DNA of 62,454 nt, counting the filler, from a bacterium (GTDB taxonomy: Bacteria; UBP15; UBA6099; JAJRTR01): the NCBI GenBank assembly GCA_024278215.1. It is 3 parts of 3 records of this genome, joined end to end, with 100 filler letters (N's around TTAATTAATTAA, not from the genome) between each part and the next. Parts side by side here need not be neighbours in the genome. Positions count along the whole stretch, not along the records: positions 1 to 26,404 come from JAJRTR010000145.1; 2 more parts are not named here. One strand, 5' to 3'. Shown here one piece after another: positions 1 to 62,454 of the stretch (position 1 is the first letter of the stretch; each line of letters opens with the position of its first letter). Made by a program: the position numbers and the translations under genes. The notes beneath the pieces are model-generated. The model made no database searches and was not told where the DNA came from. It saw only the letters and a list, made by a program, of their open reading frames with translations.

Positions 1-2
1 AC

Positions 3-1562
3 ATCGCTTCACAATTGCACGGCGAATATCAGCAACTGGCTAACGAACTGCTCGACCCGTTCAGTGGAATAAAAAAAATAAGCATTGCCCAAAGGCAACT
101 CATCAACTCGTACTCTTCAGTTTTCAGGCAGTTCGACATAACGCTCAGAACGCGATATTCGAAACTTGAAAAGGCCGATCTCGGAAAGCTGTTGTGGGCT
201 TTCCGCGAGGTTGTGCTCGCGACCGCACTTGTCGACATGCCGCCCGACTTATACGTGAGCGGCGATTCCGACGGGGACGGTACGCCGGACAATGCGGAGA
301 GAGTCATGGGAACAAACCCGGCGGACGCCGGTTCTGCTCCCGCGCGCGTGCTGTCGACAACACCCCGCAGCATGTTGCCCTCCGCGCTCCGTGACTCGGA
401 CGGCGACGGCTTTACAGACATTGTTGAAAACATGATCGGCACGGACTCCGGCACGGCGGCTTCGGCCCCGATGCCCGGAGAGATGAAGTTCTGCGGCATG
501 GCTGTTGCTTATTGTCTTCCGGATATTGATCGGGCGGCGACCGGTACAGTTGTAATGAGAACACTGTCCGGGGAAGTCGTTTTCGGCGGCGAAACTGTTG
601 GTGGAGTGACGGCAGGATTATACGAGCACCCCGACTTTATAGGGCGTACACCGGAATTCGTGGCGGGAGCAACTACCGGAAACGACGGGATGTTCAGCAT
701 CGAATGTGAAAGTGGAAAGCGATATTTCGTAGTGGGATTTGTCGACAGAAACGGGGACGGCGCACCATCGACGGGAGAACCGGCGGGCTACCTGGGGCAT
801 TCGCTGCCTGTGCGAGTGATGGTAGGCGCGGGCCCGGCAGGCGCGGGCGGCCCCGTCGATATAAAAGGTATTATCGGTGGCGGGCGTTGCGAACCGTCGC
901 AACACTTCGACCCCGCCACGCGGCAGTGTGTCGCGGAATGCACAGGTGGCATGGCACCCCGCGCGCTCACGGGCGAGTGCGGCTGTCCGGCAGATGAACT
1001 GTTTGTAGATACACGGGGCGTGTGTGCACATGTGTGTCCGCCCGGCACAGCGACAGACACTATCCGCGGCGGCTGCTTCTGTCCCGAGGGAGCGGTGGCG
1101 GACCGCGAAGCGGGCGAGTGTGTATGCCCCGGCTCGATGGTGCTCGACACCGACGCCGCGGAATGCCGCTGCATCGAAGGTTACCTGCTCGAACAGTTGT
1201 TTGCGTGCGTGGAGTCGTGTCCCGACACGTTCATCGCCGACGATGAGCTCCGAAAATGCTCATGCCCGGCAGGCACCGCCTTCGACGATACGCTTTCGGA
1301 ATGCCTGTGCACATCCGGCCTTTATGATCCTTTCGCAGCCGAATGTGTTCCGACTTGCCCCGGCGGCATGGAACCGGATGGAACCGGCGTGAAGTGCGAA
1401 TGTCCGCGCAGGGAAAGATTCGATGCCGCGCGCCAGGAGTGCGTATGCGAGGAAGGACTCGAACGCAATGCGCAGGGGCAGTGCGAATCATTCATTGTAA
1501 AGCCTGCGCCGCAGACCGGCCGTGCGACCGGTGAAGTCCGACCGCCGCACAAAAGGGACTGA
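3..1562 (+). CDS. Cys-rich surface/secreted protein, 5'-truncated; Ca-binding DxDxDG motifs plus C-terminal EGF/CXCXC-like Cys repeats
   Basis: Frame is open from the window edge. DSDGDGTPD, DSDGDGFTD and DRNGDG motifs, then many CPxxxxxDxxxxxCxC-type units. Confidence 0.75.
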   Translation: MASQLHGEYQQLANELLDPFSGIKKISIAQRQLINSYSSVFRQFDITLRTRYSKLEKADLGKLLWAFREVVLATALVDMPPDLYVSGDSDGDGTPDNAERVMGTNPADAGSAPARVLSTTPRSMLPSALRDSDGDGFTDIVENMIGTDSGTAASAPMPGEMKFCGMAVAYCLPDIDRAATGTVVMRTLSGEVVFGGETVGGVTAGLYEHPDFIGRTPEFVAGATTGNDGMFSIECESGKRYFVVGFVDRNGDGAPSTGEPAGYLGHSLPVRVMVGAGPAGAGGPVDIKGIIGGGRCEPSQHFDPATRQCVAECTGGMAPRALTGECGCPADELFVDTRGVCAHVCPPGTATDTIRGGCFCPEGAVADREAGECVCPGSMVLDTDAAECRCIEGYLLEQLFACVESCPDTFIADDELRKCSCPAGTAFDDTLSECLCTSGLYDPFAAECVPTCPGGMEPDGTGVKCECPRRERFDAARQECVCEEGLERNAQGQCESFIVKPAPQTGRATGEVRPPHKRD

Positions 1563-1608
1563 CTGACGCCGCCGCATGGAGATGGTCCTGAACCGTGCGA
1601 AAGCATTT

Positions 1609-1696
1609 TGGAGTGCGGCGATACATCGCCTCTTCGACCGTTTACACCGGGGACTATTTCCCGGCCTCGAAAGCAACAATGAAATGTCGCACTCCA
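1609..1696. repeat. REP-doublet (REPIN-like) element, family D copy 1
   Basis: TGGAGTGCG...CGCACTCCA ends, each arm a hairpin, central CCGGGG..CCCGG hairpin; inverted homologue at 5768-5880. Confidence 0.7.
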
Positions 1697-2016
1697 GAGG
1701 AGCAGTTGCCATAGTTTTATACACAAGTCGAGTGTGGTACATACCCTGTCGGCATTATATAATGGGGGTGTTGCATGTAAGGTTATAGTCAGAATATTCA
1801 TGTGTTTGTAACGACACTTGTGCGATACCCGTAAAACGGGATACTTCAATTCGTTCGGTCAGACGATCACCTGTGTGAAAAAAGGTGTGTCATTCCGGGT
1901 CGGAACCGGAGAATATCTATCATGTACTTGATATTTCTGTAAAAACGTACAATATTCAGATATTATTCCGGTTGTTTTTGGTCGACATGAAAAACTACGA
2001 GGAGGCCCGTTGAAAA

Positions 2017-2940
2017 ATGGGGAAAGTGGGGATAAGAGCGCTTTTAGTTGCGATGACAATGACGTTGCTTGTTGTTTCGAGCGCTGCAACTCGTGCCGAA
2101 GATGGAAGAAAGTATATCTTCGGCATAATGGTCAGCTCCAGCAAGCAGGACGCCCAGTTGAAACAGATATTTACGGATGTGATAGATTTTGTCGCCGCGG
2201 CGCAGGGCGTTGATATAGAAACAAGATGGTACACCAAAGGCGAAGAGTTTCTTGCCGCTGCAAAGAATAAAGAACTCGATTTCGCATATACAAAGCTCTA
2301 CGACCCATTTGTCGATCTTGTATTCAAGTACAATTATATCCCCATTTCTTCCATATCTGTTTTCGGCAAAAAAACAATGAGAATATGCCTTTATGTGCCG
2401 GCTGAGATGGACGTGAAATCGGTAGATGATCTCAAGGGCAAAAGGCTGATAACATACGCCAGGAAAGACGGCTATTATCCTGTCAGGGGTCTGCTGGGTG
2501 AAAAACCGCAGGATTTCTTCAGCGAGATAGGAGTGTCGAACGGCGGGAATTATGCTATCGAAAAGATGCTCAAAGGTGAGACGGATGCTGTAATGGCATA
2601 CGACATCAACGTGGATTTTCTTGGTATGTCGAACCCGGCAGTGGCAAAAAAAATAAAGGAAGTCTTCTGCTCGCGGGAACTTGTGAATACTGCCATCACA
2701 CATGCGGAGGGGGTGCCGGATGCGATGCTGATGCAGCTTATAGATATTATGAAACACGCACGCAGGCATGAGGCGCTCAAACGATACCGCCCGCTGATGG
2801 CGGCCACTAAAATCGGATTTTTTCCTGTGAAAAAAAAGAATTATTATGGCGTCAGGGATTTCTATAAAAAGGGGAAAGACGCTGGTTGGGACAAAGAGTT
2901 CGAGAAATGGTATGATGATATGGGACGCCCCGAACAATAA
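2017..2940 (+). CDS. PhnD/SsuA/transferrin-family substrate-binding protein
   Basis: Signal peptide, ELDFAYT and SVDDLKGKRLI motifs; paralogous to the next gene. Confidence 0.75.
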   Translation: MGKVGIRALLVAMTMTLLVVSSAATRAEDGRKYIFGIMVSSSKQDAQLKQIFTDVIDFVAAAQGVDIETRWYTKGEEFLAAAKNKELDFAYTKLYDPFVDLVFKYNYIPISSISVFGKKTMRICLYVPAEMDVKSVDDLKGKRLITYARKDGYYPVRGLLGEKPQDFFSEIGVSNGGNYAIEKMLKGETDAVMAYDINVDFLGMSNPAVAKKIKEVFCSRELVNTAITHAEGVPDAMLMQLIDIMKHARRHEALKRYRPLMAATKIGFFPVKKKNYYGVRDFYKKGKDAGWDKEFEKWYDDMGRPEQ

Positions 2941-3040
2941 GGTTCGAAATATAGCGGGTTTTTGTTTTAGATACATGTGCATTGAGGTATATATAAGATG
3001 CGGGGCGTATAACAGACCCGTGCTGAAGGGACTTGATACC

Positions 3041-3940
3041 ATGAAGAAGATTATTGGCACAATATCTGCTGTGTTGCTGGTAGTTTCGTTGTTTGCGGTC
3101 GCCGCGTCCGCAGACAACGGCAAGTTTTCTTTCGGTATGTACATGAGTGCCTCGCCCCAGGATCAGAGCCTGAAACAAGTGTTCTCCGACCTCGTAAACT
3201 ATCTGGGAGCGATGGAAGGAGTGGATGTTGAATTAAAGTGGTTTGTCGATAAAGATAAATTCATGACCGCGGCGGCAAACAAAGAGCTGGATTTCGTGTA
3301 TACGAAAAATTACGGATTGCTTCCCGATCTGATACTGAAGGACAAGTATGTTCCGTTCGCGGCGGCGTCGCTCTTCGGGAAAAAGAAGATGCGAACCTGT
3401 CTGTTCACGCGCAATGATGTGAAAATTTCCGGAGTGGAAGACATGCGCGGCAAATCGCTGATTACCTACGGCGAGCCCGATGGTTATTATCCTTTAATCC
3501 AGATAACGGGTGAAAAACCCGAAGAATTTTTCGGAACAATCGAACAGAGCCTGACAGGGCAGCATTCCCTTAAAAAGCTTATCGCCGGCGATGTGGATAT
3601 CGCCCTGGCTTACAATTCGAATATCAACGCGCTGAAAATGGGGAACCCGTCCGTCGTTAAAAAAATCAAAGAATTGTATTGCACCTATGAATTCTATAAC
3701 ACGCCTATCATGTCTTCCGAAGAAGTCCCCGAAGACCTCATGAAAGGATTGCTTGGAATACTGAAAAAGGGCTCGAAACATGAGGCCCTGAAGAAATACA
3801 GGCCCATGATGATGGCTACGAAAATCAGGTTTTTCCCTGTCACCCCCAGGGAATACCAGCCCGTTATAGATGCTTTCGAAAAAGCCAAAGAAGAAGGCTG
3901 GCACAAAGACTTCGTAAAATGGATGGCAAGCTACAAGTGA
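3041..3940 (+). CDS. PhnD/SsuA/transferrin-family substrate-binding protein (tandem paralogue)
   Basis: MKKIIG signal peptide; shares NKELDF, DGYYP and HEALKxYRPxMxATKI motifs with 2017-2940. Confidence 0.75.
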   Translation: MKKIIGTISAVLLVVSLFAVAASADNGKFSFGMYMSASPQDQSLKQVFSDLVNYLGAMEGVDVELKWFVDKDKFMTAAANKELDFVYTKNYGLLPDLILKDKYVPFAAASLFGKKKMRTCLFTRNDVKISGVEDMRGKSLITYGEPDGYYPLIQITGEKPEEFFGTIEQSLTGQHSLKKLIAGDVDIALAYNSNINALKMGNPSVVKKIKELYCTYEFYNTPIMSSEEVPEDLMKGLLGILKKGSKHEALKKYRPMMMATKIRFFPVTPREYQPVIDAFEKAKEEGWHKDFVKWMASYK

Positions 3941-4110
3941 TCCGCACCCGCACCCATCGTATCCGGATTTCTTTGTGAGCAATCAGGGATAACCGTTATT
4001 TCGACATTGACACGACACGATAGCTCGACGGTGTCAACGGATTCAGACAGAGAATATCAGACCCGCATTTATCGCCAATGGGTGAGAGAGCCGCATGTCG
4101 GAAGCAATGG

Positions 4111-5721
4111 ATGGAAAATCACAATTATATCAGAAAAGTACTGCTTGTCCTGCTCCTGTCGAGCCTGTGCGTCGTATATCTTTTCTGCGGCGGCGGCGGT
4201 GGCGGCACGCAAGTAACCAGTGTTCAGACATATGAAATATCCGGCATAGTCAGCCTGCCGTCGGGCATCTCCGCTTCCAAGACGGCAGCAAGGCTCTCGG
4301 AGGTCGACGGACTCAACAAGATCGGTGGCGCGACAGTGCAGGTGTTCTATGTGGATGCGGCTGGAGAACAAAGCGGTCCGACACTCGGCGAAGCTGTCAC
4401 CGACGCCGGCGGTTACTATCGTCTCGAACTCGATCAACAGATACAGCCGGTGGGCAATCTGGTCGCGTGCGTCACAGTCGGCACGGAAAAGATGCGGGCA
4501 ATCGTCTACGCCCCTTCACCCATAGACATAAATCCCGTAAGCGAAATGATATTCTCCGACATCGTTGCCGGCGATTACGCCCTGACGTCGTTCAGCACGG
4601 AAGAATTGTCGAATATTCACAAGACCGTCATGTATGACGCCGGGTATTTCTCTTTTGATACTTACACCACCATCGCCGCCGCTGTCGACGCGCTCGGAGC
4701 CGAAGAAATCGGCGAAAACGCAGAGTTGATCATCGGCGAGATCGGGAGCGGCACATACAGCGGGAGCGTGTGCGGAAACGATATCCACGAATACGGCGAA
4801 GAATGCGACTATGGCAGCGACGCCACGGACACAGCCTGCATACCTTCGTACAACAGCAGTCCGTGCAATTACTGCACGACGGAATGCGAATACAAAACGG
4901 TCTGGGGCGAGTATTGCGGGGACGGCGTCGTGCAGAGCGCCTACGGCGAAGAATGTGACGACGGCAACACGACAGACGGCGACGAGTGCGACAGCAACTG
5001 TTTGCTCGAATGCGGCAACGGCGAATTGGATGGAGATGAAGAATGCGACGATGGAAACATAGTAACCGAAACCTGCGATTACAACGAATCTTCATGTACT
5101 ATATGTGACGCGACCTGCAAGGAAGGCGCGGGGGTAACTATATATTGCGGAGACGGAGTCCTCGACACCGGCAACGGCGAAGTGTGCGATGACGGGAATA
5201 CATCGGACGGTGACGGCTGTTCTTCGACATGTACCTGCGAAACAGTAACCTGCGGAGACGGCAATTATGTAGCTGAATGTGTAACAGGAGGAGAAGAAGA
5301 ATGTGACGACGGCAACACAGTCACAGAAACATGCGATTATGGTGAAACATCTTGCACCGTCTGCGATGAGACTTGCATGGAGACCGCCGGGCCTACTGAA
5401 TATTGCGGCGATGGAGTGCTCCAGAGCGCCGACGGCGAAGAATGCGACGACGGCAACACGACAGACAACGACAAATGCAGTTCCGAATGCAAGGTCGAGT
5501 ACGACAACGGCTCACTCGGGATTACCAATAGCTGCACAAGCACACTGACAATATCAATCGACGGGATCGAACAGGGTGATATCGCCGCGTCGGGTTATGA
5601 CGTCTATGTACTGACCCCGGTTGTACATTCAGTGGAATATTGCGAGGGCTCTACATGCGGCACATCTTCACAGGATATCAATCCCAATACCCTTTCAACA
5701 GTTAGTTTTTCCTGCCCCTGA
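4111..5721 (+). CDS. Myxococcus-type cysteine-rich repeat (DUF4215-like) surface/lipoprotein
   Basis: Hydrophobic N-terminus ending LFCGGGGGG; repeated CGDG..EECDDGNxxDGDxCSxxC units. Start codon uncertain (4078 or 4111). Confidence 0.8.
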   Translation: MENHNYIRKVLLVLLLSSLCVVYLFCGGGGGGTQVTSVQTYEISGIVSLPSGISASKTAARLSEVDGLNKIGGATVQVFYVDAAGEQSGPTLGEAVTDAGGYYRLELDQQIQPVGNLVACVTVGTEKMRAIVYAPSPIDINPVSEMIFSDIVAGDYALTSFSTEELSNIHKTVMYDAGYFSFDTYTTIAAAVDALGAEEIGENAELIIGEIGSGTYSGSVCGNDIHEYGEECDYGSDATDTACIPSYNSSPCNYCTTECEYKTVWGEYCGDGVVQSAYGEECDDGNTTDGDECDSNCLLECGNGELDGDEECDDGNIVTETCDYNESSCTICDATCKEGAGVTIYCGDGVLDTGNGEVCDDGNTSDGDGCSSTCTCETVTCGDGNYVAECVTGGEEECDDGNTVTETCDYGETSCTVCDETCMETAGPTEYCGDGVLQSADGEECDDGNTTDNDKCSSECKVEYDNGSLGITNSCTSTLTISIDGIEQGDIAASGYDVYVLTPVVHSVEYCEGSTCGTSSQDINPNTLSTVSFSCP

Positions 5722-5740
5722 ATATTTTACTAACTCGCAC

Positions 5741-5761
5741 TGGTGAAATATGCGGCCTTAG
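5741..5761 (+). repeat. Short motif family C (GGTGAAATATGCGG), copy 1
   Basis: Also at 21049-21068 (reverse) and 34190-34210. Confidence 0.6.
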
Positions 5762-5767
5762 CCGCCC

Positions 5768-5880
5768 TGGAGTGCGACAATTTATTGTCGCTTTCGTCGC
5801 CGGGAATAATTCCCGGCGCGGGAGAAACAGCAAAAAACGAAGATGCGTCAGGCAAAGCGGCGATGAATCGCCGCACTAGA
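5768..5880. repeat. REP-doublet element, family D copy 2 (opposite orientation to copy 1)
   Basis: TGGAGTGCGACAATTTATTGTCGCTTTC ... AAAGCGGCGATGAATCGCCGCACT with central hairpin CCGGGAATAATTCCCGG. Confidence 0.7.
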
Positions 5881-5915
5881 AGCAGGACGCTTCGTGCCTC
5901 TCATGTCGCATGTTG

Positions 5916-6111
5916 CCCTAACCCGGCAAAGCCGGAACCAAACAGGCTGCATTTTCGTGCCCAAACAAATGCGGTTTGAGCACGGCACACAGAGTTTCAT
6001 CGTTCCCAAGGTCTACCTTGGAAACGCCTGTAACTGGAAGCTCCAGCTTTCACCGATCTCTTTTCAGCATTTCTTTACCATCCTGCGTAGCATTTCAGTC
6101 GTAAGATACTA
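5916..6111 (+). mobile_element. Non-autonomous ~195-bp repeat, family A (full copy) with GTTCCCAAGG-TCTA-CCTTGG REP-like palindrome
   Basis: Near-identical copies at 10540-10759 and 47768-47932, fragments at five other sites. Confidence 0.75.
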
Positions 6112-6317
6112 TGATAATCAGTCCTTCTGCAATGAGTCTTGATCAACTTTTTTGGATTGTACTCCCTTTATTTGAATTGAATGCTCTCAACGTATAAAAT
6201 ATCAGTCTACTGTTCAACAAGGACAGTTTGCGGACATGAAGAAGCCGATGCGCAAAAGCAACATATCGCATGGTTGCATACTCAGAGTATTACATTATAA
6301 AAGGAAGAGGTGTGGAT

Positions 6318-8318
6318 ATGGACCCGCTGTTCCAGCCGATTGTTATCAACAAAAGTGAGATCAAAAACAGGTTTTATATGGTGACTATGCACCTTAACAT
6401 GTGCATGAACTACGAGGTGAGCGACCGGATTGTCGAATTCTACGCGGAGCGCGCGAAGGGCGGTTGCGGCGCGGTCTGTGTCGGATTCTGCTCGATCAAC
6501 CGTATCGGCAGTATGCCGCTGAATATCGGCGCGCACGACGATAACTACATCCCCGGCCTCGCAAAACTTGCCGCAGGCATAAACGACAATGGCGGTTTCT
6601 CCATCGCCCAGATCAACCACACCGGGCGCAACGGCTACAGCATGGCGCTGCCCAAAGGCGAGTCGCCCGTGGCACCTTCGGCAGTTCCGTCGCGGCTCAC
6701 CGGCGACACGCCGCGCGAGCTCACGCACGATGAGATACTTCAGATTATCGACGACTTCGCGCAGGCGGCGCGGCGACTGCGGGAAGCCGGGTTCGGCGGC
6801 GTCGAGATTCTTTGCGGCACGGGCTACCTTATCTCGAATTTTCTCACTCCTTTCACCAATCTTCGTGATGACGAGTGGGGCGGCTCGGAAGAAAACAGGA
6901 TGCGGTTCGGCATCGAGGTTTTCAAGGCCGTAAGAAATATCTGCGGCGACGACTACCCGATCATCGGCCGGCTCAACGGCAACGACATGCTCGAGAACGG
7001 GCTGCGCGGCGACGACCTGCGCAGGTTCGCGAAAGCGCTCGAGGGTGCCGGCGCGGACGCCTTCTGCATCAACGTCGGCTGGCACGAAGCGCGCATCCCG
7101 CAGATCACTATGGGTGTGCCGCGCGCGAACTTCGCCTATCTCGCCCGCGGCATGAAACAGGCTCTCACAAAACCGGTTATCGCCAGTCACCGCATAAACG
7201 ATGTAGACGACATGCGAATGCTGCTCGAGGAAGGTTTCTGCGACATGATCGGCACGGGCCGCGGGCTGATCGCCGACCCGCAAATGCCTCTGAAGGCGTT
7301 GCAGGACCGCGAGGAGGAGATCATTCATTGCATCGCCTGCGGCCAGGGTTGCTTCGACCACGTGTTCACACTCCAGCCAGTCGAGTGTATGGTCAACCCC
7401 GAGGCGGGCCACGAGTTCGAGGGCGCTATCGTCGAAGCGGATGAGAAAAAGAAATTGGCGGTCGTAGGCGGCGGCCCGGCGGGCATGGCGGCGGCGATGG
7501 CTGCGCGGAAACGCGGCCACGATGTGACGCTGTTCGAGAGAAGCGAGATGGTCGGAGGTCAGCTCTGGCTCGCCGGAGCGCCCCCCGGACGCGAGGAGTT
7601 CCTCGAGATGATATACGATTACGAAACGCAGCTCGCCGTTCTGGATGTGGACGTCAAGACCAATATCGAAGTGTCGGCTACCGATCTCGAAGCAGGCGGA
7701 TTCGACGCCGTGATACTCGCCACCGGCGGCGAACCCATCGCACCGCCGATACCCGGCGCGGACAATCCCAACGTCATTCAGGCCTGGGATTTCCTCGAAG
7801 GCTTCGAGCCTGTCGACCACAATGTCGTCATAGTCGGCGGCGGCGCGGTAGGCGTCGAGACTGCGCTGGCTATTGCCGAAATAGGCACGATGCCCGCTGA
7901 AACGATCAAGTTTCTCCTCATCGAGAAAGCCGAAGCCCCGGATACACTCAGGGAACTCGCGATGAAAGGCTCGAAGAACGTCACGCTCGTCGAGATGCTG
8001 CCAAGGATAGGAAAAGATATAGGGAAATCAACAAGATGGACGATGATGAAAGACCTGTCGGAGTATGGCGTCGATGTGCGCGTAAAGCAAAAAGTGCTCG
8101 AAATCAACGCCGCCGGTGTTGTGCTCGAGACGGAGAGCGGGAAAGAGACAATCCCGGCTGATACCGTCGTGCTTGCCATCGGCACAAAACCTTATAACCC
8201 GCTGGAGGAAGCGTTGAAAGAAAGCAGTATGGAAGTGAAAGTGGTGGGCGACGCGAATAAAATCGCCACGGCGTTCGAGGCGGTTCACTCGGGCTACAGG
8301 GCAGGCAGATCGCTGTGA
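6318..8318 (+). CDS. NADH:flavin oxidoreductase, 2,4-dienoyl-CoA reductase (FadH)-like
   Basis: OYE TIM barrel (FYAERAKGG, NLRDDEWGGSEENR), CIACGQGC Fe-S motif, two Rossmann motifs (GGGPAG, GGGAVG). Confidence 0.88.
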   Translation: MDPLFQPIVINKSEIKNRFYMVTMHLNMCMNYEVSDRIVEFYAERAKGGCGAVCVGFCSINRIGSMPLNIGAHDDNYIPGLAKLAAGINDNGGFSIAQINHTGRNGYSMALPKGESPVAPSAVPSRLTGDTPRELTHDEILQIIDDFAQAARRLREAGFGGVEILCGTGYLISNFLTPFTNLRDDEWGGSEENRMRFGIEVFKAVRNICGDDYPIIGRLNGNDMLENGLRGDDLRRFAKALEGAGADAFCINVGWHEARIPQITMGVPRANFAYLARGMKQALTKPVIASHRINDVDDMRMLLEEGFCDMIGTGRGLIADPQMPLKALQDREEEIIHCIACGQGCFDHVFTLQPVECMVNPEAGHEFEGAIVEADEKKKLAVVGGGPAGMAAAMAARKRGHDVTLFERSEMVGGQLWLAGAPPGREEFLEMIYDYETQLAVLDVDVKTNIEVSATDLEAGGFDAVILATGGEPIAPPIPGADNPNVIQAWDFLEGFEPVDHNVVIVGGGAVGVETALAIAEIGTMPAETIKFLLIEKAEAPDTLRELAMKGSKNVTLVEMLPRIGKDIGKSTRWTMMKDLSEYGVDVRVKQKVLEINAAGVVLETESGKETIPADTVVLAIGTKPYNPLEEALKESSMEVKVVGDANKIATAFEAVHSGYRAGRSL

Positions 8319-8347
8319 TCTTACTTATGGAGAAAACGGTGCAATAA

Positions 8348-9805
8348 ATGGACAACTGGAAATCAGAGCTCGATTGCGTGTTCAACCCGCGTAATATAGC
8401 ATTTATCGGCGCGTCGAAAAATGTCACCAAATGGGGACATATTATCCTGGGCAACATTGTCGCAGGGCAGTTCAAAGGCGACATCTTCCCCGTCAATCCC
8501 CGTGAAGAATGGATAATGGAGCGAAAAGTCTACCGGACGGTGGGCGAAATACCTGCCGACGAGATAGACCTCGCGGTGATCGTAGTGCCTTCGAAAGTAG
8601 TGCCGGGCATACTGCGCGAGTGTGCCGATAAAGGCGTCAAAGGCGCGATTGTCGTGCCCGGCGGATTCAGCGAAGAAGGCGGCGAAGGCATCGAGATCGA
8701 GCGCGAACTCGCCGTCATCGCCGAAGACGCGGGGATGCGGCTGGTCGGCCCCAACACGATGGGCGTCTACTGCGGGCGTTCGAGTCTCTATGCCATGATG
8801 CCGCCCGTGCGGCCCAAACCCGGCCCTGTCGCATTCGTCGCCCAGAGCGGCAACCTCGGCACACAGATGATGAGCATCGGACAGCGAAAAGAAATAGGGT
8901 TCAGCAAATTCGCCGCCAGCGGCAACGAGGCCGCGACAGCGGCGAGTGATTATCTTAAATACTTCGGCAGAGACCCCGACACTAAAGTGCTGCTCGCATA
9001 TATAGAGGGACTCAAGGACGGGCGTGAATTCATTGATGCAGCAAGCGAGATCACCCGCGAAAAACCGCTGATCGTTTTCAAGGGCGGCCAGACGGCGGCA
9101 GGGATGAAAGCGGCAAGTTCGCACACAGGCGCGATGGCGGGTTCCGCGCAAATTTATAACGCGGCGTTTAAGCAATGCGGGGCGGTGATCGCATCCACGC
9201 CAAACGAGATGCTCGATCTCGCCTGGGCGTTCGCCGAACTGCCGCTACCGCGGTCCAACCGGGTCGGCATCCTTACATGGGGCGGCGGCTGGGGTGTCGT
9301 CACAGCGGACGCCTGCGAAAAGGCCGGGCTTGCGATACCGCCACTTTCCGAAAACACCATCGCTGCCATCGACAAACTCCTGCCGCCGTACTGGAGCCGC
9401 AACAACCCCATAGACCTTGTCGGCACGCTCGACAGGGACAACCACATAAAATGCCTCGAAGCGCTTCTGGCGGACGACGGCATCGACGCCGCAATCGTAC
9501 TGGGCGTTGTCGGCGGCTCGACACTCGTCACGGCGCATGTCGAGACAATGATGGGCGCGCCCGCCGCGGTGCAGGCTTTTGTCGAACATTTCAAAGAGGT
9601 GGACAGGCAGATAGAAACCCGCCTGCTCGAACTCACGGAACAGTATAAAAAGCCGATTATCGGTGTTGCAGTTGCTTCGGACTACAAACCGTGTCATACC
9701 GAAAAAGGACGCATCGTGGCTGCGCCGACCCCGCACATGGCGGTCAGGATGCTCGCCGGGATGGTCGACTATAATAAATACAGGGATTCGCTGGAAGAGG
9801 ATTGA
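8348..9805 (+). CDS. acdA: Acetate/acyl-CoA ligase (ADP-forming), alpha subunit
   Basis: CoA-binding FIGAS, GPNTMG, QSG, AASSHTGAMAG phospho-His motif, NPIDL. Confidence 0.9.
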   Translation: MDNWKSELDCVFNPRNIAFIGASKNVTKWGHIILGNIVAGQFKGDIFPVNPREEWIMERKVYRTVGEIPADEIDLAVIVVPSKVVPGILRECADKGVKGAIVVPGGFSEEGGEGIEIERELAVIAEDAGMRLVGPNTMGVYCGRSSLYAMMPPVRPKPGPVAFVAQSGNLGTQMMSIGQRKEIGFSKFAASGNEAATAASDYLKYFGRDPDTKVLLAYIEGLKDGREFIDAASEITREKPLIVFKGGQTAAGMKAASSHTGAMAGSAQIYNAAFKQCGAVIASTPNEMLDLAWAFAELPLPRSNRVGILTWGGGWGVVTADACEKAGLAIPPLSENTIAAIDKLLPPYWSRNNPIDLVGTLDRDNHIKCLEALLADDGIDAAIVLGVVGGSTLVTAHVETMMGAPAAVQAFVEHFKEVDRQIETRLLELTEQYKKPIIGVAVASDYKPCHTEKGRIVAAPTPHMAVRMLAGMVDYNKYRDSLEED

Positions 9806-9807
9806 CT

Positions 9808-10512
9808 ATGAGCAACAACATTATTGATAAAGCGGTGGCCGAAGGCAGAAAAACACTGTCCGAATATGAATCGAAAAAACTGCTGGCGGACTATGGAGTG
9901 CCGATCGTCGCCGAAGATATTGCCGGTTCTGTGAACGATGCGGCGGCAATCGCCGAAAACATTGGCTGGCCCGTGGCCATGAAAGCCTGCGGCACAGGAA
10001 TCACACACAAAACAGAAAAAAAACTCATCGAACTTAATATCGATTCGCCCCAGAAAGTTGCTGCGGCCTATGCAGCGCTCGCCGAACGTGCCGGAGAAGG
10101 GCTCGAAGGTGTGCTCGTGCAGGAAATGATCCCCGCGGGCCGCGAACTTGTCGTGGGGCTTATCCGCGACAAAACATTCGGACCCTGTGTCATGTTCGGC
10201 ATCGGCGGCATCTATACCGAAGTATTCAGGGACGTCACATTTCGCGTCGCGCCGCTCGAAAAACGCGACGCGTCGGAGATGATCGGAGAAATAAGGGGCG
10301 CGGCCATTCTCGGCGCTTTCCGCGGCATGCCCGAAGTGGATCGCGGCCTTCTCGCTGAGATTCTCATCGGCATAGGACGCATCGGCATCGAGCAGGATAA
10401 GATAAATGAGATCGACATCAACCCGCTCATAATCGACCCCGTCGGCGCTCCCGTCGCTGTCGACGCTCTCGTCGCTGTCAAACAGTCGTCTGCGACGGGA
10501 TGTTGTCGATAG
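9808..10512 (+). CDS. acdB: Acetate/acyl-CoA ligase (ADP-forming), beta (ATP-grasp) subunit
   Basis: LSEYESKKLL, HKTE, FGPCVMFGIGG and EIDINPL motifs; directly follows the alpha subunit. Confidence 0.9.
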   Translation: MSNNIIDKAVAEGRKTLSEYESKKLLADYGVPIVAEDIAGSVNDAAAIAENIGWPVAMKACGTGITHKTEKKLIELNIDSPQKVAAAYAALAERAGEGLEGVLVQEMIPAGRELVVGLIRDKTFGPCVMFGIGGIYTEVFRDVTFRVAPLEKRDASEMIGEIRGAAILGAFRGMPEVDRGLLAEILIGIGRIGIEQDKINEIDINPLIIDPVGAPVAVDALVAVKQSSATGCCR

Positions 10513-10539
10513 AGGAAGCTTGAAACGTATCATGGAATT

Positions 10540-10759
10540 TAGTATCTTGCGATTGAAATGCTACGCGGGATGGTAAAGAAATGCCGAAAAGAGATCGGTG
10601 GAAGCTGAAGATTCCCGTTACAGACGTTTCCAAGGTAGACCTTGGGAACGAGGAAACTCTGTGTGCCGTGCTCAAACTATAGACCGTGTGCCGTGCTCAA
10701 ACCGCATTTGTTTGGGCACGAAAATGCGGCCTGTTCGGTTCCGGCTTTGCCGGGTTAGG
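10540..10759 (-). mobile_element. Family A repeat (full, reverse) with internal 17-bp duplication
   Basis: Reverse complement of 5916-6111; GTGTGCCGTGCTCAAAC occurs twice (10661-10677, 10686-10702). Confidence 0.75.
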
Positions 10760-10939
10760 AATATTTAATTCTGTGAACCCGATCCGGAATTAGCGAGCAA
10801 ATGCTGTTCATAACCCCGAAATTTACACATAATAACGAAAAACGCACAAGATCAGTTATATTCTTGTGTTATGGTCAGCAGGCGCGGGAATGTGTAGACT
10901 ATGTAATCTGAAAAAAGCAGCGGCGGTCCGGATGTAAGA

Positions 10940-11752
10940 ATGGCGGCGGATATAAGAACAAGAGCAGAAATGAAACCGCGCATGAAAAAAAAGCGCATTA
11001 TTCGCGTGGGCGAAAACGGCAGGACCGAGCGCGACCAGCCACTGGCGGACGAGGCGACTATCGAACTCTATATAAACGGCAAATATGTCGCGGGGCTTGT
11101 CTGCACTATGGAAAAGGTTAAAGAACTCATCGTCGGTTTTCTTTTTTCCGAGGGCATCATCACTGCGCTGGGCGAGTTGCGGCATGTCGACACGCCTGAC
11201 GGATTCCGGTATGCGGCGACTGTGGAAAAAGCCGAAGGCGCAAAACCGAAGATAGAAAAGTCCATTCTCGCTTCGGGCTGCGGCCACACTATTGTGCTCG
11301 ACGGCGAACTCCCCGTCGAAATATGCCACAAGGAGATAGACCACGAAAGAACTTATACAAGAGAAGATATTGTACAGGCCAGCAGGATTCTTATACGAAG
11401 CGGCGAGATACATAAGAAAACACGGGGCACACACGGCGCGGCGATTCTCGACGGCACTGCACTCGTCGCATCCGCCGAGGACATCAGCAGACACAACGCT
11501 GTAGACAAAGTGATCGGTCGCTGCCGCCTCGACAGGATACCTCTTCGCGATAAGGTCCTCGCAACTACGGGCAGGGTTTCCTCCGAGATCGTAAGGAAAA
11601 TGGTGCGTAACCGGATGGGCATTATCGTTTCTCGAACTGTGCCGACAGCGACCGCCGTCGAACTCGCCGACCACTTCCTCATTACTATTATCGGCACTAT
11701 GTCCGGCAGTTCATTCTCCATCTATTCGCAGCCTTTCAGGATTTCCGTGTAG
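10940..11752 (+). CDS. fdhD: Formate dehydrogenase accessory sulfurtransferase FdhD
   Basis: GFLFSEGII, SGCG, TRGTHGAA, EDISRHNAVDKVIG and TGRVSSE motifs. Confidence 0.92.
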   Translation: MAADIRTRAEMKPRMKKKRIIRVGENGRTERDQPLADEATIELYINGKYVAGLVCTMEKVKELIVGFLFSEGIITALGELRHVDTPDGFRYAATVEKAEGAKPKIEKSILASGCGHTIVLDGELPVEICHKEIDHERTYTREDIVQASRILIRSGEIHKKTRGTHGAAILDGTALVASAEDISRHNAVDKVIGRCRLDRIPLRDKVLATTGRVSSEIVRKMVRNRMGIIVSRTVPTATAVELADHFLITIIGTMSGSSFSIYSQPFRISV

Positions 11753-11926
11753 TTTTCAGGCGGGCATGTGCCTGTAGAATCTGCACGATCAGGCGGTTCG
11801 AGACACTTTTTCTTTTATCCGGGGATATTATATCAACTGCGCCGGGTTGACCGGCACGGTTGTGATGTGTTTTAATTTGTATGGATTTTCCGCAGCAGAG
11901 AAAGTGGGGGAAGTTCAATATTGCAT

Positions 11927-12105
11927 GAGCCAATTGCAAAATTATGATTTTGCTGCGGTCGGCTGCAATTGTCCATAGCTGCGTTGTCGGCGCGAAATCG
12001 TCCTCGACGTACTTTACAAGTACGCCTGCGAGGATTTTACACCTCCGCCTTGCTCTGGAACAATTTCGCTCGACCTCGCTACGAACATAATTTTGCAATT
12101 GGCTC
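11927..12105 (+). mobile_element. MITE family B, full copy (179 bp)
   Basis: Perfect 20-bp terminal inverted repeat GAGCCAATTGCAAAATTATG; internal CGTAC-N7-GTACG hairpin; homologues at 20781 and 25090. Confidence 0.85.
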
Positions 12106-12140
12106 GTGTGATAGAATTTCCAGGAAGGTTGAGATCAGAT

Positions 12141-12893
12141 ATGAAAAAAGCATGGATGACAGCAATAATAGTCGTTGCGAACCTGCTGGCGGCATCGCTG
12201 CCCGCGGCGGCGGGCGAAGGCCGTGATGTAACAAGATTCTATGTCTTCACAGGCATAGAGAGCCACAGCAAGGTGCGGGGCATCGACGGTGAATTCGGCG
12301 GCGAGACTTATGTAAACACGATGCTCTCCCTGTCTCGAAAGCTGCAGAAAGATGTCTACGGCAATATCTACTACCTGCACAGCTATAGTGTGGACGACGG
12401 AGACACCGCGAAACACGCCGCCGGCGCAAATGTGACGCGCATTTTGAATAAACATCTCCTGTGGTCTGTTTCATACAGTTTCACGGACAGCCCGGAACGC
12501 GGGGTCGTCGTCACGTTTCCCGAGTCGGATAACGACAGGTTCTCGACCAACCTGGTGTACACATTCAATCCCGAAGAGAAAGAAGGAGTCCGCTATATTT
12601 CAACAACACGCCTGAGCACGGTCTCTAATTTCAGTGACCAGCAGGCAGTCTCGGAAAAGATTGCGATGAGAGCCCCCCTCTCCAGAAGATTTGACGGCGA
12701 ACTCAGCTACAGGTTCAGCTACAGCCTCGACAACAGCGAACAGTTGACAAACCAGTTCGGAGGCAAGCTGAAATATAAGTGGACAAAAAGAAACAGGCTG
12801 GCCCTTGATGTACTGTTTATCGACAATGTATACGAAAACAACGCAGGCGACGACACTATGGTGCTGTTCTCGATGTTGTCGATGATAGACTGA
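12141..12893 (+). CDS. Secreted protein, probable outer-membrane beta-barrel
   Basis: Signal peptide; alternating aromatic/polar strands (SVSYSF, LSYRFSYS, LKYKW). Confidence 0.6.
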   Translation: MKKAWMTAIIVVANLLAASLPAAAGEGRDVTRFYVFTGIESHSKVRGIDGEFGGETYVNTMLSLSRKLQKDVYGNIYYLHSYSVDDGDTAKHAAGANVTRILNKHLLWSVSYSFTDSPERGVVVTFPESDNDRFSTNLVYTFNPEEKEGVRYISTTRLSTVSNFSDQQAVSEKIAMRAPLSRRFDGELSYRFSYSLDNSEQLTNQFGGKLKYKWTKRNRLALDVLFIDNVYENNAGDDTMVLFSMLSMID

Positions 12894-12920
12894 GCTGAAA
12901 ACCGACTGGCTGGAGGATCA

Positions 12921-13811
12921 ATGATGAACACAAAAATATTTAAAAAGGCGGCAGCGGGTGCGGTATTTGCATTTGCCCTGGTTATATGTACGGCAGCTAT
13001 GGCGCAGACTGCGGCGACTCTTGGGGATGTGCGCGGCGATGTGCGCGTACGGAGTTCATCCGATGCACAATGGAAAACAGCGGCAGGCGGCGAAAAACTC
13101 GCACAGGGCGCTTCCATACGTACCGGCACCGATGGTCAGGCTGTCCTCAGGTGGGGACAGGACAATGCGGTGAAAGTTTTCCCTCTGAGCAATGTCGGCA
13201 TCACCGAACTTCTTGCAAAGGGAAACGTCGGGCGCACAAAATTCGCTCTTCAAAACGGACGCCTGCTGGCAAAGGCGTCGAAACTTAAAACACATGATTC
13301 TACTTTCGAGATCAGAACACCCACGGCGATTGCCGCGGTAAGGGGCACGGCATTCGACGTTTCGATGTCGCCGCAGGCCGACAGGACGTCCATCGCTGTT
13401 GTCGAGGGCAGCCTGTATGTCTCGGCAGGCGATGAAGTGCTTATCGTGTCCGCCGGATTCGAGACTGTTGCTGAGAAAGACGCGGCACCTTCGAGGCCTG
13501 CTCCGATACCACCGGCGCAACTCCTGAAACTCAAAGAGGAAGCCGTTTCCATTGGCGCAGCAATCGGTGCTGTGCCCGGCGAAAAGAAACATGAAAAAGC
13601 CGAAGCAGTAAAAAATATGCCCAGCGAAAAAGCAGCGGAAACGGCGGTCGAAACAGCGGTCGATGTCGGCGAAGTATCAGACGATATTGTTATCGACAAT
13701 CTCGACGACGCTTACGATGAAGTCGCTGTCCAGGACACTATTCTGGACGAGGCGCATACAGATATTCCGTGTGAAGATGGCGGATGTATCTCAGGTACAA
13801 TCGAATTTTAA
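12921..13811 (+). CDS. FecR-domain protein with acidic C-terminal tail
   Basis: Signal peptide; IRTGxDG, FEIRTPTAIAAVRGTxF and VVEGS FecR motifs. Confidence 0.85.
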   Translation: MMNTKIFKKAAAGAVFAFALVICTAAMAQTAATLGDVRGDVRVRSSSDAQWKTAAGGEKLAQGASIRTGTDGQAVLRWGQDNAVKVFPLSNVGITELLAKGNVGRTKFALQNGRLLAKASKLKTHDSTFEIRTPTAIAAVRGTAFDVSMSPQADRTSIAVVEGSLYVSAGDEVLIVSAGFETVAEKDAAPSRPAPIPPAQLLKLKEEAVSIGAAIGAVPGEKKHEKAEAVKNMPSEKAAETAVETAVDVGEVSDDIVIDNLDDAYDEVAVQDTILDEAHTDIPCEDGGCISGTIEF

Positions 13812-13874
13812 ACTGAACTTCCCAACGGAAAAACACAATAAAGCCAGTGTTTATCGGGATATATCGGTTATCAA

Positions 13875-13937
13875 TAGTGTCTTACGACTGAAATGCTATG
13901 CAGGATGGTAAAGAAATGCCGAAAAAGAGATCGGTGA
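13875..13937 (-). repeat. Family A fragment
   Basis: TAGTGTCTTACGACTGAAATGCTATGCAGGATGGTAAAGAAATGCCG matches the end of 10540-10600. Confidence 0.7.
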
Positions 13938-14144
13938 ACGTGGGGCAGAGCTGATACGGTATTGATGATCGGCGGATTGTTCGATGAAGGCGGGACGGAG
14001 CTCCGAAACGAGGAAAACGGGTCCGGCCTATTCATTGATTCCACGCCTGCTCTTTATTGTCCAGGCCAGATTTCCAATTACCACGAATCGATTTTGGCCA
14101 TTTATTCAATTGCCGTTTCTATTATAATACCTTTCTGTGAACGG

Positions 14145-15419
14145 CTACGTATTCGGACTTTTCCGGGAAGTCAACCAGTATTCGATAAGGCTGTCGTCGA
14201 AGTCATCCATTGTCGCATTTATGGGATCGGTTGCGATGACGCTTCCGGTGACGGCTTCTATGGTTTTCAGTCCGTTACCGGTGATGAATGCGACAGTTGT
14301 TTCTTTTTTGTCGATTACGCCCTGCGCCGCCAGTTTTTTCAGGACGGCGATTGTGACACCGCCGGCGGTTTCGGTGAAAACGCCTTCGGTCCGTGCAAGC
14401 AATTCGATGCCTTCTACGATTTCCTTGTCGGAAGCGGATTCAGCCGCGCCGCCGGTTTCATTTATCGTCTTCCAGGCATAGTAGCCGTCTGCCGGATTGC
14501 CGATTGCGAGCGACTTTGCGATTGTGTCGGGTCTGACTGGTTTTATGATGTCTGTTTTTTCTTTAAACGCGGTGACGATGGGGCAGCAGCCGAGTCCCTG
14601 GCCGCCGGACACGCGAACAGGGTGTTTGCCTATTATTCCAAGTTTCTGGAATTCGATGATTCCTTTATGAATTTTTGTAAGCAGAGAACCTGAAGCCATG
14701 GGCACCACGACATGATCGGGTGCGCGCCAGCCGAGTTGTTCGGCTACTTCGTATCCAAGCGTTTTCGATCCTTCCGAATAGAATGATCTGATGTTAATGT
14801 TGACAAAAGCCCATTTCATGCGCTCGCTGATTTCACTGCACAGGCGATTTACGTCATCATAGGAGCCTTTGACGCGAACCAGGAATGGTTTGTAAATGCC
14901 CGCGCCTATGACTTTGCCGAGTTCAAGGTCATGGGGGATAAATATAAACGTCTGCATACCTGCTACAGCGCCGTAGGCGGAAACGGCACAAGCAAGATTC
15001 CCGGTGGATGGGCAGGCGATCTTCCTGAAACCGAATTCGCGGGCTTTTGTAGTTGCGACCGTCACGACCCGGTCCTTGAATGAGTAGGTGGGGTTGACGG
15101 CGTCGTTTTTTATGTAAAGATTATCCAGTCCGAGTTCTTTCCCCAGTCTTTCAGCTTTAAGTAGTGGTGTGAAGCCCTCCTGCAGTGTGACCACGTCGCG
15201 GGTTTCCACCGGGAGCAGGTCCCAGTAGCGCCAGAGCGAAAGGGGACCGGACTCGATTTTCTCTCTTGATATGTTGCTTCGTATAATATCGTAGTCGTAT
15301 GCGACTTCGAGCGGCCCGAAACACTCGCTGCAATAGTGTTTCGGCTGAATGTCGTATTCAGCCCCGCATTCCTTGCATACGAGGTTCATAAGTTTATTCT
15401 TCACACCGGCACTTTTCAT
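14145..15419 (-). CDS. thrC: Threonine synthase-like fold-type II PLP enzyme (Zn-ribbon type, carrier-protein associated)
   Basis: N-terminal CxxC..CxxC, NPTYSFKDR PLP-Lys motif, STGNLA, EGSKTLGYE, ITGNGLK. Confidence 0.85.
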   Translation of the reverse strand: MKSAGVKNKLMNLVCKECGAEYDIQPKHYCSECFGPLEVAYDYDIIRSNISREKIESGPLSLWRYWDLLPVETRDVVTLQEGFTPLLKAERLGKELGLDNLYIKNDAVNPTYSFKDRVVTVATTKAREFGFRKIACPSTGNLACAVSAYGAVAGMQTFIFIPHDLELGKVIGAGIYKPFLVRVKGSYDDVNRLCSEISERMKWAFVNINIRSFYSEGSKTLGYEVAEQLGWRAPDHVVVPMASGSLLTKIHKGIIEFQKLGIIGKHPVRVSGGQGLGCCPIVTAFKEKTDIIKPVRPDTIAKSLAIGNPADGYYAWKTINETGGAAESASDKEIVEGIELLARTEGVFTETAGGVTIAVLKKLAAQGVIDKKETTVAFITGNGLKTIEAVTGSVIATDPINATMDDFDDSLIEYWLTSRKSPNT

Positions 15420-15423
15420 TGTT

Positions 15424-15678
15424 TCAGCCTTCCTGTTTCTTTCGTATGATAATCTTCCAGTCGGATGCTGTTTCCTGCCTGACCAACACTATTTCATGGC
15501 CTTCGTTTTCCATACTTCGCGGCACATTCTCGACAGCGGGAAGGTGGTTTACCGTCACTTCCAGCAACTGGCCGCCTTGAATTTCCTCTATAGCCAGTTT
15601 CGATTTTATAAATGTGTAAGGGCAGATTTCTCCCCGGATGTCAATCTTTTTTTTCGCTTCTATTTTGTCTTCACTCAT
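15424..15678 (-). CDS. tusA: TusA/SirA-family sulfurtransferase
   Basis: DIRGEICPYT motif, 84 aa, AAGGAG RBS upstream. Confidence 0.88.
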   Translation of the reverse strand: MSEDKIEAKKKIDIRGEICPYTFIKSKLAIEEIQGGQLLEVTVNHLPAVENVPRSMENEGHEIVLVRQETASDWKIIIRKKQEG

Positions 15679-15694
15679 GGCGCAGACTCCTTTC

Positions 15695-15733
15695 GAGCTC
15701 ATTGTGAAATTCTGATTCTGCCGCGGTCGGCTG
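15695..15733 (+). repeat. MITE family B terminal fragment inside operon
   Basis: GAGCTCATTGTGAAATTCTGATTCTGCCGCGGTCGGCTG resembles the first ~40 nt of 20781-20958. Confidence 0.65.
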
Positions 15734-15750
15734 ATAGTACAATCGCCTGT

Positions 15751-16926
15751 TTATGCGTCCAGCACTCCGGCCAGTTCGCGGAAGGCGTCGAGCACCTTTT
15801 TTCGTTCATCGTCGGTCAATCCATACACGGACATTTTGACGTGTTTGCTCATACCGCGATGAAGTCCCACGATACCGTTCCTGATCATGAACTTCGCGAT
15901 AAAGAAACCTTTTTCTCTTTTGTTTTTTGATAGTTCCCAGAAGCGCGGTGTCTCGAAATGGAGCAGGTGGTGGCGATGCGGCCTCTGGCCCAGCAGCATA
16001 ATGTCTCCGATGTCTTCGAGCTTATCAGCGAAATCATTAGTTTTAGTTAATTCTTCATCCCAGTTTTTTATCCTTTTTTCCACGAAGGGAAAGGAAAACA
16101 TGCCGCTGATGAGTGGAAGCCCGCCAACGCTGCAACCGAAGATATTGGGTATCTTTTTGCCGAAGGAGCGTCCTGTCCACGAACCTACAGTCCGGGATGT
16201 TGAAAACAGGCGGTCGGTCCATTCATACGTCGTCGCGACATATCCGAGCGGGGCGAGCGACATCATGGATTTGTGCGCGGAGAGAGTGAGAAACGACGCG
16301 CCGATCTCTTTCATGTTTACAGGCGCCACGCCGCCTGTGTACGCGGCATTCACCATAAGGGGAACACCTTTGTCCTGACATATTTTCCCGATGTCTTCGA
16401 CCGGCGCGATGTTGCCGTAATACGGGTCTGCGTGAGTGACGACCGCGAGGGCGGGCAATTTCCCGGTGTCCGCTTTAACTTTTTCGATCTGCTCGGCGTA
16501 GGCTTCGGCAGGGAAAGTGTAAGTGGGATAACCGTCGTGAGGGAACTCGACGACTCTGAAACTATTCATTTCAGCGGCGATATTCGTGCTGTAGTGACTA
16601 TTGGGATCGGTAACAATTATGTCCGCATAGTTGCCGTCCATATCACAGAATTCACGAACGGCCCGCAACACGGCGAACTGTGCGGCGCGGCATCCGAAGG
16701 TATGCTCGGCTGCGTCGGCTCCGAAAAATGCGGCAATCCGGGAAAGAAACTTCCGCACAGGCGGCTTACTGCAAAGCGAAGACCTGCCTTCAAGGCAGTC
16801 GTAACACGCCACATATCCGAGGTCGCCCCACTGATCGTATAGTCGCTCCCTGATCTCGACAGGCAGTATCCCGCCCCGCATCAGGGCGTTTATAACTGTA
16901 TGGTCTTTATAAGGATTATCAAACAT
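15751..16926 (-). CDS. pscS: O-phosphoseryl-tRNA:Cys-tRNA synthase (SepCysS) homologue
   Basis: NALMRGGILP, GYVACYDC (CxxC), KPPV, FGCR, SHYS, YGNI, NAAY, SAHKS (PLP Lys), FGCS (third Cys) and C-terminal KMSVYGL mirror archaeal SepCysS motifs as I recall them; the start overlaps the upstream stop. Confidence 0.85.
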   Translation of the reverse strand: MFDNPYKDHTVINALMRGGILPVEIRERLYDQWGDLGYVACYDCLEGRSSLCSKPPVRKFLSRIAAFFGADAAEHTFGCRAAQFAVLRAVREFCDMDGNYADIIVTDPNSHYSTNIAAEMNSFRVVEFPHDGYPTYTFPAEAYAEQIEKVKADTGKLPALAVVTHADPYYGNIAPVEDIGKICQDKGVPLMVNAAYTGGVAPVNMKEIGASFLTLSAHKSMMSLAPLGYVATTYEWTDRLFSTSRTVGSWTGRSFGKKIPNIFGCSVGGLPLISGMFSFPFVEKRIKNWDEELTKTNDFADKLEDIGDIMLLGQRPHRHHLLHFETPRFWELSKNKREKGFFIAKFMIRNGIVGLHRGMSKHVKMSVYGLTDDERKKVLDAFRELAGVLDA

Positions 16927-17884
16927 AGTTTTCTTGTCCGCCAATCGACTTGCCGATGATATCGGAAATTACTTTCAGCATGGACTCACCGCCTGAATAG
17001 ATGTCGATTCCCTCGGAACCGGTTTCCAGTACGGCATAAATATCCAGCCAGTTCTGCCTTGTGCGTGTCATGAAGGGAGGGCGAACTTCCGGCGGCTCGC
17101 CTTTAAGTTTTATCGGAATGTATACAGTAATCTGCTTGAGAGCGCCCTGATCGTTCTTGTTGATATACAGCCGGACATTGTAAGCGCCGATCTTTCCCAT
17201 AAAGTAATCCGTACTCTTTTCAAAGCCGATACTTTTGAAATTCCGGACGACCTCCGGGGGCAGGTCTGAAACAAGGCAGCCGCAGAGAGCGCCGCCGCAT
17301 TTCTGAAGCCTCGACACTTTTTCCTCTATCTTATCGACCATAAACGGCGGGACACCGACCACGAGTTCATTGTCCGTATATCCGCCGTACATTCTCGCCC
17401 CGTTGCACAGCGTAGTCATATTCGGGATGCCTTCCGCGATTACCATGGCTGTAGCCTCACCGCAGACAGCCACTTCTCCGCGAAACTCCGCGGACATGCC
17501 GCCAAGCAGAATCGATATATTCATGACCTGCCTGGGATTCAGCACGAACAGAATTACATCCGCGCCCTCGATAGGCCCGATGACCACTGCCCTGATTTTT
17601 TCTTTTATCAGGGTCGGCATATTCGAGTACTTCGGTTTGCGCAGCCCCAGGGCGAGTTCGGAATTAGGGCAGGCCATATCGTCGATTGTCGCGACACACT
17701 ACTTGCCGCACGCTGCTTCTCTCACCATCCGGCAATACCAGTTGCGCCCGCCGGGCCGATCGCTTTTCGATACTTCCATACTTTCATCTTCTTCGGCTAT
17801 CAGCTTTATACCCACCAGTTCGTGCTTCATTCCCAGATAGGCCCTGATCGCCTCATATCTTTTTTTCTTCTCAGAAATGGACAT
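16919..17884 (-). pseudogene. DUF169-like protein interrupted by one in-frame TAG at 17699-17701 (nonsense mutation, error or readthrough)
   Basis: Minus strand reads TGC GGC AAG TAG TGT GTC GCG ACA ATC GAC GAT ATG GCC TGC. Joined frame gives VGIKL..YCRMVREAA..CPNSELALG..NPRQVM..AVCGE..CNGAR, 321 aa. Confidence 0.7.
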
Positions 17885-18686
17885 CGCAGAATTCCTCATA
17901 ATCTATCAGTTCAGTGATTTCCGGGTTGTCGCCGCAGACGGGGCAGCCCACATCACGCCTGGTGTTTACGTAACGAAAATCCATGGCAAGCGCATCGTAC
18001 AGCAGCAGCCGGTTCTTCAGCGTAGTGCCTATGCCGAGCAGTCGCTTGACCGCTTCGGTCGCCTGGATAAGCCCGACGACGCCCGGAAGCAGTCCGAGCA
18101 CCCCTGCTTCCTGGCAACTCGGCACCATCCCGGCAGGCGGCGGCTCCGGGAAAATACATCTGTAGCACGGCCCTTCACCCGGCACGAACAGCGATACCTG
18201 CCCCTCGAAGCGGAATACGCTTCCATACACATCGGGTTTGCCCAGCAGGACACACGCGTCGTTGACCAGATAGCGCGTGGCGAAACTGTCGCAACCATCC
18301 ACCACAAGGTCGTACTCCCGGATGATTTCCATCGCGTTTTCAGAAGTAATACGCTCCTTATAAATGACAATATTCACATCCGGGTTGATGTCGGACATAG
18401 TCTCCCGGGCGGATTCCACTTTAGGTATGCCCAGGTCCTTCGTACCGTGTATGACCTGTCGGTGCAGGTTGCTGATCTCGACAACATCGTCGTCGATTAT
18501 CCCAATAGTGCCTATGCCGGCGGCCGCGAGATACAACGCGTTCGGCGTGCCGAGCCCGCCCGCGCCAACAAGCAACACCTTCGACTCGAGCAGCCTGCGC
18601 TGCCCCTTGCCGCCTATCTCGGGCAGGATAATCTGCCGCCCGTAGCGGCGAATGCTTTCATCGGAAAAACCACCAAAATCACTCAT
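17871..18686 (-). CDS. moeB: MoeB/ThiF adenylyltransferase (no rhodanese domain)
   Basis: RYGRQIIL, GAGGLG, SNLHRQ, PCYRC, SCQEAGVLG, CPVC. Confidence 0.93.
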   Translation of the reverse strand: MSDFGGFSDESIRRYGRQIILPEIGGKGQRRLLESKVLLVGAGGLGTPNALYLAAAGIGTIGIIDDDVVEISNLHRQVIHGTKDLGIPKVESARETMSDINPDVNIVIYKERITSENAMEIIREYDLVVDGCDSFATRYLVNDACVLLGKPDVYGSVFRFEGQVSLFVPGEGPCYRCIFPEPPPAGMVPSCQEAGVLGLLPGVVGLIQATEAVKRLLGIGTTLKNRLLLYDALAMDFRYVNTRRDVGCPVCGDNPEITELIDYEEFCDVHF

Positions 18687-18687
18687 G

Positions 18688-18963
18688 TCAGCCTCCAGCT
18701 ATCGAGGGAACTATTGAAATTTCCTTCCCCTCGGGCGTCTCCGTGTCGAGTCCGGAAAGAAACCTTATATCATCTCCGTCCAAATATATATTCACGAAGC
18801 GCCGCAATGCACCGCTATTGTCACAAATCTTCGCCCTGATACCGGGATGCTTCGTCTCGATGTCGTCGATTATCTCCCGGATATTACTACCTTTCGCTTC
18901 AACAAATTCCTGACCTCCCGTGAACTTTCTCAGTGCTGTCGGAATCCTTACCTTTGATCCCAT
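18688..18963 (-). CDS. Ubiquitin-fold sulfur carrier (MoaD/ThiS family, CysO-like)
   Basis: 91 aa; VRIPTALR..TGG, LRRFVNIY, ends in free PSIAGG. Confidence 0.92.
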   Translation of the reverse strand: MGSKVRIPTALRKFTGGQEFVEAKGSNIREIIDDIETKHPGIRAKICDNSGALRRFVNIYLDGDDIRFLSGLDTETPEGKEISIVPSIAGG

Positions 18964-19050
18964 GCCTGCATACCTCCCTTGCGAGATTACGGCAATCTGC
19001 GCCGATTAGTCTTTGTTTCCGCCTCTTATCCTGTTCTGTGCCGACCTTCT

Positions 19051-19503
19051 TCATGCTCCGATCAACTCACTTACCGCCTCGACGAACTTTTCAGGCGCGA
19101 TCGGTTTGTCGATGAACCTCTCAGGCCTGATGCCGCCGCCTTCACGGTACCTGCCTACCAGTTTTTCCATCTTCTCAAGAAAGTAGTCCTTCATCTGTTC
19201 GAATAATTCGTCCTCGGATTTATCCCTGCTGTCCTCTATTATCTCGCTTATCGCCGTGAGCATAATTATAGGAATGTTTTTTAACTCCTCATTCTTTTTC
19301 AAACTGACAAAAACATTAAACCCGCTTTTCCTGGGCATCATAACGTCGAGAACGATCAGGTCGGGCTTCTCTTGTCCGGCCACAGCCAGACCCTCCACGC
19401 CGTCGTATGCCACAAGCGGCGTGTATCCGTTTTCTTTTAGAACCGTGGACAGATACTTGACGTTATTCACGTCGTCATCTACCAAAAGCACTCGTTTCGA
19501 CAT
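19051..19503 (-). CDS. Single-domain response regulator receiver with acidic helical insertion
   Basis: VDDD, LDVMMP, MLTA and DKP motifs; long insert between MLTA and DKP. Confidence 0.88.
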   Translation of the reverse strand: MSKRVLLVDDDVNNVKYLSTVLKENGYTPLVAYDGVEGLAVAGQEKPDLIVLDVMMPRKSGFNVFVSLKKNEELKNIPIIMLTAISEIIEDSRDKSEDELFEQMKDYFLEKMEKLVGRYREGGGIRPERFIDKPIAPEKFVEAVSELIGA

Positions 19504-19811
19504 GTATATCCCCCTCTTTCGCAATGTGATGTTTATATCTGTTGTGAGCCCAATTGCAGGCTATATGGCTATATGTTTCCGATTCCCCGGTGGAGCACCT
19601 TTTTATGATCAGGCAAATAAAACCAACAAATCCGACTATTTAAGTCAACTAATACTAATTTAGTATTTAAGTACCAGTTTGTCAATATCGTGAAGGTAAT
19701 TATATTGTCACAGCCACAATGACCGTTCAGTGAAGGAGCTTTTCAATCGCAAAGAATCCCTCTCACTTCAGTCCGAGGTGGTAAATTTCGCGGATTTTAC
19801 GGTAGAATCCA

Positions 19812-20762
19812 CTATTCTGCTTTCAGCCAGAGCTCGAGCTTTTCGGGGATAGCCTCATAAAGATTCTCCTGTTCGCACACGATGTCTGCACCCCCGATCG
19901 CTTCGATGCCTGCGACGCCCCGCCCTTTTGCCGCTATCCTGCATACTCGACCGCCGAGCGCTTCCATGTAGCCCGCTGCAAACGAAGACAATGCCACGGG
20001 GGGAGACGCTTCTTCGATATTCTCGTATATCGCAATACATGCCCCGCATCCGCGCAGATAGGTGACGAGATTCCAGTGTTCATCCTCGTGATATTTCCTG
20101 TCGGCGGCATGAAATCCGGCTTTTCCGTTTTTCGTGAGTGTGGAGCGAACAGCCTGCACCGCGCCCATTCCGCTGATACCTGTAATGAGAAAGTTCCGTT
20201 CAGGATTGGGATGTTCCGCGCTGAATTGGTTCAGGCTTTCCTTTATTTGCCATGGCACTGGTGTTTCTTTTTCCGCAGTCGGCTTTTTTGCGTCTTCCAC
20301 GTTCTGTCTTGCCCTGTAATCCTGGAGGGCCGAATTGCGCGCCGTCTGGAACTTCCGCCGCAGAGCTTCCTCCGCCTCCATCGAGGTTTCCCACGGTACC
20401 GGTGTTGCATTGCGCGGTCCGCAAGCGAAGCTTTCCTCGATCACAATCTCTTCTATCTCGTGTATTCCCGCAAGCATCTCGACCTGTATCTGTTTGTGAA
20501 TCCAGACAAGATCGGTGTCGTCTTTTTCGCCGCCGTCGGCCGCTGCTTTCGCATCGCAGACTTCGTTCAGCAGTTCTACCATGCGTTCGAGGCGCACATC
20601 GAGGCGTGCGAACAGTTCCTTGATGCGTGCTGCCGGGTCGGCGCAGGCATCGGGCTTCTCAGATGCCGATGTGCCGCACACTCCGAGTGATGCGCCTTTC
20701 TCCGCCACAAGCCTCTTCCTCGCCTCCGCCAGTACTTCGTTTCGTGCTTCATCATCTATCAT
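19812..20762 (-). CDS. Hypothetical protein: coiled-coil N-half, C-terminal nucleoside-deoxyribosyltransferase/TIR-like domain (degenerate)
   Basis: 316-aa ORF with GGAGG RBS; AADRKYHEDEHWNLVTYLRGCGACIAIYE..GYMEALG resembles NDT-like hypotheticals. Confidence 0.55.
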   Translation of the reverse strand: MIDDEARNEVLAEARKRLVAEKGASLGVCGTSASEKPDACADPAARIKELFARLDVRLERMVELLNEVCDAKAAADGGEKDDTDLVWIHKQIQVEMLAGIHEIEEIVIEESFACGPRNATPVPWETSMEAEEALRRKFQTARNSALQDYRARQNVEDAKKPTAEKETPVPWQIKESLNQFSAEHPNPERNFLITGISGMGAVQAVRSTLTKNGKAGFHAADRKYHEDEHWNLVTYLRGCGACIAIYENIEEASPPVALSSFAAGYMEALGGRVCRIAAKGRGVAGIEAIGGADIVCEQENLYEAIPEKLELWLKAE

Positions 20763-20780
20763 TAAAAGAAACCCTCCATT

Positions 20781-20958
20781 GAGCCAATTGCAAAATTCTG
20801 ATTCTGCTGCGGTCGGCTGCTACTGTCCATAGCTGCGTTGTCGGCACAAAATCGTCCTCGACGTACTCTAAAAGTACGCCTGCGAGGATTTTACACCTCC
20901 GCCTTGCTACGAACAATTTCGCTCGACCTCGCTACGAACATAATTTTGCACTTGGCTC
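20781..20958 (+). mobile_element. MITE family B, full copy with apparent 4-bp target-site duplication CATT
   Basis: CATT|GAGCCAATTGCAAAA...TTTTGCACTTGGCTC|CATT. Confidence 0.85.
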
Positions 20959-21048
20959 CATTTTGTACTCGAAATGCTCTCTTCTTCTCACAAGAATTAT
21001 AGCACCTGTCGGTTCACACAAGGAAGCGGCAACAGGTTATTGAATTCC

Positions 21049-21068
21049 TGGCCCGCATATTTCACCGA
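21049..21068 (-). repeat. Family C motif (reverse)
   Basis: GCCCGCATATTTCACC is the reverse complement of GGTGAAATATGCGGGC at 34191. Confidence 0.6.
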
Positions 21069-21130
21069 TACGGGTTCAAAATCGAGAGAAAGCCTTATAA
21101 TACAAGGCGCGGCAAGTGAATGGTGCGGGA

Positions 21131-21170
21131 GCAGCCGACCGCCGACGAATCAGAATTTTGCAATTGGCTC
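21131..21170 (-). repeat. MITE family B terminal fragment
   Basis: GCAGCCGACCGCCGACGAATCAGAATTTTGCAATTGGCTC. Confidence 0.75.
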
Positions 21171-21234
21171 TTACGCGCGAATCATCGTTGACACGATAAT
21201 ATGATGATTGTGCTGTAGCGGGAATGGAGGCGGT

Positions 21235-22152
21235 TTGAAACAAGAGCCGGAAACGACAGGGGTTGCAAGCGGCAGCAGGCGCGGGGTTGCCGGTATTCTG
21301 CTGGCGGCACTTTTGTTCAGTGTCATGGCAGCGGGCGCGAAATTTGCTTCATTGCAGGGCGTGCCCTATGGAGAAGTGACGTTTTTTCGTTTCACAACAG
21401 GTTTTGTCGTGCTCGCCGCGCTGGCTCGCATGAGAGTGATCGAGTTCTGTCCGGGGAATTTCCCATGGCTGTTTCTGCGCGGGCTTGCGGGCGGTCTGGC
21501 GATATGCTGCTATTTCTTCGCGCTTTCCGGCGGCGCTCTCACCAACGCTGTTGTCCTCAACGCAAGCTACCCCATTTTTGTAGCTCTTTTTTCCGCTGCG
21601 TTTATCGGCGAACGGGTCAGGGGATTTGTCTACCCGATTCTTGTCGTTGCTTTTGCCGGTATATTGCTCGTCATCAGGCCGACTCCGCAGCATGTGAACA
21701 CGGCAGACATTTTCGGTCTCGCATCCGGCGTCCTGGCGGCAATCGGCATTCTCACTCTCCGAAAACTTCGCGAGACTGAAAACGTATGGACGATACTCAC
21801 ATTTCTTAATGGTGTGGGAATGTTGATCGCGGCACCGTTTTTCTTCGCCCGTCCCGTGTGTCCCACACCGCTCGGCTGGGCCGCGCTTATCACCGTTTCG
21901 CTGGCAAGCAATTTCGCACAGGTGAGCCTCACTTATGCCTATAAATACATGCGTGCTTCCGAGGGCAGCATACTGATAAAAGTATCGGTGGTTATTTCCG
22001 CTTTCGTCGGCTATTTTGTATTCGGCGACAGGATCGACCTGCCGCTGGTAGTCGGCGCTGTGCTCATACTGGGCAGCGGCGCTGTGCTCACGGCCCTGAT
22101 CCACCGCGCCGAAGCTAACCCGCATACTTCACAAATCCGGACTAATAAGTAA
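21235..22152 (+). CDS. EamA/DMT-family transporter
   Basis: Two hydrophobic EamA repeats (FFRF, YPIFVAL..FIGERV, FGDRI); TTG start after GGAGG. Confidence 0.88.
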   Translation: MKQEPETTGVASGSRRGVAGILLAALLFSVMAAGAKFASLQGVPYGEVTFFRFTTGFVVLAALARMRVIEFCPGNFPWLFLRGLAGGLAICCYFFALSGGALTNAVVLNASYPIFVALFSAAFIGERVRGFVYPILVVAFAGILLVIRPTPQHVNTADIFGLASGVLAAIGILTLRKLRETENVWTILTFLNGVGMLIAAPFFFARPVCPTPLGWAALITVSLASNFAQVSLTYAYKYMRASEGSILIKVSVVISAFVGYFVFGDRIDLPLVVGAVLILGSGAVLTALIHRAEANPHTSQIRTNK

Positions 22153-22302
22153 TCGCCTTGCATTTTGCGGCAATCCTGTCTGTGCAAGCTCGCCGCGGAC
22201 AGGAAAAAACTTGTTATTACAAGTATTTTATGGTATTTTCTATTCACACAATATTTCATCATGCAGAGCGGCCCTGCAGGCTGCGAATCCCGGAGGTTGC
22301 AA

Positions 22303-23460
22303 ATGTTGAATTACGACTTGGCACCCGAACAGAATGTCATCAGGCAGAGTGTAAGAGAATTTGCGGAGCAGGAGATCGCGCCCCGCGCCCGCGAACTCGA
22401 CCAGAACGAGAAATTCTCAGTCGAGCTTACCAAAAAGATGGGTAAGGAACTCGGCGTTTTCGGGATGTTCCTGCCTGAAAAATACGGCGGCGCGGGTATG
22501 GACTACATTTCGTACATAATCGCCGTCGAGGAAGTCGCCCGCGTGGACGGTTCGCAGGCTGCCACCATCGCCGCCGCCAACTCACTGGGCATCGGTCCCA
22601 TATACAACTTCGGTACTGAAGAACAAAAAATGGAATGGCTGCCGCAACTGTGTTCCGGCGATGGACTCGCCGCTTTCGGACTCACCGAAGCCAACGCCGG
22701 TTCCGACGCACAGGCGTCCGTCACTTCGGCACGGCTCAAGGACGGCGAATGGACTATAAACGGCAGTAAAATCTTCATCACGAACGCCAGCACTTCAATG
22801 TCTGTAGTCTGCACTGTCCAGGCGATCACCGGCATTCGGCAGGACGGACATAACGAACTGAGCTGTATTCTCGTACCCAACGGCGTCGAGGGTTTCACCG
22901 CAAAGGTGATGAAGGGTAAAATGATGTGGCGCGCGTCGAACACCTCCGAACTCTATTTCGACGACTGCAAGGTACCGGAGGAAAACATGCTGGGAAACCG
23001 CGGCGACGGCTTTAAACAAATGCTCAAGACGCTCGATGCCGGCAGGCTCAGCATTGCCGCGATGGGGCTGGGCGGCGCGCAGGGTGCCTATGAAAAGGCG
23101 CTCCGGTACTCGCAGCAGCGCATACAGTTCGGGCGTCCTATCTCGCGTTTCCAGGCCACCGCGTTCAAACTCGCCGACTGCGCCATGGAGATCGAATGCG
23201 CCCGCAACCTGCTCTACAAAGCCTGCTGGTTCAAGATGCAGGGCCGTGAATACTCGAAACTTGCCGCAATGGCGAAGCTCTACTGCTCGGAAGTTATGAG
23301 CCGTGTCGTCAACCACGCCGTCCAGATACACGGCGGCTACGGCCTGATGAACGAATACGACGTCGAGCGTTTCTATCGTGACCAGAAACTCCTCGAGATC
23401 GGCGAAGGCACATCCGAAGTCCAGCGTATCATCATCTCCCGCCACATCGGTTGCAGATGA
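22303..23460 (+). CDS. Acyl-CoA dehydrogenase
   Basis: FGLTEANAGSD, NGSKIFITN, RIQFGRPI, QIHGGYG, IGEGTSEVQR; GGAGG RBS. Confidence 0.95.
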   Translation: MLNYDLAPEQNVIRQSVREFAEQEIAPRARELDQNEKFSVELTKKMGKELGVFGMFLPEKYGGAGMDYISYIIAVEEVARVDGSQAATIAAANSLGIGPIYNFGTEEQKMEWLPQLCSGDGLAAFGLTEANAGSDAQASVTSARLKDGEWTINGSKIFITNASTSMSVVCTVQAITGIRQDGHNELSCILVPNGVEGFTAKVMKGKMMWRASNTSELYFDDCKVPEENMLGNRGDGFKQMLKTLDAGRLSIAAMGLGGAQGAYEKALRYSQQRIQFGRPISRFQATAFKLADCAMEIECARNLLYKACWFKMQGREYSKLAAMAKLYCSEVMSRVVNHAVQIHGGYGLMNEYDVERFYRDQKLLEIGEGTSEVQRIIISRHIGCR

Positions 23461-23492
23461 TTTCATCAATACGGGAATGGCATTCCTGTTGG

Positions 23493-25004
23493 CTAATTAT
23501 GGGGCGTATTGCGGGGCGACTGTATGACAGGCGGACAGACGTACCAGCCGTGTATCTTTTCGCCGCCGGGGCAGGGGACATCTAGTATGCGGTACGCGGA
23601 CTCTACATTCTCCGAATAATATCCGGTGTATTCCTTTATCCTTTCATACCGCTCCTGCGCGATGCCGATGAATTCTTCGTTTGCGAGGAATGTCACGTGA
23701 TATGCCGTCCAGTAGTCGGCAGTCGCGAGGCGTATATCATTTTTCACAAGGTAATTTGCCAGGTCGCGTTGCGGGTTCGGCGGGGTGGCGTTCCTGTATT
23801 CGCGCCAGAGCATCGCGCTGCCGTGCAGGTTTATAACAGCGATTGCGACGGCTGCCGCGCCGCACAGAATTTTGATCGCGCGGCTTCGCGATAAGCTGAA
23901 AACAAGCGTGGACGCACCGACTGGAATGAATACCGCCATAAGCGTGTAGCGCACGAGGACTTCCCTCTGTACATCCGCGCTGAAGACGATGTACGAAACG
24001 CACGCACTCGCTCCGGTGAGCACCAGAAACATCGGAAAATAGTGTTTGGGCGACAATCTCCTGAAAAGTTTTTCCCTGATAACAACATAAACGAAAAGCG
24101 CCGATAGAAGTGCGAAGCAGCCGATTGAAATATAGAACAATGGAGAATGATTTATCGTTATACCGCTCGAAATCGAGTAGTCACCCAATGAAACGCAGCC
24201 ATAACCCATAATGGCGGACAGATTCTTGCTGAACAGGTATCCGAGATTGGAAATTATTTCCGCGGGCGGGTTTATCGCAAGCGCGGCGGCACTGGATTTT
24301 CCGAAATTATTCGGCGTGAAAAGAGAGATGACTTTGAGCGACGCCCATACAGAGCTGAATGCACCTGCCGCTGATACGGCGTATGTCGCGGTAAGTTTTC
24401 TCTCCAGCAGGCGAAAAACAAGCAGCCAGACAATGCCGTAGACGACAAACTCCCTGTTGAGAAATCCGAGTCCCGCAAGCGCGCCGCACAGCAGGGGGCG
24501 GTCACGCGCGGCCCACAGAAGCAGCACCCACAGGAGCGGTTCGACGTTGCCGCCGCCCGGCTCGACCATGAACGCGCACGCCACCGCACCCGGCGCGGCG
24601 ACATACAGCAGTGAAAGAAAAGATTCCCTGCCGGACAGCTTCGACTCGCGCGTAAGAATGATTCCCGCAAGCGTGAAAATCGCTATATTGATGCAGAGCA
24701 AAGGTAGTTTCAGGAGAAAAACGGAAGGTTCGAAAGCCGCGAAAAGCGGTGCAGCGAGATATGCCTCCACGGCAAGCATATACTTCTGACCGTAAAGAAA
24801 AACCGGAAAATCTTTCAACTCGGCAATATGCTTCGCCATCAATCCTATACGCGCGTCGTCGGAGTTGAAATGAGCCTGCTCATAGACGAGGAACAGGAAT
24901 CGGTCGAACGCAATAATGAGTAAGCCGGCGATGTAAAAGCACAAGCTTTTCATGCGTGGCCACGGGTCGGTTTTTCGGGATGTTATGTCTTCCTTTTTCG
25001 TCAT
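23493..25004 (-). CDS. Polytopic membrane protein, GT-C/PMT-like glycosyltransferase candidate
   Basis: Many TM segments; first loop FNSDDA.IGLMAKHI..FPVFLYGQxY. Upstream ORF extension runs into a MITE and was trimmed. Confidence 0.6.
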   Translation of the reverse strand: MTKKEDITSRKTDPWPRMKSLCFYIAGLLIIAFDRFLFLVYEQAHFNSDDARIGLMAKHIAELKDFPVFLYGQKYMLAVEAYLAAPLFAAFEPSVFLLKLPLLCINIAIFTLAGIILTRESKLSGRESFLSLLYVAAPGAVACAFMVEPGGGNVEPLLWVLLLWAARDRPLLCGALAGLGFLNREFVVYGIVWLLVFRLLERKLTATYAVSAAGAFSSVWASLKVISLFTPNNFGKSSAAALAINPPAEIISNLGYLFSKNLSAIMGYGCVSLGDYSISSGITINHSPLFYISIGCFALLSALFVYVVIREKLFRRLSPKHYFPMFLVLTGASACVSYIVFSADVQREVLVRYTLMAVFIPVGASTLVFSLSRSRAIKILCGAAAVAIAVINLHGSAMLWREYRNATPPNPQRDLANYLVKNDIRLATADYWTAYHVTFLANEEFIGIAQERYERIKEYTGYYSENVESAYRILDVPCPGGEKIHGWYVCPPVIQSPRNTPHN

Positions 25005-25089
25005 AAGTCTTATGCGAAGCCGCTTGTCGCTCCAGCCGTTTATCACACCATAATACTGTTTTTTCGGCGAAATCATCATATAACTTAAC

Positions 25090-25268
25090 GCGCCAATTTC
25101 AAAATTATGTTCGAAGAGAGGTCGAACGAAATTATTCAGAAGCAAGGCGGAGGTGCAAAATCAGCGCAGGCGTACTTGCAGAGTACGTTGAGGAAGATTT
25201 TGTGCCGACAACGCTGCTGTTGACAATTGCAGCCGACCGCAGCCGAATCAGAATTTCGCAAATGGCTC
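25090..25268 (-). mobile_element. MITE family B, full copy (reverse, diverged)
   Basis: Reverse complement aligns end to end with 11927-12105; GCGTACTTGCAGAGTACG core. Confidence 0.8.
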
Positions 25269-25395
25269 AAACAGCAACAACTTTTCAAACGGGGACTTTT
25301 GCCGGAGAATATATACTATCGGCGGGATGAGGACTGGTGCTGAACATGGCGGCAAGCGCTGCTTTTATTTCGGCAAAATCATCATATAATATGCT

Positions 25396-26404
25396 ATGAA
25401 TGAAATTCTTTCTTTAGTGCATGTTCCCGGACACAAAAAATTTCTTGATGTTTCGCGTATTCCTCTTTTTATAACATTGCTGTTGTGCGCTGTCTTCCCT
25501 GTGCGCATCGACGCGGCTGCATGGAGATGCAGAACTGCCGGGGATATAACAGCACCCAAGAGAACGGGAGATATATTCGCGGGGGGATGGCGCCTGGAGA
25601 AAGCGGAATGCTCGGAAACAGGTGTTTATTATTACAATTTCGTGCGTGCCGATAATGATAAGCTGACCATTGCCCTGAATCTTGGACCGGTCGAAAACCG
25701 TGATGCGGGAAACAAAAGAGATTACGAGATATATGTGGATGAAGCAAACGGAACGGATGCGATCACTCCGGATGTTATGGCTCTGAGAGATGAAATATCC
25801 GCAAGTGTCGAGAGATGGGAATCACGATGGCGATACAAGGACAAAGCTGCATGGGCGTTTTTCATAGCGATGATGGTCTTTTCGGTTATATTTATTACAG
25901 CTCTTGCGGAACGCGCGAAAAGAGGCGGTCCACGCCTGGCTGTGAATATGGGTGTGCTGTTTGCTTCCTTACTTTTCATTTTTTCGGTTGTCGAGCTGGG
26001 CTTCCGTTGTTTCGACATATCTTACGAGGATCCCGGACTTATGGGGTTTATGGACAGGGTGCGCGACCAGGCTGTTCTTCACGGCGGTTTTCGAAGGCTC
26101 GAAAAGACTGCGCCCGATGCTGCTGATGCGGCCGGGGAAGTCGACATGCTGGGCTACAGGGGCAATGGGCACGATACGAAAAAAAAATCCGGTGCGATGA
26201 GGATAGTGTGCGCCGGCGATTCTTTTATGTTCGGTATCGGTATCGGTTCGGAATGGACGTTCCCGGCGGCTCTTGCGAGAGAACTTTCCGGGATACCGGA
26301 TTCGGGGAATGTGGAAATCCTGAATTACGGCATACCGGGCAGTTCAGCGGCGGATGTTTCATCCATACTTCTTACCGAGGCCGCAGCCTCGATGCCGGAC
26401 GTTA
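25396..26404 (+). CDS. Membrane-anchored SGNH/GDSL hydrolase, 3'-truncated by assembly gap
   Basis: LGYRG, CAGDSFMFG (block I) and LNYGIPG (block II) after TM helices. Confidence 0.8.
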
Positions 26405-26504
26405 NNNNNNNNNNNNNNNNNNNNNNNNNNNNNNNNNNNNNNNNNNNNTTAATTAATTAANNNNNNNNNNNNNNNNNNNNNNNNNNNNNNNNNNNNNNNN
26501 NNNN
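26405..26504. other. Artificial contig linker
   Basis: N44-TTAATTAATTAA-N44; identical linker at 55141. Confidence 0.97.
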
Positions 26505-26645
26505 ACAAAATTGCTATCTACTTCCACTGCGGCGGTCTCAATCTTTATCCGGAAATAGCTCAATGAAAGGAATTATCATGCGCTCGGACTTGCACCACAA
26601 CATCTTGTGGCTACCCACTCAAAACCCGGAAGCGCGAAATATAAT

Positions 26646-28271
26646 ATGAAAACAGGATTGTTGACACGTTATATATTTACAGCAACGCTGGCCGTGTTGC
26701 TGTTGTGTGGCGCGACGGCTCATGCGGAAAAAGAAGTGAAATTCGAGAAGGTCAGGGGAGCGGTCGTCAGATTTGACGGCGATGTGCGGATACTGACGGT
26801 AGTGCCCGAAGGGTGGCGCAAAACACCCGGCGAAGAGTGTATCGTGTCGCAAACAGGCAAGCGGCTATGTGTGCGAGTTGCCGCGGCATCCGGGATGACA
26901 CCTTGCGAATGGGGTGAAGCAGCGGCTCGGCATGTCGATGCCCCCGGCGACTCGAAGGCGTCGATTACTGCAATTCCGCTGACAAATGAAGAAGTCTCCG
27001 AACGAGGCGCTTCCACCGGTTGTTTCCTTCGCATTATTTCACCTGAACTTCAATCCGTTGTATACAGGATCGTGTTTCAGCGTGGCGAACAGCTATATTT
27101 CTTTGTCACAAACCTGATGAAGTGGGGCACTGATCTGGACGAGGCAGGTATCGCGCAACTCGAGCGCGACATGCGAATCGTGGCGAACAGCGCATCGTTC
27201 GAAGGCTCCCTGGGCTATAAAAACCTCGAAGCTGTGAACCGGAAAAGATCGGGAAGGCCCGATTTCGATAAAATAAAGGCAGAGGCGGCGAATTACAAAC
27301 CGAAGGTGCGGGCCGACGCATTGCTCGAAGCTGATTATATGCGCCTTACCGGCAAACTCGATGATGCGGAAAAAGCATATAAAAAGTTGATGCCCGACAA
27401 TGAGTATGATGCGCTGGTGGGGCTGGGCGATGTGGCTATTTCACGCATGAACTATGAGGCCGCGTCAACCTTTTATACGAAGGCGAAGGAACTCGATCCG
27501 GAAAGGCCCGACGCATATAACGGAATCGGCTCGGTGGAACTTCTGAAGGGAAACACGGAAGAAGCGAAAAAATTATACTGGAAAGCGATGGAGAAGGACC
27601 CGCAGGACCCGAATAATTTAAGCAACCTGGGCTGGCTGGCATTCAGGCGCGGGCTGTGGAGCGATGCGGAATCCTATTTCATGAAGACGCTTGCGCGTGA
27701 GCCGGGACCCGACGCGGCTGTATCGGCGATAAACGGACTCACAGAAGTTTCCTTCCATTACGGTGAATATGAAAACGTTGTCGCATGGAACAAATCTATG
27801 CTGTCACATTTCCCCGAATACCCCGAAGGTCACGCGAACCTGCTGCGCGCGTATCTGGCGCTCGGGCAGGTTGATGACGCAGTCAGTGAAGCTGCGATAA
27901 TAGAAAAGATCAGGCCGGGCGCGCGTGGAACGGCGATACTGGCGGGCAGGGCCTATTACGCAGCCGGCAGATACGGCGATGCCGCGGCAAGATTGTGTCC
28001 TTTCGTATCCGACGGCGGCACGGGGCTTGGGCTTGACGATACCGTCTTATGCGCGGAATCTCTGAAAAACACAGATCAGTTAAGTCCCGCCATCGCCATC
28101 ATGACAAGGGCAATTGCCGCCCCGGACGCGAACTCTTCGCATTATATCCTGCTCGCACAATACCTTCAGGCGCAGGGTAACAGCAGCGACGCGATAAAAA
28201 TCGTCAATCAGGGAATAATTCGATTTCCGGATAATATCGATTTGAAAAAAATGCGCGATTCATTAAACTGA
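26646..28271 (+). CDS. Secreted tetratricopeptide-repeat protein
   Basis: Signal peptide; repeated TPR patterns (ALVGLGD, AYNGIG, LSNLGWL, KAKELDP). Confidence 0.85.
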   Translation: MKTGLLTRYIFTATLAVLLLCGATAHAEKEVKFEKVRGAVVRFDGDVRILTVVPEGWRKTPGEECIVSQTGKRLCVRVAAASGMTPCEWGEAAARHVDAPGDSKASITAIPLTNEEVSERGASTGCFLRIISPELQSVVYRIVFQRGEQLYFFVTNLMKWGTDLDEAGIAQLERDMRIVANSASFEGSLGYKNLEAVNRKRSGRPDFDKIKAEAANYKPKVRADALLEADYMRLTGKLDDAEKAYKKLMPDNEYDALVGLGDVAISRMNYEAASTFYTKAKELDPERPDAYNGIGSVELLKGNTEEAKKLYWKAMEKDPQDPNNLSNLGWLAFRRGLWSDAESYFMKTLAREPGPDAAVSAINGLTEVSFHYGEYENVVAWNKSMLSHFPEYPEGHANLLRAYLALGQVDDAVSEAAIIEKIRPGARGTAILAGRAYYAAGRYGDAAARLCPFVSDGGTGLGLDDTVLCAESLKNTDQLSPAIAIMTRAIAAPDANSSHYILLAQYLQAQGNSSDAIKIVNQGIIRFPDNIDLKKMRDSLN

Positions 28272-28471
28272 GCTTCCTCCCTGAGAATGGCCGGATAATG
28301 ACAACAAAGCCTGTAAACAAAATAATGTTTGATGAACTACAGTTGATATATGCACCCAAATACGTTTTCTTATTGGGAAGTTCCGGCTAATGGCAATACC
28401 GGTCACTTAAAGGGTCTGAATTGCCAATATACTTGATAGATACAGGCTTTTTTGTGCGTCATTGCTGCTAA

Positions 28472-28494
28472 AGCATTTCAGTCGTAAGACACTA
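28472..28494 (+). repeat. Family A terminal fragment
   Basis: AGCATTTCAGTCGTAAGACACTA matches 6089-6111. Confidence 0.6.
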
Positions 28495-28772
28495 ATAGAA
28501 ATTGTTACAATTATGGTTGAAAAAGTTTAGAAACGGAACGAGAATTGATGTTGGCAGCAACGGGAAGGGACAATTCCTGCTGCAGAGAACCAGCGTCTAT
28601 GTGCGCTACCAATTCGTTCCCGCTCGGGTTTTGTTCTTTTCTTTTTGACACGACAGTAGTCTTCTACAATAGTCCATAATGGTAAGTACTATGTGTTGGG
28701 CCTGGTTGTGTCAAGTGCATACCCAACTGTCGTCTTTTGTCGAACCATCGAGACAGCAGGCCACCCCGATGC

Positions 28773-29780
28773 TCAATTTCCGAGCACATCCAGTGTGCGA
28801 AGCCATAGGGAAAGGTCGCGGTTAAAAGCGCTGTTGAACAGAATCACGCTCAGGTGGCCGTGCGAATAGCGCCGTATGGCCGGATGCCCCCACGCAGCCC
28901 AGAGTTCTTCGATAAGCGGTGGAGGCACCATGCCGTCGTAGAGCGCCTCGGCGATGAATATCTGATTTTTCGGCGTTATGGGCGTCATATTCTGCAAACC
29001 CAGACGCTCGAGCAGGTCGCTGTAAAGACGCAGCATACGCTCGGCGCGGGGATTCTCTTTTTCGAAGATGCGGCCAAGGCGGCTCGCGCTGAACATTTTG
29101 CTGAGGTCCACCGGCGGCGCCACCATTACGGCAATATCCGTCTGCGGCTCGAAACAAGCCAGCAGCCCTGTAAGAAACGCACCGAACGACACGCCCATTA
29201 CGCAGAATCTTCTGATCCCTTTGTTCTCTCGTGCCCAGTTCATGATGCTCATTACATCGAACAGGGCCTGGCGCAGCGTTTCCATCGTATGAATAGCGTC
29301 ATCGCGGAATGTGTATTCGCCGTCGAAAGAGCCGCGCGGCGTGCGGCGCATGTGATAGGGAAGGTCCGGCATAGCGCAGTTCAGCCCCTCGCTCACAAAA
29401 AGCCGCGCATAACGGTCGAACAGCATATATGTGTCCATGCGCCAGCCGTGCAGCAGTATGGCAAGCGGCGCGTCCGGCTCGCCATGGCGCTCGTAGTAAC
29501 GGCCTCTGACTGTCTTGTTTTCGATGTGCTTCGTGTAGACAACGCTTTCAAACTTGAATTTCATCACATTGTAGCGTCGTCGCCGCACAGGATCGGAAAT
29601 CGTTAAGGCCGGTACATAGCCCGGGTTGGCGAAGAACCTTGCCGGATCGTCCGCTCCTTCACTATCGAGATATTCCTGCAGGCTGCCTACAGCCGCCGCT
29701 GTTTTCGGCGGCGGGTTCTGAAGCGTCATATAGAGGAATGATATTTCATCGAGACTTCTTGCAAGGAGTTCCTGTAACAT
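28773..29780 (-). CDS. Alpha/beta hydrolase (ABHD18-like)
   Basis: LLHGW, LPYHMRR, GVSFG nucleophile elbow, D in YDGMVP, HGH. Confidence 0.85.
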   Translation of the reverse strand: MLQELLARSLDEISFLYMTLQNPPPKTAAAVGSLQEYLDSEGADDPARFFANPGYVPALTISDPVRRRRYNVMKFKFESVVYTKHIENKTVRGRYYERHGEPDAPLAILLHGWRMDTYMLFDRYARLFVSEGLNCAMPDLPYHMRRTPRGSFDGEYTFRDDAIHTMETLRQALFDVMSIMNWARENKGIRRFCVMGVSFGAFLTGLLACFEPQTDIAVMVAPPVDLSKMFSASRLGRIFEKENPRAERMLRLYSDLLERLGLQNMTPITPKNQIFIAEALYDGMVPPPLIEELWAAWGHPAIRRYSHGHLSVILFNSAFNRDLSLWLRTLDVLGN

Positions 29781-29787
29781 AAAATGG

Positions 29788-29839
29788 ATTATAAGGCGGC
29801 GCGGAAAGCTTTGTCAAAGTCGAGCGTGTAATGTATAAT
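29788..29839. promoter_or_regulatory. Overlapping divergent sigma70-type promoters
   Basis: Plus: TTGTCA(29811)-17-TATAAT(29834). Minus: TTGACA(29817)-18-TATAAT(29793). Confidence 0.7.
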
Positions 29840-29895
29840 TTTGAATGATGGCGCTGTGTAAACAGCACGACAGTTGTGCATGAACGGAAAACCAT

Positions 29896-30396
29896 ATGCA
29901 GTCCAGAGAAAAAATCGCGTGCCCATTCTGCAATTTCAAAACCAGCTATCCCGAATACGGCCGTGTGCACGACTGCCAGGGCGAATGCTACGCAACATAC
30001 ATACTGGTACCGGTAGAACGCGACGAAGAAAAAACAAAGATGCGCCTCGTGGAGATTTTCTTTCTCGACGATGAGTATAACCTGCGCCTGTCTCCGCACG
30101 AGATTGATAAGAAATGCGAATTCAGAACATTGCCCTCACGCGAACCCGGCGAAGAGATTGTATTCGCGCGGCAGAAGCGTGTTATTGAAGAGGACATCGA
30201 ACTGCTGAAAGAGGCGACCGACCGGGAGATCGAAATCGGTGTCGGCACACTCGAACGTCTGAAAACATCACTGGCAAGATTCGAGCGCAACCTTCAGGAT
30301 AACGACTATCCGCGCAACAAACTTATCAATGAAATAAAAGTCGTGGAAACAATCGCGAAAATGATAAAGCAGAAACTCGAACTAAGCCGGGATTGA
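29896..30396 (+). CDS. Hypothetical protein with N-terminal Cys (Zn-ribbon-like) motif and helical C-terminus
   Basis: CPFC..CQGEC; 166-aa ORF downstream of a good promoter. Confidence 0.7.
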   Translation: MQSREKIACPFCNFKTSYPEYGRVHDCQGECYATYILVPVERDEEKTKMRLVEIFFLDDEYNLRLSPHEIDKKCEFRTLPSREPGEEIVFARQKRVIEEDIELLKEATDREIEIGVGTLERLKTSLARFERNLQDNDYPRNKLINEIKVVETIAKMIKQKLELSRD

Positions 30397-30490
30397 CCGA
30401 CTGTATTATTCACGGATATAAAATCACTACCTGTGGCGCCAATTGCTTTTCCGGCACCGGTCCTGCACAATTACAAAAGGGAGTTTCCTC

Positions 30491-30853
30491 ATGGCTGACA
30501 AGAGCGATAGAATGATCGCCTGTTGTGGTCTTGTATGCACAGAATGCCCGGCATACCTTGCAACAAAGGAAAACGATGAAAAGAAAGTTGCAGAAATTGC
30601 GCAGCAGTGGTCAAAAGAATATGGCGCAGACGTGCAACCCGAAAGTGTGTGGTGCGACGGCTGCCTCGTGGACGGAAAGAAATGCGCCCACTGCTTCGAG
30701 TGTGAGATCCGAGCCTGCGCCCGGGAGCGCGGCCACGCCAACTGCGGCCTGTGCGGCGAACTCGATACCTGTAGCAAGATTCAGGATTTCTTCAAGATGG
30801 CTCCACCCGCAAAAGAAATGATCGATAGTATTCGCAACCGGAATAACAACTGA
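30491..30853 (+). CDS. DUF3795-family Cys-rich protein
   Basis: IACCGLVCTECPAY, CDGC, CEIRAC, NCGLC. Confidence 0.85.
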   Translation: MADKSDRMIACCGLVCTECPAYLATKENDEKKVAEIAQQWSKEYGADVQPESVWCDGCLVDGKKCAHCFECEIRACARERGHANCGLCGELDTCSKIQDFFKMAPPAKEMIDSIRNRNNN

Positions 30854-30894
30854 ATTCCTTAAAACGGTTTCATATTATCACCGGGATCAAGTGC

Positions 30895-31006
30895 TCGTTC
30901 CCACCGTCCACCCCGGGAACGATGAAACCCTGTGTGACGTGTTCGAACCGCGTTTGTCTGGGCGCGAAAATGCGACCTGTTTGGTTCCGGCTTTGCCGGG
31001 TCAGGG
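30895..31006 (-). repeat. Family A partial copy between convergent genes
   Basis: GGGAACGATGAAACCCTGTGTG...GGTTCCGGCTTTGCCGGGTCAGG. Confidence 0.7.
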
Positions 31007-31009
31007 CTA

Positions 31010-31768
31010 CTACTTCAAAATCACATCTTTGACAATTAAAAGAATACACACACCGAGCAGCACAAATCCGAAAACATACTTTATGGATTTTGACTGCATT
31101 TTACGGGCCATAAGGCGCGAGCCCGCCTGGCTGCCGAGAAAAACGGCGGCGACGCTCATGCCCCACACCGGCCAGTCCGGCCGCGCCGCAGTCGCAATGT
31201 GAGAGATGAAACTCGATGTGCCGGAAAATGTTACGATCATTGCCGAACTGGCCGCCGCAATCCTTGGTGCGAGGCCCGCCATGTACAGCAGGGGCACCAC
31301 GAAGCTGCCGCCGCCGCGTCCGATCAAACCCGCGAAAAATCCAAGCAGCACACCCGCTATGATACCCAGTTTCAGTCTTCCGCGGCTACCCATGTCGATC
31401 GTTTCAGGTTTCCAGCCGCTTAACATCAGAATCGCCGCCAGACCGGTGAATACGGCAAACGCAAGAATTACCGGCCCGGTCGGCAGACTGATATTCGCCA
31501 ATGTGCCCAGTGGCGCAAATACTATCATGGCAAGTCCAAAAGGCAGGGCTACCTTCCAGTCGATCAATTTCTCTCTGCCGTACGTGACTGCCGCGGACGA
31601 CGAGTTGACCACGTTCAGCAACATGCCAAGCGGTATCGCCTGTGTCTTGAAATCCATTCCCAGCCAGTACAATACTGGAATATACAGTTGCGAACCACCC
31701 ATCCCCAGCATTGAAAAGACAAATGCTATAATGAAAAATACCGGTGGTATTATATATATTGTATTCAT
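31010..31768 (-). CDS. TauE/SafE-family sulfite exporter
   Basis: SMLGMGG and GLIGRGGG repeats in a hydrophobic 252-aa protein. Confidence 0.88.
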   Translation of the reverse strand: MNTIYIIPPVFFIIAFVFSMLGMGGSQLYIPVLYWLGMDFKTQAIPLGMLLNVVNSSSAAVTYGREKLIDWKVALPFGLAMIVFAPLGTLANISLPTGPVILAFAVFTGLAAILMLSGWKPETIDMGSRGRLKLGIIAGVLLGFFAGLIGRGGGSFVVPLLYMAGLAPRIAAASSAMIVTFSGTSSFISHIATAARPDWPVWGMSVAAVFLGSQAGSRLMARKMQSKSIKYVFGFVLLGVCILLIVKDVILK

Positions 31769-31888
31769 CGCTCTTTCCCTCTCACTTCATTCTCGCCTGT
31801 CCCCGATCCCTGTATTCACACTGCCTGCCTCGCTGCGCCGGCATAAGCTTACAATTCGCTCGCAACATTATTGACAACTTGCCGGCTG

Positions 31889-32503
31889 CTATCTATTCGC
31901 GCTGCTTGCGCAGGCAGGACACACGAGCCCTTCGCCGCCGGCGGTGAGTTTGTCGACAAATGTCATCTCACCGCATTTCGAGCAGCGTTTCGCCTCGAAA
32001 ACGCCTCCGCCACGCTTAAGCTCATACGACTCGACCGGGCCAATATCGAGAAATTTCTCCACGGGCATGGCCATCACTTTTTCAACCAGCGGATCGGCGA
32101 TTTCAGGCGCTATGTCCTGCGGCGGCACGCCTTTTTTGCGCTCTTCAACAAATGGCGACTCGAGCATTTTCTCGAAAAAACCGGGCTTCAGCGAAACCCG
32201 CACCGCGCGCTGCCCGGCCACGTCCACAACTGTGAAAGCCATCTTGTTGTAGTACAGTTTCTCGATGTTCGATTTACCGTAGGTGCATCCTGTGACGGCC
32301 ATCATCCCATCCAGGAAGCACCCCGCGGCATGGCCCTTGCCCGTCTCGGAAATAACGTGCAGTTCCTTGTCCTGCGCCCTCTCAACACCCAGCGCGTTCA
32401 TAGCGGCGGCCCCAGCCCGCAGCCCCAGCGGCATCGCAGGGCATTTGTGCCCGTGAAACGCCATTCCCAACTCAAGATAATCTTTTGCTTCCATCATTGT
32501 CAT
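31889..32503 (-). CDS. FmdE-family protein with C-terminal zinc finger
   Basis: FHGHKCP, CFLDG..TGCTYGK, CSKCGE..CPAC. Confidence 0.88.
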
Positions 32504-32575
32504 ACACCTCTTTCTCTTTTCTTCTGTTTTCCCGCCCAGCGGCAGTAAATCCTATTTCCAGCCGGTCACCTGTGT

Positions 32576-33685
32576 TCATATGACGGCATTGAACAGGAAG
32601 CCCACCACCAGAATACCTGTCCCGACAACAGCGATGAACACCGCTATCAGACGCGGTTTGAGAACTTTACGCAGAATGACGAACTCGGGCAGCGACAGCG
32701 CTATGACCGACATCATGAACGCAAGCACCGTGCCCAGCGCCGCGCCTTTCTCAAGAAGCGCCTGCACTATGGGAATGATTCCCGCGGCATTCGAGTACAT
32801 CGGGATACCAATCAATACCGCCGTCGGCACCGACCACCACGCGCCTTTGCCCATGATTGATGCCATGAAATTTTCAGGGACATATCCGTGAATACCGGCT
32901 CCCACTGCTATGCCTGCAAGAACGAACGGCCATACTTTTCCTACGATTTCCTTCACGGCGTTCAGCCCGTAACGAATCCGGGCGGCCCAATCGAGTCGTT
33001 CATCAACTGCCGCTTCTCCCATCTGCGACTCGAACACCCAGTCCTCGATTCCCTTCTCCATGTGCAGCCGCCCTATGATCCATCCCGCGAACATGGCTAT
33101 GAATAATCCTGTGCCCATATAAAGCGCTGCCGTCTTCCAGCCGAATAAACCGTATAGAAGAACCAGCGCTATTTCATTTACCATCGGCGCGGATATCAGA
33201 AATGAAAACGTGACGCCAAGCGGCACCCCGGTAGTGACGAAACCGATAAACAGCGGAACTGCCGAACAGGAGCAGAACGGTGTAACGATACCCAGCAGGG
33301 CTGCAAGCACGTTGCCCGCAGACTCACGTTTGCCCTGAAGAATCCGTCGAGTGCGCTCCGGGGTGAAAAACGACCTTACGACCCCTACCCCGAACACAAC
33401 CAGAGCCAGAAGCAGCAACACTTTTGGCGTCTCGAACAGAAAGAACTCGAATGACGAAGCGATCCCCGTCCCTGCTTTCAGTTGGAACAGGTGGTATGTA
33501 AACCACTGGGAAATGGGCTCCAGTTCGCGGTACAAAAGCCACCATACAAAAAGCGCCGGAATAATCAGCAGAAGTTGTTTGTCAGTCGTGCGTTTGCCTG
33601 CGATTTCAGGAGTGTCGGAAACTTGCTTTTCTCCAGCACGACATGAACACGCACACGCGGCCTGTTCATTTGAATTCGTTTTCAT
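32576..33685 (-). CDS. ArsP/DUF318-family permease
   Basis: TPFCSCSAVPLFIG, FLISAPMVNE, GIPMYSN, LSLPE. Confidence 0.9.
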   Translation of the reverse strand: MKTNSNEQAACACSCRAGEKQVSDTPEIAGKRTTDKQLLLIIPALFVWWLLYRELEPISQWFTYHLFQLKAGTGIASSFEFFLFETPKVLLLLALVVFGVGVVRSFFTPERTRRILQGKRESAGNVLAALLGIVTPFCSCSAVPLFIGFVTTGVPLGVTFSFLISAPMVNEIALVLLYGLFGWKTAALYMGTGLFIAMFAGWIIGRLHMEKGIEDWVFESQMGEAAVDERLDWAARIRYGLNAVKEIVGKVWPFVLAGIAVGAGIHGYVPENFMASIMGKGAWWSVPTAVLIGIPMYSNAAGIIPIVQALLEKGAALGTVLAFMMSVIALSLPEFVILRKVLKPRLIAVFIAVVGTGILVVGFLFNAVI

Positions 33686-33713
33686 AATGGTATCCTCTCG
33701 AAAACTGAGCTTT

Positions 33714-33731
33714 ATTGGCATATCCGCCAAT
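33714..33731. promoter_or_regulatory. Putative ArsR operator, copy 2
   Basis: ATTGGC-N6-GCCAAT upstream of the permease. Confidence 0.6.
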
Positions 33732-33770
33732 TACATCGTTAAAAAACGTTAGTCAGGCTCCTGCTCATTT

Positions 33771-34103
33771 TCATCGTCGACACGCCCCCGACATTTCCAC
33801 CTGTCTCAGAGCGGAATCCTTCAGGACCGCCTCGATACATCCGAAAAAAGTAAGAACGCACGGAATGCTCAATGTATAATAAACCTGCGTGCCTCGTTTT
33901 TCGTCGGAGACAAGCCCCGCGCCTTTTAGAATTGAAAGGTGTTTCGACACAGTAGACATATCCGCTCCTATTTTCTCCGTCAACTCGCACACGCATTTTT
34001 CGCCTTCCGTGAGCATATCCACAATATAAAGTCTTGACGGGTGCGCCAGTGCCTTGATGATCTTCGCACGGGCATCATACTTCGCCTTTGTCTTCGCGTC
34101 CAT
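33771..34103 (-). CDS. ArsR/SmtB-family regulator
   Basis: KALAHPSRL, EKCVCEL, STVSKHLSILK.AGLV. Confidence 0.93.
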   Translation of the reverse strand: MDAKTKAKYDARAKIIKALAHPSRLYIVDMLTEGEKCVCELTEKIGADMSTVSKHLSILKGAGLVSDEKRGTQVYYTLSIPCVLTFFGCIEAVLKDSALRQVEMSGACRR

Positions 34104-34125
34104 CTCCGATCACTCCCTTTTCCAT

Positions 34126-34162
34126 ATATTTGGCATTATAGCCAAGTATTAAAGATTTTCAA
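34126..34162 (-). promoter_or_regulatory. arsR promoter with overlapping operator palindrome
   Basis: Minus strand TTGAAA-16-TATAAT; TATAAT is the spacer of ATACTTGGC-N6-GCCAAATAT (34126-34149). Confidence 0.7.
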
Positions 34163-34189
34163 GAGTCTTTGGCCCTTATCGTGCTGTAT

Positions 34190-34478
34190 TGGTGAAATAT
34201 GCGGGCTAAGCAGATAAAAAAGCGGGGTGGACGAGTGTGAGTGCGATAATCCTGGGAATTATGAAACTTTGTGTGCCGTGCTCAAACCACATTCGTTTGG
34301 GCACGAAAATGCGACCTTTTGGGTTCCGGCGGTACCGGGTCAGAAAAGTATTACGAGAAAATATCGACAAGTGTATCTGCTGTTATGTGGTGCTTTCGGT
34401 GCAATAAGAGTCCGGGGAAATATTCAGAGGTGCCGATTGCAGCCGACCGCATCAGAATCAGCCTTTTTCAATCGGCTC
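34190..34478. repeat. Mosaic repeat patch: family C (34190-34210), family A partial (34251-34343), family B end (34436-34478)
   Basis: Direct sequence similarity to the other copies listed. Confidence 0.7.
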
Positions 34479-35646
34479 AGAGGTGTTCTTTAACTACTTC
34501 GATTATCTCGTCCGCATATTTGCGTATACGTGCGCCGCCGAGCCATTCGATCTGCTGGAGTTCCTGCACAGTGCGTGGTTTTTTGCGTGATATTTCGATC
34601 AGTGTATGACCGGGCAGAACGGCGAGCGGGTGGATTTCAAGTTTCTCCGCGCGATCATGCCGCCATTTCTTAAGGGCGTCCGCAAGTTCCTGATCGTTCC
34701 AGTGTATGGACCTTCTGCCATTCATCTTTTCTTTCGGTTTCGGTGGTGTCCAGCCTGCTTTTCTGCTCTTTCCTTTAGCTACCGCGCGCAGGAGAAACTT
34801 CCCGTAGCGCCGCCACACATTCGGTGTAATTCCTTTTATATCGAGCAGTTCCGCCTTATTGCCGGGTTGCTCGTTTGCGATAGTGATTATTGTTTTATTA
34901 TTCATCACTTTGAAGGGTGGAACATTCCTTCTTTTCGCCTGATGTTTGCGCCATTTGTAAAGTTCATAAGCGGCGGGAATCTTGTCGATATCCAGCCCCT
35001 TGACACCCTTTATGTCCCACATCGTCTGGTTCTTGTAAGACGGTTCGATGGGAGTGCGGGTTTCAAGATGCGCGAAATCCGTTTTTGCTTCGTCCAGCAG
35101 ATTTTTTTCAGCGAGTTGTTTGTAAAGCCATTCGCGCAGGCCGATAAGATACTGAGTATCCTGGCACAGGTAGACTATTTTATCTATGGAGAGCGGACGG
35201 CTCGCCCAGTCGCACTTGGTGTACTTCTTCTCCAGCTTAATCTCGTAGCACTCTTCCACCAGATCGGCCATCCCGATCTTTTCCTTGTTCAGGTACTGCG
35301 CAGCCAGCATCGTGTCAAAAAGCGTTTTGAATACGAATCCGAAATCCCTCTTGAGGAGTCCCACATCGTAGTCTGCACCGTGGAATATCTTTTCGACACG
35401 CGGGTTACTGAAAACTTGTGCAAGTTGTGAAAGATCGTCGAGCCTGATAGGGTCGAAGATGTAATTTGCGCGCGTATTGGAAACCTGGACCATGCAGACC
35501 TGCTCGGCAAAAGCGTGGAGGCTGTTGCCCTCCGTGTCCACGCCGATCCTGCGGCTTCTCGCAATGTCCTCCACCGCCGCGCCCACATCCCCGGGGGTGT
35601 CTATGAGGTAGGTTGGTTTTGAAAACTGTTTCCCGTTTATTCTCAT
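34477..35646 (-). CDS. rnd: Ribonuclease D (3'-5' exonuclease plus two HRDC domains)
   Basis: VDTE, KIFHGADYD, FDTMLAA, DWASRPL, YLCQD; two HRDC-like repeats. Confidence 0.9.
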   Translation of the reverse strand: MRINGKQFSKPTYLIDTPGDVGAAVEDIARSRRIGVDTEGNSLHAFAEQVCMVQVSNTRANYIFDPIRLDDLSQLAQVFSNPRVEKIFHGADYDVGLLKRDFGFVFKTLFDTMLAAQYLNKEKIGMADLVEECYEIKLEKKYTKCDWASRPLSIDKIVYLCQDTQYLIGLREWLYKQLAEKNLLDEAKTDFAHLETRTPIEPSYKNQTMWDIKGVKGLDIDKIPAAYELYKWRKHQAKRRNVPPFKVMNNKTIITIANEQPGNKAELLDIKGITPNVWRRYGKFLLRAVAKGKSRKAGWTPPKPKEKMNGRRSIHWNDQELADALKKWRHDRAEKLEIHPLAVLPGHTLIEISRKKPRTVQELQQIEWLGGARIRKYADEIIEVVKEHL

Positions 35647-35864
35647 TGTGTTCCGAACTTATTCTATTGCTTGAATTTATCAAGTCAATAGTTCACGGAT
35701 ATATCCCGAACCTGTCTTTTCAGGTATTCAATATTGCACATATTCCCCTGTGTTGCCGGATGGTGACTTATGTCTGCTTTACGGTTAGAGCAATATTTCC
35801 TGCTTGTTATAAATGTTTACGGCGGTGACGCACTCTGCCCGGATTTCTCACAAAAGAATCCGGC

Positions 35865-36626
35865 TTATTTGTCCGCGTCCCATTCATCTTCAACAATGCC
35901 GAGTTTGCGCTTGATCTGGTATATATCGACAGTAATCTTCTGCGCTGTCGGCGAATCATAAGGGATGCTTTTATAAAGGTCTTTGAGAATCTGCAACTGC
36001 TGCTCGGGAGTACGATGCTTGCTGATAAAGTCGAAATACCAATCATAAACAAGCGGCTGTCCAGGGTCCATCTCGAGCGAAGTGCGCAGCAATTTGATAC
36101 CTTTCTCGAAGTGTCCGAGCTTGTATTCAGCAAGGCCCATGTGCAGCCATCCGCCGGGGTTCAGGTCGTCGATCTCGACAGCTTTCTTGCTGACTTCGAG
36201 CGCCTTTTCCGGCTGCTCGAGTTTCAGGTACATCGTTGCCTGGGCGATAAGTTTGTCGTCCTGGAGTGTTTCATCCTTCATGTTCTCGACTGTCTTGATC
36301 GCTTTTTCATATTGCCCCCGTCGATAATATACTTCGGACAGCTTGTACCACGCCATATCATAGGAAGGGTCTTTGTCGAGGACAAACTGAAAAGTGGATT
36401 CCGCTTCATCGAGCTTGTTCGCCATTATAAGCATCGAGCCGAGCAGGTAATGGAGATCGAGATCGTCCGGATAGTCCTTCACCAGCGCACGGTATGCGTC
36501 CAGAGCTTCCACTGCCGAAGCATAGGTCTGGTCGAATGGATGCGCGGTCGCTTCGACAGGCGCCACAACTGCGGCTAAACAAATCGAAAGCCACAGCGCA
36601 ATGAATATTATTGCCGTTTTCTTCAT
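35865..36626 (-). CDS. Secreted TPR protein
   Basis: Signal peptide followed by TPR helices. Confidence 0.82.
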   Translation of the reverse strand: MKKTAIIFIALWLSICLAAVVAPVEATAHPFDQTYASAVEALDAYRALVKDYPDDLDLHYLLGSMLIMANKLDEAESTFQFVLDKDPSYDMAWYKLSEVYYRRGQYEKAIKTVENMKDETLQDDKLIAQATMYLKLEQPEKALEVSKKAVEIDDLNPGGWLHMGLAEYKLGHFEKGIKLLRTSLEMDPGQPLVYDWYFDFISKHRTPEQQLQILKDLYKSIPYDSPTAQKITVDIYQIKRKLGIVEDEWDADK

Positions 36627-36659
36627 ACATTTATTATATTACTTTCCGGTCCTTATGTC

Positions 36660-39470
36660 TTACAGTTCCAACTCATCCATATCCAGCCAGTTGGGACCGG
36701 CCTTCACGTCGGTCTCGAGTTCGACATCGAACTTCACCCAGTCGTCGGCGCAGTGTTCCATAGCATTTTTGACTTGTCGGGCGACAGTTGTCAACTTGTC
36801 TTTTCCGACTTCAAACACAAGCTCGTCATGAACCTGGAGCAGCAGCGCCGCATCCAGCGCGCCCTCGAGAATCAGGTCGTAGACTTTTATCATCGCAAGC
36901 TTCATTACATCCGCCGCGGTGCCCTGAATACGCGTGTTTACAGCCGCGCGGAAACCCGACTCCTGTTCCATCCTGTTGCGGGACGTCGCCTCGCGGATGT
37001 ACCTGCGGCGTCCGAACAGCGTAGTGACAATCCCGTCTTTCGCGACCTGTTCCTTTGTCGTTTCTATGAACTCGAGCACCTTCGGGTAGCGCGCGAAATA
37101 GCGCTCCTTGAACGCGGCCGCTTCCTTGCGCTCGATGTCCAGTTCCTGTGCCAGGCCGTAATCGGTTTTTCCATAGATGATGCCGAAGTTTATCGATTTC
37201 GCATATCTTCGCTGGTCGCGCGTTACTTCCGACTGCTCGATTCCGAACACCTCCGCCGCAGTCCGTCTGTGTATGTCCTCGTGGTTCCTGAACGCTTCCG
37301 TAAGTGTCGGGTCCCCGCAAATATGAGCGAGGATTCTCACTTCGATCTGCGAGTAATCGGCGGAGAGCAGCAAGTCGAATCCGGGACCGGGAACAAAAGC
37401 ACGCCTTATTTTTTTGCCGATTTCCGTGCGGATCGGGATATTCTGAAGATTAGGATCACTGCTGGAAAGCCGGCCCGTGGCGGTAAGTGTCTGATTGAAA
37501 GACGTATGTATGCGACCTGTTTTCTTTTTAATTTTTGAGGGCAGGGCATCGACGTAAGTGCCGCGCAGTTTTGCTATCTGCCGGAACTCGATTATCAGAG
37601 GCACGACAGGATGTTCGCCCGCCAGTTTCTCCAGCACGCTTATGTCGGTCGAGCGTTTGCTTTTTTTCGGCAGGCCGAGTTTGTCGAAAAGCAACTCGGC
37701 CACCTGTTTCGGAGACTTGGGGTTCACTTCGCATCCGCCCAGGCGGCATATCTCCCCGCGCAGTTCAGTTTCTCGCACCGTCAGTTCGCGCGATAGTTCC
37801 GCGAGCACGGCAGTGTCGACGGCGACGCCATTCCATTCCATCTCCGCCAGCACCGCGACAAGCGGCAATTCGATCCTGTCGAACACCTCGTACAATCCGT
37901 TTTCTCTCATTGTCGCCGAAAGCGCCGGTTCGATGCGCAGTACAGTATCTACATCGGCGCAGGCATAATCGACCGCTGTCTCCAGGGGTACTTTCGAGAA
38001 TGTGATCATATCTTTTCCGCTGCCGGCAACATCCGTAAATTTCCGCAACCGTATATTCAGCATCCTGCCCGCAAGTGGTTTGAGCCCGTAGCCGCGCACG
38101 GAAGGATCGATTATGTAAGCGGCGAGAAAACTGTCGTAGGCGACACGTCCGAAGCGCGCGCCTTCCTGGCGCAGCATCAGCATGTCGAACTTGAGATTAT
38201 GGCCCCAGAGACCGATCCGCGGGTCTTCTATCACAGGTTTGATCAGTTCGAGAGCGCGCCGCGGCGGAATCTGGCCGCCTGCGGTTTCAGGAGCAACTTC
38301 AAAGAAAAGTTCGCCGGGGCGCGCGTCGGCCTGCCCGCATTTTTCGCCGTCCTCATTTTCGTCGGCGTCGGACTCGTGCCTCACCGGTACATAAATCGCC
38401 TCGCCGGGTTCGACAGCCAGCGAGTAGCCTACGATCGGGTGATCGAAAAAATCAAGGCCCATCGTTTCCAGGTCGATGCACAGACGTTTCTTTTCTTTTG
38501 CCTTGCGCAGCATTTCCACAAGCTGCGTCTCGTCGGTACATAAACTGTATTTCGAGCCAAGCTGTTCGGCCACCGTTTTCTCCGGCTCCTCTTCTATTTC
38601 GATACCGAGTTCATTAAGAAGCGACTTGAACGAATATTTCATGAGGACCTTGCCGAGCGCGCGGCGGTCGAAATCCTTGAACCGGAAATCCTCGATATCC
38701 TGATCGAGCTCCACATCGGTAACAATCGTCGCGAGCCATTTGCTCAGGAAAGCCTGTTCGCGGTTCTCCTCGAGCTTTTTTCTCTGCGATTTCGATTTTA
38801 CTTTGTCCAGCGATTCGTAGAGTCTCTCGAGTGTGCCGAATTCATCGAGCAGTTTGCGTGCCGTTTTGTCGCCGATTCCCGGCACTCCCGGAATATTATC
38901 CGACGAATCGCCCTCGAGACCCTTCTTGTCTATCACCTGTTCGGGATACACGCCGAGCACTTCTTTCACCGCGTCGCGGTCACATGTGTTATAATCGCTT
39001 ACACCCTTTTTCGTCAGCAGGATACGCACGTTGTCGTCCACGAGCTGGAGCAGGTCCCTGTCGCCTGTGATAACCCTGACATCGAGATTTTCCCGCGAAC
39101 CGGCCTTCGAGAGTGTGCCGATAATGTCGTCCGCCTCGAAGCCGTCCTTCCACGCGGGAACAAGCCCCATCGCCTCGAAAAGTTCCTCGACAATAGGCAA
39201 CTGGCTTACAAGATCGTCGGGAATCTTATCACGGTGCGCTTTGTACCTGTCGTACTTGTCATGCCGGAAAGTCGGGATGCGCGACTCCATAGTAACGACG
39301 AGATAGTCAGGCCGCATCTCGTCCGCTATTTTAATCAGCACGCGCGCGAGCCCGTATACGGCATGGGTCGGCTGCCCGTCCGCGGTGCTCATCCTGGGCA
39401 TTGTAAAATAAAATTTATACAGCAGCCCGAATGTATCAATCATTAGCAGTGTTTTTCTATCTTCCGTCAT
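36660..39470 (-). CDS. polA: DNA polymerase I
   Basis: 5'-3' exonuclease (FEADDIIGT, GDSSDNIPGVPGIG), DLET exo motif, ATGRLSSSDPNLQNIP, DYSQIE, QVHDEL. Confidence 0.97.
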   Translation of the reverse strand: MTEDRKTLLMIDTFGLLYKFYFTMPRMSTADGQPTHAVYGLARVLIKIADEMRPDYLVVTMESRIPTFRHDKYDRYKAHRDKIPDDLVSQLPIVEELFEAMGLVPAWKDGFEADDIIGTLSKAGSRENLDVRVITGDRDLLQLVDDNVRILLTKKGVSDYNTCDRDAVKEVLGVYPEQVIDKKGLEGDSSDNIPGVPGIGDKTARKLLDEFGTLERLYESLDKVKSKSQRKKLEENREQAFLSKWLATIVTDVELDQDIEDFRFKDFDRRALGKVLMKYSFKSLLNELGIEIEEEPEKTVAEQLGSKYSLCTDETQLVEMLRKAKEKKRLCIDLETMGLDFFDHPIVGYSLAVEPGEAIYVPVRHESDADENEDGEKCGQADARPGELFFEVAPETAGGQIPPRRALELIKPVIEDPRIGLWGHNLKFDMLMLRQEGARFGRVAYDSFLAAYIIDPSVRGYGLKPLAGRMLNIRLRKFTDVAGSGKDMITFSKVPLETAVDYACADVDTVLRIEPALSATMRENGLYEVFDRIELPLVAVLAEMEWNGVAVDTAVLAELSRELTVRETELRGEICRLGGCEVNPKSPKQVAELLFDKLGLPKKSKRSTDISVLEKLAGEHPVVPLIIEFRQIAKLRGTYVDALPSKIKKKTGRIHTSFNQTLTATGRLSSSDPNLQNIPIRTEIGKKIRRAFVPGPGFDLLLSADYSQIEVRILAHICGDPTLTEAFRNHEDIHRRTAAEVFGIEQSEVTRDQRRYAKSINFGIIYGKTDYGLAQELDIERKEAAAFKERYFARYPKVLEFIETTKEQVAKDGIVTTLFGRRRYIREATSRNRMEQESGFRAAVNTRIQGTAADVMKLAMIKVYDLILEGALDAALLLQVHDELVFEVGKDKLTTVARQVKNAMEHCADDWVKFDVELETDVKAGPNWLDMDELEL

Positions 39471-39655
39471 ATTCGTTCCTTTCGGTTCAGAGCATTGTTT
39501 TAAGATCACGGTCTTTGTATAAATAACCGCTATAAACCGAACACAATGGGTTATCATATCCACACAGAAGCCGCAAACACTACATGCCCGCGCCGCAGTG
39601 CGGCCCGACAATGAATTATAGTTTAATCACGGTATATTTTCCTGTTGTGGAGATA

Positions 39656-40396
39656 TTACATATTCATGCGGCTGATCTCCCACTCGATGCGCGCAACGTC
39701 TTCGGGAGCGTCGACGCCGATGCCTGTATAATCTGTTTCGATCATGTCGATGCGTATCCCGTTTTCGAGAGCGCGAAGCTGTTCGAGACATTCGGTCTGC
39801 TCGAGCGGAGTCGGCTCCATCGCGGGATACGCGAGCAGGAAATCTTTCTGATACACATAGAATCCGATATGCTGGTAGACAGGCAGCAGGGTGCGTTTGC
39901 GCCTGTATGGAACGGGGAATCTCGTAAAGTAGAGCGCCTGGTTGTTCCTGCCAACGACAACTTTTACAACATTCGGATTCTGGACATCCTCGTCGTTTTC
40001 GATTGCAGTCATAGCGCTTCCGAATTTAAAATCTGGGATGGCGCTGAAAGTTTCCACAGAACGATCAATAAGCTTCGGGTCCATCAGCGGTTCGTCACCC
40101 TGCACATTTACTATGAGATCGCACTCGACTCGCGCCGCGACTTCCGCGATGCGGTCGGTTCCCGTCGGGTGGTCGGGTTTCGTCATGATCGCTTTGCCGC
40201 CGAAACCTTCCACCGTTTCAAGTATTCGCATGTCGTCGGTAGCGACAATAATGTCCGACAGATTTTCGGCCAGTGCGCAGCGGTCCACAACATGTTGTAT
40301 CAGGGGTTTGCCGGCTATAGGGAAAAGAGGTTTACCCGGAAATCGCGACGCCTCATATCTCGCCGGAATTATTCCAATCGCTGTTACGCCGCTCAT
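39656..40396 (-). CDS. kdsB: 3-deoxy-manno-octulosonate cytidylyltransferase
   Basis: IIPARYEASRFPGKPL, TGTDR, NVQGDEP, LEQLRALENG. Confidence 0.95.
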   Translation of the reverse strand: MSGVTAIGIIPARYEASRFPGKPLFPIAGKPLIQHVVDRCALAENLSDIIVATDDMRILETVEGFGGKAIMTKPDHPTGTDRIAEVAARVECDLIVNVQGDEPLMDPKLIDRSVETFSAIPDFKFGSAMTAIENDEDVQNPNVVKVVVGRNNQALYFTRFPVPYRRKRTLLPVYQHIGFYVYQKDFLLAYPAMEPTPLEQTECLEQLRALENGIRIDMIETDYTGIGVDAPEDVARIEWEISRMNM

Positions 40397-40430
40397 CTGC
40401 CGCCTCCGTAATATTTTATTCTCCGTGCTC

Positions 40431-42233
40431 TTAATCATCGCCGTTCTGCAATGTCAGGTCGTACAATCTCCGGTATGCGCCGTTATACTCGTAAAGTTCA
40501 TCGTGTCGGCCGCGCTCGACAATGCGTCCGTTTTCCATCACGAGGATAATATCCGCATCCCGGATTGTCGTCAGCCTGTGAGCAATGACAAAAGTCGTGC
40601 GCGATTCCATGAGTTTTTCGAGCGCTTTCTGGATATACTTCTCGGAAATGTTGTCCACGTTGGAGGTTGCCTCGTCGAGTATGAGAATCCTGGGGTCCTT
40701 GAGTATGGCGCGGGCGATGGCGATGCGCTGACGCTGACCGCCGCTGACAGTCACCCCGCGCTCGCCGACCATCGTATCGTAGCCCTCCGGCATTTCCATA
40801 ATAAAATCATGTGCATAAGCGGCCTTCGCAGCCTCGTATATTTCTTCGTCGGAGGCCCCGATACGACCGTAAGCGATATTTTCCTTTATTGTTGCGCAGA
40901 AGAGAATAGTATCCTGCGGCACCATGCCCATCTGCGGCCTGTATGACGCTATCTTCGCGTCGCGAATGTCCACTCCTTCTATCGTAACACTTCCGGAGTC
41001 AACGTCATAAAAACGCGGCAGCAGTTTTGCGAATGTGCTTTTTCCAGAACCGCTCGATCCCACGAGCGCGACTACCATGCCCGGCTCGACCTTCACATTT
41101 ATATCGTGCAGCACCACCTCGTCCGGGTTGTATGAAAAGAACACATTTTTAAACTCAATGTTTCCCATTATCTCGGGAATTACCACGGCATTGTGCTTTT
41201 CCCGGATGTCCGGTTTCATGTCTATTATTTCAAATGTTCTTTCCGCCGCAGCGAAAGCGTGCTGGAGCGACAGGTTGACATGATTGATCCTGTTTACCTG
41301 CGTGAATATCTGCTGGAGCACAATGAATATTCCGAGCAGGGCGCCCGTTGTCAGCGGCTTGCCGGAAATAGGATTTATCGCGCCGTTTATAATGTCTTTG
41401 CCTCCGACCCATAAGATAAAGGCCAACCCGCACGCGCCGAGCAGTTCCACCATCGGACTGTATAGCGCCCTGATTTTTACTTGCGTCAGAGTCGTCTCCA
41501 CGGTCAGGTTGTTCTCTTTTGCGAACCTCTCTATTTCATATTCTTCCATCGAGAATGATTTTACAATGTGCATGGACGACAGTATTTCCGTAAGAATGAC
41601 ATTGAGAGAAGCGATCTGTTCCTGGAGAATGATGCTTGCATTTTTCATCATCTTCCCTGCAATCGCCACAACACCGGCAATAGCTGGAAGAACGATAAAG
41701 GCATATAATGTCAGTTTCGGACTCATGTATATCGCGATGCCGAGGCCGCTGATGATGGCGATCGGTATCCTGAACGCTTCGCTGACGCCGGACGTAACGA
41801 ACATCTGGACGACACCGGTATCGTTGCTGATGCGTGACACGAGTTCACCGACGCGACGGTTCTCGAAAAAGCCGAACGACATACCCTGCAAACTTGTATA
41901 GCATTTATTGCGGAGTTCCTCGACAACTTTCAGACCGCCGAGTGTTGTCAGATATGTGGCGAAGTAGGCAAACACCCAGCGTACTGCGAATATCGCGACC
42001 ATCAGCCACGAATAGAAAACAAGCTTCTCAATATTTTTCGCGCCGAGAGCATCGTCGATGAAGTTCTTGACAATCAGCGCCGACGCATTGAACATCAGGG
42101 TCATAAAAACAGAACAGACCATTCCGCCTATAAGCGTTTTCTTGTAGCGCCAAACTTGCGCGAGCAGCTTTTTGCCGGCCTTTTTAGACGATTCGGTCAG
42201 GCCGATTTTTTCTGTTATCAGTATATCTTCCAT
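40431..42233 (-). CDS. msbA: MsbA-like lipid A ABC exporter
   Basis: TMD plus NBD (GSSGSGKS, SGGQRQR, ILDEATS), located between lpxB and kdsB. Confidence 0.85.
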   Translation of the reverse strand: MEDILITEKIGLTESSKKAGKKLLAQVWRYKKTLIGGMVCSVFMTLMFNASALIVKNFIDDALGAKNIEKLVFYSWLMVAIFAVRWVFAYFATYLTTLGGLKVVEELRNKCYTSLQGMSFGFFENRRVGELVSRISNDTGVVQMFVTSGVSEAFRIPIAIISGLGIAIYMSPKLTLYAFIVLPAIAGVVAIAGKMMKNASIILQEQIASLNVILTEILSSMHIVKSFSMEEYEIERFAKENNLTVETTLTQVKIRALYSPMVELLGACGLAFILWVGGKDIINGAINPISGKPLTTGALLGIFIVLQQIFTQVNRINHVNLSLQHAFAAAERTFEIIDMKPDIREKHNAVVIPEIMGNIEFKNVFFSYNPDEVVLHDINVKVEPGMVVALVGSSGSGKSTFAKLLPRFYDVDSGSVTIEGVDIRDAKIASYRPQMGMVPQDTILFCATIKENIAYGRIGASDEEIYEAAKAAYAHDFIMEMPEGYDTMVGERGVTVSGGQRQRIAIARAILKDPRILILDEATSNVDNISEKYIQKALEKLMESRTTFVIAHRLTTIRDADIILVMENGRIVERGRHDELYEYNGAYRRLYDLTLQNGDD

Positions 42234-42246
42234 TTGTTCTCATTTC

Positions 42247-43395
42247 TCAGGCGGTTTCTTCGCTGCCATAAAGCATGTTCAGTACGGAATCCGCCGCTCG
42301 CGCGGCCACACCGGGCTCGCCGAGCCGCTCTCTTACAATATCCAGAATTTCAGTAATTCTGTATCTTATATTTTCGTCGCTCAACATTTCTATCGTCTGC
42401 GACGCCACATTCACCGCCGTGCAATCCTCCTGCACAAGCTCGGGGATCACCTTCTCGCCATATATAATGTTCGGCATCCCGATCATCGGCGGATCGACCG
42501 TCCTGCGTATCAGCCAGGCCGTCAGCGGTGAGACCTTGTAGGCTATGATCATAGGCGTGCCCACGAGCGCCGCCTCGTGGGTCGCTGTGCCCGAGCACAG
42601 TATCAGCACATCGCACATTTTCATAAAATCATATACTTTTTCATCAATTATCCGCACGGGCGCTCCGCCCAGCCTTTTTTCGATCAGCGGCCCCATAGCA
42701 TCAGACGCGCGGAAAAGCGCGAACTGTATCCTGGGATTCCCCGCGCGCATCATATTCACCGCGTCCCTGAAGACCGGAGTGAGGCGGCCTACCTCCTGGA
42801 ACCGGCTGCCCGGCATAAGTCCGACTATTGGCCTGTACGTGTTGAATCCGAAATAACTCGCGGATTCCTTTTTGCTCATAGTCGGTATCGCCGCGTCGAT
42901 AATCGGGTGTCCGATGTATTCATAAGGTATGCCGGCTTTCTTATATTGATCGAGTGAAAACGGCAACGCCACCAGCGCGAGGTCCACCATGTTTTTCATC
43001 ATCTCAAACCGCTTGCCGCCAGTACCGAACCAGCTTACGGGCGCAAAGTAATATACGACTTTTATGCCGGCTCTCTTCGCCACGGCAGCGCATTTCATGC
43101 TGAAAAAACGGTAGTCTACAGGGATATACAGATCAGGTTTTTCCTGTTTGAAATAGGCGCCCATTCTCCGCAGAGTGGGATATACGGAAAAGAACCTCGC
43201 CGCGCCCTCGAGGATGCCGATGCTGCCCCACGTCGTGCTGTCCGCGAGCAGCCTCACGCCCGCCGCCTTCATCTTCGGACCGCCCACGCCCACAAACTCG
43301 ACCGCAGCATCCTTTTCACAAACGGCATCAACGAGCAAAGACGCGTTCAGGTCGCCGGAAAGTTCGCCCGCTGTTATGAATATCTTTTTGCTCAT
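42247..43395 (-). CDS. lpxB: Lipid-A-disaccharide synthase
   Basis: AGELSGD, GVGGPKM, IGHP, MPGSRxxE, SGTATHE. Confidence 0.93.
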   Translation of the reverse strand: MSKKIFITAGELSGDLNASLLVDAVCEKDAAVEFVGVGGPKMKAAGVRLLADSTTWGSIGILEGAARFFSVYPTLRRMGAYFKQEKPDLYIPVDYRFFSMKCAAVAKRAGIKVVYYFAPVSWFGTGGKRFEMMKNMVDLALVALPFSLDQYKKAGIPYEYIGHPIIDAAIPTMSKKESASYFGFNTYRPIVGLMPGSRFQEVGRLTPVFRDAVNMMRAGNPRIQFALFRASDAMGPLIEKRLGGAPVRIIDEKVYDFMKMCDVLILCSGTATHEAALVGTPMIIAYKVSPLTAWLIRRTVDPPMIGMPNIIYGEKVIPELVQEDCTAVNVASQTIEMLSDENIRYRITEILDIVRERLGEPGVAARAADSVLNMLYGSEETA

Positions 43396-43502
43396 CGTTT
43401 ATCGGCAACCGTTCACGGACCGGCACACAAAACAGGTTTTCGATCTCCAGGCAGCAGCTCTTTTTGTATTTTCCGTGAACGGGCGCTCGTCTCTTCAGCA
43501 AT

Positions 43503-43536
43503 AAAAAAGGGTCTCAGCTCGTTTGCGCCGGACCCT
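43503..43536 (-). terminator. Probable intrinsic terminator after the Gfo/Idh/MocA gene
   Basis: Minus strand AGGGTCCGGC..GCTGAGACCCT followed by a T-run. Confidence 0.55.
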
Positions 43537-43568
43537 CCGGGTTCCAATCAACTCGTATATTCAAGCAA

Positions 43569-44564
43569 CTATTTATGTATCACACGCAGGGGCGAAACCC
43601 TTGGCGAATGTGTTTCGGCAATGCTGGGCAAGCGCACCTTCATGAGACGGTCAGCACGATATGATTCCACGGCAGTGAGTGCAACGGCCAGCGCGTGCAG
43701 GCTGTCCTCACCACTGACGATTGGTGATTCACTGTTGCAGATCAAGTTGATAAAATGACGCAATTCGTTGCGCAACGGCTCCTTGCGCTCGACGTTTGCT
43801 TCGCGAGCCCAGTCTTTATCATACACAATAACTTTTTGTTCGATGAAATCAAGCGACGCGACACCGGCCTCACCGACGACATTCAGCATGCGCACCCTGT
43901 GTGGCGGCAGCCAGCTTGTTTCGATGACACCGGCTGTTCCACGATGGAATCTCAGCATCAGCGTTGCATGATCTTCCTGACTGTGAAAAGCCTTTCCGGC
44001 AATTGTGTAAACTTCCTTAACCCTGTCATTGTAAAGATACGAGATCACATCGATGTCGTGCGGCGCGAGGTCGAGGATGATGCCGCAATCTGTTATCCGC
44101 GGACTGTACGGTCCTACTCTTTTCGAGGAGATCGACACAACATTACCAAGAACTCCGTCGTCTACAATCTCCTTGAGGATATTCACCGCCGGGTTGAAAC
44201 GCTCGACATGTCCCACCAGCAGTTTCTTTTGATATTTGTTCGCCTCAGCGATCATTTCCCTGCCTTCATCCACCGTTGCGGAAATAGGTTTTTCCACCAG
44301 CACGTGGCATCCGGCGCGAATAGAATTGATCGCGACTTCCTTATGCAGTGTCGTGGGTACGACAATACTTACGGCATCAAGATTTTCTCCGATCAGGTCT
44401 TTGTAATCAAGATAGGGCCTGGTTGAATATTCCCCGGCAATATCTCTGACAACTTCCTCATTTATGTCGGCGACTCCGACGAGGTCCACGTTCTTCATGC
44501 TGCTGAATATCTTGACGTGGTTCCTTCCCATTTTCCCTGTTCCGATAACACCGATCCGGACCAT
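43569..44564 (-). CDS. Gfo/Idh/MocA oxidoreductase, GnnA/UDP-GlcNAc 3-dehydrogenase-like
   Basis: GTGKMG, VEKP, VGHVERFNPA, DLAPHDID; lies between lpxA and lpxB. Confidence 0.8.
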   Translation of the reverse strand: MVRIGVIGTGKMGRNHVKIFSSMKNVDLVGVADINEEVVRDIAGEYSTRPYLDYKDLIGENLDAVSIVVPTTLHKEVAINSIRAGCHVLVEKPISATVDEGREMIAEANKYQKKLLVGHVERFNPAVNILKEIVDDGVLGNVVSISSKRVGPYSPRITDCGIILDLAPHDIDVISYLYNDRVKEVYTIAGKAFHSQEDHATLMLRFHRGTAGVIETSWLPPHRVRMLNVVGEAGVASLDFIEQKVIVYDKDWAREANVERKEPLRNELRHFINLICNSESPIVSGEDSLHALAVALTAVESYRADRLMKVRLPSIAETHSPRVSPLRVIHK

Positions 44565-44606
44565 ATTATGCTCCTGTACATATCTTTTCGAAGTGTAAAT
44601 GTCGCT

Positions 44607-45386
44607 TCATCTTCCGCTGCTTATACCTCTATCCGTGTTCTCAAGGAAGTTGACTATATTCTTCATTTCCCGCGTCTCAGGCAACTCGTTTTTGAGCTTC
44701 TCAATTGCCTCCACAGTGCGCAGACCCTGTTTGAAAATTATGCGGTAAGCTTTTTTCATCAGGCTTCTGGCTTCCGGACTGAATCCTGCTCTTGTGAGTC
44801 CTATCGTGTTGAGCCCCACAACCACCGGCCTGTAACCACCCGCCGCTGTCATGTACGGCGGCACATCTTCAAGCACTATCGAGCCTCCGCCCAGCATTGC
44901 AAACGAGCCGATCCTGACAAACTGATGTATCGCCGCCAGGCCTCCCAGAAATGCCCTCTCGCCCACTTGGACAAACCCGCCAAGCGTCGATAGATTCGCC
45001 ATTGTAACGCCGTCCCCGATATTGCAGTTGTGCGCTATATGGCTGTTTGCCATCAACATGCAGTTCGCACCGATCACCGTACTTTCGCCTTCTCCGTCCG
45101 CCCTGTGTGCAGTTACGTATTCACGGATCACGGTATTACTCCCGATTTTAAGGTAACTTTCCTCCCCTTCGAACTTTACGTCCTGTGGCTCACCGCCCAG
45201 AATCGCGCCATGATAAATCATGCACCCGGGGCCGATATGCGTACCGCGCCGGATAATCGCGTTGCCCAGCACTTCTGAGCCATCGCCGATCCGGGCGCCG
45301 TTTTCGATGTGAACGAACGGCCCGATCTTTACATTTTCGCCCAGTTCAGCTCCCTTTTCTATAACTGCTGTTTCATGTATGTGCAT
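44607..45386 (-). CDS. lpxA: Acyl-ACP--UDP-N-acetylglucosamine O-acyltransferase
   Basis: Hexapeptide repeats; PQDVKF, IREYVTAHR, HIAHNC, IHQFVRIG, DVPPY, GLNTIGL. Confidence 0.95.
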   Translation of the reverse strand: MHIHETAVIEKGAELGENVKIGPFVHIENGARIGDGSEVLGNAIIRRGTHIGPGCMIYHGAILGGEPQDVKFEGEESYLKIGSNTVIREYVTAHRADGEGESTVIGANCMLMANSHIAHNCNIGDGVTMANLSTLGGFVQVGERAFLGGLAAIHQFVRIGSFAMLGGGSIVLEDVPPYMTAAGGYRPVVVGLNTIGLTRAGFSPEARSLMKKAYRIIFKQGLRTVEAIEKLKNELPETREMKNIVNFLENTDRGISSGR

Positions 45387-45780
45387 ACTTAATTAATTAC
45401 TAACACGTAATTTTCATTAATATCCCGTAAAATCTTCTTATCTATAACTATGATATTGCAAGGTTATTGCTGAAACAGGACGTTATACGCTGATATATAG
45501 GTATATTTTCCACCATTAGCTTTTTTTATATCAGATACGTCGTCTTGTGGCTGCATTTCAGGGTTATACGCAATAATCCTGCCGCACGACAGAAGTAGCC
45601 GTAAAAACGGCCGATATAGATATACCATTCAGGGCGAATTCGCGACAATGTGTTGTCGCGAAAAACTTCTTTGCTGAAAGCCGGTGCTTTCAGTTGCGGC
45701 GTTCCCGGAGCGAACCCCGTGAACGAAACCTGAACCTCAGTTTAGTTCCGGTTATACCGTGTTCAGGTGTCGTTCGCCTG

Positions 45781-46125
45781 TCACTTATAAGCGTGAGTAC
45801 CCATTACCACGGGGACTCCAAACTTCTCCGTAATCATTCCTGAAATTTCTTTCATGTCCAGATGAGGACAACCGGGTTTTGCGCCTGCCATGCAGCTTGT
45901 CAGGTGTATGGCGTCCGGCTTGATGCCGGAGAGTTTTATCGCCATGCCGATGTTGGACAGAAGGGGTCTGCCCGGACACTCGCATTTCACAAACGCGATC
46001 ACCGATACCGATTCGTCGAACTTGCCTTCCCCGAGCGCGGCCGCTTTGAGACATCTCCATTCGCCCGGACATCCATAACCCGAATCCATGTAATGACCGC
46101 ATCCTACCAGCAAAACCTTCTTCAT
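45781..46125 (-). CDS. CGGC-domain protein
   Basis: VGC..CPGEWRC..CECPG..IHLTSC..CPH..GTH pattern. Confidence 0.82.
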   Translation of the reverse strand: MKKVLLVGCGHYMDSGYGCPGEWRCLKAAALGEGKFDESVSVIAFVKCECPGRPLLSNIGMAIKLSGIKPDAIHLTSCMAGAKPGCPHLDMKEISGMITEKFGVPVVMGTHAYK

Positions 46126-46285
46126 ACCTTAACTACCTCCGTTTTACACTGTTTTCCGACATTATACAGCTTTCCTTCGTTCAGTATATAGCAGCTTACG
46201 GCCCGGCACAATGCGCTGACAGCAAGTATGGAACAGCGCTTGTCCGATATGCCGGACAGTTCTTCGCATCGGCCCGGCCTTAAGA

Positions 46286-46897
46286 TTAGATAAACAGTGT
46301 AATTCTCGAATCAGCAGCGTCCGCCAGATATGTCGCCACACCACCATATTCAATGCCGTCTATAAGTTCATCCTCTCTGATACCCATGATATCCATCGAC
46401 ATCTGACAGGCAACCATACGCAGTTCCAGATCACGCGCGAGCGCTATAAGCTCGGGAAGCGACTGAACATTTTTCTGTTCCATAACCATTTTGAAAAATT
46501 TCGGGCCGAATCCCATCATATTCATTTTCGATGTACCCACCTTGTCCGGGCCGCCGGGAAGCATGACGGACATCATTTTTTCCACCACCGGCTTCCCGCT
46601 GTAAACAGTTTGTTTTTTCAAGGCGGTGATGCCCCAGAAAGTGAAGAACATCGACACTTCCATGTCCATAGCGGCGGCCCCGACCGCGATAATGAACGCC
46701 GCCATCAGCTTGTCCATATCGCCGCTGAATACAACTATCGTGGCGCGGTCACTAATACCCACCTTCTCCGCGTCGCTCTTTTCGAGTAACCCCGAAAGCT
46801 GTTCGTTTACCGGTTTAAGACTTTCCTGCACTTTCTCTTCGACCATGGTCCGGATAAGTTTTTCCAGGTTCGGATCGATTGAATTTGTGTTTTCCAT
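46286..46897 (-). CDS. DsrE/DsrF/DrsH-like (DsrE2-type) sulfurtransferase-family protein
   Basis: VFSGDMDK, FFTFWG, ACQMSMDIMG, GVATYL; GGAGG RBS. Confidence 0.88.
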   Translation of the reverse strand: MENTNSIDPNLEKLIRTMVEEKVQESLKPVNEQLSGLLEKSDAEKVGISDRATIVVFSGDMDKLMAAFIIAVGAAAMDMEVSMFFTFWGITALKKQTVYSGKPVVEKMMSVMLPGGPDKVGTSKMNMMGFGPKFFKMVMEQKNVQSLPELIALARDLELRMVACQMSMDIMGIREDELIDGIEYGGVATYLADAADSRITLFI

Positions 46898-46931
46898 GCT
46901 TGTATCCTCCATAATGTGTGCTGACTCATGC

Positions 46932-46947
46932 TGCAATAAACAGACCG
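46932..46947 (-). promoter_or_regulatory. Candidate sigma54 -24/-12 promoter
   Basis: Minus strand CGGTCTGTTTATTGCA (GG-N10-GC) about 35 nt above the DsrE2 start; sigma54 activator nearby. Confidence 0.45.
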
Positions 46948-47076
46948 TTGTGTTATCCAAATAAAACGTCGCAGCCCTGTGTCGGGGCGACGGTCATTGA
47001 ATGCGAATCACACCATCTGGTCGCGCCTATGCCGTGTGCGACCGGAAGTTTATCCCGCACATTTCGCCGATGCGGG

Positions 47077-47715
47077 TTATCCGTTTGTCTTCCCGAGTGC
47101 GTCGAGCAACTGTTTTTTAAGACGCTGCATCGTTACTGCCACCGGCTCTACCGGTATCTGCATCCAGTCGCCGAATTCAAGTAATATTTCAGGGCTGGTC
47201 ATGGCAATATCATTGAAGAAATCCAGAGCATCCAGCAGAAGCGCCGCCTCGTGCCTCGGGAATGTTTCATTAGCCTTGCCCTGGTCCCAGTCGCCGAATA
47301 TGCTTTCGCGTTCAAGCATCCAGCCGGGGGTTATCCAGTAAACTGTCCGTTTTTCTTCTGTTTCCCTACGCATCTGCTTATCGGAAAGCATGTCGATACA
47401 ATCGTCGGCATCCACGCGCACCGCTTCTATACCAGTCTCCCGGATCAGATCATCGATAGTTTTCTCCGGTGTGTTAGTGTTGAAGTAGCACTTCTTTCCG
47501 AGCGCCACGATTATCCTTTTGCTTTTTTCCGCCGCCTCTTTCAGCTTTTCCGGCAGTTCTCTCTCCATGTCCCAGGGTTTCTCGTGGTTCCCGGCAGTCG
47601 TGAACAGAACGGCATCGGCATCGAGGAAACCTTCTTCTTCGAGCCGCTCCATTTCTTTTCTCATAACCGCGCAGGTCACTATTATCGTTCCCTCAAAAGA
47701 ATTGTTCTCACTCAT
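47077..47715 (-). CDS. DUF1638-like protein
   Basis: VTCAVMRKE, NHEKP, KKCY, DDCIDML, YWITPGW. Confidence 0.75.
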   Translation of the reverse strand: MSENNSFEGTIIVTCAVMRKEMERLEEEGFLDADAVLFTTAGNHEKPWDMERELPEKLKEAAEKSKRIIVALGKKCYFNTNTPEKTIDDLIRETGIEAVRVDADDCIDMLSDKQMRRETEEKRTVYWITPGWMLERESIFGDWDQGKANETFPRHEAALLLDALDFFNDIAMTSPEILLEFGDWMQIPVEPVAVTMQRLKKQLLDALGKTNG

Positions 47716-47767
47716 TGCTGTCCCTCCCTGTCGATCAAAACGTTCTTTTTCATCACCCTGAATTTTC

Positions 47768-47932
47768 CCCTAACCCAGCACAGCCGGAACCCAAAAGATC
47801 GCATTTCGTGCCCAAACAAATTCGGTTTGAGCACGGCACACAGAGTTTCACTGTTCCCAAGGTCTACCTTGGGAACGCCTGGAACTGGAAGCTCCAGCTT
47901 CCACCGATCTCTTTTCAACATTGTCTTTACCA
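47768..47932 (+). mobile_element. Family A repeat (near full)
   Basis: Aligns with 5916-6080; perfect GTTCCCAAGG-TCTA-CCTTGGGAAC palindrome. Confidence 0.75.
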
Positions 47933-47966
47933 CAACACACAAGTTCATTTCCCTCTTCAAACATCT

Positions 47967-48362
47967 TCATTTTCGTGTTCGCAACGACTTTTTCCGTGGC
48001 TCTTTCATCGCTGTGTCGATAGCTTCCGAGAGCACCTGCAACGATTGCAGGCCGACAAAACGCCGAATCTCTTTACCGTTCCTGAAGATCACAAGTGTGG
48101 GAACACCTGTAATGCCGAGTTCGGCAGCGAGTTCTTTGTTTTCGCTCAAGTTCAACTTGCCCACTACAGCTTTGCCTTCAAATTTTTCCGCCAGTTTATC
48201 CACTATCGGCACTTGTAACCGACATGATGCTCCCCAGGGCAGAAAAAAGTGGACAAGAACAACTCCATCTCCTATCGCTTTTTCAAACTCGAGTTTGCTC
48301 ATTATTCTTTTCACCCTTACTTGAGCAATACCGATAAGCTCCCATCTCTTTTCATAGTTCAA
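47967..48362 (-). CDS. Thioredoxin-like protein with atypical WGASC site (start uncertain)
   Basis: GVVLVHFFLPWGASC, GITGVPTLVIFRNGKE..RFVG. Confidence 0.8.
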   Translation of the reverse strand: MNYEKRWELIGIAQVRVKRIMSKLEFEKAIGDGVVLVHFFLPWGASCRLQVPIVDKLAEKFEGKAVVGKLNLSENKELAAELGITGVPTLVIFRNGKEIRRFVGLQSLQVLSEAIDTAMKEPRKKSLRTRK

Positions 48363-48464
48363 AAATCATACCGTTTAAGTGAAAAGCTCGGTATACAAGG
48401 TAAGAATCTTAAAAAATGCTTGAAAACCGGCATTTTTTTATTTCAGAAAAACTGAAGCAAATAT

Positions 48465-48521
48465 TTGATACATCCGGTTGCGTTACTTATAATGGGTGTA
48501 ACGTTAACGGTAACGTACCGG
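48465..48521 (+). promoter_or_regulatory. Sigma70-type promoter of the activator gene with overlapping CGTTAC/GTAACG repeats
   Basis: TTGATA-17-TATAAT (48465-48493); CGTTAC..GTAACG-TTAACG-GTAACG. Confidence 0.6.
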
Positions 48522-48609
48522 GCTCCGGAAAGGGGAGAGCTATTTACAGGATTGCCTTTTACACACTATATCGCCATACCTTGCAAATTATTACAAAGGA
48601 AGCCATCGC

Positions 48610-50013
48610 ATGAAAGAAGAAGAAACATGGGAGAGTGAAAATATTCATCTCCTTCTCGATTCGTTATCAGACGGTGTTTTTACGGTAAGCCGCCAGGGCA
48701 GAATCACATCATGGAACAGAGCCATGGAGATTATCACGGGGCACAGGAAAGAGGACGTTTTAAACGGCCCCTGTTCGATACTCAATTTGAGTTCATGCTC
48801 CGGCGGATTCTGCCCGGAGAATCCGTCTGACTGTGAGGTGTTCAGTAAAGGGGAAGTTATTTCCAAAGAATGTTTACTCAGGCACAAAGACGGACATGAT
48901 GTGCCGATCTTAAAAAATGCGAATGTGCTCAAGAAACATGATGGAGAAGTTATAGGCGCAGTCGAAACAATAACGGACCTGACTGAAATGATAAAGGCGC
49001 GCAGGAAAGCGGACGAGGCGCTGCTCAAGCTGGAGGAAGTCCATCAATTCGGAAATATAATCGGAAAAAGCAAAGAGATGAGAGATGTGTTCACGGCGAT
49101 AAAACAGGCGGCGGCCACCAGCGCTACAATTCTGATCCAGGGCGAAAGCGGCACCGGAAAAGAGCTGGCGGCGGGTGCCATCCATTACAACAGCGACAGG
49201 GCGGATAAGCTGATGGTGGTAGTAAACTGTTCTGCCCTGTCTGAATCGTTGCTTGAAAGCGAGTTGTTCGGACATGTGCGAGGCGCGTTCACAGGCGCGG
49301 TGCGCGATCGTATCGGCAGGTTCGAGGAAGCCGACGGCGGCACGGTTTTCCTCGATGAAATAGGAGAGATCAGTCCTCTGATCCAGGTAAAACTTCTGAG
49401 AGTGCTCCAGGAACACGAGATCGAGCGTGTAGGTGAATCCAGGAAACGGAAAACGGACATAAGAGTTGTCGCGGCTACTCACAGGAATCTCATCGAGCGT
49501 GTAAATGAAGGCGCATTCCGCGAAGACCTGTACTACAGGCTGAAAGTTTTCCCGATCAATATGCCTCCGCTTCGCTCACATAAAAAGGATATTCCTCTGC
49601 TTGTAAGCCACTTTATAAAATCACATAATAAAAAGACGGGAAAGAGCATAGACGGTGTTACCAGTTCCGCGATGCGCATCCTGATGGATTACAACTGGCC
49701 TGGAAATGTAAGAGAGCTCGAGAATGCTGTCGAGCACGCCTTCGTCGTGTGCACAAGGAATAAGATAGACAGTTTCGATCTACCGGTGGAGGTCAGGAGA
49801 CTCGAGTATCAGCCTGCTCACGCGGATAGTCCGCCGGGAACGCAAAAGAACATATTACGACCGAAACTTACGCGGGAGAAGTTGATTGAGTTGCTCGATG
49901 ACTGCGACTGGAACAAAGCCGAGGCCGGGCGGCGGCTCGATGTAAGCCGCACTGCAATCTGGAAATACATGAGGAAATGGGATATCCCTCTGAAAAAAGA
50001 TGCCGTGAAATAG
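48610..50013 (+). CDS. PAS-domain sigma54-dependent activator (bEBP)
   Basis: PAS domain, [36 protein letters not shown], Fis-type HTH. Confidence 0.95.
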
Positions 50014-50118
50014 CGGCCGGTCAACTTTGTGCCGATGTATAAAGTGAATGGGACGAGAACACCGACATCCCGCCTCAACCTGTGCCTGTATGAGAGTTTC
50101 GAGTATGATAAATAACAT

Positions 50119-50237
50119 AACACAGAGAGCACAGAGTTTTTGAGAACACAGAGAAAAAATAAAGAATATTTGTAATTACAAGTAGAGTTGAAGTGATTCA
50201 TTCTCCGTTCTCTCTGTTGCTCCGTGCTCTCTGTGTT
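50119..50237. repeat. CACAGAG-type inverted-repeat element (family E)
   Basis: AACACAGAGAGCACAGAG ... CTCCGTGCTCTCTGTGTT (17 of 18 complementary), between convergent genes. Confidence 0.7.
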
Positions 50238-50244
50238 GAAATGC

Positions 50245-50283
50245 CTTTACCATCCTGCGCAGAGTATTTCAGTCATAAGATAC
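50245..50283 (+). repeat. Family A terminal fragment
   Basis: CTTTACCATCCTGCGCAGAGTATTTCAGTCATAAGATAC resembles 6073-6109. Confidence 0.6.
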
Positions 50284-50285
50284 GG

Positions 50286-50645
50286 TTAGAAAGTGAGCGT
50301 AATATCCGCGCCTTCGGCATCCATGAGAAACGCCGGCCCTTTTTTGATGACGATGCGGTCGTCACGCAGGTCTTCCGGCTTTATGCCTTTGCTTTCGATG
50401 GAAAGCTCGCAGAAGATGACCTCGCTGCCTTCATCCATAATCGTGTTGAAGAGATCGACAGGATTCGGGAGTCCCTTCGGTGTACCGATCTTCTCGAGTT
50501 CGCCTTTGACAAGCGCCTGAGCCGCGCCGGGGCAGAAAAACATAATCAACTTATTATCGATCGCGACACCCGACGATGCCAGGATCAGCGCCGGCATTAT
50601 CTGTGACGGCTCCGCACTGTTGCAAACAACTACCATCTTACCCAT
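50286..50645 (-). CDS. DsrE-family protein
   Basis: ALILAS..MFFC..IFCELS..ADITLTF DsrE-fold pattern. Confidence 0.78.
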   Translation of the reverse strand: MGKMVVVCNSAEPSQIMPALILASSGVAIDNKLIMFFCPGAAQALVKGELEKIGTPKGLPNPVDLFNTIMDEGSEVIFCELSIESKGIKPEDLRDDRIVIKKGPAFLMDAEGADITLTF

Positions 50646-50687
50646 AATCTTAAGTCTCCTTTATGTGATATTTTATTAAATTCCTTC

Positions 50688-51617
50688 TCATTCCATACAT
50701 TTCATAATCAGGCTCGAGAGGTCTTCGACATCGGCGCCTGCTTTTCGCAGGTTGCCCAGGCAAATCGGGCACATGGCGATGATCTGCTTGCCGGTTTCCT
50801 GTAGTTCGGCGACTCTGCGTTCGACGATTTCGGCGGAAAGTTTCGGCGAGATCGATTCCGCCGGACCGCCGCAGCAACTTGTGTAGAGTCCCGAGTTCCG
50901 CGCGGGCACACATTCCACGCCAAGCTTTCCGAGCGCTTTAACGGGCACATCGGAGAGTTCGAGATACCTGCCGTAGAAGCACGGATCGTGCAGTGTCACC
51001 TGGTGACAGCCGTTTTTCGAGTGAAGATTTATAAGCTCGAAATATGTTTTCACTTCGAAGCTTATGCCCGTGTATTTCGGAAAAAGTATTTTCAGCGCGT
51101 AAGTCGTGTGCGGATCGACAGTGATTATTTTTTTGACGCCTTTGGCTTTTAGCTTTTCAGCGACATATTTCGCGTGGCGCACGAATTCGTCCTGGGCGCC
51201 GAGGTCGTAGAGCAGGATTCCGCTGTAGTCGTCGAGAGAGGGATCGTAGTGGAAGTCTACGCCGGATTTCGTGAGTATTGTTGAAATGTTCCTGAGAATA
51301 TTCGTAAATTTAAGTTTTTCGTCAAGTGGCGTAATCGCCGCGAGCCCAAGGCTCGTCAGTGTTTTCGGGACGAGTTTACCGTATCGGGCATATCCGGCCC
51401 ATTTCGAGTCTTCGTAGCTTTCAAGGTAGGCTGTCGTTTTTTCGATGTAGGGCATGAACTGGTACATCAGGCCGGTGAAAAGCAGGGAGCCGCCCTGTCT
51501 GGGGATGTCAAATTTTTTCCACCAGCCGTTCAGCCAGTATTTTGAGATGCCGAACGGGTTCCTCGTTTTTGCGACGTTGTCGGCCAGCAGGTCTATGATG
51601 TCCTTGGGGTCATACAT
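50688..51617 (-). CDS. CCG-domain (HdrB/HdrD-like) Fe-S protein
   Basis: HDPCFYGR, SCCGGP, MCPIC; the N-terminal CCG-like half lacks its cysteines. Confidence 0.8.
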   Translation of the reverse strand: MYDPKDIIDLLADNVAKTRNPFGISKYWLNGWWKKFDIPRQGGSLLFTGLMYQFMPYIEKTTAYLESYEDSKWAGYARYGKLVPKTLTSLGLAAITPLDEKLKFTNILRNISTILTKSGVDFHYDPSLDDYSGILLYDLGAQDEFVRHAKYVAEKLKAKGVKKIITVDPHTTYALKILFPKYTGISFEVKTYFELINLHSKNGCHQVTLHDPCFYGRYLELSDVPVKALGKLGVECVPARNSGLYTSCCGGPAESISPKLSAEIVERRVAELQETGKQIIAMCPICLGNLRKAGADVEDLSSLIMKCME

Positions 51618-51618
51618 A

Positions 51619-51921
51619 TCAAGACTTCCTCCAGTTTGCCGTTACATAACGTTTCAGGCCCAGGATCACTTCTCCGGGGTCGGCGCCGCGCGGACATGTC
51701 TGTGTGCATAGTCCGCAGTGAAGACAGCGCCACAATTCCGCGGGCTCTTCGAGAATCTTCTCTTTTGCACCCAGTTGTATGTAACGCAACATGCGGCGCG
51801 GGAAATGTTCGTATATGAGCGGGCATATCGCGGCGCAGGTGCCGCAGTTGAAACATTCCATGGCAGTGTCGCTGCCGTGTGCTGCAAGTTCTTCAGCAAA
51901 ATCAGGTTTCACTAAAAGCAT
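51619..51921 (-). CDS. HdrC-like 2x[4Fe-4S] protein
   Basis: CFNCGTCAAICP and CLHCGLCTQTCP. Confidence 0.88.
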   Translation of the reverse strand: MLLVKPDFAEELAAHGSDTAMECFNCGTCAAICPLIYEHFPRRMLRYIQLGAKEKILEEPAELWRCLHCGLCTQTCPRGADPGEVILGLKRYVTANWRKS

Positions 51922-51986
51922 TTTTTCCTCCGGGGGCGATATTTCACTGCCCGGCGTGGACGGTCGGACAGCGCATCCGCCCCGTT

Positions 51987-52304
51987 TCATACGGCTTCTT
52001 CAGACGCTTCTTTTGCTACAAGTTCGTATTTGAAATAATCGCCGGCTTTTTCCGCCTCGACCAGTTCGCCGTATTTCTTAAGTGATGCGACATACCACAT
52101 CACATCCGCTGTACTCATCGTTACAGCCTGCGCAATTTCCGGAACTGTCATCTGTTGATTCGACATGACATCCTTTATCAATTTGATCGCTTTTTTGTGC
52201 TTTCTCATTTTCTCCGTAGCAGCTTTAATAAACGGTTTTCTGCTTTCGCGTAGTTTCTTCATCGCTTCTTTGTCAATCGTATTTTCATGTTCATTCGAAC
52301 CCAT
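51987..52304 (-). CDS. Small winged helix-turn-helix protein
   Basis: TVPEIAQAV..DVMWYVASLKKYGEL; GGAGG RBS. Confidence 0.75.
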   Translation of the reverse strand: MGSNEHENTIDKEAMKKLRESRKPFIKAATEKMRKHKKAIKLIKDVMSNQQMTVPEIAQAVTMSTADVMWYVASLKKYGELVEAEKAGDYFKYELVAKEASEEAV

Positions 52305-52324
52305 AATGTCCTCCGTATACTTCA

Positions 52325-52369
52325 GAGCCGATTGCATAATTCCGATTCTGCCGCGGGCGGCTGCAATTG
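52325..52369 (+). repeat. MITE family B terminal fragment inside operon
   Basis: GAGCCGATTGCATAATTCCGATTCTGCCGCGGGCGGCTGCAATTG. Confidence 0.7.
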
Positions 52370-52418
52370 ATCCTTCAGGTTGATACTTGTCGCCCGGCGT
52401 CAAACAGCGGCGGTGCAA

Positions 52419-54332
52419 TCATTTGATATCCGCTACTATCCAGTCGACCATAGCTTCGTACTGTTCGAGTGTCCAGCCACTGATGTCGATCGCATTATCG
52501 GGGCAGACAGCTACACACGCCCCGCAGCCTGTGCACATGGCAGGCTCCACCCTGGCGATCTGTTTTTTCTCGCCGTCCTCTGTTTCATAATCCGCCATCC
52601 CGAGCGCGCCTTCCACGAGACAGGCTTTCACACATTCGCCGGTGCCTTTGCACTTGTCCGCGTCGACACTGGCGACAAAGGGATCGAGATCGACGTGCCC
52701 TTTGCCCAGCAGAGACGCGGCTTTAGCGGCGGCGGCGCCTGCCGCGTTCGACACTTCGCCCGTGTCCATGGGTGCCTGGCAGGTGCCGGCGAGATAGATA
52801 CCCGCTTTGGGCAGTTCCACAGGGCGCAGCTTGGGATGCACTTCCTGCAGGAATCTGTCCGCGCCCACGGGCAGTTTCATCATTGTCACCAGATCGGATA
52901 TAGCGGCGGGTTCCATGCCGGTCGCCAGCACGACGAGGTCGACAGGCACTGCGACTTCCTCGCCGAATGTCAGCGTATCTTTCGCCCTGACAAGCAGTGG
53001 ATAATCGCCGGGCGCTTCTTTCGAGGTGACTTCCGGGCCGGCGTCGGCCTCGAAACGAATGAAGACGACTTTGTTTTTCGACGCGCGGCTGTAGAGTTCC
53101 TCCTGGCCGCGGCCATAGGTTCTTATGTCGCGATAGAACTCATATATGCTTGTGCCGGGATGCGCTTCTTTGATATTGTTGGCCGCGTTCAGCGTGGCAG
53201 CGCAGCATGTGCGCGAGCAATACTCGTTGAGATTACCTGCTTCATCCTCTGTGTGTATGCCGGGTATGTGCCTGCTGCCGACACAATGAATCATCGCCAT
53301 GCTTCTTATTTCACGACCGTTGACAACAAGGCGGTCACCGCTGTTTTTCCCTGTTGCCATCAATTGGATGAGTTCCGGCAGTGTGATTACTTCCGGGTAG
53401 TCGCTGTAACCATATTCGCCGTTCCGCGGAGTGTACGGCTTAAAGCCTGTAGCAAGGATGATAACTCCGGCATCAATGGTTATGTTTTCTTCGGAGGAAG
53501 GCGGTGCATCCGGCAGCACACCGGCGAACGGAATATAAGCGCCTGTTTTCATACCGGACGTAACATTTCGAGAGCAGCCGTCTTTGTCGGTGCCGGTATC
53601 CGGCGGACATTTTTTTATGCCCAGTTTGAAATTGCCGACGTAACCTTCGTAACTTTGTACAGTCGAGCAACTATGCACGGTTATCAATGGATTGGCCAGC
53701 ACGTTCGTGGCGAGAGATGTCAGGAGATCAGCGGCTTTCGTATTTGAAGGTGCAAGGCGGTCGAGTTTTGCAACATTGCCGCCGAGGAAGGGTGATTTTT
53801 CGATTATGGTGACTTTAACGCCTTTGTCGGCCAGGTCTGTTGCGGCCTTCATGCCTGCCATGCCGCCACCGATGACGGCGGCATGAGCTATCGCATCGAC
53901 GCGGATGGGTTCGAGCGGTTCGAGCAGGTTGGCTTTCGCGACTGCCGCCGACACCAGCCGGGCGGCCTTTTCCGTAGCGGAATCGCCGTTATGCACCCAA
54001 CTGACGTGCTCCCGGATGTTGGCGTGTTCATATATGTAGGGGTTGAAACCAGCGCGTTTTACCGCGTTGCGGAAAGTGGTCTGGTGGAGACTCGGAGCGC
54101 ATGAAGCAACTACGACACGGTCCACAGCGCCGCTCTTGAGGTCTTCCATTATCATCTCCTGGCCGGGATCGGAACACATGAACATGTTGGTCCTGGCCAC
54201 GGAAACCAATGGCATTTTCTCTACGCTTTCACGGACTTTCTCGACATATACATGGTCGGAAATATTACCTCCGCAATAGCAAATATATACGCCGACTTTT
54301 CTTTGCTTTTCGCCGGTTGCTTCATTTTTCAT
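52419..54332 (-). CDS. hdrA: HdrA-family flavo-iron-sulfur protein
   Basis: GVYICYCGGNI, ANIREH, GGGMAG, HCVGSR..YCSRTCC, DIRTYG, C-terminal ferredoxin. Confidence 0.9.
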   Translation of the reverse strand: MKNEATGEKQRKVGVYICYCGGNISDHVYVEKVRESVEKMPLVSVARTNMFMCSDPGQEMIMEDLKSGAVDRVVVASCAPSLHQTTFRNAVKRAGFNPYIYEHANIREHVSWVHNGDSATEKAARLVSAAVAKANLLEPLEPIRVDAIAHAAVIGGGMAGMKAATDLADKGVKVTIIEKSPFLGGNVAKLDRLAPSNTKAADLLTSLATNVLANPLITVHSCSTVQSYEGYVGNFKLGIKKCPPDTGTDKDGCSRNVTSGMKTGAYIPFAGVLPDAPPSSEENITIDAGVIILATGFKPYTPRNGEYGYSDYPEVITLPELIQLMATGKNSGDRLVVNGREIRSMAMIHCVGSRHIPGIHTEDEAGNLNEYCSRTCCAATLNAANNIKEAHPGTSIYEFYRDIRTYGRGQEELYSRASKNKVVFIRFEADAGPEVTSKEAPGDYPLLVRAKDTLTFGEEVAVPVDLVVLATGMEPAAISDLVTMMKLPVGADRFLQEVHPKLRPVELPKAGIYLAGTCQAPMDTGEVSNAAGAAAAKAASLLGKGHVDLDPFVASVDADKCKGTGECVKACLVEGALGMADYETEDGEKKQIARVEPAMCTGCGACVAVCPDNAIDISGWTLEQYEAMVDWIVADIK

Positions 54333-54431
54333 GTCATCGCCCATACCTGGAACTCCCAATAATGGAATCTGATATTTCAATTATTGCCTTTCGACAACAG
54401 GCACGTCTCATTTGTATTCGCCGCCGCAGAT

Positions 54432-55140
54432 TCAGGCGGGCACTCTGCCGGATTCGGATTTTGCCGCCATATACTTCGCGGCTTCCATTGCAGCCGAACC
54501 GGATTCGGCGATGGAATCAACAATATCTTTCGGGCCGGCGGCTGCGCCCGTGACGAACACGCCTTCCATATCCGTGACCGTCGGCGCTATCCACGGATGC
54601 GCGGATTTTATAAAGTTGTCCGTATCCACCGGAACGGGACATGTGCCCGCCGGGTTCCAGCCCGGTATCATTCCCATGGACAGCACGACAAGATCGTGGC
54701 TCGCGCTTATCCGGCCCTCTCCGTCCTGCGCTTCATAGATAATCGTCACGCTCCCGTTTTCGCCCTTATCGACCATCGCTACTTTGCCCTTGATGAATTC
54801 GATTCCCATAGCTTTAGCGTTCTGGTAGAACTGCTCGTAGCCTTTGCCGAACGCTCGTATGTCCATGTAGTAGATAGTGATATCCGCAAGCGGCAACGAA
54901 CCCGACAGAAGCATCGCCTGCTTTATCGCGTACATGCAGCAGACCCGCGAGCAGTAGGAAACCCCCATGCTCCTGTCACGCGACCCGGCGCATTGCACAT
55001 AGGCGATCGAGTCGGGCGCCATGCCGTCGGAAGGGCGCAACACCCTGTTGTACGGCCCATGCGGAGCCAGCAGCCGCTCCATCTGCATCGACGTAATGAC
55101 ATTTGGGATATTCCCGTTGCCGTATTGGTGCTTGTTCTCG
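54432..55140 (-). CDS. hdrA: Second HdrA-like subunit, 5'-truncated by gap
   Basis: NVITSMQMER, QCAGSRD..YCSRVCCMYAIK, DIRAFGKG, GPKDI. Confidence 0.88.
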
Positions 55141-55240
55141 NNNNNNNNNNNNNNNNNNNNNNNNNNNNNNNNNNNNNNNNNNNNTTAATTAATTAANNNN
55201 NNNNNNNNNNNNNNNNNNNNNNNNNNNNNNNNNNNNNNNN
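55141..55240. other. Artificial contig linker
   Basis: N44-TTAATTAATTAA-N44. Confidence 0.97.
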
Positions 55241-55823
55241 AGAGCATTTCGTTCGCGGCGGGAAGCAGGAATGTTCCATTATTGAGAGTAATCGGCCTGT
55301 TGCGGAGTGCGTATCCCTTTTTACTTATAAGAGTTTTCTCATCGGACCATGCGAGACCGCCGCTGTCGGAGAATCTGTAGTGAATCCGGCAGTCGTCCCA
55401 TGTATCACCGTACATAACAAGATAGAAGAACCACACACGGCCACGCGGGTCGGTGTACAGAACCGGATTACCTTCCGAGAGGCCGGGCGCGTCGTTCAGG
55501 ATCGCCGGCGTCGACCACTTCCCGCTTCCCGCCTGCAAGCGCGACGAAAGTATCGCTACGTCCTTCGCTTTTTCATGCGCGCCCGCGAACCACGCCGCCA
55601 TCAGGTCGCCCCCCGGCAGTTCCGTGATTGTCGACGCATGGCATTGAGGCCGACCCGGAATCTCATCAAATATAAGTTGCTCCCGGTAAAACGGACTGTC
55701 CTGATGCTTCTCCACGGCTTCAGCCGGAGCGTGCGGCATCATGATCAGGCATAAGATTGCTATAAAGATACGTATTGGGATTTGTACTTTTATGTTCACC
55801 AATGTGCTGTTTGTCATTCTCAT
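55241..55823 (-). CDS. BNR/Asp-box sialidase-like protein, 3'-truncated
   Basis: CHASTITEL, AWFAG.HE, GNPVL, Asp-box SDSGGLAWS, RNRPI. Confidence 0.85.
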
Positions 55824-56101
55824 TTTATACCCCTGGGGCCTGCGAAAAACAAGTCGGCATTGTGTGCATTGCGCGGCACCTCATACGGGCGCAGGGCCCG
55901 GACGAGGCGTAGTACCTTCTCTTATTATATTACTGAACTGCGCGTTATTAAATATGTACACTTATCACAGAGCGCATTCCTCTATGAAAATGGATTTCCG
56001 CACATGCGGGAATCCATTTCAGGGCTTCATCGTTTTTCCATAAAAAACACATGTTTTCAAAAGAGCTCACAAGTTCAAATTGCTGCGACGAGACAAGCAG
56101 A

Positions 56102-56130
56102 TTGATTCATTGTGCATTTACTGATATAAT
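56102..56130 (+). promoter_or_regulatory. Sigma70-type promoter upstream of the kor-hdr operon
   Basis: TTGATT-17-TATAAT. Confidence 0.6.
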
Positions 56131-56170
56131 TCTGGATTGAAATAACGGTAGTCGAAAATATACATCAGCA

Positions 56171-56252
56171 GAGTTGATTGCAAAGTTATGTTCGTGATGC
56201 TGCCGGCGGACACTTGCCGGGAGCGATGGAATCAGAATTTTTCAATCTGCTC
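56171..56252 (-). repeat. Internally deleted, degenerate MITE family B copy retaining both ends
   Basis: GAGTTGATTGCAAAGTTATGTTCGT ... GAATCAGAATTTTTCAATCTGCTC. Confidence 0.55.
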
Positions 56253-56340
56253 ACTTAATAAGCAAAACAGAATGCGTTTGTAGATTTGATGTGTTCCAGG
56301 CCGGTTAATCCTGAACTGCAATATTGGATTTGAGGACAAG

Positions 56341-56679
56341 ATGAGCTTCTGGCGAATGCCGCTTGATGCGGAAGAACAGGGTGTTACAGTAGGCGAGGTG
56401 CATATAATTGCCTACAGATGCAAAGGTTGTCGTTACTGCATCGAGTTTTGTCCGAATAATGTTCTTGCCGAATCTGAAGAATTCAACGAGAAAGGCTATC
56501 ACCCACCTTACGCGGCAAAGGACGGCAAGTGCGTGAACTGCAATTTTTGTGAGACGATTTGTCCTGAATTCGCGATTTTCGTTACAGAAGGTAAGCCAGG
56601 TAATTTGCAGCCTGCCGACGTGTTGCATGATGTGAAACCCGGCCGGAGACTACAGAGGAAACGGCGTTATGGAGAATAG
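56341..56679 (+). CDS. korD: 2-oxoacid:ferredoxin oxidoreductase delta subunit (2x[4Fe-4S])
   Basis: CKGCRYCIEFCP, FNEKGYH, CVNCNFCETICPEFAI. Confidence 0.88.
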   Translation: MSFWRMPLDAEEQGVTVGEVHIIAYRCKGCRYCIEFCPNNVLAESEEFNEKGYHPPYAAKDGKCVNCNFCETICPEFAIFVTEGKPGNLQPADVLHDVKPGRRLQRKRRYGE

Positions 56680-57826
56680 GGCGGTGCTGACGGGCACCCA
56701 TTTCATCAACGGAGACATAGCGTGCGCCGAGGGCGGCCTGGCGGCGGGTTGCCGTTTTTTCGCAGGTTATCCCATAACGCCCGCGACAGAGGTGGCCGAA
56801 CGTATGGCCAGGCGGCTGCCGCAGGTGGGCGGCATATACATACAGATGGAAGACGAGCTTGCGTCTATGGCGGCGATATGCGGCGCGTCATGCTCGGGAG
56901 CGCGTCCGATGACGTCGACTTCAGGCCCGGGCTTTTCGCTTATGATGGAGAACATCGGGCTGGCGGCAATGCTGGAAACTCCCTGCGTGATAGCGAACAT
57001 CCAGCGGGCAGGCCCCTCTACCGGGCTTCCCACGCTGGTCGGGCAGCAGGATGTGATGCAGGCGCGCTGGGGCTCGCATGGCGATTATGAGATTATCGCC
57101 CTGTCGCCCGAGTCGCCGCAAGAAGCTTTTGAACTTACCATCGACGCTTTCAACCTCGCCGAGAAGTACCGTGTCCCCGTCATTCTCCTGAGCGATGAAA
57201 TAATCGGCCACATGACTGAAAAGGTTGTCATACCGCACCCGGACGAGATCGAGATCGTTAAGCGGCGCAGTCCGAACATCGGACCGAAAGATTACGCTCC
57301 TTATTATCCGGACGAAGATGATATTCCGCCGATGTCCACTGCCGGAGACGGCTACCATATTCACGCAACCGGGCTGACGCATAACGAACACGGCTATCCC
57401 GATATTTCCGCCGATGCGCAGGAGCGGCTGGTGCAGAGGCTGGTACGTAAGATAAGGAGCAATGCCGACAGAATAGTACGCACCGAAAACTTATATCTGG
57501 ATGACGCGGAAGTCGTGATGGTGTCCTACGGCTGCTCGGGGCGTACAACCCGAGAAGTTGTAGAAACCGCAAGGGCGGACGGAATGAAGGTCGGCATGGT
57601 GCGCCTGATTACAGTGTGGCCGTTCGCGGAACAACTGATACGGGAACTTGCGGAGCAGAGCAGCGTAGGTGCTTTTGTCGTGGTCGAGATAAATAGCGGA
57701 CAGATAGCTCTCGAGGTGGAACGCTGCGCCGGCGGTAATGCCGAAACTGTGCTCGCGGGACTCATGGGTGGCCGCATGTTTGCTCCGGATGAATTATACA
57801 AAGTGGTGAAGGAGGCCGTTTTGTGA
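56669..57826 (+). CDS. korA: 2-oxoacid:ferredoxin oxidoreductase alpha subunit
   Basis: GYPITPATE, QMEDELA, TSGPGFSLM, QRAGPSTGLPT. Confidence 0.93.
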   Translation: MENRAVLTGTHFINGDIACAEGGLAAGCRFFAGYPITPATEVAERMARRLPQVGGIYIQMEDELASMAAICGASCSGARPMTSTSGPGFSLMMENIGLAAMLETPCVIANIQRAGPSTGLPTLVGQQDVMQARWGSHGDYEIIALSPESPQEAFELTIDAFNLAEKYRVPVILLSDEIIGHMTEKVVIPHPDEIEIVKRRSPNIGPKDYAPYYPDEDDIPPMSTAGDGYHIHATGLTHNEHGYPDISADAQERLVQRLVRKIRSNADRIVRTENLYLDDAEVVMVSYGCSGRTTREVVETARADGMKVGMVRLITVWPFAEQLIRELAEQSSVGAFVVVEINSGQIALEVERCAGGNAETVLAGLMGGRMFAPDELYKVVKEAVL

Positions 57827-58743
57827 AAAATATATTTATCGACGCACCTCCATTAACTCCGGATCAGGCAAAACTCGGCAGAAGCAAAGGCTATGGCGAC
57901 CATCCCCTGGACAAGTACCTTAAGGAAGGCAGAATCCCGCATATATGGTGTTCCGGCTGCGGGATCGGCATAGTGCTCACGGCATTTATCAAGGCGCTGG
58001 AAAAAAGCGGGGCCGACCCCGATAAAACCGTTGTGGTGTCCGGCATCGGCTGCTCGGCTCGTTCAGCCGGATACCTCAATCTCGACACATATCACACGAC
58101 ACACGGCCGCGCGATTCCTTTCGCCACAGGCGTGAAACTCGCCAACCCGGAATTGAACGTAGTGGTTATCAGCGGTGACGGCGACCTGTTCGCTATCGGA
58201 GGCAATCACATCATACACGCCGCTCGGCGCAATATCGACCTGTCAATTATATGCGTCAACAACTTCACTTACGGCATGACAGGAGGGCAGGGCGGCCCTA
58301 CAACACCAGTCGGCGCAATATCAACAACAACGCCCTACGGCGCTTCCGAGTACCCGTTCAATCTCGTATATATGGCAGCGGCAGCCGGGGCGTCCTATGT
58401 AGCGCGCTGGACGGTGCTTCATACACGCGAGCTTCGCGATGCGATGATCGACTCTATGAGCAAACCCGGTTTCAGCTTTATCGAAGCGATTTCCCCATGT
58501 CCGACAGCACATGCGCGGCGCAATAAACTCGGCTCCGGACTCGATATCATGCGTTATTATAAAGAAAAGTCATACCTTGCCGACGAACTCGACCGTGACG
58601 AAACGGCACTTGGGCTGGCGGATAAAATCGCCATCGGCAAATTTGTCGATGTCGAAAAGCCTACATACCTCGACATGTACAACAGCCATGTTGCTGACCG
58701 TGCTGCGCAAGCTGCGAAAAAGAAAAAAAAGAAAAAGAAATAA
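57823..58743 (+). CDS. korB: 2-oxoacid:ferredoxin oxidoreductase beta subunit
   Basis: WCSGCG, SGIGC, HGRA, GDGD TPP motif, YGMTGGQ, SPCPT. Confidence 0.93.
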   Translation: MKNIFIDAPPLTPDQAKLGRSKGYGDHPLDKYLKEGRIPHIWCSGCGIGIVLTAFIKALEKSGADPDKTVVVSGIGCSARSAGYLNLDTYHTTHGRAIPFATGVKLANPELNVVVISGDGDLFAIGGNHIIHAARRNIDLSIICVNNFTYGMTGGQGGPTTPVGAISTTTPYGASEYPFNLVYMAAAAGASYVARWTVLHTRELRDAMIDSMSKPGFSFIEAISPCPTAHARRNKLGSGLDIMRYYKEKSYLADELDRDETALGLADKIAIGKFVDVEKPTYLDMYNSHVADRAAQAAKKKKKKKK

Positions 58744-58761
58744 CAATTAAGAGCAACAAAT

Positions 58762-59340
58762 ATGAGTGAAGAAGCTACTTTAAAAACCGGCAGGAAGCAA
58801 ATAAGGCTCGCGGGGTTCGGCGGACAGGGTATCGTGCTGTCCGGGATGATTCTCGGCAAAGCTATAACGATTTTCGAGGACGGCAACGCGGTCATGACGC
58901 AGAGCTACGGGCCGGAGGCACGCGGTGGCGCGTGCAGCGCGGATGTTGTGATATCCGACGAAAGGATAAATTACCCGCGTGTCACCGTGCCCGATGTTCT
59001 GGTCGTAATGGCAGAGGAAGCGGCGCGCACTTATGGCCCGAATACCGCGGACGATGCGATTGTCCTCGTCAATGAGCGTCTTGTAAAAACGATTCCCGAC
59101 AAACCCGGCCTTACCGTCTATACGATACCGGCCACAGACATAGCGGAAGAGCTGGGGCGCGCCATCGTCGCCAATATAGTAATGCTCGGGTTCATCACAG
59201 CCACCGCCGATGTCGTCAGCTACGAAGCTATGAAGCAGGCGATACTCGACAGCATTCCGGCGGGCACCGAGGAACTGAATCTGGCGGCCTTCCAGGCTGG
59301 TTTCGACCACGGCGCTATCGAGTTGATGAACGAAGAGTGA
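58762..59340 (+). CDS. korC: 2-oxoacid:ferredoxin oxidoreductase gamma subunit
   Basis: AGFGGQG, QSYGPEARGG, ANIVMLG. Confidence 0.92.
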   Translation: MSEEATLKTGRKQIRLAGFGGQGIVLSGMILGKAITIFEDGNAVMTQSYGPEARGGACSADVVISDERINYPRVTVPDVLVVMAEEAARTYGPNTADDAIVLVNERLVKTIPDKPGLTVYTIPATDIAEELGRAIVANIVMLGFITATADVVSYEAMKQAILDSIPAGTEELNLAAFQAGFDHGAIELMNEE

Positions 59341-59347
59341 TGACAGG

Positions 59348-61825
59348 GTGAATGAGAAATTGAAAAAAACAGAAGAAAACGACAACGCAGCCGCCGTAAA
59401 TGAAGAGCCGCGAATCGGTGTTTATGTATGCCATTGCGGTTTGAATATCGGCGGTTCGGTGGATTGCGAGGCGGTCGCGCTGAGCGCGGCAAAACTGGAT
59501 AATGTGGTTATAGCCGACCACCAGCTTTACACTTGTTCCGAGCCCGGCCAGGAACGAATCAAACAGGATATCGCCGAGCATGGCCTGAACAGAATAGTGG
59601 TAGCCGCGTGTTCGCCGCGAATGCACGAGCCGACGTTCAGATCATGTGTGCAGGACGCCGGGCTGAACAAATATATGCTCGAGATGGCCAACATCCGCGA
59701 ACACTGTTCATGGGTGCATCTTCACGATAAGGCGGCAGGCACGGAGAAGTCGAAAGACCTTGTAAGGATGGCGGTCGCGCGTGCGCGCTACCTCGAACCG
59801 CAGGAAGAGATCGATGTGCCCGTAATCAAGAAGGCGCTGGTCATCGGCGGCGGTGTGGCGGGCATACAGGCTGCGCTCGATCTCGCGGATTCGGGCTACG
59901 AGGTGGTTCTGGTCGAGAAAGAGCCCAGTATCGGCGGTCGCATGGCCCAGATAGACAAGACATTCCCTACTATGGACTGCTCGATCTGCATTCTCGCGCC
60001 GAAGATGGCAGAGGTCGGCAGACACCCGAATATCACTCTCATGTCGCTTACCGAGGTTACTAATATCGGCGGTTATATCGGGAATTTCTCGGTGACTCTC
60101 AGGCATAAAGCGAAATATGTGAATGAAGATTGCAGCGCGTGTTCGGATTGCATGAAAGCGTGTCCGCAACATGCGCCTAACGAGTTCGACGTGGGGCTGG
60201 CGACAAGAAAGGCAATATATATCCCGTTCGCGCAGGCGGTGCCGTCTCAATATGTGATAGACATGGACCTGTGCCTTAATAAAAATGGAGTGCGGGTATG
60301 TGAAAAATGTGTCGAAGCCTGTGAAAGAAAGTGTATAAATTTCGAAGACCACGACCGGGAAGAAACATTCGATGTCGGCACGATTATCGTCTGCACCGGT
60401 GTCGATGTGTTCGATGCGGCGCAAATACCGCAGTACCAGTATAAAAAAGCGCCGAATGTCATCACCAGCCTCGAGTTCGAGAGGCTCATAAACGCGGGCG
60501 GGCCGACTCACGGCCAGCTGATACGTCCTTCGGACCACAGGATACCGAAATCTGTCGCTTTTGTGCAGTGTGTCGGTTCGAGGTCCAGAAAAACGAATCC
60601 CTATTGCAGCAATGTCTGCTGCATGAACACGATAAAAGACGCTCTGCTTATAAAAGAGCACTGGCCGGAAACGGAAATAAAAGTTTTTTACATAGACATA
60701 AGAGCGTTCGGCAAAGGATTCGAGGACCTTTTTCAACGCTCGAAGATGGAAGGTGTTCAGTTTATACAGGGGCTGCCCGGAGAGATAGTGCAGCGCAAAA
60801 ACGGCAACCTGCGTATGATCGGCGAGTTGATGATGCTGCACGAACTGTACGACATAGAAGTCGAGATGGTGATCCTGTCTGTCGGCCTGAAACCGAGCAT
60901 CGGAAGCGATGTGGTGCGCAAATACCTGACCCTGTCGCGCACGAGCGGCGGTTTTTTCATGGTAGCTCATCCAAAGTTGAGGCCGGTAGACACGGCAACA
61001 CGCGGCGTATTCCTCGCTGGATGCTCCGAGGGTCCGAAAGATATAAAGGAAGCTGTAACGCAGGCGAGCGCAGCGGCGGCGAGGGCGAATATAATCATGC
61101 ACCGGGGCATGGTGACAGTCGAGGCGATCACGGCGCGCGTGGATGAGAGCATGTGCACCGGCTGCGGGCTCTGCGCGAAAGTATGCCCCTACCAGGCGAT
61201 ACAGATAAACGACAGGAAGAAGGCTGTCGTCATCGACGCCGCATGCAGCGGATGCGGCACATGCAGTGCGGAATGTAAATTCGACGCTATTACCATGCGC
61301 CATTTCACAGACAGGCAGATTCTGGCGCAGATCGACGCGTTTACGGAATTCGAGCCGGAGAAAAAAATACTCGCATTCTGCTGCAACTGGTGCTCGTATG
61401 CAGGGGCGGACTTCGCGGGCATCAGCCGGATGCAGTATGCACCGCAGGTGCGCATAATACGAACAATGTGCTCGGGCAGAGTCGCACAGAACTTCATCGA
61501 ACACGCATTCGCGCGCGGGGTCGGCGTCGTGTTGCTTTCCGGCTGCCATATCGGTGATTGCCACTACATCGACGCTAATACATTCGCGGAGAAACGGTAT
61601 AAAAGAATGCGCAGGCTGATGAAGCAGAACGGGCTGGATAATAACAGGATGCAGCTCGTGTGGGTGAGCGCGGCGGAAGGACAGAAGTTCCAGGAAAAGA
61701 TCAACAGCCTGGTGGAAAAGCTGAAGACGGTCACTCCTGAAGAAATTAAAAACAGTATGAGGTTTTTCAGCGAACGCGAAAAACAGAGAAAAGAGAAAAA
61801 ACAGAAAACGCGCGCCGGAAAATAG
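59348..61825 (+). CDS. hdrA: HdrA-MvhD fusion protein
   Basis: Full HdrA (GVYVCHCG, DKTFPTMDCSICIL, inserted and C-terminal ferredoxins) plus C-terminal MvhD (FCCNWCSY, RTMCSGR, GCHIGDCHY). Confidence 0.93.
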   Translation: MNEKLKKTEENDNAAAVNEEPRIGVYVCHCGLNIGGSVDCEAVALSAAKLDNVVIADHQLYTCSEPGQERIKQDIAEHGLNRIVVAACSPRMHEPTFRSCVQDAGLNKYMLEMANIREHCSWVHLHDKAAGTEKSKDLVRMAVARARYLEPQEEIDVPVIKKALVIGGGVAGIQAALDLADSGYEVVLVEKEPSIGGRMAQIDKTFPTMDCSICILAPKMAEVGRHPNITLMSLTEVTNIGGYIGNFSVTLRHKAKYVNEDCSACSDCMKACPQHAPNEFDVGLATRKAIYIPFAQAVPSQYVIDMDLCLNKNGVRVCEKCVEACERKCINFEDHDREETFDVGTIIVCTGVDVFDAAQIPQYQYKKAPNVITSLEFERLINAGGPTHGQLIRPSDHRIPKSVAFVQCVGSRSRKTNPYCSNVCCMNTIKDALLIKEHWPETEIKVFYIDIRAFGKGFEDLFQRSKMEGVQFIQGLPGEIVQRKNGNLRMIGELMMLHELYDIEVEMVILSVGLKPSIGSDVVRKYLTLSRTSGGFFMVAHPKLRPVDTATRGVFLAGCSEGPKDIKEAVTQASAAAARANIIMHRGMVTVEAITARVDESMCTGCGLCAKVCPYQAIQINDRKKAVVIDAACSGCGTCSAECKFDAITMRHFTDRQILAQIDAFTEFEPEKKILAFCCNWCSYAGADFAGISRMQYAPQVRIIRTMCSGRVAQNFIEHAFARGVGVVLLSGCHIGDCHYIDANTFAEKRYKRMRRLMKQNGLDNNRMQLVWVSAAEGQKFQEKINSLVEKLKTVTPEEIKNSMRFFSEREKQRKEKKQKTRAGK

Positions 61826-61868
61826 ACTTTGCATAATATGCTGAACTGCGGGACAGGAGAAATTATAG

Positions 61869-62336
61869 TTGGGTAAAGCGCTGGACCTATATGACGAGCA
61901 GGAATTCAATGCGTGCCTGCAATGCGCCATCTGCACGGGGAGTTGTCCGACCGCGCGTGTGATCGAGGGCTACAATCCGCGTGAAATCATACTCAGATAC
62001 ATCATGTACGGTGAGCAGGAGGAAGTGCTGAATAGCACCATGATATGGCATTGCACGACATGTCACACCTGCCAGGAGCGCTGCCCGCACAGTATACGTA
62101 TATGCGGGCTGCTCACACACATAATGAACCTCGCCGCAAAGCGCGGCAATGTGCCGGAAACTCTAAAGTCCGGAATAAAGTTGATGATAGAAACAGGCTG
62201 GTCCATTCAGGCCACACAGCGGTCAGACAGAATAAGAGAGGAACTTGGACTCAACCGTCTCGAAAAGCCGAATACTGATGAGATTCGACGGATATTCAGC
62301 GAAGCGGGACTCGATACCATACTGGAACTGGAATGA
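61869..62336 (+). CDS. hdrC: Heterodisulfide reductase subunit C
   Basis: CLQCAICTGSCP and WHCTTCHTCQERCP. Confidence 0.9.
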   Translation: MGKALDLYDEQEFNACLQCAICTGSCPTARVIEGYNPREIILRYIMYGEQEEVLNSTMIWHCTTCHTCQERCPHSIRICGLLTHIMNLAAKRGNVPETLKSGIKLMIETGWSIQATQRSDRIREELGLNRLEKPNTDEIRRIFSEAGLDTILELE

Positions 62337-62454
62337 AAATATCGCTTTTTACAGGTTGCGTTATTCCGATAAAGTATCCCGGCATTGAAGTTGCCATGCG
62401 ACACCTTGCCGAAATACTCGATATCGAGATGGTGGATGTTAACTTCGGCTGTTG
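62333..62454 (+). CDS. hdrB: Heterodisulfide reductase subunit B, N-terminal fragment at window edge (not in the ORF track)
   Basis: ATG overlaps the hdrC stop (ATGA); translates MKISLFTGCVIPIKYPGIEVAMRHLAEILDIEMVDVNFGC, the typical HdrB start. Confidence 0.82.
   Translation, partial: MKISLFTGCVIPIKYPGIEVAMRHLAEILDIEMVDVNFGC

Follow-up and report, generated by a model that had tools for sequence, protein, structure and literature searches.

The window, a 62-kb stretch of DNA, carries a six-gene operon built around SepCysS (Sep-tRNA:Cys-tRNA synthase family) in which genes for a ubiquitin-like sulfur carrier (Ubl), its E1, a DUF169 protein, TusA and a threonine-synthase-like (ThrC-like) enzyme are tightly packed. 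Our preferred explanation, held with a little more confidence than doubt, is that these genes make up an archaeal-type operon serving the synthesis of both sulfur amino acids, consisting of two modules and probably shared by horizontal transfer. The window encodes PolA, LpxA, LpxB, MsbA and a sigma-54 activator and is therefore bacterial; the host is an uncultured diderm bacterium.

Organisation of the operon

Six co-oriented genes on the minus strand were confirmed at 14145-18963, the coordinates of a preliminary description of this DNA, and the tight packing claimed there was borne out by gene calls and family matches (Table 1). By their coordinates the Ubl and E1 genes are separated by 1 nt, the E1 and DUF169 genes overlap by 29 nt and the TusA and ThrC-like genes are 4 nt apart, as described. 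The second overlap and the 72-nt gap also described depend on the start codon chosen. DUF169 and SepCysS overlap by 26 nt if SepCysS begins at TTG (397 aa) and are 2 nt apart if it begins at the ATG at 16926 (391 aa); SepCysS and TusA are separated by 48 nt, or by 72 nt if TusA begins at its second ATG.

Table 1. Genes of the operon and the gene preceding it.
Gene	Product	Coordinates	Strand	Family match
Receiver	Receiver-only response regulator	19051..19524	-	PF00072, 67.6 bits
Ubl	ThiS/MoaD-type ubiquitin-like sulfur carrier, 91 aa	18688..18963	-	PF02597 ThiS, 53 bits
E1	MoeB/ThiF/UbaA-type adenylyltransferase, 271 aa, no rhodanese domain	17871..18686	-	PF00899 ThiF, 287 bits
DUF169	Two-domain, cysteine-rich protein, 326 codons, in-frame TAG	16919..17899	-	PF02596, 104 bits
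SepCysS	Sep-tRNA:Cys-tRNA synthase family, 397 or 391 aa	15751..16944	-	NF006810, 367.7 bits (cut-off 301)
TusA	TusA/SirA-type sulfurtransferase, 92 aa	15424..15702	-	PF01206, 72.1 bits
ThrC-like	Threonine-synthase-family PLP enzyme, 424 aa	14145..15419	-	PALP, 210.7 bits; TIGR00260, 281 bits

The receiver gene precedes the Ubl gene by 87 nt in the same orientation and may be where the unit begins. A 59%-identical counterpart occupies the equivalent place in the related locus L008, and of 14 flanking genes tested this was the sole one common to any related locus. A promoter-like site was seen at 19685-19657, in a scan that gave nine sites against a mean of 6.9 for shuffles, i.e. no excess. A gene for FdhD, a molybdoenzyme maturation helper, lies at 10940-11752, 2.4 kb from the operon.

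No tRNA gene and no Rfam match, SAM riboswitch included, was found in the 62-kb window, and the JAMM motif HxH..SxxD was found in none of its open frames of at least 90 aa. SepRS, CysRS and CysK/M were not found among 36 ORFs scanned, a subset of those in the window. The absences of tRNA-Cys and of a JAB/JAMM motif noted previously thus hold for the window, and those of SepRS and CysK/M for the 36 scanned ORFs. For SepRS, CysRS, tRNA-Cys and a second thrC the view was confined to this one window. The term 'orphan' applied to this SepCysS is an interpretation rather than an observation, as 62 kb of sequence are too little to demonstrate that a genome lacks SepRS.

Conservation of the gene neighbourhood

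The idea of a conserved sulfur-relay operon around SepCysS was upheld, in that linkage centred on SepCysS recurs across 80 metagenome loci, many of them short. DUF169 was found within 6 kb of SepCysS in 38 of these loci, Ubl in 14, E1 in 15 and TusA in 11. The gene order of the window is kept in two loci, L008 with all six genes and L007, cut at both ends, with five. Four archaeal-type loci have the same genes in a different order: the ThrC-like, Ubl, CxxCxxCC (PF03692), E1, TusA and DUF169 genes run in a single string, which is followed at once by SepCysS (L009, L014) or faced by it on the opposite strand (L037, L038). In contrast, the window, from a bacterial host, has the order Ubl, E1, DUF169, SepCysS, TusA, ThrC-like, lacks the CxxCxxCC gene, has the receiver gene in front of the unit and carries a TAG in DUF169. 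The gene families and the DUF169-SepCysS pairing are the same, and the linkage spans bacteria and several archaeal groups despite the changes of order. No recurring gene of SepRS size was linked to SepCysS in any of the 80 loci; because this includes the archaeal-type loci, the absence of SepRS from the neighbourhood is uninformative.

DUF169 as a possible partner of SepCysS

Among the 56 informative loci, those in which 1 kb or more of upstream sequence is available, DUF169 immediately precedes SepCysS in 32 and is arranged otherwise in two, and 22 have no DUF169 beside SepCysS. Five of its cysteines (C77, C146, C165, C206 and C208) are invariant in the homologue alignment. The preliminary description overlooked the in-frame TAG at 17699-17701, which under table 11 divides the protein into pieces of 66 and 252 aa. 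The 11 closest homologues are all uninterrupted, with E, N, T, S, V, V, H, Q, Y, E or A at this position. The TAG could stem from a recent nonsense mutation or an error in the sequence, or it could be read through.

A complex between SepCysS and DUF169 was predicted, with alignments, for the L007 pair, whose DUF169 protein gave an AlphaFold2 model with a mean pLDDT of 82.5. The complex score was 0.55, in a range where predictions are usually wrong unless a complex was to be expected in advance, and the best of three controls scored 0.00. Of 80 solved complexes, 58 reached the mark used for this score, as did two of 110 mismatched pairs; scores of 0.60 or less held only seven of the 80 solved complexes, yet both mismatches. 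The runs agreed in at least 56% of contacts and the partner pLDDT was at least 78. The prediction therefore weakly supports a complex. No fused DUF169-SepCysS protein or other long form was found, itself weak evidence. Passages of PMC5424206 and PMC8762117 report DUF169 'occasionally' near SepRS. We read DUF169 as a conserved companion of SepCysS and guess that it is a sulfur-delivery or adapter subunit.

Such a subunit could belong to one integrated relay, in which TusA persulfide or Ubl thiocarboxylate would be passed via DUF169 to both SepCysS and the ThrC-like enzyme in a single pathway. The six genes form one string in the window and L008, as do the five in L007, E1, TusA and DUF169 share a string in the four archaeal-type loci, and both the invariant DUF169 cysteines and, weakly, the complex score are consistent with the idea; no literature match was found for SepCysS with TusA or with a sulfur carrier, so that nothing in print was found to contradict it. 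However, in many SepCysS loci DUF169 is present although the surrounding 6 kb hold neither Ubl nor E1 nor TusA, and genome G018, discussed below, has a ThrC-like/Ubl pair without SepCysS, and we regard a single relay as rather unlikely. This relay corresponds to one of two options in the preliminary description, in which TusA or Ubl would be the sulfur source of SepCysS.

SepCysS and the likely presence of SepRS

SepCysS scored 339.1 bits against the TIGR02539 equivalog model, below the cut-off of 365.25. Four of six archaeal or unlabelled members of its clade and all three bacterial ones tested also fell below the cut-off and, as this applies to most members tested, the low score is a property of the clade. 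Solved structures were matched with E values of 1.5e-78 (PDB 3wkr/5x6b) and 2.5e-70 (2e7i), and there were weak matches to NifS, IscS and SufS, the family being related to cysteine desulfurases. The CxxC, third cysteine, PLP lysine and R/HY positions had been described as retained, and an alignment of 40 homologues indeed shows no variation at C47, C50, C271, K225 (SAHKS), R86, H117 or Y118. The M. jannaschii enzyme recognises U73 of tRNA-Cys via R345/G346/F347/G364, according to a passage of PMC5688128, and K345, G346, F347 and G364 of the window protein align with these residues. The G, F and G are invariant (40/40) and the first position is K or R in 37 of the 40. An 8-residue insertion is present relative to M. 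jannaschii SepCysS; an insertion in that region marks SepCysS clades II-VII in the part of PMC5424206 that describes them.

Archaeal proteins, among them ones from Hydrothermarchaeales and Bathyarchaeia, share 56-62% identity with the window protein. In the tree the window protein falls in a 12-row clade (SH-aLRT 95) adjoining archaeal clades and including L007, L008 and all five rows labelled bacterial at NCBI, four as 'bacterium' and one as Ca. Desantisbacteria. The operon is apparently common to the bacterium and archaea by horizontal transfer, the direction of which is left unfixed by this unrooted tree.

The other option in the preliminary description was a true orphan: with no SepRS in the cell, SepCysS would work without tRNA, on O-phosphoserine or as a persulfide generator loading TusA and Ubl. 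The failure to find SepRS among the 36 ORFs, a tRNA gene in the 62 kb or a recurring SepRS-sized ORF across the 80 loci would fit this, as would the low TIGR02539 score and the kinship to desulfurases, but archaeal clade members share the low score and the archaeal-type loci share the lack of a linked SepRS. Moreover, the catalytic and U73-recognition residues are conserved in bacterial and archaeal members alike, and about 60% identity to archaeal SepCysS argues for unchanged function. SepCysS was not found in complete genomes lacking SepRS, in the relevant passage of PMC5424206, and section 3.2.2 of PMC8762117 reports SepRS in Desantisbacteria-like bacteria, a Ca. Desantisbacteria protein being in the same clade as the window protein. 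A tRNA-free role is thus improbable. Retention of the U73 residues and the report of SepRS in such bacteria favour a SepRS gene at another place in the genome.

The carrier and the ThrC-like enzyme

Ubl ends in ...SIAGG with nothing beyond the Gly-Gly. Its best NCBIfam matches, SAMP1 (53.5 bits) and MoaD_arch (45.1 bits), are both under their cut-offs. The E1 covers positions 121-384 of 387 of the MoeB model and 16-275 of 392 of the MoeZ model and, because these matches span E1 parts only, it has no rhodanese domain. The TusA cysteine lies in a CPYT motif; the SirA-like consensus is given as CPxP in a passage of PMC5322559. The ThrC-like enzyme has an N-terminal CxxC..CxxC zinc ribbon, passes two NCBIfam threonine-synthase models, TIGR00260 and NF006050 (306.6 bits, cut-off 303), and has threonine synthases 2zsj, 6cgq and 1uim as best PDB matches; given the models passed, it may be a plain ThrC. 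An analogy with cysteate synthase drawn earlier failed, the score against TIGR03844 being 60 bits with a cut-off of 325.

In 10 of 11 metagenome cases the ThrC-like and Ubl genes are immediate neighbours. Of 30 loci from Bacillota in the NCBIfam family of the ThrC-like enzyme, only L112 of genome G018 has an adjacent Ubl; there the ThrC-like enzyme is 61% and the Ubl 46% identical to those of the window; the remaining 29 enzymes are 28-42% identical and have no adjacent Ubl. G018 has a second, shorter ThrC paralogue and gave no SepCysS or SepRS match above cut-offs. The Ubl/ThrC-like module therefore also occurs alone, without SepCysS. A loose grouping linked by shared sulfur regulation only, with the ThrC-like enzyme as the threonine synthase of the cell, Ubl and E1 serving molybdopterin or tRNA thiolation and TusA as a general carrier, would suit the threonine-synthase models passed, the SAMP1 and MoaD matches and the proximity of fdhD, but is improbable because Ubl adjacency is specific to one ThrC subfamily (10/11 in metagenomes, 1/1 at 61% identity, 0/29 at 28-42%), G018 has another ThrC besides the Ubl-linked one, and the linkage survives order changes across bacteria and several archaeal groups.

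Relation to known systems

Thiocarboxylate-dependent homocysteine synthesis by MetM/MetO/MoeZ/Mec is known from Streptomyces albulus (Hasebe et al. 2024, AEM, as cited in PMC13759103 Table 2; bioRxiv 10.1101/2024.10.14.618325 Appendix 4; PMC12172450), and that table and appendix call MetM 'often misannotated' as threonine synthase. Both systems combine genes for a threonine-synthase homologue, a ThiS/MoaD-type carrier and an E1, and the carrier and ThrC-like genes adjoin each other in 10 of 11 related loci and L112. The window differs in having a rhodanese-less E1 and a separate TusA, in lacking a Mec/JAMM motif with a carrier that already ends in GG, and in joining these genes to SepCysS and DUF169. 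A SAM riboswitch precedes metM in S. albulus, according to a passage of PMC12172450, whereas the window has neither this nor any other Rfam match. The set of Ubl, rhodanese-less E1, TusA and ThrC-like enzyme thus resembles the published MetO/MoeZ/MetM route, which the preliminary description had not named, and by this analogy the ThrC-like enzyme is probably a MetM-type homocysteine synthase using Ubl thiocarboxylate. Its suggested role in making homocysteine therefore appears likely.

Ubl, rhodanese-less E1 and SirA/TusA in a sulfur amino-acid context are also shared with the ThiS/MoaD + JAB + rhodanese-less E1 + SirA neighbourhoods of Iyer, Burroughs & Aravind 2006 (PMC1779556, Table 1 row 4e), a passage of which states that operons with a rhodanese-less E1 'always contain a SirA'. 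That row has JAB, sulfate-reduction genes and O-acetylhomoserine sulfhydrylase, whereas the window has ThrC-like, SepCysS and DUF169 genes and no JAB. The CysO/CysM/Mec/MoeZ system of Mycobacterium tuberculosis, as outlined in part of PMC12910592, likewise combines a PLP enzyme, carrier thiocarboxylate sulfur and a phospho-amino acid, but its CysM is of the CysK family and acts on O-phosphoserine, and no such gene was among the 36 window ORFs scanned.

With the SepRS/SepCysS route, as covered in passages of Mukai et al. 2017 (PMC5424206) and 2022 (PMC8762117) and by structures 3wkr, 5x6b and 2e7i, the window shares the PLP lysine, the three cysteines and the U73 residues, but no SepRS, tRNA-Cys, SepCysE or SepCysSn adjoins its SepCysS. 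The bacterial SepRS-SepCysS operon type described in part of PMC5424206 lacks the insertion, so the window is of a different type. Its SepCysS is grouped with DUF169, TusA, Ubl, E1 and ThrC-like genes, where the same passages mention 'a few sulfur metabolism genes' near clade VII SepCysS.

A two-module model

In the first module of the preferred reading, proposed by analogy, the E1 would adenylate the Gly-Gly end of Ubl, and TusA, in place of the missing rhodanese domain, would pass on persulfide sulfur to give Ubl-COSH. A maturing peptidase would be unnecessary, since Ubl is encoded with GG at its very end. The ThrC-like enzyme would then form homocysteine from Ubl-COSH and O-phosphohomoserine, as in MetO/MoeZ/MetM of Streptomyces. 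In the second module SepCysS would convert Sep-tRNA(Cys) into Cys-tRNA(Cys) with its three conserved cysteines and PLP, with DUF169 presumably acting as its companion, and this would require a SepRS from elsewhere in the genome. The operon would thus unite, in a bacterium, homocysteine formation by way of a carrier protein, SepCysS as an enzyme of tRNA-dependent cysteine synthesis and a cysteine-rich DUF169 partner.

Operon organisation and genomic setting

Six tightly spaced genes of one orientation were claimed in the preliminary description, and their coordinates (14145-18963, minus strand) together with their Pfam and NCBIfam identities bear this out. The first gene encodes a ubiquitin-like carrier of the ThiS/MoaD type (Ubl), 91 aa long with a C-terminal Gly-Gly. 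It is followed by genes for an E1 enzyme, a DUF169 protein, SepCysS, TusA and a ThrC-like enzyme. The host is taken to be a diderm bacterium since the window encodes LpxA, LpxB and an MsbA-type exporter, as well as DNA polymerase I, RNase D and a sigma-54-dependent activator.

Coordinates of the features described in the text. L numbers are metagenome or genome loci.
Feature	Position	Strand	Remarks
Ubl	18688-18963	-	
E1	17871-18686	-	
DUF169	16919-17899	-	in-frame TAG at 17699-17701
SepCysS	15751-16944	-	
TusA	15424-15702	-	
ThrC-like	14145-15419	-	
Receiver-only response regulator	19051-19524; L008 20-493		precedes the sulfur operon in both; 59% identity
FdhD/NarQ-family gene	10940-11752	opposite to operon	2.4 kb past the ThrC-like gene; PF02634, 198.7 bits
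HdrA-type gene, first	52419-54380		
2-oxoacid:ferredoxin oxidoreductase subunits	56669-58743		between the two HdrA-type genes (window positions)
HdrA-type gene, second	59348-61825		HdrA2 model, 1232.7 bits (cut-off 1100); residues 672-801 also match VhuD/MvhD
Matches of two short contigs of run X1	14593-14820; 18306-18509		2 and 0 differences to the window; depth 2.4 and 5.5
Small cysteine-rich gene	L014 7499-7981; L037 13304-13789; L009 2686-3141		between Ubl and E1; archaeal-type loci
Sulfite/nitrite-reductase-type gene	e.g. L046 8275-9792		PF01077 + PF03460; SepCysS flanks, 4 loci
Carrier beside ThrC-like gene, genome G018	L117 3390-3674		ends ...AGGR
Bacillota NF006050 matches	L088 (G296:C9:50380-51582); L089 (G144:C2:880784-881989)		642 and 640 bits; one in-frame TAG each

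Scans of the window for promoters and terminators gave sites no more frequent than in shuffled sequence. Of 14 flanking window genes tested, the receiver-only response regulator alone recurs in a metagenome locus (L008); in both places it has a C-terminal extension of ∼60 residues. The sulfur operon may thus be under two-component control. The FdhD/NarQ family comprises sulfurtransferases for molybdoenzymes; its member in the window was found in none of the metagenome loci around SepCysS. Two HdrA-type genes, the second of which passes the HdrA2 model, also lie in the window.

The sequencing runs listed for the window DNA include no RNA run. The DNA run X1 is a hydrothermal vent metagenome according to the label given by the search tool. 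Its share of the window's words is small; 2 of 23 contig pieces are at least 99% alike, and the bin containing the DUF169 TAG is uncovered. An identical or near-identical organism seems to be present in this run at low abundance.

SepCysS residues and tRNA dependence

The window SepCysS passed the subfamily model NF006810 (367.7 bits, cut-off 301) and scored 339.1 bits with the stricter equivalog model TIGR02539, under its cut-off of 365.25. The latter cut-off was not reached by seven of the nine members of the SepCysS clade tested, including four of the six archaeal or unlabelled ones; the low score is a trait of the whole clade. The catalytic residues are kept, as first described: K225, which binds PLP, C47, C50, C271, R86, H117 and Y118 each occur in 40/40 homologues, and K225 and the three cysteines of the persulfide chemistry align with the Methanocaldococcus jannaschii enzyme.

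According to excerpts of Chen et al. 2017 (PMC5688128), M. jannaschii SepCysS reads the discriminator base U73 through R345, G346, F347 and G364. When the 20-residue tag offset of chain 3wkr_A is allowed for, the equivalent positions in the window protein are K345, G346, F347 and G364. The two glycines and the phenylalanine are kept in all 40 homologues and the basic position is K or R in 37 of them. The conservation of these residues argues that the window SepCysS would still act on tRNA-Cys, rather than working without tRNA as one option of the preliminary description had it.

The excerpted text of Mukai et al. 2017 (PMC5424206) states that a SepCysS gene was not found in any complete genome without SepRS, and section 3.2.2 of Mukai et al. 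2022 (PMC8762117) that Desantisbacteria-like bacteria have SepRS. Given this co-occurrence, the kept U73 residues and the presence of a Ca. Desantisbacteria member in the SepCysS clade, SepRS is expected to be encoded elsewhere in the host genome. A host genome lacking SepRS is unlikely; were it truly so, it would break the rule in the literature that SepRS accompanies every SepCysS. No recurring ORF of the size of SepRS was found in any of 80 SepCysS metagenome loci. A search for fused or long SepCysS forms of 696-2000 aa returned none at E 1e-20 or better, which the tool rates as weak evidence.

Relatives of the window SepCysS

With a few proteins from uncultured bacteria the window SepCysS shares 85-63% identity, and with many archaeal ones 56-62%; among the labels of the latter are Hydrothermarchaeales, Ca. 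Pyrohabitans, Bathyarchaeia, 'Euryarchaeota' and 'Methanobacteriota'. Searching genome contigs with the single SepCysS sequence returned distant relatives only (24-43% identity; MAGs of Clostridia and Marinimicrobia). In an unrooted maximum-likelihood tree of 99 rows, a clade of 12 rows (SH-aLRT 95) unites the SepCysS of the window and of metagenome loci L007 and L008 with all rows labelled bacterial by NCBI, namely four named 'bacterium' and one Ca. Desantisbacteria, with archaeal clades adjoining. The tree suggests a single transfer of SepCysS between the domains and, being unrooted, does not give its direction. Two other metagenome loci, L071 and L073, have identical SepCysS translations with a stop codon within the SepCysS match.

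Conserved gene linkage in metagenome loci

The preliminary description had asked whether the neighbourhood is conserved, and this was examined by mapping the six window proteins onto 80 metagenome loci with a SepCysS alignment. It is conserved: the window gene order is kept for all six genes in L008 and for the five operon genes visible in L007, a locus cut at both ends. Four further loci, of the archaeal type (L009, L014, L037 and L038), carry a single string of ThrC-like, Ubl, a small CxxCxxCC gene, E1, TusA and DUF169; SepCysS directly follows this string in L009 and L014 and faces it from the opposite strand in L037 and L038. The small cysteine-rich gene matches PF03692 (CxxCxxCC) in L014 and L037, not in L009, and is missing from the window, L007 and L008.

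In 56 loci the sequence reaches 1 kb or more beyond SepCysS on its upstream side; of these, DUF169 is directly upstream on the same strand in 32, adjacent in another arrangement in 2 and absent in 22. The ThrC-like gene abuts the Ubl gene in 10 of 11 full-length hits, the exception being L008, which has the window order. A sulfite/nitrite-reductase-type gene recurs in the flanks of SepCysS.

Ubl, E1, TusA and the ThrC-like enzyme

The E1 is of the MoeB/ThiF type and 271 aa long. In the MoeB and MoeZ models only the E1 part is matched (MoeZ positions 16-275 of 392), therefore the window E1 is without a rhodanese domain. TusA scored 72.1 bits with PF01206 (cut-off 28.6) and has the Cys, within a CPYT motif as against the CPxP consensus; the archaeal-type loci have CPNT or CPDT. 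The pairing fits a pattern set out in excerpts of Iyer et al. 2006 (PMC1779556), that sulfur-assimilation operons with a rhodanese-less E1 always include SirA/TusA, the predicted stand-in for the rhodanese.

The ThrC-like enzyme belongs to the threonine-synthase family and has an N-terminal zinc ribbon. It passes the threonine-synthase models TIGR00260 (281.1 bits, cut-off 167.1) and NF006050 (306.6 bits, cut-off 303). GapMind 2026 cautions that MetM proteins frequently receive a threonine-synthase annotation in error, therefore these passes do not decide the function. The cysteate synthase function raised in the preliminary description was not borne out, the scores being far under the cut-offs of TIGR03844 (60.1 against 324.9 bits) and NF053679 (32 against 600). 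According to Table 2 of PMC13759103 and Appendix 4 of bioRxiv 10.1101/2024.10.14.618325, Streptomyces has a MetO carrier, a Mec peptidase, a MoeZ E1 and MetM, a MetO-thiocarboxylate-dependent homocysteine synthase (GapMind 2026, citing Hasebe et al. 2024). PMC13759103 gives the S. albulus MetM as UniProt A0A059WBP2. By analogy, the Ubl, E1, TusA and ThrC-like enzyme are likely to form a homocysteine route.

As a control, 301 Bacillota genomes were sampled with the NF006050 model; 48 were over the cut-off and 30 loci were returned. Only one of these, L112 of genome G018, was near the window ThrC-like enzyme (61% identity), and it alone has an adjacent Ubl gene, the product of which is 46% identical to that of the window. 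The other 29, with ThrC proteins 28-42% identical, have none. No match to SepCysS or to SepRS exceeded the cut-offs in G018, which encodes a second, shorter ThrC paralogue. Adjacency to Ubl is therefore a mark of the window-type ThrC subfamily, independent of SepCysS. As evidence that the window enzyme may be nearer to MetM than to true threonine synthases, it is indirect. With one residue beyond its Gly-Gly, the G018 carrier, but not the window Ubl, would have to be trimmed. Two other Bacillota matches to NF006050 contain an in-frame TAG.

The DUF169 protein

The DUF169 protein scored 104.1 bits with PF02596 (cut-off 27) and has an extra C-terminal domain of ∼115 residues beyond this model. 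The cysteines C77, C146 and C165 and the LCGC pair C206/C208 are invariant in 30 homologues, and C56 is nearly so. A sequence search of the PDB gave nothing better than E 0.18. The AlphaFold2 model of the L007 homologue had a mean pLDDT of 82.5, and fold searches with it matched no solved fold for the N-terminal domain. Residues 211-326 of this homologue resemble secretion-chaperone, YbjN and UEV-E2 folds with Z of 6-7, a range that is common according to the tool. A weaker likeness to UEV/E2 and Atg3/Atg10 was also seen (overall Z 4-7, likewise a common range per the tool). If true, an E2-like domain in DUF169 would deserve notice, given the E1 and Ubl encoded alongside. In the ESM Atlas, hits were limited to generic DUF169 and GGGtGRT clusters and to fusions with ferredoxin, CoaE and URO-D, at feature scores below 0.9.

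A predicted complex of the L007 SepCysS and DUF169 proteins scored 0.55, against 0.00 for the best of three controls, which is weak support: the mark used is met by 58/80 solved complexes and 2/110 mismatches, and at scores of 0.60 or less by 7/80 solved complexes and both mismatches. Agreement between runs was at least 56% of contacts and partner pLDDT at least 78. With the conserved adjacency as a prior, the prediction is a modest plus for pairing of the two proteins.

We infer only tentatively, and hold it to be rather unlikely as a whole, that the five-Cys DUF169 protein would be a sulfur-delivery or adapter subunit for this SepCysS clade, fed by TusA persulfide or Ubl thiocarboxylate and thus the missing physiological sulfur donor of cysteine synthesis on tRNA, in the place that belongs to SepCysE or SepCysSn in other lineages, the whole package having moved between archaea and bacteria.

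An in-frame TAG in the DUF169 gene

The DUF169 frame contains a TAG that the preliminary description overlooked. With the standard code it divides the frame into pieces of 66 and 252 codons; the protein database lists the 252-aa product (P0126), and conservation of the N-terminal piece of 66 codons remains good. The site is a sense codon in all 11 of the closest homologues (44-82% identical), which have E, N, T, S, V, V, H, Q, Y, E and A, and is hypervariable among homologues. The codon after the TAG encodes Cys, where nine of the 11 have Phe. This pair of neighbouring unusual codons (17696-17701) suggests that the sequence is locally wrong or that a short stretch has mutated. The TAG itself is either a nonsense mutation of recent date, an error in the local sequence or a site of read-through. 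Pyrrolysine or reassignment of TAG is a conceivable but unsupported reading of this variable site: the codon terminates 8 of 36 window genes checked, and no Pyl genes were present among the window ORFs scanned. A selenocysteine reading is rejected as the stop codon is TAG, not TGA.

Comparison with known systems

The window operon resembles the MetM/MetO system in pairing a threonine-synthase-family PLP enzyme with a ThiS/MoaD-type carrier. However, the Streptomyces MoeZ is an E1 fused to rhodanese whereas the window has the E1 alone and a separate TusA. The Streptomyces route also has a Mec/JAMM peptidase. In agreement with the first description of the window, no HxH..SxxD motif of a JAB peptidase occurs in open frames of at least 90 aa over the 62 kb. 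Such a peptidase may lie elsewhere or may be unneeded because the window carrier, unlike that of the Streptomyces system, already ends in GG. There is also no riboswitch in the window.

Bacterial SepCysS in the excerpts of PMC5424206 takes the form of SepRS-SepCysS operons in a clade without an 8-residue insertion, whereas the window SepCysS has the insertion. In the surroundings of clade VII SepCysS, the same source (Mukai 2017) mentions 'a few sulfur metabolism genes'. DUF169 comes up in one paper alongside SepCysS, and there solely as a gene occasionally found near SepRS. Among CC-licensed PMC papers and bioRxiv, no publication was found joining SepCysS with TusA or with a sulfur carrier. 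All six gene families are already known and the homocysteine module parallels a published pathway.

To our knowledge the sulfur donor of SepCysS in the cell is still unsettled, and the literature searched yielded no paper that names one. The operon loci place three candidates beside the enzyme, namely the cysteine-rich DUF169 protein, TusA and the Ubl thiocarboxylate system, so the question can be tested with purified proteins. A homocysteine route of the MetM/MetO kind, as inferred here, can use a rhodanese-less E1 with TusA in a peptidase-free operon. The package also extends to diderm bacteria, in a form other than the SepRS-SepCysS operons known from Parcubacteria and Chloroflexi.
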